Positions 1 to 64,000 of a DNA stretch of 64,000 nucleotides are shown here, in pieces. Origin of the DNA: Candidatus Ruthenibacterium merdavium (GTDB lineage: Bacteria > Bacillota > Clostridia > Oscillospirales > Ruminococcaceae); NCBI GenBank assembly GCA_019119935.1, contig DWWA01000018.1, positions 2,771 to 66,770 on the forward strand, given 5' to 3'. A model generated the notes under the pieces. It saw nothing but the letters and a program-made list of their open reading frames with translations. It ran no database searches and was not told where the DNA came from. Numbering within the stretch: position 1 is the first letter of the stretch; each line of letters opens with the position of its first letter. The position numbers and the translations under genes were made by a program.

Positions 1-610
1 GCATTGCCTGATGTTCGGCAGGCCGCTTTGCTTCCTCGCTTTTTTTGCGGCTCTCGTCATTTTCTTCGCCGAAATCATCCTCTTGAACAACTTGTTCAGG
101 TTCTTTTTCATTGCCGCCCTCAGGATGAAGCGCTTGCAGCGTTTCGTTCGCATGTTTTTCACTCTCTGCGTTTTGGCCGTCCGCCGTCGGATTTTTCTCC
201 TCTTTCATTGAAAAAAGCAGCTCCGACGGTTCCGGCTGCGCAGCTTGCCGTTCTTTGTCTTCTCCGCTTAGCACCTCACAAGTATCCTGCGCTTTTGCCT
301 GCGCTTCTTGCGCCCGCTCCTGATGCTGTACCGACTGCAAAGGCTCTTTCCGCTCTTCGGGCGGCTTTTCTTGCTGCGGTACTTGCTCATCCTGCGGCTC
401 TTCCTGCCAAACGGGAGATTCCTGCGACAGCCATTCTTGTGCGTGTGCAAAAGGTTCCTGCTGTGTTTGCTTTTGCGCCTTCTCGCCTTTTACCGTAGGC
501 CACACCATCGGCTTCGGCTCGGAAAGATTGGGCTGCTCACGCTCACACAGCGGACACTGACCGCTTGTTTCTTCCAAGGGAGCGCCGCAATACACACAAA
601 ATTTTGCCAT
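1..610 (-). CDS. Zinc-ribbon N-terminal protein with long Glu/Gln-rich low-complexity linker (partial, runs off the window start)
   Basis: Not in the ORF track because it has no stop in the window. Manual translation from ATG at 610, preceded by AAGGAG: MAKFCVYCGAPLEETSGQCPLCEREQPNLSEPKP..., open to base 1; CxxC...CxxC motif. Confidence 0.8.
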   Translation of the reverse strand, partial: MAKFCVYCGAPLEETSGQCPLCEREQPNLSEPKPMVWPTVKGEKAQKQTQQEPFAHAQEWLSQESPVWQEEPQDEQVPQQEKPPEERKEPLQSVQHQERAQEAQAKAQDTCEVLSGEDKERQAAQPEPSELLFSMKEEKNPTADGQNAESEKHANETLQALHPEGGNEKEPEQVVQEDDFGEENDESRKKSEEAKRPAEHQAM

Positions 611-624
611 CCGTCCCCACTCCT

Positions 625-1734
625 TTAAAAATACATATAAACCTGACAGGGAATCATGCCGTTATAAAGCTTTCTTCTTCTCTTTGCTTTCTTCCCGAAA
701 TTCGCTTCAAATTCCGCATCTGCCGTTACAATATAAGCGCCGCGCACCGGGAACTGTTCCAAGCGTTTTCCCAGCACTTTTTCCAGCTCGGCAGCCTGCG
801 CCAAGTCGCCCAAGCGCTCGCCGTAAGGCGGGTTTGTAAACACCATCGTACCCGGCTCCGGTGAAAAACGGCGCACGTCTGCCGTTTCAAAGCGGCACAG
901 GCGCGCAACACCTGCTTTCTTTGCATTAGCGTTTGCAATTTCAACGGCCTGCGGATCAATATCGTAACCGATGCCCTCAAACTCCGCCTCGCGGTTGATG
1001 GCTTCAATCGCGCGGGCACGCTGATTTTCCCAAGCCTTCTTCGGAATAAATTCATACTGCTCGGCGGCAAAGCGGCGGCGGAGGCCGGGCGCGACATTCG
1101 CCGCCTTGAGCGCCGCTTCAATCATCAGTGTACCGGAGCCGCAAAACGGATCACGCGCACGCGTGTCATGATAGATGCGCCCAAGGTCAATCATCGCAGC
1201 TGCCAGCGTTTCTTTAATCGGCGCCAGCGTGGAAGTTCTGCGGTATCCGCGTTTGTGCAGACCTGCACCGGAGGTGTCCAGAAAAATCTCAGCCGTGTCT
1301 TTGCGCAATGATACACGCACTTGATGCGCCGCCCCCGTTTCGGGAAGCGTCTGCACCCGGTGGCCTTTTTTCAGGCGCTCAACAATCGCTTTTTTCACAA
1401 TGCTTTGACATGCCGGTACGCTCGACAGCTGGCTGGAAAGGCTGCTGCCTTTCACGGGAAACGCGCCGTCGGCAGGAATCAGTTCCTCCCACGGAATCTC
1501 ATAAACTGCATCAAACAGTTCGTCAAATGTTACCGCTTTGGTGCTTTTGAGCAGCATCAAAATGCGCTCGGCACAGCGGCTTTCCAAATTGGCAGCGGCC
1601 AAAATTTCCTCGTCGCCGCGAAACGTGATGCGCCCGTCTGTCACGGCCACATCCTTCGCCCCAATGCGTTTAAAATCAAATGCAGCGGCACTTTCCACCC
1701 CGAAGTAGCACGGGGCCACAAATGTATATTCCAA
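625..1734 (-). CDS. rlmL: THUMP-domain class I SAM-dependent RNA methyltransferase (RlmL/YpsC family, probable 23S m2G2445)
   Basis: Motifs LHKRGYR, APIKETLAAAM, DPFCGSGT, NPPYGER; TTG start with AAGGAG at 1743-1748. Confidence 0.88.
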   Translation of the reverse strand: MEYTFVAPCYFGVESAAAFDFKRIGAKDVAVTDGRITFRGDEEILAAANLESRCAERILMLLKSTKAVTFDELFDAVYEIPWEELIPADGAFPVKGSSLSSQLSSVPACQSIVKKAIVERLKKGHRVQTLPETGAAHQVRVSLRKDTAEIFLDTSGAGLHKRGYRRTSTLAPIKETLAAAMIDLGRIYHDTRARDPFCGSGTLMIEAALKAANVAPGLRRRFAAEQYEFIPKKAWENQRARAIEAINREAEFEGIGYDIDPQAVEIANANAKKAGVARLCRFETADVRRFSPEPGTMVFTNPPYGERLGDLAQAAELEKVLGKRLEQFPVRGAYIVTADAEFEANFGKKAKRRRKLYNGMIPCQVYMYF

Positions 1735-1831
1735 AATATAAGCTCCTTTACGATTTCAATGCAGATGATAACAGCTCAAAACTTTTTATCTGTTCTGCCT
1801 TTCCGGCTTAACGTCCTGCTTTTTTCAAAAA

Positions 1832-2149
1832 GCGCACTTCCCGCATCGCGGTGGCCTGCCGACATTATACCATGATGCCGCGCAGCGGCCTCAACAAAAA
1901 CGCACCTGCTGCGTTTTTGCATGGATACGTTGGCGCAGGCCGGGCGGACTTTCCGCCCTGTGCGCTTTTGCGCACTTTCCGCATCGCGGTGGCCTGCCGA
2001 CATTATACCATGACGCCGCGCAGCGGCCTCAACAAAAACGCACCTGCTGCGTTTTTGCATGGATACGTTGGCGCAGGCCGGGCGGACTTTCCGCCCTGTG
2101 CGCTTTTGCGCACTTCCCGCATCGCGGTGGCCTGCCGACATTATACCAT
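1832..2149. repeat. 138-bp tandem repeat, 2.3 copies (42-bp A + 96-bp B arranged A-B-A-B-A)
   Basis: Units start at 1832, 1970 and 2108; only two variable positions (1840/1978/2116 C/T/C and 1876/2014 T/C). Confidence 0.97.
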
Positions 2150-2168
2150 ATTCCCCTCACTTTCGCAA
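2140..2168 (-). promoter_or_regulatory. Sigma-A promoter upstream of the repeat and rlmL
   Basis: Minus strand TTGCGA (2168-2163), 17-bp spacer, TG-G-TATAAT (2145-2140); the extended -10 recurs at 2002-2007 and 1864-1869. Confidence 0.75.
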
Positions 2169-2172
2169 AACA

Positions 2173-2208
2173 AAAAAAGAAGCGGAAGCACAAAGCTTCC
2201 GCTGTTTT
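2173..2208 (-). terminator. Intrinsic terminator after the ireB operon
   Basis: AGCGGAAGC-acaaa-GCTTCCGCT stem flanked by A and T tracts. Confidence 0.75.
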
Positions 2209-2220
2209 TGAAAAACTTCT

Positions 2221-2508
2221 TTATTTTTCAGACTCAACGCTTTTCAGCCAGATATCTGCAATTTCAAGCGCGCTCCAAAGGCCGTGCTTATCGCCTGTTT
2301 TCACCATGCGTTCTACCGGGCTTTTGGTCGTATCGGTCGAAAGCAATGTCACGCGAATACGGTCAGCCACAGAAACGCCGTCTTGTTCTTGCGTTGTCAA
2401 AACCTGCATAAAAACAACATACGGCTCTTTTAAATCACCGTAGTAAATATCATTTTTACAGCGAACCAACGGACGCCCTTTATACTTGAGCTTCGGGGTA
2501 AAAGGCAT
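2221..2508 (-). CDS. Hypothetical protein (95 aa) co-oriented behind ireB
   Basis: ORF with GAGAGGAAG RBS, 20 bp after the ireB stop, followed by a terminator; family not recognised. Confidence 0.8.
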   Translation of the reverse strand: MPFTPKLKYKGRPLVRCKNDIYYGDLKEPYVVFMQVLTTQEQDGVSVADRIRVTLLSTDTTKSPVERMVKTGDKHGLWSALEIADIWLKSVESEK

Positions 2509-2528
2509 AGAACATCTTCCTCTCTTTG

Positions 2529-2777
2529 TTATTGTTCACCGAGGTAATGCTTCAGCAGTACCTGAAGCAGGTCGTCACGGTCAATGCGGCGAATGTTGGC
2601 GCGCGCGCCCTGATAAGTGGTGATATACGTCGGGTCTTCCGACAAAATATATCCCACCAGCTGATTGATCGGATTATAACCCTTCTCTTTCAGCGCACGG
2701 TAAACGTCCGTCAAAATTGCTCTGATCTCGTGATCTTTATCCTCATAAATCGAAAATACCGCAGTGGGCTCACTCAC
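2529..2777 (-). CDS. ireB: IreB/ReoM family regulatory phosphoprotein (UPF0297)
   Basis: VYRALKEKGYNPINQLVGYILSEDPTYIT...AR..IRRIDRDDLL signature; start moved to GTG at 2777 after GGAGGG RBS. Confidence 0.9.
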   Translation of the reverse strand: MSEPTAVFSIYEDKDHEIRAILTDVYRALKEKGYNPINQLVGYILSEDPTYITTYQGARANIRRIDRDDLLQVLLKHYLGEQ

Positions 2778-3019
2778 ACGAATCCCTCCTGAAACATAAT
2801 TACGATAAAGTATTGCCGGGGAGCTTTCGGAAAAATCCAAGCGTTTCGTTTTTTCTTCCGAAAACGGCCTGCTGTATCGAAAAATACAACGGCAAATGTT
2901 ATGCCCCTTGCAGGCCGCTCACCTTCCGGAGAAAAACCGTGCATCCGGTTATCTTCTAAACGCTCCAAAAAGAAAAAATAAAACGCGGCAAACTTTTCCT
3001 TTTTGAATTCCCTTTTGCT

Positions 3020-3048
3020 ATTATACAACAAAACCGACACGCGCGCAA
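3020..3048 (-). promoter_or_regulatory. Sigma-A promoter for the ireB operon (about 235-nt leader)
   Basis: TTGCGC-17 bp-TATAAT on the minus strand. Confidence 0.65.
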
Positions 3049-3107
3049 GAATATTGGTGTCGAAAGGGTTACAGCGCATCCTCTTCGCAGACAGCTTTTC
3101 TACCGTT

Positions 3108-5171
3108 TCAATTCATCAAATAAACCGCAACGTTTTCATTTTCAAAATCGGGCGAAATAGCAGGCGCGGCCCCCGGATAAGCTTTTGCATAAATCAGGCA
3201 AGTGATGCCCTCCTGCGCACAAAGCTCCGAAATCTGCTCAAAAGACAGCGTGCCGGAAAAAAGCGCATTGTTCACTTGCTGTTTATGCTCCACCACCGTC
3301 TGCGAAACACCCATGTTGGAAACGGCGTATGTCCAGCCCTCCATATAACCCTGCCTTGCGGAAAGCGCCGAATATACATTAGAAATTCCGTCTGTCGTAT
3401 CGGGGGTACTGCTGGTGCGGTTTGTGGCAAACACAGTGGATTTATCGCTATTTGCTTTGAGCCAGTTCATCGCTTCTTCATCCTGTGCCGTTACCGCGCC
3501 CGCACCGACAGTGTCCGATACCACGCCCGCTGTTGCCAAAAGCTGGTGCGCACCTTTCACACTGTAAGTGCCTGCCATAAACAGTGCAGAGCAAAGCCCC
3601 ACCGCCGCGCACAGAATTGCAAAGCCGGAAAACAGCGTCTTTTTCCGCAGACGGTACAGCTCGTCCACCGCCAACAGGCTGGCAAAAATCATGGCGAGCA
3701 GAGCAAAATATACCTGGCTGGAGTTGGGATGCAGAAAAATATGATATGCCAAAAATCCGCCGAATGCCGCTGCATGCGCCAAAAGCCGGCCTGCGTCCAA
3801 GCGAGTGATGCTGGCCACAGCTTTCGGAATTGCCCGAAACCAAAGCGCCGTTTGAAACGGCAGCATCAAGAACACATTCAAAACCCCTGTCAAAGCCAGC
3901 CAAACGTAAGGGGAAACAGGCACATGCTCCAACAGCCACCCGCGCAGCGGCGTCAGCATTTGATGAGTCCAAGTGTACTGCATTGCGTAAGCCGAAAACG
4001 CCATACTGCTGTTTGCGCCCGAAGCGTAAAGCAACGGATAAACACCGACGAACACCGCCGAAACGCCGCACAAAAACAACCCGGCTTTAAAATAGCACGG
4101 TTTTTGAAACACCAAAATCAACACCATCGCCGCAATAAAGGCACACAAAAGAAGCGCCGCCTGCGGCCCTTTGGCATAAGTCATCATGAAAAAGGACGAA
4201 AGACCCGCTAAAAAAAAGCGCCAGTCAATCGCAAATTTGAGCCGTGCCGCAGTGATAAACACCACACAGAATACCGACAGATACACCACAGCCGTAGCCT
4301 GTGAATTGATGTTTGTCAAAAGGTGTTTGAGCAGTGTATTTCCGAAGATGCTCTCTCCTGTATCGGCCACTGCCCACAAAGAAGCGCATTGAAAGCCGAA
4401 CATCAGCACGGGAAAAGCCGCCGCCTTTTTTCGGTCATCAAAATAAAAACAGCGCCCGAGGCAATAAGCCGCCAGCAGTTCGGCGCTGAGAAAAACAGGG
4501 CCGGAGAAAAACACAAATACATCATAGGAAGATGCCCCGCTCACCAAGCAAAGCCCCGCTGCCAAAATTTCCGTTAAGTAATGGTAAGAAAACCGCACCT
4601 CAGAAAAGCGAATGTCCTGCGGCGGAAAAGCCATGGTAAAAGCATTTCCGTTGCCGATATTCCACAGTAAATCTCTGTTTAGGTCAATTGCTCCGGCAAC
4701 GAGAGGGTGCGCATTTTCCGCGCTGTGCGCCAGCGCAAACAACAGGCACAAAACTCCGACAGCAAAAATTCCGCATACCGCTGAAAAACGCTGTGAAGCA
4801 TTGAAGTTTGGAATCAGCCGCTTATTGTTGTTTCGGTAAGCGCGCACCAAAAAGAAGGCGGACAAAACCAGCGGCGCAGTGCGCAAAAGCCAAATCTGAC
4901 CAAGCCGCACGGAAAGACAAACCAGCGCCGCGAAAAAGCCTGTGCCGTAGAGCATTGCGAGCAAAGCGCGCATTCCGTGCCGAAACGGACCGAACAAATC
5001 AGCTAACAGCAGGCCCGGAAACACAAGGTAAAACGGAATACCTACAAAAAATGCCGCCATGGTAAAGACGTTTGCCCCGGACAGCAGGCAAATTGCCGCG
5101 TACCCGGCGAAACAAAGCAGAGAGAGAATCAACAAGCAATTCTGCCGTTTTTGTGCTTTTTGAAACAACAT
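3108..5171 (-). CDS. Large polytopic membrane protein, possibly a GT-C-fold glycosyltransferase or envelope-modifying enzyme
   Basis: About 687 aa with many hydrophobic segments; acidic/aromatic loop (DLNRDLLWN, RFSYHYL) and soluble C-terminal domain; start moved to ATG 5171 (AGGAAAAGGG RBS). GT-C call is inference. Confidence 0.6.
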   Translation of the reverse strand: MLFQKAQKRQNCLLILSLLCFAGYAAICLLSGANVFTMAAFFVGIPFYLVFPGLLLADLFGPFRHGMRALLAMLYGTGFFAALVCLSVRLGQIWLLRTAPLVLSAFFLVRAYRNNNKRLIPNFNASQRFSAVCGIFAVGVLCLLFALAHSAENAHPLVAGAIDLNRDLLWNIGNGNAFTMAFPPQDIRFSEVRFSYHYLTEILAAGLCLVSGASSYDVFVFFSGPVFLSAELLAAYCLGRCFYFDDRKKAAAFPVLMFGFQCASLWAVADTGESIFGNTLLKHLLTNINSQATAVVYLSVFCVVFITAARLKFAIDWRFFLAGLSSFFMMTYAKGPQAALLLCAFIAAMVLILVFQKPCYFKAGLFLCGVSAVFVGVYPLLYASGANSSMAFSAYAMQYTWTHQMLTPLRGWLLEHVPVSPYVWLALTGVLNVFLMLPFQTALWFRAIPKAVASITRLDAGRLLAHAAAFGGFLAYHIFLHPNSSQVYFALLAMIFASLLAVDELYRLRKKTLFSGFAILCAAVGLCSALFMAGTYSVKGAHQLLATAGVVSDTVGAGAVTAQDEEAMNWLKANSDKSTVFATNRTSSTPDTTDGISNVYSALSARQGYMEGWTYAVSNMGVSQTVVEHKQQVNNALFSGTLSFEQISELCAQEGITCLIYAKAYPGAAPAISPDFENENVAVYLMN

Positions 5172-5215
5172 GGTTCTTTGTCCCTTTTCCTTTCCGAAAT
5201 GATGCATTCCGCTTT

Positions 5216-5983
5216 TCACAGTTTTGCGGCAATGTCGAGAGCAAGCAGTAAGGCGGGCTTCCAAGACGACAATCCCCATTCGCGCTCGTCATACGATTCC
5301 ACCTGGGCAAGACTGTCGGCAGTAAACAAAAACTGCCCAAACTTTGCCCCGCGAAACTCTGCGCAGGCCGCCAAAGCGGCACACTCCATTTCCACAACCA
5401 TGCAGCCTTCCGCTCGCCTTGCGAGCACCTTTTGCTTCGTTTCTCGATAAAAGCCGTCCGTCGTCCATGTGATGCACTCCTGATACGGCAGGCTCTTTTC
5501 CCGAAAGCAGTTCTCTATCACACGCCTTGTTGCCCGGTCGGTTTCCACGAAACGAGCGGGCGGCAGGTAATGATAAGACGTCCCCTCATCGCGCAGCGCT
5601 TTCACGGGAACTAAAAAGTAATTTTCCGGCAGCGGTTCCAAAGCGCCGCAGGAGCCGCAGGAAAGAACGTGCTTGACACCGTATGCAATCATCCAATCCA
5701 TAATCTGAACCGCAGCCGGAGCGCCGACAGGCGCCTGACACAAGCAAAGTTCTTTTCCCTGCACTTTTAAACCGTAGACCGGATAAAGCTTCGTCGCAGA
5801 AACAAACTGTGCCAATATCGGCAAGTGATGTTCCTTTGCATATTCATCAATGAGATCTCCCAAAAAAGCAAATACGGCAACCGGCGGCAAAGCCACATCC
5901 AGCTTTTCATGACCGGGCATCACAACCGCAGATTGTTCCGCGTCATATTCGCATAAGGGAATATCTGTTCGTTCTTTCCTCAC
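5216..5983 (-). CDS. Nucleoside phosphorylase (PNP/UDP family 1)
   Basis: PVGAPAA, GSCGAL, ALRDEGTSYHY, WTTDGFYRET, VEMECAAL motifs. Confidence 0.88.
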   Translation of the reverse strand: MRKERTDIPLCEYDAEQSAVVMPGHEKLDVALPPVAVFAFLGDLIDEYAKEHHLPILAQFVSATKLYPVYGLKVQGKELCLCQAPVGAPAAVQIMDWMIAYGVKHVLSCGSCGALEPLPENYFLVPVKALRDEGTSYHYLPPARFVETDRATRRVIENCFREKSLPYQECITWTTDGFYRETKQKVLARRAEGCMVVEMECAALAACAEFRGAKFGQFLFTADSLAQVESYDEREWGLSSWKPALLLALDIAAKL

Positions 5984-6034
5984 AAAATCTCACTTCCTTT
6001 TCCTTGATCGTTTCAAACCTCTGGGTAAGACAAG

Positions 6035-6071
6035 AAAACCCAGCCTCGTTTTTGCCAACGAGGCCGGTTTT
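6035..6071 (-). terminator. Terminator after pheT
   Basis: AAAACC..GCCTCGTT / AACGAGGC..GGTTTT inverted repeat just downstream of pheT. Confidence 0.65.
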
Positions 6072-6099
6072 CATTTTTAGTCAAGCTGTCTTTTCTCAC

Positions 6100-8493
6100 T
6101 TAACTGCGCAGAACCACGTCAATTTCAGCAAGATTTTTCAGCACCTTACGCACGGCATTTTCCGCTTCTTCGTCGGTCAGCGTGCGGTCGGCGGCGCGCA
6201 AAACCAAATTGTACGCAAGGCTCTTTTTCCCCTGTTCGATATGCTCGCCCGTGTAAACATCAAACAGCGTCAGGCTTTCCAAAATCTTTCCGACGCCTGC
6301 TTCAATACGCGAGGCAATTTCAGCCGCGGGAACGTCCATTGCCGCCACCAGCGCCAAGTCGCGCGTGATAGCCGGGTGCTTGGGCAGCGGCTGGAATACC
6401 GCCGTACCGCCGCGGTGGGCAAACAGAACTTCCATGTCAATTTCCGCCGCTACAACACGAGGCTTTACATCGTAATTTTCAAGCACAACCGGGTGAATTT
6501 CTCCAATGACGCCCAGTTTCTCGTCCCCGGCATAAATATCGGCACAGCGCCCCGGATGGTATGCGCCGCCGTCGCTGTTGCGCTCAAAGCGCACTTCCTT
6601 CACGCCTGCACAAGACAGCCACTGCTCTAAAATTCCTTTGAGCGCTAAGTAATGATAACGCTCGCCATAAGCTGCAATCACCACTTGCTCGCGCTCGTCG
6701 GGCAGGACATCCGGCCCGCCCTGCGGCAGGTAAACAGTGGCATCTTCAAACACAGCACACTCAGCGGCACGCGCATGATAGTTGCGCGCGATATTCTCCA
6801 TCACGCTGGGGAGCGCCGTCGTGCGCATAATGGAGGTATCTTCGCCCAGCGGGTTAGAAATCACCACCGCTTCACGCAGACGGCTGTGCTCCGGCAGATG
6901 GATGGCGTCAAATGCCTTGCGGCTGTAAAAACTGAACGACTCAATTTCATATAAGCCGTAGCCGGTCAGCGCATCCAGCATCGTTTCACGGAAGGTCTGG
7001 CGCTCGGTGGGGCGGGCGCAGGCAACGCCTTTCAGAATGGTAGAGGGCATTTTGTTGTAGCCCACAAAACGCGCCACTTCCTCTGCGATGTCACAGTCGC
7101 GCTCCATATCCCAGCGGAACGAAGGCACAACCACATCCTGCCCGCGCATGGTAAAGCCCAGCGGCTTCAAAATATCTGCCATCGCCTCACCGTCCAGCTG
7201 CGTGCCGAGCAAACGGTTCACCGCTTCGGGACGCAAGGGGATCACTCGTTCGGGACGCTCTTTTGCGCAGACATCCACAATGCCGTTCACGACATCGCCC
7301 GCATCCAGCAGCTGCACCAGCTCCAGCGCACGCTGCAAGCAGCGCAGGCAGCCGTTGGGGTCAAGCCCTTTCTCATAACGGCCGGAAGCCTCTGTGCGCA
7401 TACCCAGCTTTTTCGCCGTTGTACGCACCGACGGGCCGTCAAACATCGCACTTTCAAACACGATGGTCGTTGTGCTGTCGTATACGCCGCTGTATTCGCC
7501 GCCCATAACACCGGCCACTGCAATGGGGCCTTTCTCGTCGGCAATCACGAGCATTTCCTCGCTGAGCGTGCGCTGTACGCCGTCCAGCGTTTCAATCTGC
7601 TCGCCGCTTTTTGCGTTGCGCACAATGATGTGTCCGCCGTTCACATAGCGGTAGTCAAAGCAGTGCATCGGCTGGCCGTACTCCAGCATGACATAGTTTG
7701 TGATATCCACAAGATTGTTGATGGGACGCACGCCGCATTGACGCAAACGCTCGCGCATCCAGCGCGGGGACGGCTTCACGCGCACATTTTCCACCACCGC
7801 GCCCGCATAGCGCAGACACAGGTCCGTGTTTTCAATCTCTACTTTCAGAAAATCATTCACATCGCCGTGGCCGGGTTTTACCTGCGGCTCGACGTCCTCA
7901 AACGGAACGCCGAAGGTTGCCGCCGTTTCACGCGCTAAGCCGCGCACGGAAAGGCAGTCGGGGCGGTTAGGCGTAATTTCAAACTCGACGGTTACATCGT
8001 CTAAGCCGAGCGCTTTCTCAATGGGCGTTCCGGTGGGGAACTTTCCTTCCGGCTCTGCGGGGTCCAGCACCATAATGCCGTCTTCAATCGCATTGGGGAA
8101 ATCGTGAACCGTCAGGCCCAGCTCTCCAAGGCTGCACAGCATTCCGCAGGATTCCACACCGCGCAGCTTGCCCTTACGGATTTCTTTTCCGCCGGGCAGC
8201 AGGCTTTTGTGCAAAGCGGCGGGCACTAAGTCGCCTTCTTTGAGGTTTCCTGCGCCGGTGACAATCTGCACCGGCTCCTGTGCGCCCACGTCCACCTGAC
8301 AAACCACCATGTGGTCGGAATCCGGGTGCGGCACGAGCGACAAAATTTTACCCACTACTACATTTTCAATCGAGTCGGCTTCGCTTTCATAGGTTTCCAC
8401 CTTGCTGCCGCTCATGGTCATGCGCTCCGCATATTCATGGGGAGTGCAGTCGATTTTGGCAAATTCCTTTGCCCAACCCAAAGGCATTTTCAT
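6100..8493 (-). CDS. pheT: Phenylalanine--tRNA ligase beta subunit
   Basis: 797 aa; tRNA-binding OB domain, ITPNRPDCLS, B3/4, B5 and C-terminal FDX-ACB domains; follows pheS. Confidence 0.97.
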   Translation of the reverse strand: MKMPLGWAKEFAKIDCTPHEYAERMTMSGSKVETYESEADSIENVVVGKILSLVPHPDSDHMVVCQVDVGAQEPVQIVTGAGNLKEGDLVPAALHKSLLPGGKEIRKGKLRGVESCGMLCSLGELGLTVHDFPNAIEDGIMVLDPAEPEGKFPTGTPIEKALGLDDVTVEFEITPNRPDCLSVRGLARETAATFGVPFEDVEPQVKPGHGDVNDFLKVEIENTDLCLRYAGAVVENVRVKPSPRWMRERLRQCGVRPINNLVDITNYVMLEYGQPMHCFDYRYVNGGHIIVRNAKSGEQIETLDGVQRTLSEEMLVIADEKGPIAVAGVMGGEYSGVYDSTTTIVFESAMFDGPSVRTTAKKLGMRTEASGRYEKGLDPNGCLRCLQRALELVQLLDAGDVVNGIVDVCAKERPERVIPLRPEAVNRLLGTQLDGEAMADILKPLGFTMRGQDVVVPSFRWDMERDCDIAEEVARFVGYNKMPSTILKGVACARPTERQTFRETMLDALTGYGLYEIESFSFYSRKAFDAIHLPEHSRLREAVVISNPLGEDTSIMRTTALPSVMENIARNYHARAAECAVFEDATVYLPQGGPDVLPDEREQVVIAAYGERYHYLALKGILEQWLSCAGVKEVRFERNSDGGAYHPGRCADIYAGDEKLGVIGEIHPVVLENYDVKPRVVAAEIDMEVLFAHRGGTAVFQPLPKHPAITRDLALVAAMDVPAAEIASRIEAGVGKILESLTLFDVYTGEHIEQGKKSLAYNLVLRAADRTLTDEEAENAVRKVLKNLAEIDVVLRS

Positions 8494-8515
8494 GACAAAT
8501 CTTCCTCCTCAATCC

Positions 8516-9535
8516 TTAAAACTGCTTCAAGAAGCGCAAATCGTTTTCATACAGCAAACGCATATCGTCAATGCCGTAGCGCATCATGACAATGCGCTCT
8601 AAGCCGACGCCAAACGCAAAGCCGGAATACTTTTCGGGATCGATGCCGCAGTTTTCCAGCACCTTCGGGTGCACCATGCCGCAGCCCAAAATTTCAATCC
8701 AGCCTTCGCCTTTGCAAAGGCTGCATCCTTTGCCGCCGCACTTAAAACAGCTCATATCCATTTCGGCGGAAGGCTCGGTGTACGGGAAGTGGTGCGGACG
8801 GAAACGCACGCGGGTTCCTTCGCCGTACAGCTTTTTGATAAACATTTCGAGCGTTCCCTTCAAGTCGCTGAAGGTCACGTTTTCATCAACCACGAGGCCC
8901 TCAATCTGGTGGAAAATTGGGCTGTGGGTGGCGTCCACCGCATCGGAGCGGTACACGCGTCCGGGGCAGATGATGCGGATGGGCGGCTTTGTTTTCTCCA
9001 TGGTGCGAATCTGCATGGGGCTGGTTTGCGTGCGCAGCAGCACGTTTTCCGTGATGTAGAACGTATCCTGCGTATCGCGTGCCGGATGGCTTTTCGGCAT
9101 GTTGAGCATTTCAAAGTTGTAGTGATCCAGCTCCACTTCCGGGCCGCTCACCACATCAAAGCCCATGCCGAGGAAAATCTCTTTCAGTTCGCGCAAAACC
9201 TTTTCAAACGGATGGCGCTTTCCCTGCACAGGGCGCTCACCCGGCAGCGTCACGTCCATGGTTTCCTCCAAAAGACGCTGCTGGAGCTGCGCCTCTTGCA
9301 GCTCTTTTGTGCGCGCGGTAATATCCTGCGTAATGGCCTCGCGCACTTCATTTGCGAGCGCACCCACAACGGGGCGCTCTTCGGGCGACAGCTTGCCCAT
9401 TTGCTTCAAAATGGCGGTCAACTCGCCTTTTTTGCCTAAAAAGCGCACGCGAAGCTCCTCTACCTGCGCAACACTCTGCGCAGCGGCAATCAGCTCATCG
9501 GCACTTTTTTGAATTTGTTCCAATGCCTGTTTCAC
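8516..9535 (-). CDS. pheS: Phenylalanine--tRNA ligase alpha subunit
   Basis: [42 protein letters not shown]. Confidence 0.98.
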
Positions 9536-9569
9536 ACTCGTTCTCTCCTTTGTTCAAAATTCGGGGACG

Positions 9570-9835
9570 AAAAAAGGCTCCGCCCCTAACAGTCAGGGAC
9601 GAAGCCGAAAAAAGCTCCGCGGTACCACCCGGATTTTTGCCTTCGTACAATGTACAAGAGCAAACACTCTTTTGCCCGATAACGGCGGCGTGCCGTTTTT
9701 GCCTACTGCCAAAAGGGTTCAGCAAAACCGCTCAAAAGTGAACTTCCGCATACTGCCGTTTTGCAAGCCCTTTCAGCCAAGGGGCTTTTCTCTGTTGCAC
9801 AAGGCGGGTGTGCGTACTCTCTTTGTCATCGCGTT
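9570..9835 (-). promoter_or_regulatory. T-box riboswitch (Phe) with terminator
   Basis: Minus strand: GCGATGACAAAGAGAGTA start, AG box and GCTGAAA motif, specifier TTC at 9740-9742, T-box GGGTGGTACCGCG at 9618-9630, terminator ending GGCGGAGCCTTTTTT. Confidence 0.93.
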
Positions 9836-9843
9836 TCCATGTT

Positions 9844-9872
9844 ATTATACAACACGTCCCCGCGCTTTGCAA
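9844..9872 (-). promoter_or_regulatory. Sigma-A promoter of the pheST leader
   Basis: TTGCAA-17 bp-TATAAT. Confidence 0.75.
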
Positions 9873-9886
9873 GTTAAAATTACCAT

Positions 9887-10948
9887 TTAAAGGCCCATCA
9901 TTTCGCGCCACGGGCTTTGTGTGCACATTTTTCGGCGCAGCGGCGGCGAGGGCATGCGGCCTGCGGGCATATTGAAAAACTCTTCAAAATCCACCCACTT
10001 TGCCGTATCCGTTTCGCCGGGCTGGAAGAGCATGGCTTCCAGCGGCATTTTTTTCACCGCCAAATAGTTGTCATGGTGGCACGTTCCAACCGTCGTTCCG
10101 CCGATATAGTGCAGCTCGCACTGATCCAGCGCAATACCCGTTTCTTCACACAGCTCACGCTGGGCGGCGCGCAGACTGGTTTCGCCGGACAAAACCGCTC
10201 CGCCCGGACATTCCCAAGGGCTGACACCGGGATGTTTTTTCTTGGCGCTGTGCACCAGCAGCACATGGCCTTCGCCGTCCGTCACAACAATGCGCACGCC
10301 GACATGGAACGCCCCTTCCGGCAGACGAACCCGGCGCAGCACCGTGCGATGCAGCGGATTGCGCTGTTCGTCCAGCAAGTCCCATGCCTCACTCGCGCCG
10401 GGCTGTCCGGTGACGCGCATCCACTCGCGGCGGCTGATGGCGTAAATATCGTGCGGCATATCCATGCCGTAATAATGCTTTACAAGCGAACCGACGCACT
10501 GCATGCCGTTGCGCACAGCTACCATGCGCGAGGGACGGTTCGTATCTCGGATAATCGAGTAAACCGTTTCCACGGGCAGATTCATAAACGCCCAATCGCG
10601 GCAGGCCTTCGCCGCTTCCGAGGCCATTCCCCTTCCCCACGCGCCGCGCTGAAACAAATAACCGATTTCCACCACGGGATTTTCTTTTCCGATTTCCTGC
10701 AAGGTGAGCCCGCATTGACCAATCATGCGGCCGGTTTCCTTGCGGCATACGGCCATCAGGCCCATGCCGGGCTGTGCGTAGCGTTCCTGCTGACGGCGAA
10801 ACCAATCGAGCACTTCCTGTTCCGAAAAAGCGTGCTCATAGGCCGACATCGTCACTTCATCCTGCAAAATCTCACGCAGAGCCGGAAGGTCTTCCCTTGT
10901 GAGAGGACGCAGGAAAAGGCTTTGGGTTTCCAAACAAAACTCGCTCAT
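9887..10948 (-). CDS. GNAT (RimJ/RimL-like) acetyltransferase fused to a NUDIX hydrolase
   Basis: N-terminal GNAT (EIGY...WGRGMASEAA...NRPS); C-terminal intact Nudix box G-AVLSG-E-TSLRAAQ-RELCEETGI; start moved to ATG 10948 (GAGGAG RBS). Confidence 0.88.
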   Translation of the reverse strand: MSEFCLETQSLFLRPLTREDLPALREILQDEVTMSAYEHAFSEQEVLDWFRRQQERYAQPGMGLMAVCRKETGRMIGQCGLTLQEIGKENPVVEIGYLFQRGAWGRGMASEAAKACRDWAFMNLPVETVYSIIRDTNRPSRMVAVRNGMQCVGSLVKHYYGMDMPHDIYAISRREWMRVTGQPGASEAWDLLDEQRNPLHRTVLRRVRLPEGAFHVGVRIVVTDGEGHVLLVHSAKKKHPGVSPWECPGGAVLSGETSLRAAQRELCEETGIALDQCELHYIGGTTVGTCHHDNYLAVKKMPLEAMLFQPGETDTAKWVDFEEFFNMPAGRMPSPPLRRKMCTQSPWREMMGL

Positions 10949-11026
10949 ATTTCTCCTCGTGTTCAAAGACGCCAAGCGCACAAACAGCGCGTTTTTCCGC
11001 TCCTGTGCACGGCTTTTCGACACACA

Positions 11027-11063
11027 AAAGGAGCCGATGTCTGAGCGACACCGGCTCCTTTCA
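11027..11063 (-). terminator. Terminator after the CD1247-like gene
   Basis: AAAGGAGCCG...CGGCTCCTTT inverted repeat. Confidence 0.7.
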
Positions 11064-11086
11064 TCTCTCTTCGCCTGATTGTAAGA

Positions 11087-11536
11087 TTACTCGTCATCCT
11101 CTGAGCAGCCACAGCTGCAGCCTTCGCAGCCGTCCTCGTCTTCGCTTTCAAAGTCGACTTCAAAGCTGGTGCCGCAGTTGGGGCAAGCCAGATTCTCATC
11201 CGACAGCATTTCTTCGTCTACGCAGATGACCTCACCGCATTTGGGGCATGTGATTTCGTACAAACCGTCCTCAAACAGTTCGTCCTCGTCCAGCTCTTCC
11301 TCTTCGTCCTCATCGAGGTCGTACAGGTAATCCTCTACTTCCTCCAGGTCAGTGCCGATGACATCAACCGCGGTGTAAAGCTCTTCCACATCGCCGGACA
11401 TTACGGTTACTTCATCCGCCATCTCATCCAGCAGCTCCACCACGGCCGCCATCAGTTTTCCCTCCTGCGTTGTGGTGTCATACTGCATACCTTCCATCAA
11501 GCCTTTGATATACGATACTTTTTCTTTGAGTTGCAT
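11087..11536 (-). CDS. Very acidic zinc-ribbon protein of the Clostridial efp-adjacent (CD1247-like) family
   Basis: LKEKVSYIKGLMEG N-terminus, CPKCG/CPNCG pair and Cys-rich tail; start ATG 11536 after GGGAGG. Confidence 0.8.
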   Translation of the reverse strand: MQLKEKVSYIKGLMEGMQYDTTTQEGKLMAAVVELLDEMADEVTVMSGDVEELYTAVDVIGTDLEEVEDYLYDLDEDEEEELDEDELFEDGLYEITCPKCGEVICVDEEMLSDENLACPNCGTSFEVDFESEDEDGCEGCSCGCSEDDE

Positions 11537-11614
11537 ACGATTTGCCTCCCTTACATCAAAAAGATTGAAAATAGGGGACAAGGCGATGAACGCCCCGCCC
11601 CCCGGCTTTGCTTT

Positions 11615-12172
11615 TTAAGCGCGCTCCATATACTCGCCGGTGCGGGTATCAATGCGAATCATGTCGCCCTCGTTGATGAACAGGGGAACACGAATCTCCG
11701 CGCCGGTTTCCAAAGTGGCGGGCTTCAGCGTATTGGTAGCGGTGTTGCCCTTTACGCCCGGCTCGGTTTTGGTCACTTCCAAAACAACAAAGTTGGGCGC
11801 TTCCACGCCGAACACCTTGCCCTTATAGGACAATACCTTGCAAACCTCGTTTTCCTTCACGAACTTAAAGGCATCGCCCAGCTCGCTCTCATTCAAAGGA
11901 ATCTGCTCGTAGGTTTCATTGTCCATGAAGTAGTACAGGCCGCCATCCTCGTAGCTGTAAGTCATCTCACGGCGCTCAATGAAAGCGGTGGGGAACTTCG
12001 CAGTGGGGTTGTACGTTTTCTCCACGACGCTGCCCGTGATAACGTTGCGAATCTTCGTGCGCACAAAGGCTGCGCCTTTTCCCGGTTTTACATGCTGAAA
12101 CTCAACAATTTGATAAACGTTGCCGTCCTCCTCAAATGTAATACCGTTGCGGAAATCTCCTGCAGATACCAT
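11615..12172 (-). CDS. efp: Elongation factor P
   Basis: [12 protein letters not shown] (Lys32), [16 protein letters not shown]. Confidence 0.98.
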
Positions 12173-12231
12173 AAAACATCCTCCAATGAATCTTTGTCAG
12201 CGCAAAAAGCGCTTGGTTCTTTACTTTCTCT

Positions 12232-12260
12232 ATTGTACAGGATAGGCTTTCATTTTGCAA
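12232..12260 (-). promoter_or_regulatory. Sigma-A promoter for efp
   Basis: TTGCAA-17 bp-TACAAT. Confidence 0.65.
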
Positions 12261-12309
12261 GCTTTTCCTGTCAATTTACGGTTTTCTTTCACACGGCGCG
12301 GCTTTGCTT

Positions 12310-12816
12310 TTACAGCAGCTTGCCGCCCTTTTCATAATACTTTTTTAAAATAGGTGCTTCCAGCACGCGCTTGAGCCGCAGGCTCCACGTTTCGTTTCGA
12401 TACATGGGCTCTACCAAAAGCATCGTAATGCCGTAAAGGTTTGCACCAAGCGCATCGGTAAAGATTTGGTCGCCCACAAGCGCGACACTTTCTTTGCTTA
12501 CGCCGATGTGTTTTCTGGCGCGCGCGATCCCAAACGGCGAAGGCTTGCAGCAAAATGCACAGTGGCGAAGGCCGATTCTTTGCGCGAACGGTGCTACACG
12601 CTTTTCAAAATTGTTTGAGGCAATCACGAGCCCAATGCCCGCCTGCTTCATGGTTTTAATCCATTCCGCCACCTTTTCGGGCAGCACCTGGCTGCCATGC
12701 CCTGTCAGCGTGTTGTCTACGTCCAAGATCAGGGCGGTAATGCCGTTCTCTTTCAAATATTCGGGGGTAATGTGCTCTACCCCTCTGAAAATTGCCGTAG
12801 GTTGAAACAGCGGCAT
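12310..12816 (-). CDS. yqeG: YqeG family HAD IIIA phosphatase
   Basis: DVDNTL motif I, SNN, KP, VGDQIFTD. Confidence 0.92.
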   Translation of the reverse strand: MPLFQPTAIFRGVEHITPEYLKENGITALILDVDNTLTGHGSQVLPEKVAEWIKTMKQAGIGLVIASNNFEKRVAPFAQRIGLRHCAFCCKPSPFGIARARKHIGVSKESVALVGDQIFTDALGANLYGITMLLVEPMYRNETWSLRLKRVLEAPILKKYYEKGGKLL

Positions 12817-12849
12817 ACAGCGCCCCTCCTTTCTTTGTTCACGGAAAAT

Positions 12850-12878
12850 GAAAAGCGGGCCCTTTGAACAAGGCCCGC
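12850..12878 (-). terminator. Terminator after rpsU
   Basis: GCGGGCC/GGCCCGC stem followed by TTTTC on the minus strand. Confidence 0.65.
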
Positions 12879-12912
12879 CGTGAGTACTTGCAGAGCAAGC
12901 ACTGTCCGCAAC

Positions 12913-13089
12913 TTATTTATATTTCCGTTTGCGGGCAGCTTCAGACTTCTTTTTGCGTCTGACAGAGGGTTTCTCATAAGCTTCGCGCTTACGCACCTCA
13001 GCGAGCACACCGGCGCGCGCGGTAGAACGCTTAAAACGACGCAGTGCGCTTTCCAGCGACTCGCCCTCTTTTACTCGAATTTCCGACAT
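12913..13089 (-). CDS. rpsU: 30S ribosomal protein S21
   Basis: [21 protein letters not shown]...[19 protein letters not shown]; ATG 13089 after GGAGGG. Confidence 0.97.
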
Positions 13090-13156
13090 CTTTGTCCCTC
13101 CCTTGACCACTAGTCTAGGAAGTCCGTCCCGCTTACGCGGAAAACTGACTTTCTAC

Positions 13157-13186
13157 ATTATACAATGCCACTATCCCGGCTGTCAA
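13157..13186 (-). promoter_or_regulatory. Sigma-A promoter for rpsU
   Basis: TTGACA-18 bp-TATAAT, consensus hexamers. Confidence 0.8.
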
Positions 13187-13327
13187 GCATGATTCTTTGA
13201 TTTTAACCCGCTTTTTCGTCATTTCTTACCGAAATTATAAAACAGCGCATAAAATCACCGTTTTATGCGCTGTTTCTCCGATTTTTTGAAAGGTTTTTTG
13301 AAAAGCGAAACGCTTTTTTCGGGCAAA

Positions 13328-15736
13328 TCAGCCGCGAACCGCAATATTCACGAGTTTGCCCGGCACGAAAATTTCTTTCGCTACGGTTTTGCCTTCGAGC
13401 AGTGCCGCCACAGCGCTGTTCTCTTTTGCCAAGCGCAGGGCATCTTCCTTTGCGATATCTGCCGGCACTTCCAGTTTTGCACGCACTTTTCCGTTTACCT
13501 GAACCACCAGCTCTACGGTTTTGTCGACACATTTTTCCGGGTCAAACACCGGCCACTGCGTGTGGGCAATCTGGCCTTCAAAGCCCTGCTGCTGCCAAAT
13601 CTCCTCCGTGATATGCGGAGCAAACGGGTTGAGCAGTGTCACCAATGTTTTCAGCTCGCCGCGGGTGACGCTCTTCTTATCATAGAATTCGTTAATCAGG
13701 CTCATCATAGCCGCAATTGCGGTATTCAGCTTGAGTGCGTCGATGTCCTCGGTCACCTTTTTAATGGTGCGGTGCATCACGCTTTCCAGCTCCTTGGAAT
13801 ACTCCATGCTGTCGGTCAGCATTTCCTGCAAGTTCCAAACACGGTCTAAGAAACGTTTACATCCTTTGACGGAAGCCGTGTTCCAAGGCGCAGCCTTCTC
13901 AAAGTCACCGATAAACATTTCGTACAAGCGCATGGTATCTGCGCCGAACTCGTTCACCACGTCGTCCGGATTTACAACATTGCCGCGGCTCTTAGACATC
14001 TTCTCGCCGTTTTCGCCCAAAATCATGCCGTGGCTGGTGCGCTTTTTATAAGGCTCACTGAACGGCACCACACCGATATCATACAGGAACTTGTTCCAGA
14101 AACGACTGTACAGCAGGTGCAGCGTAGTGTGTTCCATGCCGCCGTTGTACCAGTCAATGGGACCCCAATACTTCGCCGCCTCCGGGCTGACGAGTGCTTC
14201 GCTGTTGTTCGGGTCCATATAGCGCAGGAAGTACCACGAAGAACCCGCCCACTGCGGCATGGTATCGGTTTCACGTTTTGCCGGGCCGCCGCAGCACGGA
14301 CAAGTCGTGTTGACCCAATCCGTCAAACGTGCCAAGGGGCTTTCGCCGCCCTCACCCGGTTCAAAATCGCTGATTTCCGGCAAGCGCAGAGGAAGCTCTT
14401 CCTCGGAAAGTGGCTGCCAGCCGCATTTTTCACAGTAAACCATGGGAATGGGCTCGCCCCAATAGCGCTGACGGCTGAACACCCAGTCACGCAGCTTGAA
14501 ATTGGTTTTCGGCGTGCCCAAGCCTTTTTCCTCTAAGTAAGCAATGATGGCTTTTTTTGCTTCTTCGACGCTCATGCCGTCCAAGAAACCGCTGTTGACC
14601 ATCACGCCGGTCGCGCAGTCGGTGAAGGCCGCTTCCTCAACATTGCCGCCTTTTACTACTTCAACGATGGGGCAGCCGAACTTTTTCGCAAACTCCCAGT
14701 CGCGCTCGTCGTGGGCAGGAACAGCCATAATTGCACCGGTACCGTAGCTGATCAAAACGTAATCGGAAAGGAAAATAGGAATCTCTTTGCCGTTCACGGG
14801 GTTCACCGCGCGGACGCCTTCGAGCATCACGCCGGTTTTCTCCTTCGCCAGTTCGGTTCGCTCAAAGTCGCTCTTTTTGGCGGCTTGCTCCTGATAGGCA
14901 CGCACGGCATCCAAGTTGCTGATTTTATCCGCCCACTTCTCAATAAACGGATGCTCCGGGCTCATTACCATGTAAGTTGCGCCGAAGAGCGTATCCGGGC
15001 GTGTGGTGTAAATGGTAAGCACATCACCCGCCGTCGTTTCAAAGTTAACCTCCGCGCCGTGGCTTCTGCCAATCCAGTTTTTCTGCTGGGTTACAACGCG
15101 GTCGATAAAGTCCAGCCCGTCCAAATCGTCGATCAAACGGTCGGCATAAGCGGTGATTTTCAGCATCCACTGGCTTTTCACTTTGTGCACTACTTCGCTG
15201 CCGCAGCGCTCGCACGCGCCGTTGACAACTTCTTCGTTTGCCAAAACAACTTTGCAGCCGGTGCACCAGTTCACGCTCATTTCCTTTTTATACGCCAATC
15301 CTTTTTTGTACAGCTGCAGGAAAATCCACTGCGTCCATTTGTAGTAATTGGGGTCTGTCGTATTTACTTCACGGTCCCAGTCAAAGGAAAGGCCCAGCAT
15401 TTTCAGCTGATTTTTGAAGCGCTCCACATTATTTTTTGTTACAATTTCGGGATGAATGTGGTTTTTCATCGCGTAGTTTTCCGTGGGCAAACCAAATGCA
15501 TCCCAGCCCATGGGATACAAAACATTGTAACCCTGCAGACGCTTTTTGCGCGCGATGATATCCAGCGCGGTATACGGGCGCGGATGGCCTACATGAAGGC
15601 CCTGTCCGGAAGGATAAGGAAACTCTACCAGCGCGTAATACTTCGGCAGGGTATAGTCCTGCTTTGCCGCAAAGGTGTGCTCTTTTTCCCACACATCCTG
15701 CCATTTTTTCTCAATCGCTTTAAAATCGTACTTCAC
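13328..15736 (-). CDS. leuS: Leucine--tRNA ligase
   Basis: [13 protein letters not shown] (HIGH), [21 protein letters not shown]. Confidence 0.98.
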
Positions 15737-15797
15737 ACTCTCTCACTCCAACTTTTTTAAGATAGCCGGCTTGCCGCAATGGGCAACCCGGCTGAGT

Positions 15798-16151
15798 TTA
15801 TCCGTCAAATTCCGGCGTTACGTCCTCGCCGTCTGCCCAAAGATGCTCCAAATCGTAAAAATCACGCGCTTCGGGCGTAAATACATGCACAATGACGCTG
15901 GCATAGTCCAAAATGAACCAGTTTTTTGTGTGAAACCCTTCTGTGCGAATCGGCAGTGTTCCAAAATTTTCTTTCATTTTAAATTCTACTTCTTCCGCAA
16001 GGCTTTTCACATGCGTGCTGGACGTACCGGAGGCAATCACGAAATAATCCGCCATCACCGTTAAGTCATGCACACGCAGAACTTTCAGCCGGCTTGCCTT
16101 TTTATCGTCTAAAATCTTGGCAATTTCCATTGCCAATGCCTTTGGCTCCAT
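15798..16151 (-). CDS. rsfS: Ribosome silencing factor RsfS
   Basis: LDDKKA, DYFVIASG, WFILDYASVIVHVF...R.FYDLE.LW. Confidence 0.95.
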   Translation of the reverse strand: MEPKALAMEIAKILDDKKASRLKVLRVHDLTVMADYFVIASGTSSTHVKSLAEEVEFKMKENFGTLPIRTEGFHTKNWFILDYASVIVHVFTPEARDFYDLEHLWADGEDVTPEFDG

Positions 16152-16175
16152 TAAAACAACTCCTTTTCTTTGCGT

Positions 16176-17735
16176 TTAAGCCGCATCTGTCGCTGACGTG
16201 CTTTCCGCGGGCACAGAGTCCGGCTGATCCTCTACCGTTCCGTTGTCGGAAACGCGCTTCATCTCACCGGGCACAACCGGGCCCGTAATGCCGTTCAGGG
16301 TGGCAATATTGAGCATCTCCACCCCTACCGGCACTTCGGCCGGGCGGAAATGTGCATTCAGGAAATCGGCCGCTTCCTGCGGAGGAATCGGCACCACCAG
16401 GCTTTTCCCGTAATATGCACCTTGGTTTAAAATGCACGGCAGTGTGCCCATCAAAATGTTTTCGTTCGGAACGTTCATCACGCTGACGCCCAATGCGGCA
16501 CATTCCAGCGGATTGATGTCCGTTTCAATATATTGCAGGAAGAACGGCATCAGCTTGACCATCTCCTGCCAAGACATCGTGCGCATATAGTTAAACAGCG
16601 CCGAATAAAAGATTTTTTGGTTATTCAAACGGTCGATATCGCCGCGGTTCATGCCCTCGGCCTTTCTGGCACGCAGGAAAAACTCCAAGTCGTAGCCTTT
16701 CAAATTGTGTACACCGGCCGGAAGCTGATAAGCGAGATTGCCGTTATCGTCATACTCCACGATGTCATACGGAATGTTCACGGGAATTCCCGTTCCGCCG
16801 CCGAAGACATCGACCATGCTGCGAAGGCTCTCCATGTCAATTGTAACCCAGTGATCCACCGGCAGCTGGAACACCTCGTTGAACACTTCTACAATATTTT
16901 GAATTTTATTGTCCGTATGGGGGCCGTGCTTATAAACAGCGTTGATTTTTCCGGTGCCTCCGGTATTGAAATCTTCTCCCATATAGCTGTCGCGGGGAAC
17001 CTGAAGCATTTCAATCGTCTGCGCCTTTTTATCATACTGCACATATAAAATCATGTCCGCCTGCGGGTTTTCTTTGTCGCGCTGCACTTCTCCGGAATCA
17101 CTTTCCGTATAGTCCAAGCCCAAAACGAGAATATTCATTTGGTCCGCGGTTAACTCCGGAGGCGTTTCTACCGCCAAGTTATTCACAACACTTTCGTTTC
17201 CGGCGTTAAGCATACCGGAAACGTAAAAATACAATCCGCCCAGTCCAAGCAAAACAACACCGAGCATCGAGCTTAAAATGATTGCCAGAACTTTGATGGG
17301 AGAAGTTTTTTTCTTGCTCTTTCTGCCCGCAGAGCCTGCTGCCGAGCGCGTTTGTGCATAAGAGCGCTGCTGTGAGCTTTGCGGCAGTGTGCTGCCGTAC
17401 GAAGCCTGTGTACGGGCAGACGCATAAGCACCGCCATACGCACCGCGCTGGGAAGGCGACGTGCTCCGATAGGGGCTGCTTTGCGGCCTGCGTGCCGCGG
17501 AACCGGCCGAGCCATAAGCGCTCTGCGCTCTTGCAGGGGCGGCAGAATAGGACGACGGCCTTTGCGCCCGCCCTGAAACGGCTGAATCGGGGCCGGGCAT
17601 CCGCGAAGCTCTGCCCGCGCTGGCCGTGTACATATTCTGAGCGCGCTGTGCCGGCCTTGCCGCTGCTGTCCGGGACGGCGTCCCTCCTCGCTTGGCGCGT
17701 GAAACGTCAATATTGCGGGAATGGGATGTTCTCAA
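16176..17735 (-). CDS. LCP (LytR-CpsA-Psr) family cell-wall glycopolymer transferase with long Ser/Ala/Arg-rich N-terminal tail
   Basis: Single TM helix, then NILVLGLD, ADMI, VPRDSY, KINA, GDIDRLNNQ. Confidence 0.92.
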   Translation of the reverse strand: MRTSHSRNIDVSRAKRGGTPSRTAAARPAQRAQNMYTASAGRASRMPGPDSAVSGRAQRPSSYSAAPARAQSAYGSAGSAARRPQSSPYRSTSPSQRGAYGGAYASARTQASYGSTLPQSSQQRSYAQTRSAAGSAGRKSKKKTSPIKVLAIILSSMLGVVLLGLGGLYFYVSGMLNAGNESVVNNLAVETPPELTADQMNILVLGLDYTESDSGEVQRDKENPQADMILYVQYDKKAQTIEMLQVPRDSYMGEDFNTGGTGKINAVYKHGPHTDNKIQNIVEVFNEVFQLPVDHWVTIDMESLRSMVDVFGGGTGIPVNIPYDIVEYDDNGNLAYQLPAGVHNLKGYDLEFFLRARKAEGMNRGDIDRLNNQKIFYSALFNYMRTMSWQEMVKLMPFFLQYIETDINPLECAALGVSVMNVPNENILMGTLPCILNQGAYYGKSLVVPIPPQEAADFLNAHFRPAEVPVGVEMLNIATLNGITGPVVPGEMKRVSDNGTVEDQPDSVPAESTSATDAA

Positions 17736-17811
17736 ATTCTCACGCCTCCTTTCAAGAGGTCGATTGCATCTTGTCTTTCGTATGAGCTGCGGAAATCAAA
17801 GCACACAGCAC

Positions 17812-19716
17812 TCAGGCCGCCGCTTGCGTTTCCTGTGACGATGCTGTTTGCTGCGATGTGCTTTCAGCAGCTTGAGAGGCCGCCTCATTGTCAATGGTCT
17901 CAGCGCCTTCTTCTACCGTTCCGTCGGCAGCAACATGGCTCATCGTGCCTTCGCTCACACCGCCCCACTGGGAAGGATCGCCGTAAGTGGGCAGGTTCAC
18001 CAAAGAAGCATCTACGGGAGCATCAGCCGGACGGAAGTAGCGGTTTAAGAAATCCGCTGTTTCCTGCTGGGGCAAAATGGTCACATCATTGCCGGGAGTA
18101 TACGTCACCTGCGTACCGTATACAGGCAGCCGGCCCATGACAATATTCTCATCGGGGATACCGCCGGACAAAAACTGAATTCCCAAAGCAATGCAGGTCT
18201 CCATCGGCATATTCGTGCTGACATATTTTGCACACACCGGCATCAGTTTTACCATCTCCTGCCAAGACATCGTGCGCACATATTTAAACAGAGCCGAATA
18301 GAAATACTTCTGATTTTCCAAACGGTCATAGTCGCTGCGTTCCATGCCCGGGCCTTTTCGGCAGCGCAGGAAGAATTCCAGCGATTCGCCGTCAAGCGTC
18401 TGCCAGCCCTGCTCGAGATAGCTGCCGCCGTAGCTGAGCGTTTTCGGCACATAAACCTCAATGCCGACGCCGCCGCCGAACGTATCGACAAACTCTGTCA
18501 AGGCTTCCATTTTCACGGTAACATAATAGTCTACAGGCAGCTTAAACATGTCATAAATTACGTCTGCCAAATTCTGAACTTTATTCACACTGTCTGATCC
18601 GAAGGAATAAAGCGCATTGATCTTCGCAGAACCGCCTGTCTGCTCCGGACGCGACACAAAAATATCACGCGGAATTTGAAGCATTTTTAAGGTCTGTGCC
18701 TGTTTGTCAAACTGGCAGTATAAAATCATATCGGTGAGCATGGTGTCCTCGTTGCGCTCCACGGCGTCATTTTCCATATAGTCCATGCCCAAAACCAAAA
18801 AGTTAATCTGGTTTTCAGAAAGCTCAGGGGGAGTCATCGCTTCGGTGTGAGTCAGCTCACCGCCCTCGCCCGTGGTTTGAAACATCTGCGATAAATACAG
18901 ATAGGCACCGCCCACCACCATCAACACAACGGCAAACATCGCGGCAATCACGCAAAGCACAATTTTCTTTGCACTGAAATTCTTCTTTTTCTTTTGTGCA
19001 GGCTGTTTCTGCTGATTGGACACACGAGCCAGTGCTTCCAGCTCACTTTGCCACGCTGCAACCGACTGATGCTGCGCTTGCTGCTGTGCGGTCTGCATAG
19101 AGCGGGCAGCCGTCATCTGCGGGCGCTGGGCTTGCTGCGCCCCCGCCTGCGGCCTTTGTGCTGCGGTTTGCCCTGTCACGGCCCCGGTTTGTCCGGTCAG
19201 CGTGTTTTGTGCATAGGCGTTTGCCTGCGTCGTTCTTCGGCGGATTTCATCCACCGGAATGTCAAACGCCGCCGTCTGAACAGAACGGGGCGGATTAACG
19301 CGCGGCATTCCTGCCGCGCCTGTCATGCCATTTGCAGACGGCACTTGCTGAGTTTGCGGTGTCTGCGGCACAGTCACGCCATGTTGGGTATTTTGGGCAT
19401 GCTGGTGAGGCTGTGCAGCAGCCATCGCAGGTGCGGCCGGCTGCTGAAAAATACGTTCTTTCGGTATCGCAATGGAATCGGAAGTATTTTCACGGAACAA
19501 ATCATACCGAATGACTTCCCCGGTTGAACCACGCAGGGCTGTTTGCTGCGCAAGTTCCTGTCTGCGCAGCTCAATCGTCTTTTCCTGCTCCTGTGAGGCC
19601 ATGCGCTGCTTTTGTGCCTGCGCCGCCCGATGTGCACGCCGAAGTGCCGCAAGTTCCGGCACTTCATGGCGTTTTGCGCGTGAAATATCAATATTTCGGG
19701 GCGCTCTCGGACTCAT
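17812..19716 (-). CDS. LCP family protein (second tandem paralogue) with long Gln/Ala-rich N-terminal tail
   Basis: TM helix, NFLVLGMD, TDMI, IPRD, KINA, SDYDRLENQ; start placed at ATG 19716 after GGGGGG. Confidence 0.92.
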   Translation of the reverse strand: MSPRAPRNIDISRAKRHEVPELAALRRAHRAAQAQKQRMASQEQEKTIELRRQELAQQTALRGSTGEVIRYDLFRENTSDSIAIPKERIFQQPAAPAMAAAQPHQHAQNTQHGVTVPQTPQTQQVPSANGMTGAAGMPRVNPPRSVQTAAFDIPVDEIRRRTTQANAYAQNTLTGQTGAVTGQTAAQRPQAGAQQAQRPQMTAARSMQTAQQQAQHQSVAAWQSELEALARVSNQQKQPAQKKKKNFSAKKIVLCVIAAMFAVVLMVVGGAYLYLSQMFQTTGEGGELTHTEAMTPPELSENQINFLVLGMDYMENDAVERNEDTMLTDMILYCQFDKQAQTLKMLQIPRDIFVSRPEQTGGSAKINALYSFGSDSVNKVQNLADVIYDMFKLPVDYYVTVKMEALTEFVDTFGGGVGIEVYVPKTLSYGGSYLEQGWQTLDGESLEFFLRCRKGPGMERSDYDRLENQKYFYSALFKYVRTMSWQEMVKLMPVCAKYVSTNMPMETCIALGIQFLSGGIPDENIVMGRLPVYGTQVTYTPGNDVTILPQQETADFLNRYFRPADAPVDASLVNLPTYGDPSQWGGVSEGTMSHVAADGTVEEGAETIDNEAASQAAESTSQQTASSQETQAAA

Positions 19717-20296
19717 TACAAATCCCCCCATATAGTTGCTTTTTCATATCCTTATAAGCCAGCAGGCTCTGCTCATCTACCCGGCGGCCGCACTGGAGCA
19801 GCCATTCAATCGACATCCCTAAGCCGCAAAAGTAACCTTCATCCAAATTTTCCATTACTTTCCGGCGCAAAAACGCCGCCTGCGGATAGGTGCGCTCTGC
19901 GCTGACCATGTCTGCCATGTAGATAATTTTATCGAGTTTTGTCATGCCGGGTTTACCCGTTGTATGGTTTGCAATCGCAGACAAAATCTCTGCATCGTCT
20001 ACGCCGTAGTCCCGCTGAGCCAAAACAGCTGCCGCGCCGCCGTGCCAAATGGCCTGCTCGCGCAAAGCTGCATAATTGCTAATTATATCATTTCCTTTTA
20101 AAATCTGCAACTGAGTTTCCGGCGCCACCTCTTTGGCAATATCATGCAAAAGTGCCGCCAGCGCGGCTTTGTTCGGGTCTACGCCATTTTTGTCCGCAAG
20201 CTTCACGGCCATTTCTTCGACATTGAGCGTATGCTGAAAACGTTTTTTGCTGAGCGTTTTTTCGGCAAGTTCACGCGCCTCATTCAGTGATATCAT
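19688..20296 (-). CDS. yqeK: YqeK HD-domain bis(5'-nucleosyl)-tetraphosphatase (Ap4A hydrolase)
   Basis: RFQHTLNV, LLHDIAK, HTTGKPGM..LDKIIYMAD; follows nadD. Confidence 0.92.
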   Translation of the reverse strand: MISLNEARELAEKTLSKKRFQHTLNVEEMAVKLADKNGVDPNKAALAALLHDIAKEVAPETQLQILKGNDIISNYAALREQAIWHGGAAAVLAQRDYGVDDAEILSAIANHTTGKPGMTKLDKIIYMADMVSAERTYPQAAFLRRKVMENLDEGYFCGLGMSIEWLLQCGRRVDEQSLLAYKDMKKQLYGGICNESESAPKY

Positions 20297-20915
20297 GCAC
20301 AACCTCTTTTCTTAATTGGCGGTATAAGCCGTGCGCTTTAATATAGGCTTGTACCTCACCGGGCAAATAGCGGGAAACATCCTGCCCGGCATAAAGCCTT
20401 TCACGCAGCTGCGCACTCGAAAGCTCAATCGGCGGTGCATCCACCAAAATCACTCCCGCGCCTTCGCCTCGCAGAATCCTCGCCATATTCATCAGCTCTT
20501 TGCTGTCGCCGTCCTTCCGGCTTTGCACAACCAAAACAGCCATTTTAAAAATTTCCCTGTACTCTTTCCATGCCCGAAAGCTCAAAAACACATCGCTGCC
20601 CAGCGCTAAATAGAGCTGCCCGCCCGGAAAACGCACGCAAAAATCCCGAAGCGTATCCACCGTATAGCTTTTTCCTTTGCGGCGGATTTCCGTATCATCC
20701 ACAGTGATGTGTTCTCCCGCCTGCAAAAAGCATCGGCACATCGCAAGGCGGTGTTCGGGGGCCGTCGCACTGGCCGCTTTATGGGGCGGCAGGCCCGCAG
20801 GCTCAATCACCACGCGTTCGGGCTTCAGCGCCTGCATGACTGCTTTCAGCAAATTCATGTGGCCGTTGTGCGGCGGGTCAAACGTGCCCCCATACAAAAG
20901 TATCCGCTGTTTCAT
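20280..20915 (-). CDS. nadD: Nicotinate-nucleotide adenylyltransferase
   Basis: YGGTFDPPHNGH, SYTVDTL, LSSAQLRE. Confidence 0.95.
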   Translation of the reverse strand: MKQRILLYGGTFDPPHNGHMNLLKAVMQALKPERVVIEPAGLPPHKAASATAPEHRLAMCRCFLQAGEHITVDDTEIRRKGKSYTVDTLRDFCVRFPGGQLYLALGSDVFLSFRAWKEYREIFKMAVLVVQSRKDGDSKELMNMARILRGEGAGVILVDAPPIELSSAQLRERLYAGQDVSRYLPGEVQAYIKAHGLYRQLRKEVVHDITE

Positions 20916-21211
20916 TTGCGCAGAAGATCGGCGTATTTGCTGTCTTTTTTCTTTTGCAGGTAAAGCACAAATTTCGAGCCGATCACCTGCACGCAGTCCG
21001 CACCGGTTTTTTCCGCCAAAATCTCGGCGGCCTCACGGGGGCTGTACGGGCTGTTTTCCAGCACACGCATTTTAATGAGCTCCCGCGCCGCTAAACATTC
21101 CGCGGCGCTTTTGACCAGCGCCTCGTCAATTTCGCCTTTTCCCACCTGAAAGACAACATCCAAGCTTTGTGCATGTTTACGCAGAATTGCGCGCTGTTTA
21201 CTTGTTAACAT
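20912..21211 (-). CDS. yhbY: YhbY family (CRM domain) RNA-binding ribosome assembly protein
   Basis: MLTSKQRAILR, FQVGKG, ELIKMRVL, VQVIG..FVLY. Confidence 0.93.
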   Translation of the reverse strand: MLTSKQRAILRKHAQSLDVVFQVGKGEIDEALVKSAAECLAARELIKMRVLENSPYSPREAAEILAEKTGADCVQVIGSKFVLYLQKKKDSKYADLLRK

Positions 21212-21216
21212 TCGTT

Positions 21217-21855
21217 TTACTCCTTTGAATTGACTGCATGTTCCAGCACAGAGGCAAGTTCCTTTTCCATCTCAGCCAGTGCCGCTCCGCGGTGGCTGAT
21301 GGCATCTTTCTGCTCGGCTGTCAGCTGTGCATAGGTCAGATTTTCCGTATTTTTCAAATCTTTTCCGACAAAATCGGGAATGAACAGCGGGTCGTAGCCA
21401 AACCCGTTGTCCCCTTTTCGCTCATGGGCAATCCTGCCGTGGCATTCTCCGTGCCAAACAGCCGTTGTGCCGTCTGTAAGCGCAACACAGATTGCACTCA
21501 CAAAGCGCGCTGTCCGCCGGGCATCAGGAACATTCTGCATTTCCTGCAAAAGCTTTTCGTTATTGGCCTCGTCGTCGCCGTGATGTCCGCAAAAGCGCGC
21601 GGAATATACGCCGGGCGCGCCGTTCAGCGCATCGACGCAAAGGCCGGAGTCGTCCGCAATGGCTGGCTTTTTGCTCAAAGCGGCAATCGCCGTTGCTTTG
21701 ATGGCCGCATTTTGTGCAAATGTCGTTCCGGTTTCCTCCGGCTCCAGCGCAATTCCCGCTTCCTTCTGAGAAAGCACGGTATGGCCCATTTTACCCAAAA
21801 TACGCCGCATTTCTTCCAGCTTATGCGCGTTATTTGTCGCTGCAATCCATTCCAT
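21217..21855 (-). CDS. rdgB: Non-canonical purine NTP pyrophosphatase (RdgB/HAM1)
   Basis: [45 protein letters not shown]. Confidence 0.95.
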
Positions 21856-21936
21856 TCAGACACCCCGCTGTACCATGATACTATATAAATGTGAAAATTT
21901 CATTATAAAGTTTTCGCTCTGTGCGCATTGCTTTTC

Positions 21937-22848
21937 TTACACTTCCCGCAGGAAAAGCGCATCCACAAACGCATCGGAATCAAACGGCATTAAATCGTCC
22001 ATTTTTTCGCCTACGCCGACAAAACGCACCGGCAGACCGAGTTTTTCCTTCACGGAAATCACCGCGCCGCCTTTCGCCGTTCCGTCGAGCTTTGTTAAAA
22101 TGACACCCGTCGCTCCTGCCGCTTCGACGAACTGCTGCGCCTGCTGAATGGCGTTTTGCCCGGTGATAGCATCCAGCACAAGCAGTGTTTCACAGCTGGC
22201 TTGCGGGCTTGCTTTGCGCACCACACGGCTGATTTTGGCAAGCTCGTCCATCAAATTCTTTTTATTGTGCAGACGCCCCGCCGTGTCGCAAATGACAAGG
22301 TCGGTTCCTCTTGAGGCCGCCGCCTGTACGGCGTCAAAAATCACCGCCGCAGGGTCTGCGCCCTCTTTGTGTTTAATAATGGGAACATTGGCGCGCTGAG
22401 CCCAGATGTCCAGCTGCTCAGATGCGGCCGCACGGAAGGTATCACCTGCCGCCAGCAGCACGCTTTTTCCCTCGCCGGTGTAAAGATGTGCCAGCTTTGC
22501 AATGGAGGTGGTTTTGCCTACGCCGTTCACGCCGATGACAAGAATGACCGCCGGCTTACCGGAGAGATCCATCGGAGTATCAACCGCCATGCGCTCTTTG
22601 ATGATGCTTTTCAGAGCGTCCAGCGCTTCCTCGCCGGTTTTCAAATGCTGTGAACGCACACGCTGCTGAAGTGCCTGTACCAATCCCATGGCCACGTCTG
22701 CACCGGTGTCTGCCAAAATCAGCTGTTCTTCCAAATCGTCGTACATTTCGTCGTTGATTTCGCCTGCGTTGACTAAATTGCCAATCGTGCCGAAAATGCT
22801 GTCACGCGTCTTTTTCAGGCTTTGTCCCAGCTTTTCAAAAAATCCCAT
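21937..22848 (-). CDS. ftsY: Signal recognition particle receptor FtsY
   Basis: [35 protein letters not shown]. Confidence 0.97.
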
Positions 22849-22868
22849 ACTGTTTCACCTCATTCTTA

Positions 22869-25800
22869 TTATACCAGCGTTGCTTCGGCTTGCGCTACAT
22901 CCAATTTTAAAACCTTGGATACGCCGTCCTCCTGCATCGTCACACCGTAAAGCACATCCGCCTGCTCCATCGTGCCGCGGCGGTGTGTAATCACGACAAA
23001 CTGCGTCTGCGTACAGATGCGGCGCAGATACTGCGCGTAGCGCACCACGTTGACATCATCCAAAGCCGCTTCAATCTCGTCCATGACGCAGAACGGCGAG
23101 GGATTGACCGCCAAAATGGCAAAGTAAATGGCAATGGCCACCAGCGACTGCTCACCGCCCGATAAGCTTGCAAGGTCTTTAATTACTTTTCCCGGCGGTG
23201 TTACATCAATACTGATGCCGCTGGAAAGCACGTCGTTTTCATCATCCAAATAAAGCCGTGCAGACCCGCCGCCGAACAAAAGCTGAAAGATACGCTGGAA
23301 ATGGCCATTGATTTCCGCAAAGCTTTTGGAAAACATATCGCGCATTTCTTCACACAACTGTGCGATGAGCTGCAAGAGTTCCGCTTTGCTTTTTTCCACA
23401 TCGGAAACTTGAACACGCAAAAACTCATATCGCTCTTTGACCTGCTCGTACTCTTCAATGGCGCCGACGTTGACGTTGCCCAGCGCTTTTATTTCGGCGC
23501 GCACCTGCGCCACCATCATGCGCAGCTCGCCAAGGGACTCAAACGGCTGACAAAGCGCTTCGGCGGCTTCGAGGCTCAGTTCATATTCCTCCCACAGCTT
23601 TGCGGCAGTCTGCTGATACTCAGTATCTTTGGCCTGTTTTTGTTCCTCCAAGCGCGCAGCTTCTCGCGTGAGCGCTTCTTTTTCTGCGCTCAAATCTCTG
23701 GCTTTTCTTGTTTGCTGTGTAATCTGCCCTTCTTTTTCCATGCGCTCCGAAGCACATGCAGCAATCTCCTGCTCTTTTTGCTGAATTTTCTGCCGCCCTT
23801 CTTCGACGCTTTGCCGCACGCGCTCCATTTCCTGCGCTGTCTGCTCATTTTGTTCTTTTATGCGCGCAATTCCGGCTTGCAGCTCCTCGGTGCGCTGGCT
23901 TGTTTGGCTGGTTTGCTGATGCAGATGCTCGAGTGCCGCGTCAATGCTTTCAATGTCACGGTTTTTGGAGAGCACTTCTAATTTCAGCGCGGAAAGCTCT
24001 TCGGAAAGCGCCGTTCTCTGCTTGAGGAAATCCGTATCACTGCCGGCAATTTCCCGCAGTTCCTGCTCGAGTTCCGCCGTTTTTTCTTCCAAAGCCTTTT
24101 TTCGCTGCGCATCGTTTTGCATTTGGCGGTCATGCTGTTCGAGCTTATCGCGCAAAGCGGAACATTCGCTTTCAAGCTGCTGGCGGATTTGGTCCAGCTG
24201 CAATACGCCTGCCTGTACGCGGCGCATTTCGGCTTCTGCGCGGATTTCGTCCGTGTGCGCCGTGCTGTGGCGCTCTTTCGCGCTGTCAAACTGAGCCTTT
24301 AAATCGGCCGCTTCCTGCTCAGCCTGCGCTGTCTGCTCGGCCGCTTTCTCGCGGCGGGCTTTCATGCGTTCCAGCTTTGCTGTCAGCTCGTCCATTTCCT
24401 GCTTGCGGCTAAAAAGTCCTGCCGAGCGCTGCACACTGCCGCCCGTAAAAGAACCGCCCGCGTTCACCACTTGCCCGTCTACCGTCACCACACGGTTTTT
24501 GTAATCAAGCAGCTTTGCCACACGTGCCGCTTCATCAATGTCCTGCACCACAACAATGCGTCCCAGCAAGTTGGATACAACGACGGAAAACTCCGGCTGA
24601 AAGCGCACGAGATCGCACGCAAGCTTTGCGCCCTGCGGCAGTCTTGATGCATCGAAATGCGACGGACGCACGGTATCCAGCGGCAAAAAGGTAGCGCGGC
24701 CTGCGCGCTCTGCTTTCAAGAATGCCATTGCCGCTTTGGCGGCTTGCTGGTCTTCCACAACGATATTCTGCATCGCCGCGCCGAGCGCTGTTTCCACCGC
24801 CACTTCATAACCGCTCTGCACGGTTAAAATCGTAGAAACCGGGCCGAAGATTCCGCGCAGCCGCTTATTGTGCACCGCCTTCATGACGCTTTTGACGCTG
24901 TAATGAAAACCATCCAGATTTTTTTCAAAGTCCTGCAAAACCGAAAGGCGCTGTGCCGCACTTTCCTCTTCCCGCCTCAGACGAGTTTCTTCTGCGCGCA
25001 TTTGTTCCTGCGCTTTCTGTTTTGCCTCTAGCTTCAGCTCTAACCCGCGTGCAATGTTTGCACTCGTTTCCTTACGCGCCTTCGCATCATTCCAAAGCGC
25101 CTGCGTGTCGGCAGATTCCTCCTGCATGCGCGCCTGCGCACGCACATTTTCTTCCAGCTCTGCGCCTGCCGCGGCAAGGCGCGTCTGCGCCGCGTCAAAG
25201 GCGCTTTGCTGTGCCGCCTGCTGAACTTTAACTGCCGTCATCTCTTGCGCAATGCCTGCCAGCTGCGCTTCCAGTGCACCGCGCTTTTCTCCGCTGGCCA
25301 AACTGCTTTCTAAAATCTGCTGTAATTCCTGCGTCAGCCGGTGTTCCTGCTCACGCAAAGCAGAAAGGGTCTGCTGCGCTTCTTCACGCTCTGCTAAGCG
25401 GCGCTGTTTTTCAGCATCCGTCTGCTCTTTCGAGCGCCCCATGCTTTCCAGTTCTGCGCGCATTTGCTCTGCGGCCGCGTCGTTGTGCTCCCGGTTATTT
25501 TGCAAAACCGCTAAACGCGCATCCGCACCCGAAATCTCCTGCGTAGTGGTTCGAATTTCTAAATTAAGCTGTTCCGCTTTGCGGTTCAGACTTTCAATCT
25601 CCGCGCGCACGCCTTCGGTCTGTGCGTCGCTTTGCTCTATTTCTTTGGAAACCCGTTCGTAGTCTGCACGGGCAATTTCCAGCTTTCGCTGTTGGTCGCG
25701 CAGTGCCTCACGCGCTTTGCGCACGGTATCCACCCAAAGAGTCACTTCCAATTGTTTGCGGCGCTCGGCCAGCTTTACAAAGCGCTGTGCCTTTTCGCTC

Positions 25801-26426
25801 TCTTTTTGCAAAGGCCCGACGCGCTGTTCCAGCTCGCCCAAAATATCTCGCAGGCGAACAAGGTTTTCCTCGGCGGCATCTAAACGTTTTTCCGCCTCGT
25901 TTTTGCGGTAGCGAAAGCGCGCAATACCCGAAGCCTCTTCAAAAATTTCACGCCGTTCGGCCGATTTGGCTCCCACGATTTCCGCAATGCGTCCCTGGCT
26001 GATAATCGAGTAGCCGTCGCGCCCGATTCCCGTATCCAAAAACATCTCGTAAATGTCTTTCAGGCGCACATTCTGTCCGTTGATGGTGTACTCACTTTCA
26101 CCGGAGCGGTAGTATTTTCGGCCGATAATCACCTCGTCGGCGTCTACGTCAATACGACGGTCGGTATTATCAATGTACAGCCGCACAAAAGCAAAGCCCA
26201 TTGCACCGCGCGTCTGCGTGCCGCCGAAAATGACATTTTCCATCTTTCCGCCGCCGCGCAGCTGACGGGCGCTCGTCTCTCCGAGCACCCAGCGAATGGC
26301 ATCGGAAATATTCGATTTTCCTGAACCGTTCGGGCCGACAACCGCCGTAATCCCTTTTTCAATCGTAATTTTGATTTTATCGGGAAATGATTTGAACCCT
26401 TGTATCTCCAGTGCTTTTAAAAACAT
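22869..26426 (-). CDS. smc: Chromosome segregation protein SMC
   Basis: GFKSF, GPNGSGKSN Walker A, coiled coils, hinge (GRATFLPL), LSGGE, MDEIEAALD. Confidence 0.98.
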   Translation of the reverse strand: MFLKALEIQGFKSFPDKIKITIEKGITAVVGPNGSGKSNISDAIRWVLGETSARQLRGGGKMENVIFGGTQTRGAMGFAFVRLYIDNTDRRIDVDADEVIIGRKYYRSGESEYTINGQNVRLKDIYEMFLDTGIGRDGYSIISQGRIAEIVGAKSAERREIFEEASGIARFRYRKNEAEKRLDAAEENLVRLRDILGELEQRVGPLQKESEKAQRFVKLAERRKQLEVTLWVDTVRKAREALRDQQRKLEIARADYERVSKEIEQSDAQTEGVRAEIESLNRKAEQLNLEIRTTTQEISGADARLAVLQNNREHNDAAAEQMRAELESMGRSKEQTDAEKQRRLAEREEAQQTLSALREQEHRLTQELQQILESSLASGEKRGALEAQLAGIAQEMTAVKVQQAAQQSAFDAAQTRLAAAGAELEENVRAQARMQEESADTQALWNDAKARKETSANIARGLELKLEAKQKAQEQMRAEETRLRREEESAAQRLSVLQDFEKNLDGFHYSVKSVMKAVHNKRLRGIFGPVSTILTVQSGYEVAVETALGAAMQNIVVEDQQAAKAAMAFLKAERAGRATFLPLDTVRPSHFDASRLPQGAKLACDLVRFQPEFSVVVSNLLGRIVVVQDIDEAARVAKLLDYKNRVVTVDGQVVNAGGSFTGGSVQRSAGLFSRKQEMDELTAKLERMKARREKAAEQTAQAEQEAADLKAQFDSAKERHSTAHTDEIRAEAEMRRVQAGVLQLDQIRQQLESECSALRDKLEQHDRQMQNDAQRKKALEEKTAELEQELREIAGSDTDFLKQRTALSEELSALKLEVLSKNRDIESIDAALEHLHQQTSQTSQRTEELQAGIARIKEQNEQTAQEMERVRQSVEEGRQKIQQKEQEIAACASERMEKEGQITQQTRKARDLSAEKEALTREAARLEEQKQAKDTEYQQTAAKLWEEYELSLEAAEALCQPFESLGELRMMVAQVRAEIKALGNVNVGAIEEYEQVKERYEFLRVQVSDVEKSKAELLQLIAQLCEEMRDMFSKSFAEINGHFQRIFQLLFGGGSARLYLDDENDVLSSGISIDVTPPGKVIKDLASLSGGEQSLVAIAIYFAILAVNPSPFCVMDEIEAALDDVNVVRYAQYLRRICTQTQFVVITHRRGTMEQADVLYGVTMQEDGVSKVLKLDVAQAEATLV

Positions 26427-26482
26427 GCTGTATCCTTTCCTTGCACGGCGGTACCGTTCCGTTCCTTACTCGTTTCAGCCGC

Positions 26483-27157
26483 TTAATACCCCATCAGCGA
26501 CAGTGCTTCCTTGGCCGCCATCTGCTCTGCCTGCTTTTTGGAATGGCCCTCGCCTGTGCCGATGCAGTTGGAATTTAAATGCACCTGCACGACAAAATGC
26601 TTGTCGTGGTCGGGGCCGCTTTCATCTGTCACCACATATGAAAGACGCTCTTCGGGGTTTTGCTGAATAATTTCCTGAAGCTTCGTTTTGTAGTCGTCTT
26701 CCGTATTTTTGCAAGTGAGCGCCTGTGTGACAAAAGGCAGAATGAAACGGCGCGCAGGCTCAATGCCGCCGTCTAAGTACAAAGCGGCAATCACGGCTTC
26801 AAATGCGTCGGACACCACGCTGGGGCGGTGCCGTCCGCCGCCGAGCTCTTCGCCGTGCCCAAGGCGCAGATAGTCGCCCAAGCGAATTTTCTGCGCAAAG
26901 CCAAACAGCGCGCTTTCGCACACTAAGCTTGCGCGCATTCTGGTCAGCTCACCTTCGGGCAGATCATTGTGCGTAAATAAGTAATCTGCAACAACGATTG
27001 ACAGCACCGAATCGCCCAAAAACTCCAGCCGTTCATTATGCTTCGTACCGCGCCTTGCTTCATTGGCATACGAGGTGTGCGTCAAAGCCGTTTCCAGCAG
27101 TGCGGGATTTTGAAAGTGATATCCCAGCGCTTGTTCCAGTTGCTTCATATCGTGCAT
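26483..27157 (-). CDS. rnc: Ribonuclease III
   Basis: NERLEFLGDSVL, DAFEAVIAALYLDGG, dsRBD (DYKT.LQE...GPDH.K.F); start moved to ATG 27157. Confidence 0.97.
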   Translation of the reverse strand: MHDMKQLEQALGYHFQNPALLETALTHTSYANEARRGTKHNERLEFLGDSVLSIVVADYLFTHNDLPEGELTRMRASLVCESALFGFAQKIRLGDYLRLGHGEELGGGRHRPSVVSDAFEAVIAALYLDGGIEPARRFILPFVTQALTCKNTEDDYKTKLQEIIQQNPEERLSYVVTDESGPDHDKHFVVQVHLNSNCIGTGEGHSKKQAEQMAAKEALSLMGY

Positions 27158-27158
27158 G

Positions 27159-28190
27159 TTATTCTCTCCCCTGTGCCGATGTCTGCGGCTGGTCTTGTTC
27201 CAGTGCCGCCAGCTTTTGCGCCATGTTTTCCACAACATTTCCCTCTACACAGCGCTTTGCCTGGCGAATGGCGTTTTTAAACGCTTTGGCGTTGGAAGAA
27301 CCGTGTGCTTTAATCACAGGCTTCGTCACGCCCATCATCAAAGCACCGCCGTGCTCGTCGGCATCCAGCATCTTTTTAAAATCACGCAAACCGCCCTTGA
27401 CCAGCAGATAACCGATCTTTGTGCCGACACTGCGCAAAAATACCTTTTTCAGCTCTCCGACAAGGCTTTTGGCAAGGCCTTCAGTAAGCTTTAAAATCAC
27501 GTTTCCGGTAAAGCCGTCGCATACGACAACGTCGGCTTGACCCGTGGGAATATCGCGCGGCTCAATGTTGCCTACAAAGCGCATTTGCTTATTCTGCTTC
27601 ATGCGCGCGTGCGCCTCTACATACACAGGCGTACCCTTGCTCTCCTCCGAACCGTTGTTCACCAGTGCGACGCTGGGGTTTTGGCGGTTCATTGCGCGCT
27701 CCATGTACACGCTGCCCATAATGCCGAACGCCTCCAGCATTTCCGGGCGGCACTCGACATTCGCACCGGCGTCGAGCAGCAGGTACGGCTTTTGTGTGCC
27801 GGGAATGACGGTACCGATGGCGGGACGCTTCACACCTTTCAAACGCTTGACAATCAGCGTTGCGCCGGCAAGCAGTGCCCCGGTGGAACCGGCGGATACA
27901 AAGGCGTCGCCTTCGCCCTTTGTCAGCAGATTCATGCCCACTACCATGGAGGAATCCTTTTTCTTGCGCACAGCGGCAGTCGGCTCATCGCACATCGAAA
28001 TTTCTTCTTTTGCATCCACAACGCGGATATGCGCCATGTCAATGGCGTGTTCCTTCACAGCCTCGGCAATCTTTTCGCTGTTGCCGACGGCGATAATTTC
28101 CACACCGTATTCTTTTACGGCTTGGCTGGCGCCTTTTAAAATTTCAGCCGGTGCATTGTCACCGCCCATTGCGTCAATGATAATGGTCAT
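27159..28190 (-). CDS. plsX: Phosphate acyltransferase PlsX
   Basis: IDAMGGDNAP, SAGSTGA, RPAI, LDAGAN, DGFTGN, KAHGSS. Confidence 0.97.
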   Translation of the reverse strand: MTIIIDAMGGDNAPAEILKGASQAVKEYGVEIIAVGNSEKIAEAVKEHAIDMAHIRVVDAKEEISMCDEPTAAVRKKKDSSMVVGMNLLTKGEGDAFVSAGSTGALLAGATLIVKRLKGVKRPAIGTVIPGTQKPYLLLDAGANVECRPEMLEAFGIMGSVYMERAMNRQNPSVALVNNGSEESKGTPVYVEAHARMKQNKQMRFVGNIEPRDIPTGQADVVVCDGFTGNVILKLTEGLAKSLVGELKKVFLRSVGTKIGYLLVKGGLRDFKKMLDADEHGGALMMGVTKPVIKAHGSSNAKAFKNAIRQAKRCVEGNVVENMAQKLAALEQDQPQTSAQGRE

Positions 28191-28233
28191 GTCGTTTCCC
28201 TCCAAAAAAGTGGTTCATGTGCCAATTTGCGCG

Positions 28234-29550
28234 TTACTCTCCGCGGCGCTGATTCTCCAAGGCCGCTTTCATTGCGTCCACCGCACGCAGCGCCAACTGT
28301 TCATAACGCTGACGCTTGTCGCGAATGCGCGTTTCGGGCGGCGGCAAAAGGCCCATGTTCGCCCCCATGGGCTGAAAATCTTTGCTTTGTGTTGTAATGT
28401 AGGAAAGCAATGCGCCCATCATGGTTTCCAGCGGATACTGCGGAACTTCCCAGCCGTGGCAGCGCGCCTCGATGGCGTGTGCAGCCAGCAAACCGCAGGC
28501 CGCGCTTTCCATATAGCCTTCAAAACCGGTGATCTGTCCGGCGAAAAATACGCTCGGATGCTGTTTCAAAGCCAGGTCTTTTCCCAGCAGAACCGGGCTG
28601 TTTAAAAACGTATTGCGATGCATTACGCCATAGCGCACAAACTCGGCATTTTCTAAGCCCGGAATCATGGAAAACACGCGCTTTTGCTCACCGAATTTTA
28701 AATTGGTCTGAAAGCCGACCAAATTGTACATCGTTCCCTCTGCGTTTTCGGCGCGAAGCTGTACATTTGCCCACGGCCGGTGACCCGTGCGCGGGTTTGT
28801 CAATCCGACGGGGCGAAGCGGCCCGTAGCGCATCGTGTCGGCACCGCGCTGCGCCATCACTTCAATGGGCATGCAGCCCTCGTACACGCCGCCTTTGTCA
28901 AACGCATGCAGTTCGGCGCGCTCGGCCGTGCGCAATGCTTCATAAAAGGCTTCATAACCCGCTTTGTCAAACGGACAGTTCAAATAGTCCGCCGTGCCGC
29001 GCCCGTAACGCGAAGCGGCAAATACCTTTTCCATATCAATGGAATCCGCCGTGACAATCGGCGCGGCCGCGTCGTAAAACGACAGCTCCTGCACACCCGT
29101 AAGACGTTTGATGTCTGCCGCGAGTGCTCCTTCCGTCAACGGGCCTGTTGCGACGAGCGTCAAGATGTCCTCGCCTTCATCAATCTGCATGACTTCCTGT
29201 TCCACAACGGTGATATTCGCATGCGTGCGCACCTTTTGCGTCACGCGCTCGGCAAACAAATCGCGGTCTACCGCCAGCGCACCGCCGGCGGCTACGCGGC
29301 ATTCTTCTGCGATGGGCAGAAGCGACGATCCCAGCAGCTTCATTTCGGCTTTGAGCAAGCCGGAAGCCGAGTCTAAACGGTCGGCCTTGAGCGAATTGGA
29401 GCAAACCAGCTCGGCAAAATTGCTGTTTTTATGCGCGGGCGAAAATTTCAGCGGTTTTTGCTCGTAAAGCGTTACGGCAAACCCACGGTCTGCCAGATAG
29501 AGCGCGGCTTCACAGCCTGCCAGCCCGGCGCCTAAAATGCGAATATTCAT
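28234..29550 (-). CDS. trmFO: Methylenetetrahydrofolate--tRNA-(uracil-54) methyltransferase TrmFO
   Basis: GAGLAGCEAA, AELVCSNS, YNLVGFQT, RYGVMHRN, AGQITGFEGY. Confidence 0.96.
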   Translation of the reverse strand: MNIRILGAGLAGCEAALYLADRGFAVTLYEQKPLKFSPAHKNSNFAELVCSNSLKADRLDSASGLLKAEMKLLGSSLLPIAEECRVAAGGALAVDRDLFAERVTQKVRTHANITVVEQEVMQIDEGEDILTLVATGPLTEGALAADIKRLTGVQELSFYDAAAPIVTADSIDMEKVFAASRYGRGTADYLNCPFDKAGYEAFYEALRTAERAELHAFDKGGVYEGCMPIEVMAQRGADTMRYGPLRPVGLTNPRTGHRPWANVQLRAENAEGTMYNLVGFQTNLKFGEQKRVFSMIPGLENAEFVRYGVMHRNTFLNSPVLLGKDLALKQHPSVFFAGQITGFEGYMESAACGLLAAHAIEARCHGWEVPQYPLETMMGALLSYITTQSKDFQPMGANMGLLPPPETRIRDKRQRYEQLALRAVDAMKAALENQRRGE

Positions 29551-29615
29551 ATCTGCTTCCTCTCTGTACTATTTGCCGCCCTGCATCCGCCGGACGGCGT
29601 TCGCATAAGCGGAGG

Positions 29616-31724
29616 TCATTCCTTCTTTTCTGCCGTCTGCGACGCGGGACGCTGATAGCCGCAGCCCTCTTTCTCGCACAGCAGCACACCATTTTTCCCG
29701 CCTTTTTTGAACAGCGTCGAGCCGCACTGCGGGCAATTCTCGGCGGTCGGCTCATTCCATGTCATAAAGTCGCACTCGGGATATTTTTCACAGCCGTAAT
29801 AGACACGGCCTTTTTTCGAGCGCCGCAGCAAAATTCTGCCGTGACATTTCGGGCATTCGCCCGGCATCGACTGCACCAAACGCTTTGTGTTCTTGCATTC
29901 GGGAAAACCGGGGCACGCCAAAAACTTGCCGTAGCGGCCGCTTTTAATCACCATCTTGCGCCCGCACTGCTCACAGATCTCGTCGGTTTCCTCGTCGGGC
30001 ACTTTAATTTTCTGGTCCTTCATGTTTTCCTCGGCCGCTTTCAGTGCCTTGTCAAACCCTTGGTAGAAATCATCAATCGCTTGGTGCCAATCCTCTTGGC
30101 CGTTTTCCACCTTGTCGAGGTTTTTCTCCATTTGCGCCGAGAATTTCACGTCGACAATGTCGGGGAACTGCTGCATCATCAAATCGTTAATCACGCGGCC
30201 GAGCGTCGTGGGAATCAGTTTTTTCTGCTCGCGCTCCACATAGTCGCGGTCAATGATAGTGGTAATAATCGGCGCATAAGTGGACGGGCGGCCAATGCCG
30301 TTTTCCTCCAGCGCCTTAATGAGTGCGGCTTCGGTGTAGCGTGCAGGCGGCTGGGTGAATTTCTGCTCGGGCTTCAATTCCCGCAGTTTGAGCACATCGC
30401 CCTCGGAAAGCGGCGGCAGGGCCGTTTCCTTCTTTTCCTTTTCGTCCGTTGCTTCTTCGTAAAGCACGGCAAAACCTTCAAACGTCACGACATAACCGCT
30501 TGCACGGAACAGATAATCCGCCGCGCTGATGTCTGCGGACACCGTGTCCTGCAAGCAATCTGCCATCTGGCTGGCAATAAAGCGGCTCCAAATCAAGCGA
30601 TACAGCTTCGCCGGGTCACCCGTGAGGCTTCTGTCCACTTCGTCGGGGGTCAAAGCCGGGTTTGTCGGGCGCACCGCTTCGTGCGCATCTTGGGCAGCGG
30701 TCGCACTGCGCGACTTATAGGTGCGCTTTGTCTTGCACACATAATCACTGCCCCAGTTTCCCTCAATAAACTCTTTTGCGGCGGCAACGGCTTCATCCGC
30801 AATGCGCAGGCTGTCCGTTCTCATGTAGGTAATCAAACCCATGGTTCCCTGCCCGGCAATCTCCACGCCTTCATACAGCGTCTGCGCCGCGCGCATGGTG
30901 CGCGTTGCCGTAAAGCCCAGGCGGCGGCTGGCTTCCTGTTGTAAGGTGGAAGTGATAAACGGCGGCGCGGGCGTCTTTTTGCGCTTTCCCTTTGTGAGAG
31001 AGCGCACCTCGTATACAGCGCCTTGCAAATCCTTTTCAATGGCGCGCGCCTGCTCCTCACTTTTCACTTCCAGCTTTTTGCCGTCTTTTCCGGCGGAAAG
31101 GCGGGCAGTAAATTTCTTTTGACTCGAAGGCGGAGAAAGCACCGCATCCACGTTCCAGTATTCCTGCGGTACAAACGCCTCAATTTCCTTTTCGCGGTCG
31201 ACAATCAGGCGCAGGGCCACGCTCTGCACACGGCCCGCGGAGAGTCCGCGGCGCACTTTGCGCCACAAAAACGGCGATAACTTATAGCCCACAAGGCGGT
31301 CAAGTACACGGCGCGCCTGCTGAGCATGGAACAAGTCCATGTCAATGGCACGCGGCGCGGCCATGCCTTGCGTGACGCCTTTTTTCGTAATCTCACCGAA
31401 CGTGACGCGGTTTTGTGCCGAAACATCCAGCCCCAGCAAATTGGCTAAATGCCAGCTGATGGCTTCGCCCTCGCGGTCCGGGTCGGTTGCGAGATACACA
31501 GCTTCGCTGTCCTTTGCCAGCGATTTCAGCTCCTTGATGATTTTTTCTTTGCCCTTGATGTTGATATACTGCGGGGCGTAGCCGTGCTCGATATCAATGC
31601 CGAGCTGGCTTGCGGGCAAATCGCGGATGTGTCCCATCGAGGCCGTCACCTCGTATCCGCTGCCCAAATATTTTCGAATGGTTTTCGCCTTTGCAGGCGA
31701 CTCCACAATCACTAATTTCGACAT
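29616..31724 (-). CDS. topA: DNA topoisomerase I
   Basis: IVESPAKAKTI, ATDPDREGEAI, SAGRVQS, LITYMRTDS, C-terminal Zn ribbons; start ATG 31724. Confidence 0.98.
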   Translation of the reverse strand: MSKLVIVESPAKAKTIRKYLGSGYEVTASMGHIRDLPASQLGIDIEHGYAPQYINIKGKEKIIKELKSLAKDSEAVYLATDPDREGEAISWHLANLLGLDVSAQNRVTFGEITKKGVTQGMAAPRAIDMDLFHAQQARRVLDRLVGYKLSPFLWRKVRRGLSAGRVQSVALRLIVDREKEIEAFVPQEYWNVDAVLSPPSSQKKFTARLSAGKDGKKLEVKSEEQARAIEKDLQGAVYEVRSLTKGKRKKTPAPPFITSTLQQEASRRLGFTATRTMRAAQTLYEGVEIAGQGTMGLITYMRTDSLRIADEAVAAAKEFIEGNWGSDYVCKTKRTYKSRSATAAQDAHEAVRPTNPALTPDEVDRSLTGDPAKLYRLIWSRFIASQMADCLQDTVSADISAADYLFRASGYVVTFEGFAVLYEEATDEKEKKETALPPLSEGDVLKLRELKPEQKFTQPPARYTEAALIKALEENGIGRPSTYAPIITTIIDRDYVEREQKKLIPTTLGRVINDLMMQQFPDIVDVKFSAQMEKNLDKVENGQEDWHQAIDDFYQGFDKALKAAEENMKDQKIKVPDEETDEICEQCGRKMVIKSGRYGKFLACPGFPECKNTKRLVQSMPGECPKCHGRILLRRSKKGRVYYGCEKYPECDFMTWNEPTAENCPQCGSTLFKKGGKNGVLLCEKEGCGYQRPASQTAEKKE

Positions 31725-31852
31725 AAAAACCTGTTCTCTCCTCCGACCCACTCAAGCGTCAATCATTCCGGCATGATGGGGATGGTGCGGCAGTGCGCAG
31801 CGGCAGTGCCGGTCTATTCTTCTTTCTAATCGTCGCGCTGTCAGCCGCGCGT

Positions 31853-32998
31853 TTATTTTAACACATATTGACGTCCCGGAAGCGCGCGGATCAGCCCGCA
31901 CAGTTCCAGCTCTGTCAGCCCGGCCATCACTTTGGCTGTGGGCATTCCTGTCTTTTCACAAAGCACCGCAAGCGGCTGTGCCTGCCCGCCCATGGCGCGG
32001 TAAACGGCATCGGCGCTTTCCGATAAGTTCAGGCTCTCTTCGTGCCCGGCCGCCTGCTCGCTTTTCTCCTGTGGCGATGTTTGTACATTTTGCTTTTCGT
32101 CGTTCGGCTGCAAATCGTAAAAATCCAAAATATCTTCACCGCAAACTGCCACCTGCGCACCTTCCGCCAACAGATGATTCGTTCCTTCGCTGAGCGGTGA
32201 AAAAATGCTGCCCGGAACGGCAAACACGTCGCGCCCGTATTCCAGCGCGGCGCTGACGGTATTCATCGTGCCCGATGCGCGTTTCGCCTCCGCCACGCAG
32301 ATCCCCTGCGAAAGCCCGGCAATCAGGCGATTGCGCTGCAAAAAGAAATCCTTGCGCGGCGGCATGTGGGGCGGATACTCCCCAATCACCAATCCGTGTT
32401 CTTCCAGCAAAGTTTTCAGCTTTTTGTGCGCACCGGGATAACAGTGCTCGTGACCGAACGCAATGCATGCAACGGTCGGCGCTTTTTCCCGAAGCGCAAT
32501 TTTGTGTGCCTCGCTGTCGAGCCCGCTGGCTAAACCCGAGATCAAGGCAACTCCCGCTTTCGCCAAAGGTTCGGCAATGCGTGCCGTCGCCTCGACACCG
32601 TAGGCAGACGGCTTGCGCGCTCCGACAATTGCAAATGTGAAGCACCTTTGCAAAATCGTGATATCGCCCCGATAGTAAAGCACCGGGGGCGGCGCCGGAA
32701 TTTCACGCAAAAGCGCGGGATAATCGTCCTCATCGTAGCAGACGACAGACACGCCGTTTTGCCGGCATTCGTCCAAGCGCGCCACAAAATCCTCCGGCTC
32801 GGCAGCATGCAGGCCGCGCAGTTGGGAAGGGTTCAGAATACACGAAAGGTCGGTGGTGAAGAGCTCTTCAAACAATATCTGCGGATGCTCGTACATGCGC
32901 AGGATATCGCCCGCCTGCACCGCCGCCGGGCCGAGCGCATCCGCCAGCCAAAGCCAGAGTGCGCGCTTTTCTTCCGGCGTTTGAAACCGCTTGTTCAT
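31853..32998 (-). CDS. dprA: DNA-processing protein DprA
   Basis: AIVGARKPSAYG, ISGLASGLDSEAH, RNRLIAGLS, SGTMNT, GRDVFAVPG, C-terminal winged helix; start ATG 32998. Confidence 0.95.
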   Translation of the reverse strand: MNKRFQTPEEKRALWLWLADALGPAAVQAGDILRMYEHPQILFEELFTTDLSCILNPSQLRGLHAAEPEDFVARLDECRQNGVSVVCYDEDDYPALLREIPAPPPVLYYRGDITILQRCFTFAIVGARKPSAYGVEATARIAEPLAKAGVALISGLASGLDSEAHKIALREKAPTVACIAFGHEHCYPGAHKKLKTLLEEHGLVIGEYPPHMPPRKDFFLQRNRLIAGLSQGICVAEAKRASGTMNTVSAALEYGRDVFAVPGSIFSPLSEGTNHLLAEGAQVAVCGEDILDFYDLQPNDEKQNVQTSPQEKSEQAAGHEESLNLSESADAVYRAMGGQAQPLAVLCEKTGMPTAKVMAGLTELELCGLIRALPGRQYVLK

Positions 32999-33780
32999 TG
33001 CGCCGCCTCCTCTAAGCTGCGAAAATGCCAAAGCAGAATGCTGCCCGCTACGGCGGCGTTGAGAGATTCAACATTCGGCATCATCGGAATGCGAACCGTA
33101 ACATCCGCCAGCGCCACCGCCTCATCTGTCAAGCCGTTGCCCTCGTTGCCGATGAGCACCGCAAGGCCGGCATCCGTCAGTGCCGGAGCTTGTTCCAGTG
33201 AAACGGCACGTTCCAGCGCAGCGGCATACAGCGCAATGTTCGCCGCTCTGAGCGCCTTTGCCAGTTCGTTTACATCGTCATAACAGGCGTACCGCAGCTT
33301 TGCCACAGCGCCCATTCCCGCGCGCAGCACCTTGGGCGAAAACCAATCCGCACAATGGCTGCAAAGCAGCACGCCTTCAAAGCCAAACGCCGACGCGCTG
33401 CGCAGCAAAGCACCAAGGTTTGCCGGGTCCTGCACATGCTCCAGCGCCAAATAGCGTCCGCCGGAGCGCAAGGTTTCCAGCGGGGCGGGGCGCTCAAACA
33501 GCGCGAATACACCCTGCGTGGTTTTCGTGTCCGACAGCTTTTCAGCTACTGCGTCGGAAATTTCAAACGTCTGCGCCGCAAGGTTTGTCAGCTCGGGATG
33601 CTCGGACAGCATTTTTTCGGTGGCATATAACTCCCGCGCGGGCAGATACTGCGCAATGTCGCGGCAAAGCCGCAGCCCCTCCGCCAAAAAGCCTCCTGTT
33701 TCGGCGCGCTCCTTTGCGCTGTCGCGCAAACGGCACAGCGCTTTTACTTTTTCTGCCGTTCTGCTTTGTAATCTTTGCAC
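32995..33780 (-). CDS. TrmH/SpoU family RNA methyltransferase
   Basis: VQDPANLGALLRSA, GNEGNGL, IPM...ESLNAAVA. Confidence 0.93.
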   Translation of the reverse strand: MQRLQSRTAEKVKALCRLRDSAKERAETGGFLAEGLRLCRDIAQYLPARELYATEKMLSEHPELTNLAAQTFEISDAVAEKLSDTKTTQGVFALFERPAPLETLRSGGRYLALEHVQDPANLGALLRSASAFGFEGVLLCSHCADWFSPKVLRAGMGAVAKLRYACYDDVNELAKALRAANIALYAAALERAVSLEQAPALTDAGLAVLIGNEGNGLTDEAVALADVTVRIPMMPNVESLNAAVAGSILLWHFRSLEEAAQ

Positions 33781-33891
33781 CCCTGGTCCCCCTTTATACT
33801 ACTATGCGCCGCATGAGCGAAAAAAAACAGCTTCTGCACAGCGGGGCGCCGCGCCGCCAAAAGCGGTGTGCGGCATCAATTTCCCCATGCA

Positions 33892-33928
33892 AACATACGC
33901 CCGGGCAAACCTGCACGGGCGTATGTTT
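33892..33928 (-). terminator. Hairpin (probable terminator) after rplT
   Basis: AAACATACGCCCG...CGGGCGTATGTTT 13-bp inverted repeat. Confidence 0.65.
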
Positions 33929-33987
33929 CTTGCTTTTATTGCTGTACAAAAAAGCTGTCTGCATCGTCCGTTAAAACGAAACAATGC

Positions 33988-34347
33988 TTATTTTGCAATT
34001 GCTTTCTTGGCAGTTTCCACCAAAGCGCTGAAGCTGGCAGCATCGTTGATTGCCATCTCAGACAGCATTTTGCGGTTCAGCTCGATGCCGCTCTTCTTCA
34101 AACCGTTCATGAAAGCGGAATAGCTGATGCCCTGTGCGCGGCAGCCTGCGTTGATGCGGGTGATCCACAGCTTGCGGAAATCGCGTTTTTTGTGCTTACG
34201 GCCGATGAAAGCGTAGTTACCGCTCTTCATGACCTGCTGTTTAGCCATTTTAAAATGTTTGGACTTGCTGCCGTAGTAACCTTTCGCCAGCTTCAAAGTC
34301 TTTTTTCTTCTTTTACGCGTCATCATTGCGCCTTTGATACGAGCCAT
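33988..34347 (-). CDS. rplT: 50S ribosomal protein L20
   Basis: MARIKG...AKGYYG...[15 protein letters not shown]...NRKMLSEMA. Confidence 0.98.
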
Positions 34348-34458
34348 ATTATAATCTCTCCTTAACTGTTATCTGTCATAAAATTTCCCGCCGATCCGGC
34401 GGCTTCATGGACGGAGCGCACCCTCTCGGCGCGGGCTCCGCCGCCTTTCGCCAAAAAA

Positions 34459-34662
34459 TTAGGCGTAGGGCAGCATGCGCTTCACAGCAGCTGCATTCGT
34501 CTTGTCTGCATAGGAAGACTTGCGATAGCCGCGTTTCAGCTTTGTGGATTTCTTGGTCAGAATATGGCTGCGGAAAGCGTGGCCGCGTTTCACTTTGCCG
34601 TTCTTCGTCAGTTTAAAGCGTTTTTTCGCGCCGGAATGAGTTTTGATTTTGTACTTAGCCAT
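34459..34662 (-). CDS. rpmI: 50S ribosomal protein L35
   Basis: [13 protein letters not shown]...HILTKK. Confidence 0.97.
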
Positions 34663-34675
34663 TTTTATTTCCTCC

Positions 34676-35203
34676 TCAATTTTGCTTCGCCGGGGCAGGG
34701 GCTAAAAACATTTGCATGCTGCGCCCCTCAAGTTTGGGCTGCTTTTCTACGGTCGCACTGCCCTCTAAGGCTGCTGCAAAGCGCTTGTGAACTTCAAGGC
34801 CCAGGTTGCTGTGCGCCATTTCGCGGCCACGGAACCGAATGGAAACCTTAACCTTATCACCCTTTGCCAGAAACTTTGCAGCCTGGTTCACCTTGGTATT
34901 GAAGTCGTTGGTGTCGATATTCAAAGACAGGCGAATTTCCTTGATGTCAACGGTTTTCTGGTTCTTTTTTGCTTCCTTGTCGCGCTTTTGCATCTCGAAG
35001 CGGTATTTGCCGTAATCGAGAATTTTGCATACAGGCGGCTGTGCCTGCGGAGCGATCTTGACAAGGTCAAGATTCTTCTCTTCTGCGCGGCGCAGAGCGT
35101 CCCGAACCGACAGAATGCCCAGCTGGCTTCCGTCCGCATCAATCACGCGCACCTCTTTGTCACGAATATCTTCGTTGATTTCCAGTTCTTTTTTGCCGCT
35201 AAT
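34676..35203 (-). CDS. infC: Translation initiation factor IF-3 (ATT start)
   Basis: [37 protein letters not shown]; ATT at 35203 lies 7 nt after GGAGGT and no in-frame ATG follows the leader. Confidence 0.96.
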
Positions 35204-35235
35204 CGTAAAGCACCTCCAAAATAATCTATCGAAAC

Positions 35236-35370
35236 AAAAAATACGGCTGCCGTGAAGGCAGCCGCAATGACACACGAAATATTCCCCTTATCCGGGAAAG
35301 CTTGCATGATAAACCCGCCGCCTTTGTGGCGATCAAGGTGAGCCGGCTGCCAGCCGGAGCTACTTTGTTT
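35236..35370 (-). promoter_or_regulatory. L20 ribosomal-protein leader with terminator
   Basis: AAGTAG...CTCACCT...GGGTTT layout upstream of infC, ending in GCGGCTGCC-ttcac-GGCAGCCGTATTTTTT. Confidence 0.8.
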
Positions 35371-35378
35371 GCTCTGTT

Positions 35379-35407
35379 ATTCTAACGCACTTTTCATCAT
35401 TTGTCAA
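35379..35407 (-). promoter_or_regulatory. Sigma-A promoter of infC-rpmI-rplT
   Basis: TTGACA-17 bp-TAGAAT. Confidence 0.85.
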
Positions 35408-35414
35408 GCACTTT

Positions 35415-38400
35415 TTACGCAATCGGCACATCAATTTCTTTTGACAAGTGCAGCGAATAAATCGTGCATTTTTTCACCGGCAGGGAAAGCTTTTTTTCCA
35501 AAGCCGCCCGGTACAGCAAAAGCTGGCGGCGGTATTTTTCCCGCAAGATTTCACCGTCGCGCACATGGTCGGTTTTATAGTCCACAATTTCCACGCCGTC
35601 GTCAAACACCAACACCGCATCGGCAATGCCCTGCACTGCCACGGGCCGCATGGCAAAGCGCTCGTCTAAATCAGCCTGTACATATTTCGCGGGTACAGCG
35701 GTGAAAAAAGCGTATTCACGCAGCAGCTTTTTTGCACTGCACATCCGCTTGCAAACCGCCGAATGAAGAAACGCTTCCAGCGCGCCGCGATCGGCATGGC
35801 GCACGGTGTGCTCTGTCAGCCAGCCGCCTTCGCGCAAGCGCTCAAGCTCGGCGTTTAAATCCTCGCGCGCATGCTCAAAGCTTGCAAATTGCAAAACTGC
35901 ATGCATCGCAGTGCCGCGCTCGGCCGCCGTCATTTTTTCTTTTTGCAAAAATGCCGGGCGCTGGAGCTGCTCGGCATAGCCGCCGTGTGTCAGTTCGGAA
36001 ACGCTCAGTTTCACCGGCAGGCTTGCCAGTGCTTCGTCGGGATATTTTGCCGCAAAGCTGCGCATGAGCGTTTCATACAGCTCTTTGTCGGGTTCGGCAC
36101 GGCTTTGGAGTTCCTGCACGGGCAATGCTTCCTGCCCGTCTTGACTCTCGCTGAAACTTGCCGTGATGCTGCCCTCGGCGGCAATCAGCGGCAAGCCGGC
36201 TGCGCCCGCGCACTTTCGCAGGCTGTGTGCATCCGGGTGCAGTAAAGCGGCCATACAAAGCCAATCGGCAAAGCAGGACGCATTTTGTGTCAAATACGGC
36301 ACCGCCCCGCCTTGGCCCTCGAGCCGCAGCGCAAGCTTTGACAAATAGCTTTCGGGGCTTTTCACCGCCGCCGAAACAAACAGTTTATCACGGGCGCGCG
36401 TTAAGGCAACGTATAAAATGCGCATTTCCTCGCTGATGGTTTCCTGCTTTTGCAAAAGGCACACCGCGCGCTGGGGCACGGTAGAAAACAGCCCGCCCTC
36501 TTCGCGCAGATTAAGCCCCACCCCGAGTTCAGCGTGAAACACCACGGGATCATACGCGTCGCGCATGTAAAATTTTCGCTCGCACTGCGCCAAAAACACT
36601 ACGGGAAATTCCAAGCCCTTTGAGCGGTGAATGGTCATAATGGAAACACTGCCCTGCGCCAGAACGGGCGGCGCACTTGCAACGGGCGCACCGCTTTCAA
36701 GCACATGATCCACCATTCGCAGAAATGCCGCCAGCCCGTTTTCCCCGGCTGTTCGGGCGAACGCAGTAAAAGCGCGCAGGTTTTCACGCCGCGCTGTGCC
36801 GTTTTCCATCGCACCCACCGCCGCAAAATAATGCGTGCGGGCCAAAATTTCCTCGCACAAAATATCAACTGGCTCGGTTGCCGCCAAACGCCGCAGGGTG
36901 TGCAAAAGCGCTGCAAAGCGCTGCATTTTCTCGTCCTCGCTTTGCAGCAGTGCGCCGTAAAGCGAGGTATCCGGGCACGAAAGGCGCAGCGCCGCCAAAT
37001 CGTCGGGCAAAAAGCCAAACATGGGCGACAGCATCGCACCTGCCAGCGCCACATCTTTGGCAGGGTTATCAATCACACGCAGCAGGCAAAGCAGCGGCGC
37101 AGCCTCTGTGCTGGAAATGGGGTCTTCGCCCGCATCGGCACAGGCCGGAACACCGCACAGCGCCATCGCCGTTTCATAAGCGGTAAAGTGACTGCGCGTA
37201 CGCAGCAAAATGCAAAAATCGCCAAAATTGCACGGGCGTGTCGTCCCGCCCTTTTCGCGCACCAAAAAGCCCTCTCGCACCATGTGAACGATGCGGCGTG
37301 CAATCATCTGCGCGTCGCCCGACTCGTCGCCGTCCCCGTCCTCGGCTAACAGCACTTCCATTGGGCCGCCGTCATAGCCGTCACGAATCCCGGCGTGCAG
37401 AGCTTCATCCCCTTCATACGCAACGCCGCCCACTGCGCGGCTCATAATGGTGCGGAACACATCATTGATTGCCCCAATCACATTTTCTGCGCTGCGGAAA
37501 TTGTTTGCCAATGTGATGGTCATGGGGTGTGCGCCGTTTGGCTGATACGGGGCAAAGGTATCCTTTTTCTGCAAAAAGCTGCGCGGGTCTGCCATGCGGA
37601 AACGGTAAATGCTCTGTTTCACGTCGCCCACAAAAAAGAGGTTCGATTCATCTTCATTTGCAAGACAGCGGTAAAGCTGGGCTTGAATGGTGTTGGTGTC
37701 TTGGTATTCGTCCACCATCACGGCATCATACCGCGTCGCCACCTGACGGGCAATTGCCGTTTTTCCGCCGTTTTCATCGCACAGCAAGCGCAGGGCCAAA
37801 TGCTCAAAATCGCTGTATTCGAGCGCTTTTTCCTCCATTTTTGCTTGATAAAACAGGGCTTCAAAGCGCTTTACCGCGCGTGCTAAAGCGCGCAGCAGCG
37901 GAGCAATGCGCGCACGGTCGGCACAAAATTCTTCTTCCGTGCAGAAAAAGACACCCTCCTGCAAGCCGCTCAAAATCCCCTTCACCTCTTTGCGCAGAGT
38001 TTGCACGGCTTCCTTTATGCCTTCGTCCGCTCCTTTTGCAGCGCGCAGAGAAGCAGCCTTATAGCTTTGCGCTTGCACGGAAGCACTGTCCCAGCGCCCT
38101 TGGTCAATGAGCGCCTTGAGCGCAATGACAAAGGCCATATCATCCTCCAGCGCGGGCAGATAGCTCTTTGTCAGCACTTCATCTTCGCGGCAAAGTGCGG
38201 CGGCATTTTTCAAAATCGCCATTGCACTGTCTACTGCATTTGCGGCATGGCTCAAAAGAGTCTTTCCCCAAAGCGTGCTGCCCAAAGGCTCGTCCGACTC
38301 ATACTGACGGCAAAACTTCTCCATGGCGGCGTGGGGGCTGGGCAGCGTGCGCAGAAAGTCGTAAAACGCCAGCACGCTGGAAGCGGCAAAGTCATCTGTG

Positions 38401-38891
38401 CGCGCTTTGCCGTACAGCGACGCAAACGCCGCAAAATCTGCATCCTCATACATTTCTTCCATGGTCTGCGCCAGCGCGGACTGACGCAGCGAATGGCTGA
38501 GCGCATCTTCCGCCAATGTAAAATCCGGCGGCAAATCCAGCTGCGCAAAATAGCGTTTTAACAGCTGCATGCAAAAAGCGTCAATGGTGCCAATATCCGC
38601 ACGCCCCAAAAGCAGCTTTTGACGGCGCAGCCACGCGTCACCGGGCCGCTTTGCCATTTCCTCGGTCAATCGCACGGCAATGCGGGCGCGAAGCTCCTGC
38701 GCCGCTGCGCGTGTAAACGTGACAATCAGCAGACGGTCTGCCGAAACGGGCGCGCTTTCATCGCAAATCAGCTGCACCGCACGTTCGACCAGCACCGCCG
38801 TTTTTCCGCTGCCCGCCGCCGCGCTTACGAGCAGCGTGCCGCCGCGGTCTTCGATGGCCGCGCGCTGGGCTGGGGTCCATCCCATTGCCAT
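35415..38891 (-). CDS. addA: ATP-dependent helicase/nuclease subunit A
   Basis: VSAAAGSGKT, VDEYQDTN, VGDVKQSIYRFR, TIHRSKGLEF, YVALTRA, RecB nuclease G.AD..VDYKT; TAATG overlap with addB. Confidence 0.96.
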   Translation of the reverse strand: MAMGWTPAQRAAIEDRGGTLLVSAAAGSGKTAVLVERAVQLICDESAPVSADRLLIVTFTRAAAQELRARIAVRLTEEMAKRPGDAWLRRQKLLLGRADIGTIDAFCMQLLKRYFAQLDLPPDFTLAEDALSHSLRQSALAQTMEEMYEDADFAAFASLYGKARTDDFAASSVLAFYDFLRTLPSPHAAMEKFCRQYESDEPLGSTLWGKTLLSHAANAVDSAMAILKNAAALCREDEVLTKSYLPALEDDMAFVIALKALIDQGRWDSASVQAQSYKAASLRAAKGADEGIKEAVQTLRKEVKGILSGLQEGVFFCTEEEFCADRARIAPLLRALARAVKRFEALFYQAKMEEKALEYSDFEHLALRLLCDENGGKTAIARQVATRYDAVMVDEYQDTNTIQAQLYRCLANEDESNLFFVGDVKQSIYRFRMADPRSFLQKKDTFAPYQPNGAHPMTITLANNFRSAENVIGAINDVFRTIMSRAVGGVAYEGDEALHAGIRDGYDGGPMEVLLAEDGDGDESGDAQMIARRIVHMVREGFLVREKGGTTRPCNFGDFCILLRTRSHFTAYETAMALCGVPACADAGEDPISSTEAAPLLCLLRVIDNPAKDVALAGAMLSPMFGFLPDDLAALRLSCPDTSLYGALLQSEDEKMQRFAALLHTLRRLAATEPVDILCEEILARTHYFAAVGAMENGTARRENLRAFTAFARTAGENGLAAFLRMVDHVLESGAPVASAPPVLAQGSVSIMTIHRSKGLEFPVVFLAQCERKFYMRDAYDPVVFHAELGVGLNLREEGGLFSTVPQRAVCLLQKQETISEEMRILYVALTRARDKLFVSAAVKSPESYLSKLALRLEGQGGAVPYLTQNASCFADWLCMAALLHPDAHSLRKCAGAAGLPLIAAEGSITASFSESQDGQEALPVQELQSRAEPDKELYETLMRSFAAKYPDEALASLPVKLSVSELTHGGYAEQLQRPAFLQKEKMTAAERGTAMHAVLQFASFEHAREDLNAELERLREGGWLTEHTVRHADRGALEAFLHSAVCKRMCSAKKLLREYAFFTAVPAKYVQADLDERFAMRPVAVQGIADAVLVFDDGVEIVDYKTDHVRDGEILREKYRRQLLLYRAALEKKLSLPVKKCTIYSLHLSKEIDVPIA

Positions 38892-41800
38892 TATTCACTC
38901 CCCCTTTCCGTTTCGTTCTTTTCTTCTTCGGTCGGTTCAAACACATTCTTCGGCGCGCCGGCTTCCCGCTCGTTTCTGCCGTCCTCATGGCGGCACACAC
39001 AGCGGTAGTCGCAATACTCACACGGCAGCTTGCCGCCGCTTTTCATCGGCATTGCGTCAATTTCGCCCCGGTACAGCGCCCCGGCCATTTCTATCACCAG
39101 CGCATTGATATGCTGTTCAATTTTCCCGAGCTTTTCCAGCGTGGCAAGCTTTTGCCCTGCGCGGGCGCGCCCGTCTTTGCCAAAGCTGCACGGCACAAAC
39201 AGGCCGCTTGCTTCTTTGTCCATGCCGCGAAGCACCACTTCATCGTTCAGCACTAGGCCGTCCACTTCATACACGGGCGCTTTCGCCGCTTCGGCGCGCG
39301 TCGTTTGGCGCGGGGCAGGGTCGCCCGAAAGATATAAAACACCCGCCGCCACCGGATTGTGCAGGCCGAGCGGCTCACCATGGCACAGCGTAAATAAATA
39401 AAACAGCATTTGTGTGTTCAGCCCGCAATAAACGTCCTCCAGGCTGAATTTTTTTGTGCCCGTTTTGTAGTCTACCACGCGCACATAGTCGCGCCCTTCG
39501 CGGTGCATGACATCCACACGGTCAATTTGCCCCACCACAGAAATTTCCACGCCGTCGGGCGTTTTCAGCGTCAGCGGTTGGATGCCGTCCGGGCCGCCGA
39601 TGCTTTGTTCCATGGCGACGGGGTGAAAGGCGCTTTGCCGCTGTTCTTCCTGCAAATAAGACAGCAAGCGCAGCACCGCGCGCTCCAGCCGTTGAATCAA
39701 GTAGGCAAAGCGGCGGGATGCATCGGGCATATTTTCCTCTACATAGCGAAGCACAAGAGCTTTTGTCGCTTCCTTTAACTCCTGTTCGGACAGCCCGGCA
39801 AAGCCTTCGCCGTACTGCTTGAAAACCTGCTCTAAGACATAGTGAATCAGCGTGCCGCTTGCCAGCGGGGAAAGCTCGGCACGGCGGCGCGGGCGAATTT
39901 TAAGCACATATTGCAGAAAATAAGCAAAGCGGCAACGGTAATACTGCTCTACACGAGTCGGGGAAAGGCGCAGACTTCGCCCCAGCATCCGACGCATCAG
40001 CGCAGCATCTTTCACGGCAAACGCGCTTTCCTGCGCCGCCGTGTCCATCGCTTTTAAAGCTTCCTGCATGGTTTCGCTGTCTGCCAGCGCTTTGCGCAGA
40101 GCCGCTGTCCGGGGTGTGTCCTCGCGGTAGCACATACCGTATAAATCCAGTGCCGCCGCGGGGGTCATCGCCTTTTGCGCCGTGGTGAGCGCGTCTGTAT
40201 CCGGCATCAGTGCGCGCACCAGCGGCTCCAGCGCCGACGTCATGGGAACGCCGCCGCTTTCCGGGGAAAGACAGCTTAAATAGAGCCGCTCCGAGGGAGC
40301 CGTCAACGCGCGGTAAAAAAACATTTTTTCCAGCAAAGTGCGGTTTTCATAAGCGCCGGGCATCTGCACACCGCTTTGCACCAGCAGTTCGCGGTCGGCG
40401 TGGGTTAAAAGGCCGCTTGCCCCCACGGTTTTGGGAAATGCCCCTTCGTTCAGCCCCAGCACAAAACACACCTTGGGGCTGTTTAAGCGCATTCTGTCCG
40501 CCGTTGTGAACATGACGGCGTCCTGCGTTTCGGGCACTTGTCCAATATCCGTACTGCGCAGCAAAAGCGCGAACAAATCTTCGTATTCAGCGGGGGTAAT
40601 GTCATCGTCGCCCAAAAGGTCCTCCATTTGGTCAAGCAAGCCAATGACTAAATTCCACGCCCGCACGGCACTGTGCGCTCTCAGCACATCGCCCTCCTGC
40701 TCCAGTTCCTGCGCGAGCGCCCCGACAATTTCCGGCGCACCGAACGCTTCCAACAGCAAGTACAGCCCGCGCGAAATGCCGCTGGCACCCGCGCGCTTTG
40801 ATGTTTGCAAAAAGGTTTCAAGCGGGCGCAGAATCGTTTGCCGCATTTCTTCCAGCCGTTCCAGTGCCGCGCGGCTGTCGTCGTCCCACTGTGCCCCAAA
40901 GCCGTCGGGATGATTCACAAAAGGCTCTTTCCAATCGGAAGCTTTCAGCTGCCAGACATAGGCATATTCCTCTAAATCTGCCGTCTGCTCCGGCGTAAAG
41001 CCGCACAAATCGCTTTTCAGCAAACGCAAAATACGCTCGCTGGAAAGCCCGCCCGATAAAATAGAAAGGGCGCTGAGCAAAAAGGAGGCTGCCGCCGTGT
41101 GCTCCATCGTGATGGGAGCGTCCGTAAAATAGGGAATTTCGGCCAGCGCAAACTCATAGGCGGCCGCCGCTTCATACAGCGGCATCTCACGGCAAATGAC
41201 CGCGATATCTCGGTAGGAATAGCCTTCTTCCCGCACCAAAACGGCAATCCGCGCTGCCGTTTGCTTGCACTCGTCATATACGCCCTGCGCCGGGGTGAAA
41301 AAGACGTTTCCTTTTTGCCCTTCATAGCTTTCCTCTTCTTCGCCATCCAGCGCCAAAAGCTGTGCGGCAGCATGCAGCTCGGGCGCGGCTTCGTGGCGAA
41401 AATCACGCGTTAAATAAACGGGTGCGGCAACGCTGATTCCCTCGCCGGAAGCAAGGCGGCGCAGACGCTGTGCCGTTTGGCGCACCGCACTAAATAGGCC
41501 CATGCCCTCCTGCGTTTCGGTTAAGCTGTCACAGCACAGGCTCACTACACAGCGTTCGGCGTGCATCAGCCGACGCATCAGCTCATACTGCGGAGCGGTA
41601 AAGCCGTCGAAATTGTCTACAAACACCGCCACATTGGCGCACCAATCTTCCTCCAGCTTTTGTGCTGCCGTTGTCAGACGGTCGGCAGGGTCCATGGCGC
41701 TTTTGGCAATCACCTGCTCATAAGCGGCATACAAAAGCCCCAAGTCGCGCATTTTTTCGCGCTCTTCCTCCGGTGCTTGCGTAATCGCCAAAAGCGCCTC

Positions 41801-42199
41801 CGGCGTTGCCCCGGCAATTTTCAGCTCTTTGAGTGCGTCTGCCGCCAAGCGGCAAAAGCCCGTGCTTCGGCGGTGGCGGCGATAGGTTTTCACTTCGTCG
41901 CCAAGGCTTTCCAGCGCACGGCGCACAGCAACCACGCGCGCCGCATCCGTCAAAGTGCGCACGCTCACGCCGCCAAACTCGCGCAAAAGCTGCTCTGCCA
42001 GCGAGGTAAAGCTGTACACCTCACAGTAAGCGCCCGCCGCATCGCCCAAAGCCTGATACACCATCCATTCCGCCGAGGAGGAAAACTGTTCAGGCACCAG
42101 CAAAATACTGCGCTCTGAGCGCAGTGCACGCTCTTTCACCTGCTCTAATATCAGCGCGGTTTTTCCCGTTCCCGACAGGCCGATGATCCATTCCAGCAT
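38891..42199 (-). CDS. addB: ATP-dependent helicase/nuclease subunit B
   Basis: GLSGTGKT, LVPEQFS, nuclease GQIDRVD..VVDYKTG, Fe-S cysteines (YYRC ... CEYCDYRCVC). Confidence 0.95.
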   Translation of the reverse strand: MLEWIIGLSGTGKTALILEQVKERALRSERSILLVPEQFSSSAEWMVYQALGDAAGAYCEVYSFTSLAEQLLREFGGVSVRTLTDAARVVAVRRALESLGDEVKTYRRHRRSTGFCRLAADALKELKIAGATPEALLAITQAPEEEREKMRDLGLLYAAYEQVIAKSAMDPADRLTTAAQKLEEDWCANVAVFVDNFDGFTAPQYELMRRLMHAERCVVSLCCDSLTETQEGMGLFSAVRQTAQRLRRLASGEGISVAAPVYLTRDFRHEAAPELHAAAQLLALDGEEEESYEGQKGNVFFTPAQGVYDECKQTAARIAVLVREEGYSYRDIAVICREMPLYEAAAAYEFALAEIPYFTDAPITMEHTAAASFLLSALSILSGGLSSERILRLLKSDLCGFTPEQTADLEEYAYVWQLKASDWKEPFVNHPDGFGAQWDDDSRAALERLEEMRQTILRPLETFLQTSKRAGASGISRGLYLLLEAFGAPEIVGALAQELEQEGDVLRAHSAVRAWNLVIGLLDQMEDLLGDDDITPAEYEDLFALLLRSTDIGQVPETQDAVMFTTADRMRLNSPKVCFVLGLNEGAFPKTVGASGLLTHADRELLVQSGVQMPGAYENRTLLEKMFFYRALTAPSERLYLSCLSPESGGVPMTSALEPLVRALMPDTDALTTAQKAMTPAAALDLYGMCYREDTPRTAALRKALADSETMQEALKAMDTAAQESAFAVKDAALMRRMLGRSLRLSPTRVEQYYRCRFAYFLQYVLKIRPRRRAELSPLASGTLIHYVLEQVFKQYGEGFAGLSEQELKEATKALVLRYVEENMPDASRRFAYLIQRLERAVLRLLSYLQEEQRQSAFHPVAMEQSIGGPDGIQPLTLKTPDGVEISVVGQIDRVDVMHREGRDYVRVVDYKTGTKKFSLEDVYCGLNTQMLFYLFTLCHGEPLGLHNPVAAGVLYLSGDPAPRQTTRAEAAKAPVYEVDGLVLNDEVVLRGMDKEASGLFVPCSFGKDGRARAGQKLATLEKLGKIEQHINALVIEMAGALYRGEIDAMPMKSGGKLPCEYCDYRCVCRHEDGRNEREAGAPKNVFEPTEEEKNETERGSE

Positions 42200-42203
42200 T
42201 TTG

Positions 42204-42692
42204 TCACTCCCTTAGCGTCAAGCGCATTTCATACCAGCAGACGCCGCCGTGCTGAGAGCCGGACACCCCTTCGCAGACAAAGCCGAATTGCTCATAAAAG
42301 CCAATCAGCGCCTCTTTGCACGTCAGCACTACGCCGCTTCGTTTCTCCTGCTTTGCGCGGTCAATCAAGTGGCGCATCAGCATGGAGGCATACCCCTTGT
42401 GCTGATACCCCGGCACAACGTCCAGGCCAAACACCATTTGCCAAGCGCCGTTTTCGTTGTGCAAGGCTGCGTTTTCATACATTTCATCTTCTAAATGGGG
42501 CGTATCCGTCACCATGCCGTTGATAAACCCTACGGGTGTTTCGCCGTCCCACAGCATCCAAAAATGGTCGGAAAACGCCGCGATTCGTTCGGCAATCGCC
42601 TTTGGGGAAGCCGCTTCTGCCGCCGGAAAACACACACTTTCCACCTGTGCGGCATACGCAGCATCCTGCGGCTGCGCCTTTCTGATTTCCAT
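42204..42692 (-). CDS. GNAT family N-acetyltransferase (arylalkylamine/polyamine acetyltransferase-like)
   Basis: ESVCFPAAEAA, LDVVPGYQHKGYA, LIGFYEQFGF. Confidence 0.85.
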   Translation of the reverse strand: MEIRKAQPQDAAYAAQVESVCFPAAEAASPKAIAERIAAFSDHFWMLWDGETPVGFINGMVTDTPHLEDEMYENAALHNENGAWQMVFGLDVVPGYQHKGYASMLMRHLIDRAKQEKRSGVVLTCKEALIGFYEQFGFVCEGVSGSQHGGVCWYEMRLTLRE

Positions 42693-42738
42693 GTTTCATT
42701 CCTCCCGCTTTCTACGTTTTGACTGTGATAAAACAGCA

Positions 42739-42766
42739 AAAAGGGGAATTGCTTCCCCTTTTTTTG
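42739..42766 (-). terminator. Terminator after cysS
   Basis: AAAAGGGGAA-ttgc-TTCCCCTTTTTTT. Confidence 0.75.
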
Positions 42767-42798
42767 CTTCTTTGCGCACTTTGACGCAGATTGATTGT

Positions 42799-44196
42799 TT
42801 ATTTTGCACGGCTGACCTTCGGGCCTTTGGGCGTATCCTCCACCACAAAGCCTTTTTCCGTCAGTTCGGCGCGGATTTCGTCGGCGCGCGCCCAGTTTTT
42901 CTCTTTTTTGGCCTGTGCGCGCTCTTCCACGAGCGCCATGATCTCGGCGGGAATTTCGTCTTTTTTGCGCTGATACACAATGCCCAGTACACCCGTCAGC
43001 TCGTCAAAAGTTTTTGCGGCTTCCTGCAAAGCCTCGGGAGAAGCGTCGGCGGAAAGCGTATTGATTTCACGCACAAAGTCAAACACCGCCGCAAGCGCCG
43101 CCGGGGTGTTGAGGTCGTCATCCATCGCCTGGCAGAATTTCTGCCGCGCCGCGGCCGCCTTTTCTTTCAGTGTTTCGTCACTGCCCTGCGCGTTTTCCAG
43201 CACAAAGTCAAGATTATCACGGCAGGTATAAAGACGCTCCAAGCTTTTTTGGCAGTCCTCCAGCAGCTCCTGCGTATAGTTCAGCGGGCTGCGATACTGC
43301 GCGGAAAGCATAAAGTATCGAATGGGCTCATAACCGTACACCTGCGCCAGCTCGCGCACGGTGAAAAAGTTGCCCGCACTTTTCGACATTTTGTGATTGT
43401 CAATGTTCAAAAATCCGTTGTGCATCCAGTAACGGGCAAAGGTGCAGCCGTTGGCGCACTCCGACTGTGCAATCTCATTTTCGTGATGCGGGAAAATCAA
43501 ATCCTCGCCGCCCGCGTGAATGTCAATCGTTTCGCCGAGGTGCGTGCGCGCCATCGCGCTGCATTCAATGTGCCAGCCCGGACGGCCTTTTCCATAGGGG
43601 CTGTCCCAGTAGGGCTCGCCCTCTTTGGCGGCTTTCCACACGGCAAAGTCGGCTTCATCCTCTTTCAAATCCTGTGCCATTTGATGGCGCAATTCGCGGT
43701 TGCCGGACTCAAGCTCCTCCAAATTCAAATGGCTCAGCTTGCCGTAATTTTTGTCGGCTTTCACACGGAAATAAACGTCGCCGTTTTTCGCCACATAGCC
43801 ATAGCCCTTGTCCAAAATATCTTTGACGATGGACAAAATCTGCTCAATGTGCTCCGTTGCACGCGGGCGCACGGTGGGCGCAAGCACGTTGAGCCCTTCG
43901 CAGTCGGTAATGTACTCCGCTTCATATTTGCGGGCGATGTCCTGCATGGACACGCCTTCCTCAGCGGCGCGCTTGATCAGCTTGTCATCAATATCGGTGA
44001 TATTGGAAACGAATTTCACTTCGTTTCCGGTGTACGTCAAATAACGGCGCAGCGTGTCAAAAACAATCACAGGACGCGCATTGCCGATGTGAATCAAGTT
44101 GTACACCGTCGGGCCGCAGACATAAATGCGGTACTCGCCTTCATGCAGCGGTGTCAGCTCTTCTTTTTGACGTGTCATGGTGTTGAAAATTTTCAT
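42799..44196 (-). CDS. cysS: Cysteine--tRNA ligase
   Basis: CGPTVY..IHIGNAR, GRPGWHIECSAM, DLIFPHHENE, KMSKS. Confidence 0.98.
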   Translation of the reverse strand: MKIFNTMTRQKEELTPLHEGEYRIYVCGPTVYNLIHIGNARPVIVFDTLRRYLTYTGNEVKFVSNITDIDDKLIKRAAEEGVSMQDIARKYEAEYITDCEGLNVLAPTVRPRATEHIEQILSIVKDILDKGYGYVAKNGDVYFRVKADKNYGKLSHLNLEELESGNRELRHQMAQDLKEDEADFAVWKAAKEGEPYWDSPYGKGRPGWHIECSAMARTHLGETIDIHAGGEDLIFPHHENEIAQSECANGCTFARYWMHNGFLNIDNHKMSKSAGNFFTVRELAQVYGYEPIRYFMLSAQYRSPLNYTQELLEDCQKSLERLYTCRDNLDFVLENAQGSDETLKEKAAAARQKFCQAMDDDLNTPAALAAVFDFVREINTLSADASPEALQEAAKTFDELTGVLGIVYQRKKDEIPAEIMALVEERAQAKKEKNWARADEIRAELTEKGFVVEDTPKGPKVSRAK

Positions 44197-44264
44197 AAAA
44201 AGCCCCTTCCTTGGCGTGACTTCTTTGTCTATGACATATCGGCGGGAAAAACCGCCTTACTCTT

Positions 44265-45533
44265 TCATTCAACCTCCAGCATCCGCTGTGCGCCCAAAAG
44301 CACACCCGCGCGCGCTGCGTGGAAGTTGATGCCGCCCTGCATGTAAACCATATACGGCTCACGCATCGGGCCGTCGGCGGAAAGCTCAATGCTGCTGCCC
44401 AGCGTAAATGCGCCCGCCGCCATAATGACGGGGTCATCATAGCCGGGCATATCGCCCGGTTCAGGCGCGGCAAAGCTGTCCACCGGGCTTCCAGCCTGCA
44501 CGCCGGTACACAGCGCCACCATCTTTTTCGGGTTCTGTGTGGCCACGCTAGTGATAATATCGTTGCGGTCGGCCAAATAATTCGGCGTGGCCGCATAGCC
44601 CATCTGCTCCATCAAGCAAGAGGCATAGACGCTTGTTTTCAGCGCTTCGCACACCACGCCCGGCGCATAGTAAAGCCCCAAAAACAGCTCGCGCAGAACA
44701 TTCAGCGTACAGCCGATTTCCCCGCCGACGCCCGGCGCGGTCAAACGATGGGCACAAAGCTCCACCAAATCGGCACGGCCGCAAATGTAACCGCCCGTGG
44801 GCGCAATGCCGCCGCCCGGGTTTTTAATCAGGCTGCCTGCCATCAGGTCAGCCCCCACCTGCACCGGCTCTTTCATCTGTGTAAACTCGCCGTAGCAGTT
44901 GTCTACCATCACGATAATTTCCGGGTTTGCGCGGCGCGCCGCCTGTGCGATGGCGGCAATTTCATCCAGCCCCAGTGCATCGCGGGAGGAATACCCGCGG
45001 CTGCGCTGAATATAACACATCTTTGCCCCGGCACAGCGGCGTTCAATTTCTTCTAAATCCGGCTTGCCGTCTTTCAGCGGTGCTTCATCGTACACAACGC
45101 CCCACTCTTTCAAGCTGCCGTAACCACTTTTTTCTCCAATGCCAATCACGCCTAAAAGCGTATCATAAGGCCGCCCCACCGCAGAAACCATGCGGTCGCC
45201 GGGGCGAAGCACGCCGAACAGCGCCACACAAAGCGTGTGCGTGCCGGACATAAAGCTTTGACGCATGAGTGCCGCCTCGGCCCCCATCACGCGGGCAAAT
45301 ACTTCCTCCAGCTTGTCGCGGCCGGGGTCGGTGTTGCCGTAGCCCGTCGAACCGACAAGGTGCTGGGCACCTACGCCGCAGTCGGTGAAAGCGCGCAGCA
45401 TTTTCAGCTGATTGTATTCCTTAATGCGTTCTAACCGCGCAAATGGCTCTGCGCACAGCTCCATGGCGCGCTTGTCCCATTCCTGCAATTCGGGCGAAAG
45501 AGAAAAAAATTGCTCGATCACGTTTGTTGTCAC
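44265..45533 (-). CDS. PLP-dependent YnbB/aluminium-resistance (methionine gamma-lyase-like) family protein
   Basis: STGYG..D.GRD.LE, SGTH, QRSRGY, VDNCYGEF, AGSLIKNPGGG, GSSIELSADG. Confidence 0.9.
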   Translation of the reverse strand: MTTNVIEQFFSLSPELQEWDKRAMELCAEPFARLERIKEYNQLKMLRAFTDCGVGAQHLVGSTGYGNTDPGRDKLEEVFARVMGAEAALMRQSFMSGTHTLCVALFGVLRPGDRMVSAVGRPYDTLLGVIGIGEKSGYGSLKEWGVVYDEAPLKDGKPDLEEIERRCAGAKMCYIQRSRGYSSRDALGLDEIAAIAQAARRANPEIIVMVDNCYGEFTQMKEPVQVGADLMAGSLIKNPGGGIAPTGGYICGRADLVELCAHRLTAPGVGGEIGCTLNVLRELFLGLYYAPGVVCEALKTSVYASCLMEQMGYAATPNYLADRNDIITSVATQNPKKMVALCTGVQAGSPVDSFAAPEPGDMPGYDDPVIMAAGAFTLGSSIELSADGPMREPYMVYMQGGINFHAARAGVLLGAQRMLEVE

Positions 45534-45554
45534 TCCGTTTTCCGGGCGCAGCGC

Positions 45555-46265
45555 TTATGTGCGCCCCATTTCAAATTCCCACAGCTCTTCATGCTGTTCA
45601 AAGCCGAGCCGTTCATAAAACGCCGCCAGCGGCGGCTTGCAAATCAAATAAATTTCACGCGGCGAAAGCGCCGTGCAAAGCGCCATTACAAGGGCCGACG
45701 CATAACCGCGGCAGCGCTGGGCTTCTCGTGTTGCCACGCCGCTGAGATATGCGCCGCTTTCCGTTATGGCATACGCGCCCGCCGTCGCATAGGCAGTGCC
45801 GTCACGCTCACAGGTGTAAATCAGCGCCGCGCCGCGGTTCACCCGGCGGCATACGTCGGCATAATACGCCTGCGGGTCTGCGTTTAACAGACCGCTTTGG
45901 CTCAGCCGCCAAAGGCTGGGTTCTGTGCAGATTTCTTTGGGCAATAAAGGCTTCTCGCCCGTACCCTTCCAGCGCATGGAAAGACGCTTTTGCGCCCCTT
46001 GCATGGGTTTTGCGCCTAACAGCGTCAGTGCCCCGCTCATGCGCAGAAACATGTGAATTTCTGCTAAATCCGAAACCTCTCCGCACAGCAGCGCACCCGC
46101 GCCGTGCACCATCAGCACCGCCGCATCGTCCACAGCGTAAAACGCGCAGTCGGGCGCATGGCCGCCGTAGCACTCCCACGCGGCCGTCAAGCGCACGGGC
46201 AAACACCCCGCCGCTTTGCTCCACTGTTCCAGCAGCGGCTCATATTCTGTAATGCGCCGAATCAA
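45555..46265 (-). CDS. GNAT family N-acetyltransferase (C-terminal GNAT domain)
   Basis: LSGVATREAQRCRGYAS, FYERLGF; TTG start overlaps the murD stop. Confidence 0.78.
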   Translation of the reverse strand: MIRRITEYEPLLEQWSKAAGCLPVRLTAAWECYGGHAPDCAFYAVDDAAVLMVHGAGALLCGEVSDLAEIHMFLRMSGALTLLGAKPMQGAQKRLSMRWKGTGEKPLLPKEICTEPSLWRLSQSGLLNADPQAYYADVCRRVNRGAALIYTCERDGTAYATAGAYAITESGAYLSGVATREAQRCRGYASALVMALCTALSPREIYLICKPPLAAFYERLGFEQHEELWEFEMGRT

Positions 46266-47656
46266 AGGCGCTTTACCAAGTCTTTATAGTGACGGCCGCG
46301 CGCTTCAAAGTTCGGGTAGCTGTCAAAGCTGGCACATGCGGGCGACAGCGACACAATGTCGCCGGGCTTTGCCGTTTCATAAGCAAGGCGCACCGCCTGT
46401 TCCATATCGTCAGCACGCAGAATTTGCAGCCCGGAGGAGGCAAAATCCGGATGCTCGCGCACGGCATCCTCAATTTTCTGTGCCGTTGCACCTGTCAAAA
46501 TCAACACTTTGACATGTTTCAACAATTCCGGCGCAAGCGGTGCAAAACTAATGCCCTTATCCGAGCCGCCCGCAATGATAATCATTTTTTGGTCAAAGGC
46601 ACGCAGGCCCGCAATGACGCGCGTCGGGCTGGTGGCGATGGAATCGTTAAACCACTGCACCCCGTTCAGTGTGCGCACCGGCTCAATACGGTGTTCTACG
46701 CCTTGGAAGGTGCTTGCCACAGCGTGGATGTCGGCAACGTTCACCTCATCCCACACAGCAGCGGCAGCAGCCAGCACATTTTCCAAATTGTGCTCACCGC
46801 GCAAAGCCACCTCGCTTTTGTGCAAAATGGGTGTGACTGCGCCATCCTTCGCCATGCACAGCATGCCGTCCGCGCGCAAAAACGCCCCGTTTTCCACCTC
46901 AGAAAAGCGGGTAAACCAGCAATAGCTGCCTTTCACATCCTGCGCCATCGCGCGGGTAACTTCGTTTTCATAACCCAAAACGGCTTTGTCCTGCGCCGTT
47001 TGGTAGAGGAGAATATTGCGTTTTGCGTCGATATATTCCTGCATATCCTTGTGGTGGTCGAGGTGATTCGGCGTGACATTCGTCACCACGGCAATCTGCG
47101 GGGACGTTCTCATGCTGATGAGCTGGAAGCTCGAAAGCTCCACCACGGCAATGTCATCCTCGGCAATGGTGTCCACCACCGGCAGCAGCGCACGGCCAAG
47201 GTTTCCGCCCAAGTGTACGGTTCGCCCTGCATGTTTCAGCATTTCGGCAATGAGCGTCGTGGTGGTCGTTTTGCCGTCGGAGCCCGTCACAGCCACTTTG
47301 CGGCACGGGCACAGCTCAAAAAACAGCTCCATTTCGCTCGTCACTTGTGCGCCCTGTGCCTTCGCTTCTTGAAGTGCCGGGGTGAAGTATTCAAACCCCG
47401 GCGTGCGCATAATCATGTCCTGCCCCCGCAGACCGTCTAAATAGTTTTCGCCCAAAGAGAGCGTTACGTCCAACTCTTTCAGCGTTTCGCCGTAAGGCCC
47501 GAATGCCGCTAAGTCCGGCTTTTTGTCGCACAGTGTAACAACTGCACCCTTTTTACAGAAAATCTCAATACATTCACGATGGCTTACGCCCGCGCCGATA
47601 AACGCAACGCGCTTGCCTTTTAAGCCTTCATAAAACGATGTCGTTTTTTCACTCAT
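46262..47656 (-). CDS. murD: UDP-N-acetylmuramoyl-L-alanine--D-glutamate ligase
   Basis: VTGSDGKTTTT, ELSSFQL, NVTPNHLD, HRIE, NDSIAT, LSPACASFD; start ATG 47656. Confidence 0.96.
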   Translation of the reverse strand: MSEKTTSFYEGLKGKRVAFIGAGVSHRECIEIFCKKGAVVTLCDKKPDLAAFGPYGETLKELDVTLSLGENYLDGLRGQDMIMRTPGFEYFTPALQEAKAQGAQVTSEMELFFELCPCRKVAVTGSDGKTTTTTLIAEMLKHAGRTVHLGGNLGRALLPVVDTIAEDDIAVVELSSFQLISMRTSPQIAVVTNVTPNHLDHHKDMQEYIDAKRNILLYQTAQDKAVLGYENEVTRAMAQDVKGSYCWFTRFSEVENGAFLRADGMLCMAKDGAVTPILHKSEVALRGEHNLENVLAAAAAVWDEVNVADIHAVASTFQGVEHRIEPVRTLNGVQWFNDSIATSPTRVIAGLRAFDQKMIIIAGGSDKGISFAPLAPELLKHVKVLILTGATAQKIEDAVREHPDFASSGLQILRADDMEQAVRLAYETAKPGDIVSLSPACASFDSYPNFEARGRHYKDLVKRL

Positions 47657-47777
47657 ACAAAAAATCCCTCTTTTATCGCATTGCAAAGCTTTTAATAGTA
47701 TAGCATACTCCGTTTTGTTTTAAAAGGTGAAAACGCCTTTGAAACGGAAAAAAACGCAAAAAACCTCATTTCTACGC

Positions 47778-47806
47778 TTGCCACGGCAAAGGCGGCATGT
47801 TACAAT
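47778..47806 (+). promoter_or_regulatory. Sigma-A promoter for the glutamine synthetase gene
   Basis: TTGCCA-17 bp-TACAAT with TG extension. Confidence 0.65.
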
Positions 47807-47871
47807 AAAACCTGCAAAAGAACGCAATCCGCACATAATTTGTGTATCACAATTTTTGGGAGGGCAACAAC

Positions 47872-49962
47872 TTGGAAAACAAGGCATTTGAACAATTCGG
47901 CAGCCATCTGTTTGACGACCGCACCATGCGCGAGCGTCTGCCGCTGGACGTTTACGACAGCATGCGCCGCATTCGCGATGAAGGCGAGGAATGGAACCCG
48001 AAGGTAGCTGACGTTGTGGCACAGGCCATGATGAAATGGGCCGTGGAACTTGGCGCAACACACTACACCCACTGGTTCAGCCCCATGACGGGCATCGGTT
48101 CGGGCAAGCACGACAGCTTTATCGACGGTGTTGACAACGGCGAGCCGATTACGCGCTTTTCCGGCAAAATGCTGACAAAGGGCGAAAGTGACGCTTCCAG
48201 CTTCCCCTCCGGCGGCCTGCGCGCCACGTTTGAAGCGCGCGGCTATACGGCGTGGGACCCCACCTCCCCCGCCTTCGTGCTGGGCACTACACTTTACATT
48301 CCCACAGCTTTCTGCGCTTACACGGGTGAAGCACTTGACCAGAAAACCCCCGTTCTGCGCAGCATGCAGGCGCTGAACAAACACGCCCTGCGCGTTTTGC
48401 ACGCTTTGGGCGAAACAGACGTTGTCAGCGTACAGCCCACTGTCGGTGCAGAACAGGAATACTTCCTTGTCGCAAAAGAGCTGTTTGACCGCCGCCTTGA
48501 TTTGAAGGTTGCGGGCCACACTCTCTTAGGCGCAAAGCCCCCGAAGGGCCAAGAACTGGAGGATCACTATTACGGTTCTATCTCTGAGTTGGTGCGCGAG
48601 TTCATGCGCGAGCTGGACGAGGAACTTTGGCGTTTGGGCGTTCCCGCGAAGACGGAACACAATGAGGTAGCGCCCTCTCAGTTTGAGCTGGCAAACGTAT
48701 TTGCCACCGCCAACATTGCCTGCGACCACAACCAGATTACCATGGAATTGATGCGCAAGGTTGCTTTGCGCCACGGCTTTGCCTGCCTTTTGCATGAAAA
48801 GCCCTTTGCCGGGGTAAACGGCTCGGGCAAGCACAACAACTGGAGCATTGTGACTAACACTGGCAAAAACGTGCTGAATCCCACGGATAAGCCCGAGGAA
48901 AACCTGGTATTCCTCACCTTCCTGTGCGCCGTGCTGAAAGCCGTTGACCAATACAGCGATTTGCTGCGCCTGTCGGCCAGCTGCCCCGGAAACGAAGACC
49001 GCCTCGGCGGCAACGAGGCGCCGCCCGCCATCATCAGCGTCTTTTTGGGCAACGCCCTCACGGATATGCTCAGCGATTTGGCGCATGGACAAACCTTGTG
49101 CCGCGGCACCAAAGAGGAGCTTTTGTCCGACGTAAAAAGTCTGCCGCAGCTGCGCCGCGATGATTCCGACCGCAACCGCACTTCTCCGTTTGCCTTCACC
49201 GGAAATAAATTTGAATTCCGCATGGTTGGCTCCAGCCAGAGCATCGGCCTTGCCAACACCATCACGAATGCCATTGTGGCAGATGTCCTGCGCGAATTTG
49301 CCGACCGTTTGGAAAAGGCCGAAGATATGCGCACTGCGGTTATGGAGATTGTAACCGATACTTGGAAAAACCATGGCCGCATCATCTTCAACGGCAATAA
49401 CTACTCTGACGAATGGCGCGCGGAAGCCGAGCGCCGCGGTCTGCCGAACATCCGCGGCATGGTGGATGCCGCCGACAGCTACATCGCTCCGCGCAACGTG
49501 GCGATGTTTGAACGCATGGGCGTGTTCAGCGCATCCGAGTGCCATTCCCGCTATGAAATCACACTGGAAACCTACGCCAAAAATATTCATATCGACGCTT
49601 CCACGATGTTGGAAATGGTCAGCCGCAGCATTCTGCCCGCAAGCTATGAATACTTGAGCCGCGTGGGAAAATCGGAATATTACGCTGAGAAAAACGGTTT
49701 TGCCTGCGCCAGCGCGAAAGCCGCTGTGCAGAAGCTGTGCGTCAGCATTGACGTTGCCGCCGGCGCTACGGAAGCATTGCGCCGTGAGCTGGAGCGCATC
49801 GACCGTACAGAAATGGACGATAAACAGCGCGCTGAAGCATGCCGTCATATGGCCGAAAACGAGATGCGTGCGGTTCGTGAAGCCGCCGACAGCTTGGAGA
49901 TGCAGATTCCCCAAACCTATTGGCCGATTCCCGATTACAGCACCTTGCTGTTTGACCTGTAA
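47872..49962 (+). CDS. glnA: Glutamine synthetase type III
   Basis: About 696 aa; GATHYTHWF, GESDASSFPSGGLRATFEARGY, HNEVAPSQFE, EKPFAGVNGSGKH, DRNRTSPFAFTGNKFEFR; TTG start after GGAGGG. Confidence 0.95.
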   Translation: MENKAFEQFGSHLFDDRTMRERLPLDVYDSMRRIRDEGEEWNPKVADVVAQAMMKWAVELGATHYTHWFSPMTGIGSGKHDSFIDGVDNGEPITRFSGKMLTKGESDASSFPSGGLRATFEARGYTAWDPTSPAFVLGTTLYIPTAFCAYTGEALDQKTPVLRSMQALNKHALRVLHALGETDVVSVQPTVGAEQEYFLVAKELFDRRLDLKVAGHTLLGAKPPKGQELEDHYYGSISELVREFMRELDEELWRLGVPAKTEHNEVAPSQFELANVFATANIACDHNQITMELMRKVALRHGFACLLHEKPFAGVNGSGKHNNWSIVTNTGKNVLNPTDKPEENLVFLTFLCAVLKAVDQYSDLLRLSASCPGNEDRLGGNEAPPAIISVFLGNALTDMLSDLAHGQTLCRGTKEELLSDVKSLPQLRRDDSDRNRTSPFAFTGNKFEFRMVGSSQSIGLANTITNAIVADVLREFADRLEKAEDMRTAVMEIVTDTWKNHGRIIFNGNNYSDEWRAEAERRGLPNIRGMVDAADSYIAPRNVAMFERMGVFSASECHSRYEITLETYAKNIHIDASTMLEMVSRSILPASYEYLSRVGKSEYYAEKNGFACASAKAAVQKLCVSIDVAAGATEALRRELERIDRTEMDDKQRAEACRHMAENEMRAVREAADSLEMQIPQTYWPIPDYSTLLFDL

Positions 49963-50011
49963 GGATTTTACCGTCTGCTTTTTCATAGATACAAACAGCC
50001 CCAAAATAGAC

Positions 50012-50048
50012 AAAAGGAGCGGTGCACTCTCTGCACCGCTCCTTTTTT
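50012..50048 (+). terminator. Terminator after GSIII
   Basis: AAAAGGAGCGGTGCA-ctctc-TGCACCGCTCCTTTTTT. Confidence 0.85.
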
Positions 50049-50087
50049 ACAAAATCAACTTTTATGTTATGGGAAAGGAGCAAAACG

Positions 50088-50978
50088 ATGACTTCGCTGA
50101 AAGTTGCCCTTGTACAAAAAAGTGCCGCCCCGAATCAAAAAAACGAAAATCACCGACGAATGCTGCAATTTATCAAGGAAGCCGCCGCCATGGGTGCAGA
50201 CTTGGTGCTGTTTCCGGAAATGTGGTCTAACGGCTATGCTCCGCCGTTTCCAAAAGCGTTTGACGAGCCTTTGCACCCCGATTTTGAGCAAGAGCGCAAG
50301 GCATGGTTTGCCGATGCTGTGGACATCGACAGTCCTTATGTGAAGGAGCTGCAAAGCGCCGCCGCTCAATTTCAAATTGGTGTTTGTGCCACATTTCTCA
50401 GCCAACATCAAGGCAAATTTCAAAACACTGCGATTCTCATTGACCGAAACGGCCGCATCCTGCTCAATTACGCAAAAGTACACACTTGCGATTTTTCTCT
50501 CGAAAAACTGCTGAGCCACGGCACAGAGTTTTTTGTCTGTGATTTTGAAGGCGTAAAAATTGGGGTTATGATTTGTTATGACCGTGAATTCCCGGAAAGC
50601 GCAAGGGTGCTGATGCTGAAAGGGGCGGAAATCATTCTTGTTCCCAATGCCTGCAATATGAACACGGCCAGGCTGAATCAGCTCAACGCCCGTGCTTTTG
50701 AAAACATGGTAGGCATTGCGATGGCGAACTATCCCGGCAAAGGATGGGGCGGCTCATGCGCCTTTTCCCCTGTTGTGTTTGATGAAAACGGAAACAACAT
50801 TGACAATGTCCTTCTTCAAGCCGATGATATTTCTGAACAGATTTATCTGACCGAATTTAACATCGAAGAAATGCGCGCCTATCGAAAACGGGAAACTTGG
50901 GGCAACGCTTACCGAAAGCCGGAAGCCTATACCGACCTTGTTTCCTTTACTGTGCAAGAACCATTTATCCGAACGTAA
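50088..50978 (+). CDS. Carbon-nitrogen hydrolase (nitrilase superfamily amidohydrolase)
   Basis: Glu-Lys-Cys triad in LFPE, YAKVH, ICYDREFPE; ATG after AAGGAG. Confidence 0.9.
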   Translation: MTSLKVALVQKSAAPNQKNENHRRMLQFIKEAAAMGADLVLFPEMWSNGYAPPFPKAFDEPLHPDFEQERKAWFADAVDIDSPYVKELQSAAAQFQIGVCATFLSQHQGKFQNTAILIDRNGRILLNYAKVHTCDFSLEKLLSHGTEFFVCDFEGVKIGVMICYDREFPESARVLMLKGAEIILVPNACNMNTARLNQLNARAFENMVGIAMANYPGKGWGGSCAFSPVVFDENGNNIDNVLLQADDISEQIYLTEFNIEEMRAYRKRETWGNAYRKPEAYTDLVSFTVQEPFIRT

Positions 50979-51031
50979 AAAGCGGGCAGCCGCTGCCGGA
51001 ACTAACTCCACGCAGCGGCTGCTCGTTTTTT
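50979..51031. terminator. Bidirectional terminator between the hydrolase and the ABC operon
   Basis: CGGGCAGCCGCTGC...GCAGCGGCTGCTCG stem with flanking A and T tracts. Confidence 0.75.
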
Positions 51032-51061
51032 ATTGTTCTGACAAAGCCATTTACAAAATTC

Positions 51062-52021
51062 TCAGCGCTTGCCCTTATCGTAAATGTCGCCGAGTGCGCG
51101 CGGTGCCTGATTGTTTTTCGAGAAGAAAATCAACAAAAGCAGTGTAAGGACATACGGCAAAATCATAATAAGGTCGGAATAAGTGCTGGGCATTCCCAGA
51201 ACCTGCACAATTTTGTAACCGCCCGAACGAGCAAATCCAAACAGAACACATGCCCAGAATGTGGGCAAAATCTTCCAGTTACCGAAAATCAACGCGGCAA
51301 TCGCCAAATAGCCGTAGCCGGTATAGATGCTGGCGGAGTAGCTTGAATAAATGGAATATGCAAAGCAAATACCGCCTAAGCCGGAAAGCGCGCCCGAAAT
51401 TGCAATGGCAATGTAGCGAATCTTCGCCACGTCGGCGCCTGCCGCATCCACGGCATGCGGGTTGTCACCGCACGCGCGCAGGCGCATGCCGAACGTTGTT
51501 TTGTACAACAGATACCAAGCGGCAATCGCCACCACAATAATGATGAACTCATACGGGTAAACATCGGTGAAAAATGCGCCCAAGACAGGGATGCTGCTCA
51601 AAACAGGGATTGTCACGCGGTTGCTCACGGAGAGCACGAAACGGTCGGAAGACGCACCGAACACCTGAGCGTTAATCTGACTCGTCAAGAAATCTGTCAA
51701 AGCCATCGCAATGATGTTCACCACAACACCGCTAATCACCTGATTGGCTTTAAAATGAATGCACAGCACGGCATGCAGCATTGCATACAGTGCGCCGCCC
51801 AGCATCGAAATTGCAATTGCAAAATACATCGGTGCCTGAGAGGAAGCCGCAAACCAAGAGGAAGTAAACGCCACAAACAGCGCGCCGAAAAAGCCGCCCG
51901 CTCCTAAAAAGCCTTCGAGCGCAAGGTTTGTCACGCCGCTTCGCTCGCTGTAAATACCGCCTACCGCAATGATGAACAGAGGCAGGGTAAACGACATACC
52001 GTCAATAATAATGCTATTCAC
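51062..52021 (-). CDS. ABC transporter permease, nucleoside/BMP (Nup) type, subunit 2
   Basis: SERSGVTNLALEG, GMRLRACGDNP.A.D.AG, GYLAIAALIFG.W, LPYVLTL. Confidence 0.92.
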   Translation of the reverse strand: MNSIIIDGMSFTLPLFIIAVGGIYSERSGVTNLALEGFLGAGGFFGALFVAFTSSWFAASSQAPMYFAIAISMLGGALYAMLHAVLCIHFKANQVISGVVVNIIAMALTDFLTSQINAQVFGASSDRFVLSVSNRVTIPVLSSIPVLGAFFTDVYPYEFIIIVVAIAAWYLLYKTTFGMRLRACGDNPHAVDAAGADVAKIRYIAIAISGALSGLGGICFAYSIYSSYSASIYTGYGYLAIAALIFGNWKILPTFWACVLFGFARSGGYKIVQVLGMPSTYSDLIMILPYVLTLLLLIFFSKNNQAPRALGDIYDKGKR

Positions 52022-53196
52022 GACTGCCCCTCCTTTTTCTCATTGCCTTCTTTTTTCTCTTCTTTCTTCTGTTCTTCCAGCTCCATACGGCTAATGCGCA
52101 GACGATGACGCACATAAGCACCGCACGCCGCGAACAGCAGCATCAAGCCCGTAATGACCGAGCCGATCTGCTGATCGACACCGATTGACGAGCTCATATA
52201 AGTGCTGCCTTTTGTGATTACGGTGATCAGGAAAGAGGCAAACACAATGCCAATCGGATTGGAGTTGCCAAGCAGACTGATGGCAATGGAATCAAAACCG
52301 ACCGTAGATAAGACACGCGGCTGAATCGAACCGAGGTAACCCAGATAGTATGTTACGCCTGCCAGGCCCGCCAAAGCTCCTGAAAGCATCATCGCAAAAA
52401 GGATGTTGCGGCGCACGTTGATGCCTGCATACTTTGAGGCTTTGGGGTTTAAGCCAACGGCCTTGAGCTCATAACCAAATTTGGTATGATGGATCAGATA
52501 ATGCATGACGGCTACCGCAATAACCGCAAGAACAAAGCCCAGCGGAATCACCGTTTTATATCCTGCAATCATGACATTTTGAAGCGTCAGGCGTGAGGCG
52601 TCTGAAATTGCCTGTGACTGTCTTGTAAGCGGATTGATGAAAAACGTGAAAATAAAAAAGCTGAGAACATACTGAAAAATATAGTTCAGCATAATGGAGG
52701 AAACCACTTCATTGATGTTGAACCGATACTTCAAATATCCGATTAAAGCGCCAACCAGCGCGCCTACCACGATACCGATAATAATTACCAGCGGTTTTGC
52801 GACAATGGCCGGGAGCGGCGAATAACCAACCGTTACCATAGCGGTAAAGCCCGCCATCAGCATTTGGCCGGAAACACCGATGTTAAATAAACCCGCCTTA
52901 AATGCCACTGCAACCGACAGCGCCGCAAACAGCATCGGCGTCCAGTTGTCGAGGTAGCCCATGAAATCGGTAAACATTCCTTTACCGCCCGCATAATTCG
53001 CTTTTGCCGAAATGCCGCACCCTTGCAAAAACGCATTGAATGCCTGTAAAGGATTTTTCCCGAGAATCAGAAAAATCACCGCACCTGCCAAAAGTCCGAA
53101 CAATACTTCTAAGAGCGGCACAGTAATATTTTGGCGCTTTTCATCGCCCATCACCGCCAATAACGCGGCTTTCAAGTGATTGCTCTTCTTTTTCAT
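52018..53196 (-). CDS. ABC transporter permease, nucleoside/BMP (Nup) type, subunit 1
   Basis: GLFNIGVSGQ, INEVVSSIMLNY, GYELKAVGLNP.ASKYAGI, GFDSIAISLLG. Confidence 0.92.
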   Translation of the reverse strand: MKKKSNHLKAALLAVMGDEKRQNITVPLLEVLFGLLAGAVIFLILGKNPLQAFNAFLQGCGISAKANYAGGKGMFTDFMGYLDNWTPMLFAALSVAVAFKAGLFNIGVSGQMLMAGFTAMVTVGYSPLPAIVAKPLVIIIGIVVGALVGALIGYLKYRFNINEVVSSIMLNYIFQYVLSFFIFTFFINPLTRQSQAISDASRLTLQNVMIAGYKTVIPLGFVLAVIAVAVMHYLIHHTKFGYELKAVGLNPKASKYAGINVRRNILFAMMLSGALAGLAGVTYYLGYLGSIQPRVLSTVGFDSIAISLLGNSNPIGIVFASFLITVITKGSTYMSSSIGVDQQIGSVITGLMLLFAACGAYVRHRLRISRMELEEQKKEEKKEGNEKKEGQS

Positions 53197-54719
53197 GTCG
53201 TAACACCCATCATATAATTGCCCACCTGATTGACCGTCAGGCTTTCTGCCGGGGCGGTTTTCAAAAGCTCACCGCTGTAAATCACGCCGATGGTATCCGC
53301 CAGCTTCATTACTTCTTCCAGTTCCAGCGAAATCAGCAAAATTGCTTTTCCTTTGCTGCGCTGCTCCAAAATTTGACGATGAATATTTTCAATCGCGCCA
53401 ATATCAAGGCCGCGCGTCGGCTGAACAAACAAAATCACCTTCGCATTTTGATCAATCTCACGTGCGATAATTGCTTTTTGCTGATTGCCGCCGCTCATTG
53501 AGCGAACGATGGTATCGCAGCCCTGTCCGCACCGAATATCATACTTTTCAATCAACTCACTGCTTTTTTTGTCAAACCGGTCACGCTTTAACCAGCCGTG
53601 CACGCAATAAGGAGGCTTGTAATAATTCTTCAAAAGCAGATTTTCCGAAAGCGTAAAATCCATTACCATACCGGTTGCATGACGGTCGGCAGGGATATAT
53701 GCCACACCGGATTCATTGCGCTTGCGAATGGGCATTTGCGTAATATCCTGCCCGGCCAAATAAATTTTGCCGCCTGCCGCTTTCACCATTCCGGCAATGG
53801 CATCCGCCAGTTCTTCCTGTCCGTTTCCGGATACGCCTGCCACGGCAAAAATTTCGCCTTCGTGAATGGAAAAGGAAACATCTTTCACAACCGGGAAGCC
53901 CGCCGAATTCTTCACTGTCAGGTTTTCAATGCGCAAAACTTCCTCGCCCGGAGAAACCGGCTCTTTTTCCATTTCCTCAGATACTTCGCGCCCCACCATC
54001 ATGTAAGCCATATCATGGGTGCTGGTGGTGGCTACATCGCATTCGCTGACAAGCTTTCCGCGGCACAAAACTGCACAGCGATCAGCCACCTGCTTGATTT
54101 CCTCCAGCTTGTGCGTAATCAAAATAATGGTTTTTCCGGCATCGCGCAGATTGCGGATCACTTGCAAAAGCGACTCAATCTCCTGCGGCGTGAGCATCGC
54201 GGTTGGCTCGTCAAAAATCATAATTTCGGCTTCCCGGTACAGCATTTTTAAAATTTCAACGCGCTGCTGAATGGAAACGCTCAAATCTTCAATTTTCGCC
54301 GTCGGTTCCACCTCTAACCCGTAACGCTTAGAGAGCTCGGCAATCTTTTGATTGGTGCCCTTGATATCTACCGTGGGGAAAATGCCCGCAATGCGCTTTT
54401 GAGGCTCCATGCCAAGAACAATATTTTCCGTAACGGTAAAATTTTCTACCAGCTTGAAGTGCTGGTGCACCATACCAATGTTCAGCTTTGTTGCATGGCT
54501 GGGCGAAGTAATGCGAACCTTTTCGCCCCGAATGAAAATTTCTCCTTCGTCCGGCTCATACATGCCAAACAAAATGCTCATTAACGTCGATTTCCCCGCA
54601 CCGTTTTCTCCTAAGAGCGCAAAAATCTCGCCCTTTTGAATGGTCAAACTCACATCGTCATTGGCAACAATGCCGGGAAAGCGCTTTGTAATGTGCCGAA
54701 GCTCGATGATGGGCTTCAT
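53193..54719 (-). CDS. ABC transporter ATP-binding protein with two NBDs (nucleoside/carbohydrate type)
   Basis: GENGAGKST, GMVHQHF, FDEPTA, SGGNQQK, QPTRGLD; start ATG 54719 after GGAGG. Confidence 0.95.
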   Translation of the reverse strand: MKPIIELRHITKRFPGIVANDDVSLTIQKGEIFALLGENGAGKSTLMSILFGMYEPDEGEIFIRGEKVRITSPSHATKLNIGMVHQHFKLVENFTVTENIVLGMEPQKRIAGIFPTVDIKGTNQKIAELSKRYGLEVEPTAKIEDLSVSIQQRVEILKMLYREAEIMIFDEPTAMLTPQEIESLLQVIRNLRDAGKTIILITHKLEEIKQVADRCAVLCRGKLVSECDVATTSTHDMAYMMVGREVSEEMEKEPVSPGEEVLRIENLTVKNSAGFPVVKDVSFSIHEGEIFAVAGVSGNGQEELADAIAGMVKAAGGKIYLAGQDITQMPIRKRNESGVAYIPADRHATGMVMDFTLSENLLLKNYYKPPYCVHGWLKRDRFDKKSSELIEKYDIRCGQGCDTIVRSMSGGNQQKAIIAREIDQNAKVILFVQPTRGLDIGAIENIHRQILEQRSKGKAILLISLELEEVMKLADTIGVIYSGELLKTAPAESLTVNQVGNYMMGVTT

Positions 54720-54953
54720 GGTGTTGCCTCCTTTAGCAAATGAAATTGTAAAAAGCCGAAAACAGCGCAGCGCCGGGGCGTTTCTGAAAACAAAGAAATG
54801 GACAGATTCTTCATAAGACGTGTGGAGCCGCAAGGCAAAAAGCCCGGAAATTCCCTATGGGGTTCAAGCATTTTTAACACATCAGACACCACTTCTTACA
54901 AAAAAAGCGGAAAATTTCAACTTTTCAGAAAGCCCCTGACATCAGCCATATAA

Positions 54954-54981
54954 AAAAGGGGAACGCTTTCGTTCCCCTTTC
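54954..54981 (-). terminator. Terminator or stabilising hairpin after the BMP gene, inside the ABC cluster
   Basis: AAAGGGGAACG-aaag-CGTTCCCCTTTTTT on the minus strand. Confidence 0.8.
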
Positions 54982-55034
54982 CTTATCGCCCTTTCAGCAG
55001 TGTGCAGCCAAAGCCCGCACGCTGACTTTCAGCA

Positions 55035-56225
55035 TTATTTCAAGCCGGGGAAATCTTCCGGCGTGTAGCCGTTGGTAGCAGACGCCGGAACAATCGTTCC
55101 GTCTTTTACGAGCTGCAAGCACTCATTCATTTTCGTCAGAGCATCTTCGCTGAGCTGCTGACGGCCTTCCTCGCTCACAAAGCCGGTGGAATCGCTGTCT
55201 GCTTTCAGCAGCTGCGTGCCGCCTGCAAAAGTACCGTCGACAATCTTGTTGAGCTCACGCTCAACCGTCACATCCATGCATTTCAAGCTGGAGGTCAGCA
55301 CTACGTTGGAATCGCCGTTTGCGCCGTCGTCATACTGGTCTGCGTCGCAGCCGATGAAATAAACGTCTTTTGCCTCTTTGACTGCGGTCAATGCACCGTT
55401 GCCGGAGTCGCCCGCTGCCGCGAACAGCACGTCGCATCCCTCGCCGATCAAAGTCTGACCAATGATCTTGCCCGTTGCAGGATCATCAAACTTGCCGACA
55501 TAGTTGCCGCCAACGTTGTTTCCGGTGCTGTCGGTGCCTGCATAAGCGGCGATTTCCACTACTTCGGCCGTTGTGCCGTAATGCTCATTCGCATACTTCA
55601 CACCGGACTCAAAGCCGTACTGATAGTTGACGTTAGACTCAAAAGCAACGCCGTGCACAGAAGCCACTTTACCCGTCTTGGTTGTCAAAGCAGCAGCCAG
55701 GCCCGCGAAGAAGCCGCCTTCCTCTTCGGCAAAAATCAGGCTGGTCACGTTGTCCAGCTCAGCAACATTGCCGCTCTCATCCGTTGCCACAGTGTCAATC
55801 AAAATGAACTGCTTGTCCGGATTTTCCTGCGCCAAAGTACCGATGCCTGCAAACTGGAAGCCCGGAGTCACGATGACATCGTAGTCAGCGATGACGTCTG
55901 CCACAGCCTGTACGGCTGCTGTTGTATCACCGGTCGGCTCAACGATATCGGTCACCGTGTCGATGCTGCCGCGCGAATCAATGAAGTTCAGCACGCCTTC
56001 ATAGCTGTTTTGCACGAAGGACCCGTCGTCCACACCGCTCGGGCTGGACACGAACACAATCTTCATGCCCTCTGCCGAAGCCGCAGAACCTGCTGTCGAA
56101 GCCGCAGCAGAACCCGCAGCAGAAGAACCTGCGCCCGCAGCGCTGGAAGATACGGAAGAGCCGGCGCATCCGGCCAAACCGAGCACCATCGAGCAGGCCA
56201 CTAAAAAGCTAGCAATCTTTTTCAT
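55035..56225 (-). CDS. BMP family (PnrA/NupN-like) substrate-binding lipoprotein
   Basis: Signal peptide with lipobox LAGC; DDGSF..NSYEG, GFQF, FAEEEGGFFAG, FAAAG, IGCD.DQ; alternative TTG start at 56234. Confidence 0.92.
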   Translation of the reverse strand: MKKIASFLVACSMVLGLAGCAGSSVSSSAAGAGSSAAGSAAASTAGSAASAEGMKIVFVSSPSGVDDGSFVQNSYEGVLNFIDSRGSIDTVTDIVEPTGDTTAAVQAVADVIADYDVIVTPGFQFAGIGTLAQENPDKQFILIDTVATDESGNVAELDNVTSLIFAEEEGGFFAGLAAALTTKTGKVASVHGVAFESNVNYQYGFESGVKYANEHYGTTAEVVEIAAYAGTDSTGNNVGGNYVGKFDDPATGKIIGQTLIGEGCDVLFAAAGDSGNGALTAVKEAKDVYFIGCDADQYDDGANGDSNVVLTSSLKCMDVTVERELNKIVDGTFAGGTQLLKADSDSTGFVSEEGRQQLSEDALTKMNECLQLVKDGTIVPASATNGYTPEDFPGLK

Positions 56226-56378
56226 TGTTTTCAACCTTTTCCTTTTCCTTTTTTTCCTGATATCATTCCCTCACACGAAGGGAAAATACTTTACAGGGTC
56301 GATTATAGTTTAACACGCTCTTTCTTTTTGTGCAATATTTTTCTTCTTATTTTTTAAGAATTGCACAAAATTTCGCCC

Positions 56379-56864
56379 TTATTTTTGATTTTCTGCGGTT
56401 TCATTTGTCAAGGCCGCAATCTGCACCGCCCGCGCGGGATACTCCCGGCTCAGCAAAGCTCTGTCGCCATGTTCGTAGCCCGACTGCTCGTAGCCGGGCG
56501 ACATCGTCGTACCCAAAAGCGCCCATGCACCGCCCGCTTTCAGCCGCGAGCCCTGCCACGTTCCCGCTTTGACTAAGTGCTGAACCTGCTGTCCGCGTGC
56601 CAAATCCGGGCCCAGCTCGGTTACGCACGAAGAGCCGTCCGGCATGAGCTCGCACAGTTCCACCGCGTCCCCGAGATAAAAATGATACATTTCATCCGCG
56701 TCCAAACGATGCAGGTGCGAAAACGTGTCCGGCGTGAGCATATAATAAATCGCCGTTGCCATCGGGCGCGGCGTTTCTCCGCTTTGATAAGTTTGCCGGT
56801 AAAGGCCGCCCTCTCCTTCAAGCGGCTCGAGCCCCAGCGCCTCCATTACTTCCTGTGCCGTCAT
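56379..56864 (-). CDS. Cupin_5 (DUF985) family protein
   Basis: LGLEPL..EGG.YRQTY, TAIYYML, HLHRL.ADEMYHFY.G, V.AGTWQ, MSPGY; ATGA overlap with the upstream oxidoreductase. Confidence 0.88.
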   Translation of the reverse strand: MTAQEVMEALGLEPLEGEGGLYRQTYQSGETPRPMATAIYYMLTPDTFSHLHRLDADEMYHFYLGDAVELCELMPDGSSCVTELGPDLARGQQVQHLVKAGTWQGSRLKAGGAWALLGTTMSPGYEQSGYEHGDRALLSREYPARAVQIAALTNETAENQK

Positions 56865-57949
56865 GCTTTTCCCTGCCTTTCCACCCATGTCCAGCGTGAA
56901 TCATTCTTCGCGCTGTCGTAAACAGCGCGGCATACCGCAGCGGTCTGCGCACCCTGTGCAAAGGTGGGGTATGTACTCTTTGCAGACGCTTTTCCCTGAA
57001 TCACCTCGTACATCTCGCGCACAAGCGCTTGGAACGTGTCGGAAAAGCCGTTTCCGAACGCAAACACCTCGGTGTGAACACCCTGACCTTTGCGGGCGGT
57101 GTGCAAAAGATTGTTGTCTTCTTCATTCCACCACAAATTTCCGTTTTCACAGGTAATTTCGATGGTTAAACGGTTGCCGCGCCCCGGTGATACTTCGGAA
57201 AGCAATACATTCCCGAGCACGCCGTTTTCATAGCGGATTGTTACTGCGGCGGCATCTTCGGTGTGAACGGCAACCGGCGTTCCTTCCACTCCTTGATGAA
57301 CGGGGTACATCATGCCGTCCTTGAGCACGCGCTGCGGATGAAAGCACCCGAAGGTTGCGCTCACCGCCTCGGCGCGCAGGCCCGTCAGGTACGAGGCCAA
57401 ATCCAGCCAATGGCTGCCGATTTCCGACACAGCGCGCATCGTTCCGGCCAGCGTTTCGTTATAACGCCAGTCCATCGGAGCAGGAAGTGCGTGAAACTCC
57501 TGCATATAATTGCCGTGAATCATCAAAACACGGCCCAGCTCGCCGCTGTCCAAAATTTCCTTTGCCCTCGCGCACGCCATGTGATAGCGCACGTTGAACG
57601 TCAGCGCACACACCAGGCCCGAAGCATCTGCCAAATCCGCCAGCTCCGCCGCTTCTTTTTCGTCCAGCGAAAGCGGCTTTTCACACAGCACATGCTTTTT
57701 GTGCGAAAGCATATCACGCACAATCTGCCCATGCGTATTCGGGGGTGTGCAGATATGAACCACATCAATTTCGTCTGCAAACGCAAGCTCTTGTGACGTA
57801 CCAAATACGGGAATGTTCCATTGCTCGGCAAAGCGCCGTACAGCCTGCTCGTCCACTGACACAGCAACGGCAATCTCCACCCCGCAGGCGCGCAGCGCCG
57901 CAGCGTGAACCTGTCCGCTGAACCCACAACCAATAATTGCAGCTTTCAT
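56861..57949 (-). CDS. Gfo/Idh/MocA family NAD(P)-dependent oxidoreductase
   Basis: IIGCGFSG Rossmann motif, HICTPPNTH, HVLCEKPL, NWRY-like DWRY, IGSHWLD. Confidence 0.93.
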   Translation of the reverse strand: MKAAIIGCGFSGQVHAAALRACGVEIAVAVSVDEQAVRRFAEQWNIPVFGTSQELAFADEIDVVHICTPPNTHGQIVRDMLSHKKHVLCEKPLSLDEKEAAELADLADASGLVCALTFNVRYHMACARAKEILDSGELGRVLMIHGNYMQEFHALPAPMDWRYNETLAGTMRAVSEIGSHWLDLASYLTGLRAEAVSATFGCFHPQRVLKDGMMYPVHQGVEGTPVAVHTEDAAAVTIRYENGVLGNVLLSEVSPGRGNRLTIEITCENGNLWWNEEDNNLLHTARKGQGVHTEVFAFGNGFSDTFQALVREMYEVIQGKASAKSTYPTFAQGAQTAAVCRAVYDSAKNDSRWTWVERQGKA

Positions 57950-58081
57950 TTTTCACCTCAACATGAATCATCACTTTTCGGCACCGCTTTTTCACCGACC
58001 GTCCGAAACTGTACAGCGCATTGCAAAACACGTCAAAACAGCTTGGGAGGTTTTTGTCGGAAGTGCCGCTGTCTTGTTTTT

Positions 58082-58110
58082 ATCATAACACAGTCGGTGC
58101 AATCTATCAA
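58082..58110 (-). promoter_or_regulatory. Sigma-A promoter for the oxidoreductase-cupin operon
   Basis: TTGATA-17 bp-TATGAT with TG extension. Confidence 0.7.
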
Positions 58111-58190
58111 TCATCCCTGCCGGGGGGCTCGGCCAAACCATTCCAAAGCCAATCTCTTTGCCTTTTTGCTTGCGGGCTTGTCCGTCTGTG

Positions 58191-58199
58191 TGTTATAAT
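58191..58199 (+). promoter_or_regulatory. Extended -10 promoter element for mtnA
   Basis: TG-T-TATAAT about 70 nt upstream of the AAGGAG-ATG. Confidence 0.55.
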
Positions 58200-58270
58200 T
58201 CGTTATCAGAAGGTACGGGCCTTGTGTCTTGCCCCTGCCGCAAATGTGAAACAAAAAGGAGTGTCACAAA

Positions 58271-59347
58271 ATGGAATTGCAACAGGTTACCCATATCGAC
58301 AACGTGCGTCTTTCCGACGACGGAACCCGCGTTGTTTACATCGACCAAACGCAGCTTCCCAACCGGACGATTTACAAAGAAACCAACAAAGCCGAGGAAC
58401 TTTTCCGCGCCATCTATGAGCTTCAGGTGCGCGGCGCGCCGTGCATCGGCATCTTTGCCGCTTACGCGCTGTATGTATTGGCGCTGCAAATTCCGCACGA
58501 GGAATTTGAGCCGTTTTACAAAGAGCTGGTGCGCCAAAGGGATTATCTCAACTCTTCGCGCCCCACAGCCGTGAACCTGAGCAAGATGCTCGACCGGATG
58601 GATGCCTGCGCCAAGAGCCACTCCGGCGACTCTCACGCCGCTTTGCTGGAAGCCATGCGCGCCGAAGCCTGCGCCATTCATCAAGAGGACATTGATATGT
58701 GTTATGCCATTTCCTCTTACGGGCTTTCGCTTGTCAAAGACGGCGATACGGTTTTGACCCACTGCAACGCCGGCCCGCTTGCCACGTCACGCTACGGAAC
58801 CGGCCAAGGCCCGTTTTATCTCGCCAAAGAGCGCGGCATAAATTTGAAGGCCTACTGCGACGAAACACGCCCCCTTTTGCAGGGCGCACGCCTGACGGCT
58901 TACGAGCTTCAGCGCGCCGGCGTGGATGTCACGCTTATTTGCGACAACATGGCCGGTATGGTGATGAAGCAGGGCAAAATTCAGGCCTGCTTCGTGGGCT
59001 GTGACCGCGTTGCACTCAACGGCGATGCGGCAAACAAAATCGGCACCAGCAGCGTTGCCGTGCTGGCAAAGCACTACAACGTGCCGTTCTACGTGCTCGG
59101 CCCCTCTTCCACGATTGATTTCCACTGCGCAACCGGCGAAGATATTGAAATTGAGCTGCGCGAGCCGGATGAAATTCGCAAAAAATTCTTTGCGGAACCC
59201 GTTGCTCCGGAAGGCGTCAAGTGCTACAACCCAGCTTTTGATGTCACAGACCACAGCTTGATTACCGCAATTGTGACCGAGCGCGGCATTTGTTATCCGC
59301 CTTTCAGCGAAAGCTTCCGCAAGCTGTTCCCGGAACAGTTCGAGTAA
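58271..59347 (+). CDS. mtnA: Methylthioribose-1-phosphate (or 5-deoxyribose-1-phosphate) isomerase
   Basis: [45 protein letters not shown]...NGD.ANKIGT, NPAFDVT. Confidence 0.92.
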
Positions 59348-59474
59348 GGATATCAGAAAAGTATAATGCTTCATCTATCCCACTCGATTGAAAGTGTTAT
59401 AATTTATTTTATTGAGTATTCCTCTTTTGATAGACACATGCGATCCTTCTTAATAATAAGAAGGAGTGAACGGA

Positions 59475-59789
59475 ATGAGTGATGTAACCGCTTGGGTAGG
59501 ACATCGCATACAATCGCTGCGGCTGGAACGGGGATGGACGCAAGAACAGCTTGCAGAGTATGCCGACCTTCATGTTTCTTATGTATCTACCCTGGAAAAA
59601 GGAAAAAAGAATCCCAGCATTGAAGTAATCAATCGCTTGACAAGTGCGTTTCAGCTGTCACTTTCGGATTTTTTCAGTCCCGCGCCTCAAACGCGCTGCG
59701 AAATTCGGCATCGTGTGCAGCAGGAAGAAGTAGAAGCGCTTTTAAAAGATTTTTCCAATAAACTTTTAAGTATTTGCAACCATCCGTAA
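59475..59789 (+). CDS. XRE/HTH_3 family transcriptional regulator with C-terminal helix
   Basis: IQSLRLERGWTQEQLAE.....SYVSTLEKGKKNPS; ATG 59475 after AAGGAG; extended -10 TGTTATAAT at 59395-59403. Confidence 0.92.
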   Translation: MSDVTAWVGHRIQSLRLERGWTQEQLAEYADLHVSYVSTLEKGKKNPSIEVINRLTSAFQLSLSDFFSPAPQTRCEIRHRVQQEEVEALLKDFSNKLLSICNHP

Positions 59790-59864
59790 AAGGCGGCGGG
59801 GATACACGCGTTCGGAAAATTTGATAAAGAGAGCGTCTTGCCCCGAAAAAAAGAATATGGTTCA

Positions 59865-59904
59865 AATGCGCGTCGCAAAAAAACTGCGGCGCGCATTGTT
59901 TTTA
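59865..59904. terminator. Hairpin/terminator between the XRE gene and the convergent small ORF
   Basis: AATGCGCGTCGCA / TGCGGCGCGCATT 13-bp stem followed by GTTTTT on the plus strand. Confidence 0.7.
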
Positions 59905-60060
59905 CAGTGCCTCTAATATTTTTCTTGCCATGTCAGAAAGCATCTGCTTGCATTCAGCGGAAAGCTCCGGCTGTGCGGCAATGTGTAAAACCGTTTCGAG
60001 CAGCTGATTTAACACGCAACGGGGCAGCAGCACAAACTCATATTGACAATCCTGTTGCAT
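59902..60060 (-). CDS. Small hypothetical protein (52 aa), absent from the ORF track
   Basis: MQQDCQYEFVLLPRCVLNQLLETVLHIAAQPELSAECKQMLSDMARKILEAL*; purine-rich RBS AAGGAAAGGGGAAGGAA; TGGTAAAAT upstream; stop abuts the hairpin. Confidence 0.65.
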   Translation of the reverse strand: MQQDCQYEFVLLPRCVLNQLLETVLHIAAQPELSAECKQMLSDMARKILEAL

Positions 60061-60472
60061 TTCCTTCCCCTTTCCTTATGTGTCGAAATTTTTCCCCGCG
60101 CAGGCGCTTTGCCAATCCGATTGCACCTGATTTCCGCAGGAGATCGCCCGCATCTCTATTGTTTCATATTTAGTTGCATTTTACCAGCTTTTTTCTTGTC
60201 TTCCTTTTGCCGATAAGAAAAAAACAGACTATTTTGGTAAAGTTAGCAAGTTTTCTTTCCTTTTTTGATAAAAAATTGTCACACCTCCGGGGTCTTTTTT
60301 TCCAAAAAGGCGCGCACAATGCATAAAAATTTGATATACTTAAAGTTAAAGCATCTTTTCAGATGCCGTTCAATTCGTTTTGCATGGTTTTCAAACCATG
60401 CTTCGATGTTTATTTTTTGCGTTTTCCCGCACATTGGCGAAAGGCAGAACGCAAAAAAGTGGGGTGTCATTT

Positions 60473-61555
60473 ATGAATCAACCAATTTTACAGCTGGAAG
60501 GAATTACAAAAAGTTTTGGAGATACCCAAGTGTTAAAGGGCATCTCCCTTTCTGTTGCACAGGGCGAGTTTATCACACTGCTGGGCTCGTCCGGATGCGG
60601 AAAAACCACAACGCTCCGCATTATTGCCGGGCTTGAAAGTCCGGATACCGGGCGCGTCCTCTTAGAGGGAAAAGACGTAACGCAAACGCCGCCCAACCGG
60701 CGCGATGTCAACACAGTATTTCAAAATTACGCACTGTTTCCGCACATGACGGTTGCCGCAAACGTTGCATACAGCTTAAAGCTGAAAAAACGTCCGAAGG
60801 CAGAGATTGAACAGGCCGTGCGGGATGCACTCGAACTGGTTCAGCTCACCGGCTATGAAAAGCGCATGCCGAATGAGCTTTCCGGCGGACAGCGCCAGCG
60901 TGTTGCGATTGCGCGCGCCGTGGTTAACCGTCCGAAGGTGCTTTTGCTCGACGAACCGCTCGGCGCGCTCGACCTTCAGCTTCGCCGTCAAATGCAGCAG
61001 GAACTGAAAGCCCTGCAAAAAAGCCTTGGCATCACTTTTATTTACATCACGCACGACCAAGAAGAAGCGCTCAATATGTCCGACCGCATTGTTGTCATGC
61101 GCGAAGGCCGCTTTGAGCAGATCGGAACCCCTTCGGAGGTATACGATTTGCCTAAAACATCGTATGTGGCACGTTTTGTCGGCACGGCCAACATTTTAAA
61201 AGCCACGGTGCAGAGCGTAGAAAACGGGGTTGCCAAGCTTCAATGCAGCGGCGGGTGCGGCATGGTGCAAACACTGCATTACCCGCTCACAGCCGGGCAG
61301 GAAATTTCCCTGGCGGTGCGCAGTGAACAAATTGAGTTTTCCAACGCGCCCGACGCATGCGGCATTCCTGCCACAGTGTCTGAAAAAAGCTTTGCGGGCG
61401 GAATGCTGCGGATTGCTCTTCGCCTTTCGGACGGCAGTGAAGTGGTTGCGAGCCGCCACGGCATTGACCTTCCTGTAAAAATCGGAGAACAGGTTATGCT
61501 GACATGGCAGGCATTTCATGCCGTTCCCGTAGACTTGGAGGCGCCGCATGAATAA
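60473..61555 (+). CDS. potA: Spermidine/putrescine ABC transporter ATP-binding subunit
   Basis: LLGSSGCGKTT, RDVNTVFQNYALFPHM, LSGGQRQR, GITFIYITHDQEEAL.MSDR, C-terminal TOBE; start ATG 60473. Confidence 0.9.
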   Translation: MNQPILQLEGITKSFGDTQVLKGISLSVAQGEFITLLGSSGCGKTTTLRIIAGLESPDTGRVLLEGKDVTQTPPNRRDVNTVFQNYALFPHMTVAANVAYSLKLKKRPKAEIEQAVRDALELVQLTGYEKRMPNELSGGQRQRVAIARAVVNRPKVLLLDEPLGALDLQLRRQMQQELKALQKSLGITFIYITHDQEEALNMSDRIVVMREGRFEQIGTPSEVYDLPKTSYVARFVGTANILKATVQSVENGVAKLQCSGGCGMVQTLHYPLTAGQEISLAVRSEQIEFSNAPDACGIPATVSEKSFAGGMLRIALRLSDGSEVVASRHGIDLPVKIGEQVMLTWQAFHAVPVDLEAPHE

Positions 61556-62411
61556 ACCGCATAAAAAAAACGGGGCTGTCTGGCTGGCCGCTCTGCCGTT
61601 GTACCTTTTTACACTTGTGTTTGTGCTCGGCCCTCTCGTGTACATGCTAATTCTCAGCTTTCAAAAACGCGCCGATGTCTGGGGCGTTGTGCATGAATTT
61701 ACGCTTGCCAACTACCAAAATATTTTAACTCCCGTCTACTTAGAAACCTTTGTGGAGTCCTTTCGTCTGGCGCTCACAAGTACATTTTTTATTGTTCTGA
61801 TCGGCTATCCGTTCGGCTATTTTATGGCAAAGCTTTCTGCCCCCTGGAAAAAGCGCATGATGCTTTTGCTGATGGTGCCCTTTTGGACCTCTTCGCTGAT
61901 TCGCCTGTACGGCTGGATTATCATTTTCCGCGCCAAAGGCACGCTTGACCAGCTTCTCATGGGGCTGGGGCTTATCGATAAACCCCTCAAACTGCTTTAC
62001 TCTTATGAGGCCGTTGTAGTGGGAATGGTGTATGCGCTTTTGCAGTTTATGATTCTGGCGGTATACTCCAGCGCAGAAAAGCTGGATTGGAACTTGGTGC
62101 AGGCTGCGCGTGACCTTGGCGCTACGCCGTTTCAGGCATTTTATACCGTTACGCTCAAGCTGACGCTTCCGGGACTGTTGTCGGGCGTGATTTTAACCTT
62201 TATTCCGTCAATGGGTTTGTTTTTTATCGCAGACCTTCTGGGCGGCAACAAAATTGTTCTCGTCGGCAGTTTAATTCAAGACCAGCTGATGAAAGCGCAT
62301 AACTGGCCGTTTGCGGCGGCGCTCAGCGTTGTTTTAATGATTTTAACGTCGCTGATGATTACACTTTATAAGCGCGTGACGCATTCCAACGAGCTGGAGG
62401 GCATTTTATGA
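61548..62411 (+). CDS. potB: Spermidine/putrescine ABC transporter permease
   Basis: PFWTSSLIRLYGW, AARDLGA, FIPSMG.F...DLLGG, NWPFAAA. Confidence 0.9.
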   Translation: MNKPHKKNGAVWLAALPLYLFTLVFVLGPLVYMLILSFQKRADVWGVVHEFTLANYQNILTPVYLETFVESFRLALTSTFFIVLIGYPFGYFMAKLSAPWKKRMMLLLMVPFWTSSLIRLYGWIIIFRAKGTLDQLLMGLGLIDKPLKLLYSYEAVVVGMVYALLQFMILAVYSSAEKLDWNLVQAARDLGATPFQAFYTVTLKLTLPGLLSGVILTFIPSMGLFFIADLLGGNKIVLVGSLIQDQLMKAHNWPFAAALSVVLMILTSLMITLYKRVTHSNELEGIL

Positions 62412-63205
62412 AACAGAAAAACCGTTTGCCCCACTTGTTTCTGGGGATTGTCACCGTTATCTTGTATTTGCCCATCATCCTCGTTGTGGTGTATTCGTTC
62501 AACGAGAGCAAAATTTCCAGTGTTTGGAGCGGATTTTCTCTCACTTGGTACGAAACATTATTCCGGGACAAGGACATGTTTCAAGCGCTCATCAACAGCA
62601 TTGTGCTGGGCCTGTGCTCCAGCGTCTGCGCCGCTTTAATCGGCACGCTGGGCGCCGTGGCCTTCACGCGCTTGCAGGCTCGAAGCAAAAAGCCGATTGA
62701 ATACCTTTCCACACTGCCCATCATGATTCCCGAAATCATTCTCGGCATGGTATTCATGACGTTTTTCTCGCTCATCGGCCTCCCCTTCGGCATGACGACG
62801 CTCATTATCGCACACACCGCCTTTTGCATCCCCTATATTTACATGCTGGTAAAGGCTCGTTTAGTAGGCATGGATCCCTCGCTGGCAGAGGCGGCGCGTG
62901 ATCTTGGCGCAGGAGAACTGCGGGTATTTTTAGATGTCACGCTTCCGCTTCTCGCACCCGCCATTGCTTCCGGCATGCTTTTAAGTTTTGCCATGAGCTT
63001 TGACGACGTGATTATCAGCGTTTTTGTCACCGGCGTAAATGTCAACACACTGCCGATTAAAATTTATTCGCAGCTGAAAACGGGTGTTACACCGGAAATC
63101 AACGCCCTTTGCACCCTGATGCTTGCGGCAACCATTCTTCTGGTGGCTCTCTCTTCTCTGATCGGGCGGCTCGGAAAACAAAGCACCGCGCAAAAAGAAG
63201 ACTGA
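62408..63205 (+). CDS. potC: Spermidine/putrescine ABC transporter permease
   Basis: YLPIILVVVYSFN, PEIILG, EAARDLGA, FAMSFDD, TPEINAL. Confidence 0.9.
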   Translation: MKQKNRLPHLFLGIVTVILYLPIILVVVYSFNESKISSVWSGFSLTWYETLFRDKDMFQALINSIVLGLCSSVCAALIGTLGAVAFTRLQARSKKPIEYLSTLPIMIPEIILGMVFMTFFSLIGLPFGMTTLIIAHTAFCIPYIYMLVKARLVGMDPSLAEAARDLGAGELRVFLDVTLPLLAPAIASGMLLSFAMSFDDVIISVFVTGVNVNTLPIKIYSQLKTGVTPEINALCTLMLAATILLVALSSLIGRLGKQSTAQKED

Positions 63206-63209
63206 TTCA

Positions 63210-63253
63210 AAAAAGCCGTAAGGCGGGAAAGCGTCCCGCCTTACGGCTTTTTT
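63210..63253. terminator. Bidirectional intrinsic terminator
   Basis: AAAAAGCCGTAAGGCGGGA-aagcg-TCCCGCCTTACGGCTTTTTT perfect stem. Confidence 0.9.
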
Positions 63254-63289
63254 GTGAAAAGATGAGCGCATCAAAAATGTCACCGCGCT

Positions 63290-63982
63290 TCATTCCTGCT
63301 GTTTTATTACTTCGTCGCGAAGAGCCTGCATGCGCAAATCCGTCTGAGCAATCACATCGGCGCACTCTTTTAACTCTCCGGCAATGCGGCGTGTTTCCGC
63401 CGTGTGATTTTTATACCGAATTTGATGCTCCAAACTCGCCCAAAAATCCATCGCCACCGTGCGAATCTGCACTTCTACGCGCATCGGCTCTTTGTGCGTC
63501 GAAAAGAACACGGGCACTTCCAACACTAAGTGAAGGCTTCGGTACCCGTTGGACTTGGGGTTTTGAATATAATCCTTTTTCTCAATTAAGCGGACATCAT
63601 CTTGTTGAATCAGCATTTCCGCCACCGCATAAATATCGTCGACAAAAGAGCAAATCACGCGGATTCCGGCTACGTCGTTGAGCGTGGACATGATGGAATC
63701 CACCGCGACGGGAACGCCTTTTCTTCGAAGCTTTTGCGCAATGCTAATGGGCTTTTTAATGCGGAAAGAAATGGTTTCAATCGGGTTTCGCCGTTTGGAA
63801 TGAGAAAATTCGTCATTTAAAATTTCCAGCTTTGTCGTCACTTCACGAATCACCGCATGATACTTCATCATCAAATGATTGAATTCTTCCAACCGCTGCA
63901 AAGCATCCTGGTCTTGATCCGTGAGTAAAAAACTTCGCATCAGTTCCGTTTTTTCCACTCGAAAGCTTTTTTCTACGTCCAT
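63290..63982 (-). CDS. Small alarmone synthetase (RelA/SpoT domain, RelP/RelQ-like)
   Basis: RIKKP.SI..K, DVAGIRVIC, DYI..PK.NGYRSLH, EVQIRT.AMDFWASLEH..RYK. Confidence 0.92.
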   Translation of the reverse strand: MDVEKSFRVEKTELMRSFLLTDQDQDALQRLEEFNHLMMKYHAVIREVTTKLEILNDEFSHSKRRNPIETISFRIKKPISIAQKLRRKGVPVAVDSIMSTLNDVAGIRVICSFVDDIYAVAEMLIQQDDVRLIEKKDYIQNPKSNGYRSLHLVLEVPVFFSTHKEPMRVEVQIRTVAMDFWASLEHQIRYKNHTAETRRIAGELKECADVIAQTDLRMQALRDEVIKQQE

Positions 63983-64000
63983 GATTTTTGATACTCCTTA

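Follow-up and report, generated by a model that had tools for sequence, protein, structure and literature searches.

Tandem units in front of rlmL in Candidatus Ruthenibacterium merdavium as a probable local amplification of a dispersed, promoter-embedded palindromic repeat

Introduction

In the genome of Candidatus Ruthenibacterium merdavium (assembly GCA_019119935.1), the rRNA methyltransferase gene rlmL is preceded by a tandem array of 138-bp units that combine promoter-like boxes with near-perfect hairpins. The array lies in a 64,000-nucleotide stretch of contig DWWA01000018.1 (positions 2,771 to 66,770), referred to here as the window, whose numbering is used for all coordinates at this locus. 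A first-pass annotation of the window, made from the sequence alone, read the units either as cloverleaf-like small RNAs (sRNAs) made from an amplifiable array or as a copy-number-variable attenuator that tunes rlmL. The question raised by the locus is whether the units serve rlmL, encode RNAs of their own, or belong to something that is not confined to this gene.

As described below, the array is not an rlmL-specific control device. It probably represents a local tandem amplification of a dispersed non-coding palindromic repeat that is embedded in promoters, a "mobile promoter" comparable to BIME and Correia elements. The family to which these modules belong is apparently undescribed; it is scattered in Ruthenibacterium and has related forms across Clostridia. 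The basis for this reading is the dispersal of the modules and their orientation, the existence of empty and occupied lepA promoters, the different behavior of the right and left boxes, the co-varying helices, and the differences in copy number between assemblies.

Anatomy of the array

The control region of rlmL, all of it on the minus strand, starts with the intrinsic terminator of the upstream gene, which codes for a 95-aa protein (2221-2508); this terminator (2181-2203) consists of a 9-bp stem followed by TCTTTTTTTG. Next comes the resident rlmL promoter (2140-2168), the "left box" of the array, which comprises TTGCGA (2163-2168), a 17-bp spacer, and TGGTATAAT (2140-2148) and has 10 of 12 consensus matches, along with the TG. 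The repeat was delimited by Tandem Repeats Finder at 1832-2149 (period of 138, 2.3 copies, 98% matches) and includes two full 138-bp units and a truncated 41-bp one. Thus, the 138-bp minus-strand tandem described in the first-pass annotation is exact to the base, and so are its further statements that only two positions distinguish the full units, that TGGTATAAT heads every unit (2140-2148, 2002-2010, and 1864-1872), and that TTGCGA is found, 17 bp upstream, only at the outermost one. The two variable positions are 33 and 135 of the 138.

The body of unit 1 (2011-2139) consists of a GTCG linker, a 63-nt four-way junction bounded by GCAGGCC...GGCCTGC (2073-2135), the linker AACGTATCCATGC (2057-2069), an A5-hairpin-T5 element, AAAAACGCAGCAGGTGCGTTTTT (2034-2056), a small hairpin, GCCGC-TGC-GCGGC (2015-2027), and a terminal GTCA. 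The small hairpin is an additional part that was absent from the original description. The extended -10 box TGGTATAAT at 2002-2010, which is borne by the element itself, closes unit 1 and opens unit 2, whose body (1873-2001) contains the second 63-nt four-way junction (1935-1997), the linker (1919-1931), the A5-hairpin-T5 element AAAAACGCAGCAGGTGCGTTTTT (1896-1918), and the small hairpin (1877-1889). The four-way junction had been proposed as a closed structure and is recovered as such in the minimum-free-energy fold of the unit. The last extended -10 box, TGGTATAAT at 1864-1872, is presumed to be the working promoter of rlmL, by comparison with the loci discussed below in which a co-oriented gene starts after the last box (42 of 44). 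The third copy, as originally reported, is limited to this box and 32 nt; it comprises the first 32 nt of a unit body (1832-1863), breaks off within hairpin 2, and makes up the beginning of the rlmL leader. The rest of the leader (1735-1831) includes the ribosome-binding site (RBS) AAAGGAG and is followed by the rlmL open reading frame (ORF) at 625-1734. Its 369-aa product has THUMP and methyltransferase domains (the Pfam domains RlmL_1st, THUMP, and UPF0020 were found on a protein identical to the RlmL of the window) and is 95% identical to RlmL from Ca. Ruthenibacterium avium. ARAGORN detected no tRNA or tmRNA genes in the window.

Taken as a module, the unit has a simple layout. It starts immediately after the -10 hexamer of a gene and carries two clusters of near-perfect hairpins, of which the first is closed by a stem beside the box (and takes the form of a four-way junction in the window), and the second combines the A-run/hairpin/T-run with a small GC hairpin. 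Its 3′ end is an extended -10 box of its own (TGnTATAAT) that faces the gene. The promoter and terminator activities of the units are putative and have been assigned from consensus matches only. Within the family, the window units make up a diverged subtype, with GTCG instead of AACC and AACGTATCC instead of AACATTGAACC. The rlmL leader also contains, on the minus strand, a box-like sequence, TGTTATCAT (1765-1773), followed by GCATTGAAATCG (1750-1764), which is similar to the family linker AACATTGAACC; judging by this similarity, the two could be the decayed box and linker of an older module.

Dispersal of the modules

The genome that carries the rlmL array encodes three or four further, diverged copies (on contigs C25, C5, C39, and C40). 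The first three of these are 78-81% identical to the unit in BLAST alignments, and the one on C40 is a weak match added by a covariance model that was built from 15 units of Ruthenibacterium lactatiformans strain 585-1. These copies are found in front of a phosphopentomutase-like gene, a short-chain dehydrogenase gene, and a gene for a YafY-like regulator.

Within the genus, the covariance model detected copies in 10 of the 37 Ruthenibacterium genomes, and their distribution is patchy, with 75, 19, 17, 13, 7, and 5 copies in the richest ones. According to the first-pass annotation, many dispersed, untranscribed copies would speak for an ordinary REP-like element and against its own reading; as far as dispersal is concerned, this is what was found, with 75 copies in a single congener. 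In that congener, R. lactatiformans 585-1, many of the approximately 75 copies form tandem or mosaic arrays with periods of 141 or 145 bp (141-163 bp for the tandem copies in the genus as a whole). The 3′ half of its units (hairpin, small hairpin, and box) is ∼90% identical to that of the window unit, whereas the junction is unlike that of the window in sequence and yet has the same architecture, a closing stem with three hairpins. The mosaic arrays of R. lactatiformans also contain a second type of module, referred to here as "B" (ATGTCCGGTTGGCGAATGCAAGCCGCAGGCGAAGCATGAGCCTGGCGGCATAGATACCATG...), which likewise lies between TGGTATAAT-like boxes. The two types follow one another in alternation between the same boxes, and the B module contains an inverted copy of the box (CATGGTAT / ATACCATG). 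Examples of B modules are found at L050 1203-1320, L051 802-917, and L067 880-982 (minus strand), and the B module has no match in Rfam.

Beyond the genus, matches were found in 15 of 301 genomes of the order, representing 9 of 153 genera. At the class level, the exact pattern TATAATAACCTC-N30-60-GAGAACATT is present in 14 of 401 sampled Clostridia genomes (13 of 217 genera), and the reversed control pattern had no matches in the same 401 genomes. The strict class-wide layout of the motif is TATAAT-AACCTC...GAGAACATT. Copies from different genera share a near-invariant TGGTATAAT-AACCTCA and the matching TGAGAACATTG(A/T)A(C/T)CA. Between the box and this partner they have one to three hairpins of unrelated sequence, and after the partner, one to three more hairpins and then a second TGnTATAAT. 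Tandem and mosaic arrangements recur at this distance: L216, from another family, has four tandem 102-bp units, while L214 and L223 are mosaics of unlike modules (three of them in L223), each with the TATGGTATAAT end. The contig with the four-unit array, from the Clostridia genome G722, also carries a gene for OLE RNA (RF01071, 460 bits; L216 66-728, minus strand) at a distance of ∼0.8 kb.

Orientation and the flanks of the boxes

The gene located downstream of the units is transcribed in the same direction as the units at 42 of the 44 loci analyzed. This includes 33 of the 34 loci at the genus and order levels, where doubtful ORFs were checked by eye and the only exception is L179, and 9 of the 10 class-wide loci, where the RBS is usually located 30-120 nt past the box. 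The downstream genes in the relatives are unrelated to each other and include lepA, prfA, ilvB, parA, coaE, pcrA, and genes for sugar kinases and HAD and HIT proteins, among others. The last unit is often truncated (e.g., in L145, L051, L182, L184, and L216), so that, as at rlmL, a remnant of the module serves as the 5′ leader of the gene.

The two boxes that bound a module differ in their surroundings. The flank of the right box, GGCGTCATGG, is constant in copies across the genus, whereas the flanks of the left box depend on the locus; hence, GGCGTCATGG belongs to the element. Outside Ruthenibacterium, the flank with which the linker after the first cluster of hairpins can pair is that of the right box and not that of the left one (e.g., at L218, 7+1 versus 3+1 of the 8 positions). 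No consistent target-site duplication was found in the full locus table, where the left and right flanks differ in most single copies. The notion that the box itself is such a duplication, which had been suggested by a few loci, failed on this table, and the constant right flank, together with the linker that is complementary only to the right box, leaves a simple target-site duplication unsupported. The box with AACCTCA does have an imperfect inverted partner, TGAGAACATTGAACCATG (13 of 18 positions), which is internal to the unit and not terminal.

At L221 (∼1620-1650), GGAGAACATTTG is directly followed by the ATG of a pcrA/uvrD-like gene, so that the GGAG of the linker apparently doubles as the RBS. 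The pairing partner of this GGAG (or TGAG) in complete modules is the CCTC beside the box.

Empty and occupied promoters

The promoter of lepA is orthologous across the genus and consists of CC(C/T)CTGTGCAAAC, a T-run, and TGnTAnAAT. In four related species (genomes G019, G003, G043, and G017) it is bare, with an ordinary leader after the -10 box. In R. lactatiformans 585-1, a module starts exactly after the TATAAT and ends with GGCGTCA-TGGTATAAT, which is followed by a partial B-type module and then by lepA. The right-hand junction at this locus cannot be placed, since the leaders have diverged.

A related comparison is possible for rlmL itself. The outermost rlmL promoter of the window is homologous to the TTGCGA-17-TATAAT promoter in front of rlmL in Ca. 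R. avium, where it is followed by AACCGCAAAGCC...GCTTTGCACGTTTTCAAC and then by the RBS (L056 1385-1500). What follows the avium promoter is a first hairpin cluster on its own, which belongs to the AACC subtype, unlike the GTCG units of the window, so two close species carry different subtypes at the same promoter.

Copy-number variation

Assemblies were compared through contigs that encode the upstream 95-aa protein. Among the assemblies displayed, L187, L189, L191, and L192 have two full units and a truncated one, whereas L188 and L190 have a single full unit and a truncated one; three contigs end within the array. The variable copy number expected from the first-pass annotation was thus observed, as one or two full units, although the collapse of repeats in short-read assemblies might have contributed to it. 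The two variable sites reassort among unit positions between assemblies. This pattern fits unequal exchange between the repeats, possibly with some contribution from short-read collapse.

Presence or absence of whole modules among strains was not seen at either the SDR locus or the R. lactatiformans HIT locus. The pair of modules in front of the R. lactatiformans HIT-like gene is identical in 10 assemblies, which means that any mobility is old or rare.

Folding of the units and the possibility of small RNAs

The promoter strand of the unit folds into the four-way junction and the hairpin with an energy of -58 kcal/mol (z = -5.7; none of 200 dinucleotide shuffles is as stable). The earlier contention that the structure is genuine and not a by-product of duplication holds. 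A structure of equal stability is predicted for the reverse complement (-57.1 kcal/mol, z = -5.6). In the Ruthenibacterium modules the folding energies of the two strands are equal; in other lineages, the antisense strand is slightly more stable in 22 of the 30 modules with unequal energies (P = 0.002). The G-U pairs are rare and nearly equally frequent on the two strands, with 117 of 2,628 pairs (4.5%) in the sense and 128 of 2,747 (4.7%) in the antisense direction across 61 distinct modules. In the alignment of the 15 units from R. lactatiformans 585-1, pairing extends to 97% of the cells and both sides have changed in 12 pairs, and the helices co-vary between lineages. The number and sequence of the hairpins vary freely, whereas the boxes and the partners of the boxes are the sole fixed parts. 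The equal folding of the two strands and the scarcity of G-U pairs imply that the palindromes are maintained as DNA no less than as RNA. Such a pattern characterizes DNA elements of the REP, BIME, or MITE-like kind and provides no positive support for a dedicated structured RNA; folding as such cannot separate the two roles, as any transcript of the units would fold.

The A-run, hairpin, and T-run that had been described as terminator-like are all there and in Ruthenibacterium look like a bidirectional terminator, with a short G+C core (ACGCA/TGCGT). However, the simple terminator scan called none of the unit hairpins, its only call being the terminator of the upstream gene at 2181-2203. The U-run after the hairpin is found in Ruthenibacterium and is lacking in several other genera.

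These data bear on the view of the units as small-RNA genes, each with a promoter, a four-way-junction body, a seed, and a terminator, arrayed like NsiR1 in Nostoc or LhrC1-5 in Listeria. The seed in this case would be the conserved single-stranded AACGUAUCCAUGC in the window units and GAGAACAUUGAACC elsewhere. Such genes would account for the consensus extended -10 box and the A-run/hairpin/U-run in every unit, the very stable fold (z about -5 to -6), the co-varying helices, and the fact that conservation of unpaired sequence is confined to the stretch that separates the body from the hairpin. Nevertheless, they appear unlikely, as neither the energies nor the G-U pairs show a preference for one strand, the interior has from one to three hairpins depending on the lineage, and outside Ruthenibacterium the hairpin comes without a U-run; on these points, the cloverleaf sRNA reading of the first-pass annotation gains no support. 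In addition, the "seed" can pair with the next -10 box and the flank of that box, so that no target is needed to explain why it is conserved, the copies always lie in 5′ regions facing a gene, and in the common AACCTCA type the predicted transcription start clips the closing stem. The structure had not been recognized as a named RNA family in the first-pass annotation, and covariance-model searches with the families of Rfam 15 produced no meaningful match in the window, the R. lactatiformans loci, or the class-wide loci. The best scores, 24 bits for RAGATH-21 (threshold, 70) and 26 bits for L20_leader (threshold, 59), reflect chance or a neighboring terminator.

Mobility and candidate vehicles

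Insertion exactly 3′ of a fixed short sequence, TATAAT, and hairpins that are perfect on either strand are also properties of non-autonomous single-stranded DNA transposons, of the REP/REPIN type or derived from IS200/IS605, that are moved by a Y1 (HUH) transposase. Similar GCCGC-loop-GCGGC hairpins are found near both ends of the Ruthenibacterium unit, and Y1 transposase genes are present in two of the Ruthenibacterium genomes (G000 and that of R. lactatiformans 585-1). However, this origin is quite improbable, as the Y1 genes do not track the copies: genome G001 has 10 Y1 genes and no copies, whereas G003 has 7 copies and no Y1 genes. Besides, the ends of the IS200 copies in R. lactatiformans 585-1 are unrelated to the element, the Y1 genes are not flanked by boxes, and the similarity of the end hairpins is missing in other genera. 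Mobilization by IS200/IS605 or RAYT transposases was rejected on these grounds (no co-occurrence and unrelated ends), and the search for a recombinase, a transposase, or an autonomous parent element, the latter through inspection of the Y1 elements, found none. R. lactatiformans 585-1 has several IS200-type Y1 genes whose reading frames are broken by stop codons (two TAG codons in L145 1470-1910; also L147) and which are therefore decaying copies.

Phages and plasmids were rejected as vehicles as well. Only four matches were found in 2.9 million viral contigs. One of these four is a full module of the R. lactatiformans type on a 22.6-kb IMG/VR viral contig (175 bits, L198 6413-6568), and prophages could carry modules between hosts. 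The only "plasmid" matches come from 14 records of a single assembly labeled Subdoligranulum variabile (PLSDB OY725837-OY725880; 26-387 kb; 13 of them non-mobilizable), which contain 64 units of the R. lactatiformans type. These records look like chromosome fragments of a Ruthenibacterium-like genome that were filed as plasmids.

A dedicated role at rlmL and other alternatives

If the array were a cis-acting leader or attenuator dedicated to rlmL, the copy number would set the read-through into the rRNA methyltransferase gene. The array does directly front rlmL, and its copy number is unequal between assemblies. Still, this explanation is highly improbable: the same unit stands in front of many unrelated genes in its own genome and in relatives, which leaves the rlmL-tuning device proposed in the first-pass annotation without support, the rlmL genes of most relatives have no such array, and the last unit brings its own putative promoter, so that the upstream units need not affect rlmL at all. 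The idea that the repeat is an assembly artefact or a protein-coding repeat (a 121-aa ORF at 1776-2141, minus strand) can be dismissed with near certainty: although 138 is a multiple of three and the ORF spans the array, six or more assemblies made independently contain the array, which disposes of the artefact that had been considered from the start, the ORF lacks an RBS and takes its start codon from the ATG of TATAATG, a 145-bp period, which is not a multiple of three, is found in related arrays, and the conserved parts are palindromes and boxes and not a reading frame.

Relation to known repeats

A search of the literature text for the motif strings and for Ruthenibacterium repeats returned nothing relevant. 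The family fits the operational definition of the putative mobile promoters (PMPs) of Matus-Garcia, Nijveen, and van Passel (2012), i.e., highly similar upstream sequences found before unrelated genes of a genome (PMC3575422). The PMPs are an operational class, derived from BLAST comparisons of positions -150 to -50, for which no common architecture was described; like the modules, they are common to several genera and families and have no match in Rfam (PMC3575422). To count as PMPs, sequences ahead of genes that are not homologous to each other must share, within a genome, 80% identity or more across a minimum of 50 nt. In Ca. R. merdavium, the copy on contig C25 is 80-81% identical to the unit over 115-147 nt and that on C5 is 81% identical over ∼100 nt (77% over 147 nt), and the downstream genes are unrelated. 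What distinguishes the module family from PMPs is its defined layout, with a start after the -10 box, two hairpin clusters, and its own -10 box, and its tandem and mosaic arrays.

In Correia elements, the two termini are inverted repeats, and a TA target is duplicated. The Correia repeat-enclosed elements (CREE) of Neisseria resemble the modules in being ∼100-150 bp long, non-coding, dispersed, and gene-adjacent and in carrying inverted repeats and promoter boxes (cited in PMC3575422). In the modules, however, the box has its inverted partner inside the unit, the two outer boxes form a direct repeat, there is no consistent duplication, and insertion is tied to the -10 hexamer. The REP and BIME sequences mostly follow genes, and RAYT (Y1) transposases are associated with them. 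REP/BIME and REPINs share with the modules the G+C-rich perfect hairpins, the mosaic intergenic arrays of variable copy number, and the equal folding of the two strands (PMC3116915, cited in PMC3575422). The modules differ from them in standing before genes and facing them, in carrying promoter boxes, and in having no link to Y1 transposases. Thus, with respect to location, 42 of the 44 loci are 5′ of a co-oriented gene rather than at the 3′ ends of genes, and with respect to a cognate transposase, Y1 genes and copies do not co-occur and the Y1 flanks contain no boxes.

The intergenic mosaic elements of Neisseria and the pneumococcal BOX elements are modular arrays in which short units are joined via a shared short repeat. 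The box-A-box-B-box layout of R. lactatiformans is comparable to these, except that its shared repeat is a consensus sigma-A extended -10 promoter. Finally, the arrays of NsiR1 in Nostoc and LhrC1-5 in Listeria occupy a single conserved locus each, and their RNAs have been detected experimentally. They have in common with the modules a repeated promoter, structured RNA, and terminator upstream of a gene (all putative in the modules), whereas the modules occupy dozens of unrelated loci, show no strand bias, and vary in the interior. In being small, palindromic, modular, and promoter-bearing, the family resembles Correia elements, BIMEs, and mosaic repeats; it is set apart from them by its strict place behind the -10 hexamer, by the extended -10 box that it carries at its own end, and by always pointing the same way, toward the gene.

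Proposed origin of the array and implications

If the rlmL array is, as seems probable, the product of tandem amplification of a dispersed promoter-embedded repeat, its history and function could be pictured as follows. Modules would spread by recombination or insertion at -10 boxes, and arrays would expand and contract through unequal exchange between the repeated boxes. The resident rlmL promoter and the first internal box would each start a structured transcript of ∼105 nt, most of which would end where the hairpin meets the U-run. Transcription of rlmL would be driven by the last box (1864-1872) alone, with an mRNA that begins with the truncated unit. A module would thereby replace the promoter that it interrupts, so that insertions would be tolerated, and the upstream units would be, at most, short self-terminating transcription units.

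A bolder and more tentative idea, which we regard as possible but doubtful, is that the modules are a new kind of mobile element of Clostridia that integrates precisely at the 3′ border of sigma-A -10 hexamers. Such an element would be moved by some recombinase, perhaps using the short homology of the boxes or the single-stranded open promoter complex for its integration, and would offset the interruption of the promoter by the -35-independent extended -10 promoter at its own end. Modules of different types might then be exchanged in a cassette-like manner at a single promoter, as suggested by the comparison of rlmL in the window species and in Ca. R. avium.

The modules break short-read assemblies and, when seen before a single gene, can be mistaken for riboswitches, sRNAs, or attenuators. 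They also offer a sharply defined, testable example of insertion linked to a core element of promoters. Once the family has been described and given a covariance model, annotators could mask these repeats, and the model would support the search for the enzyme that spreads them. If the modules indeed supply and multiply promoters, they would represent a widespread and previously unrecognized source of transcriptional rewiring in gut Clostridia, including the cultured R. lactatiformans.
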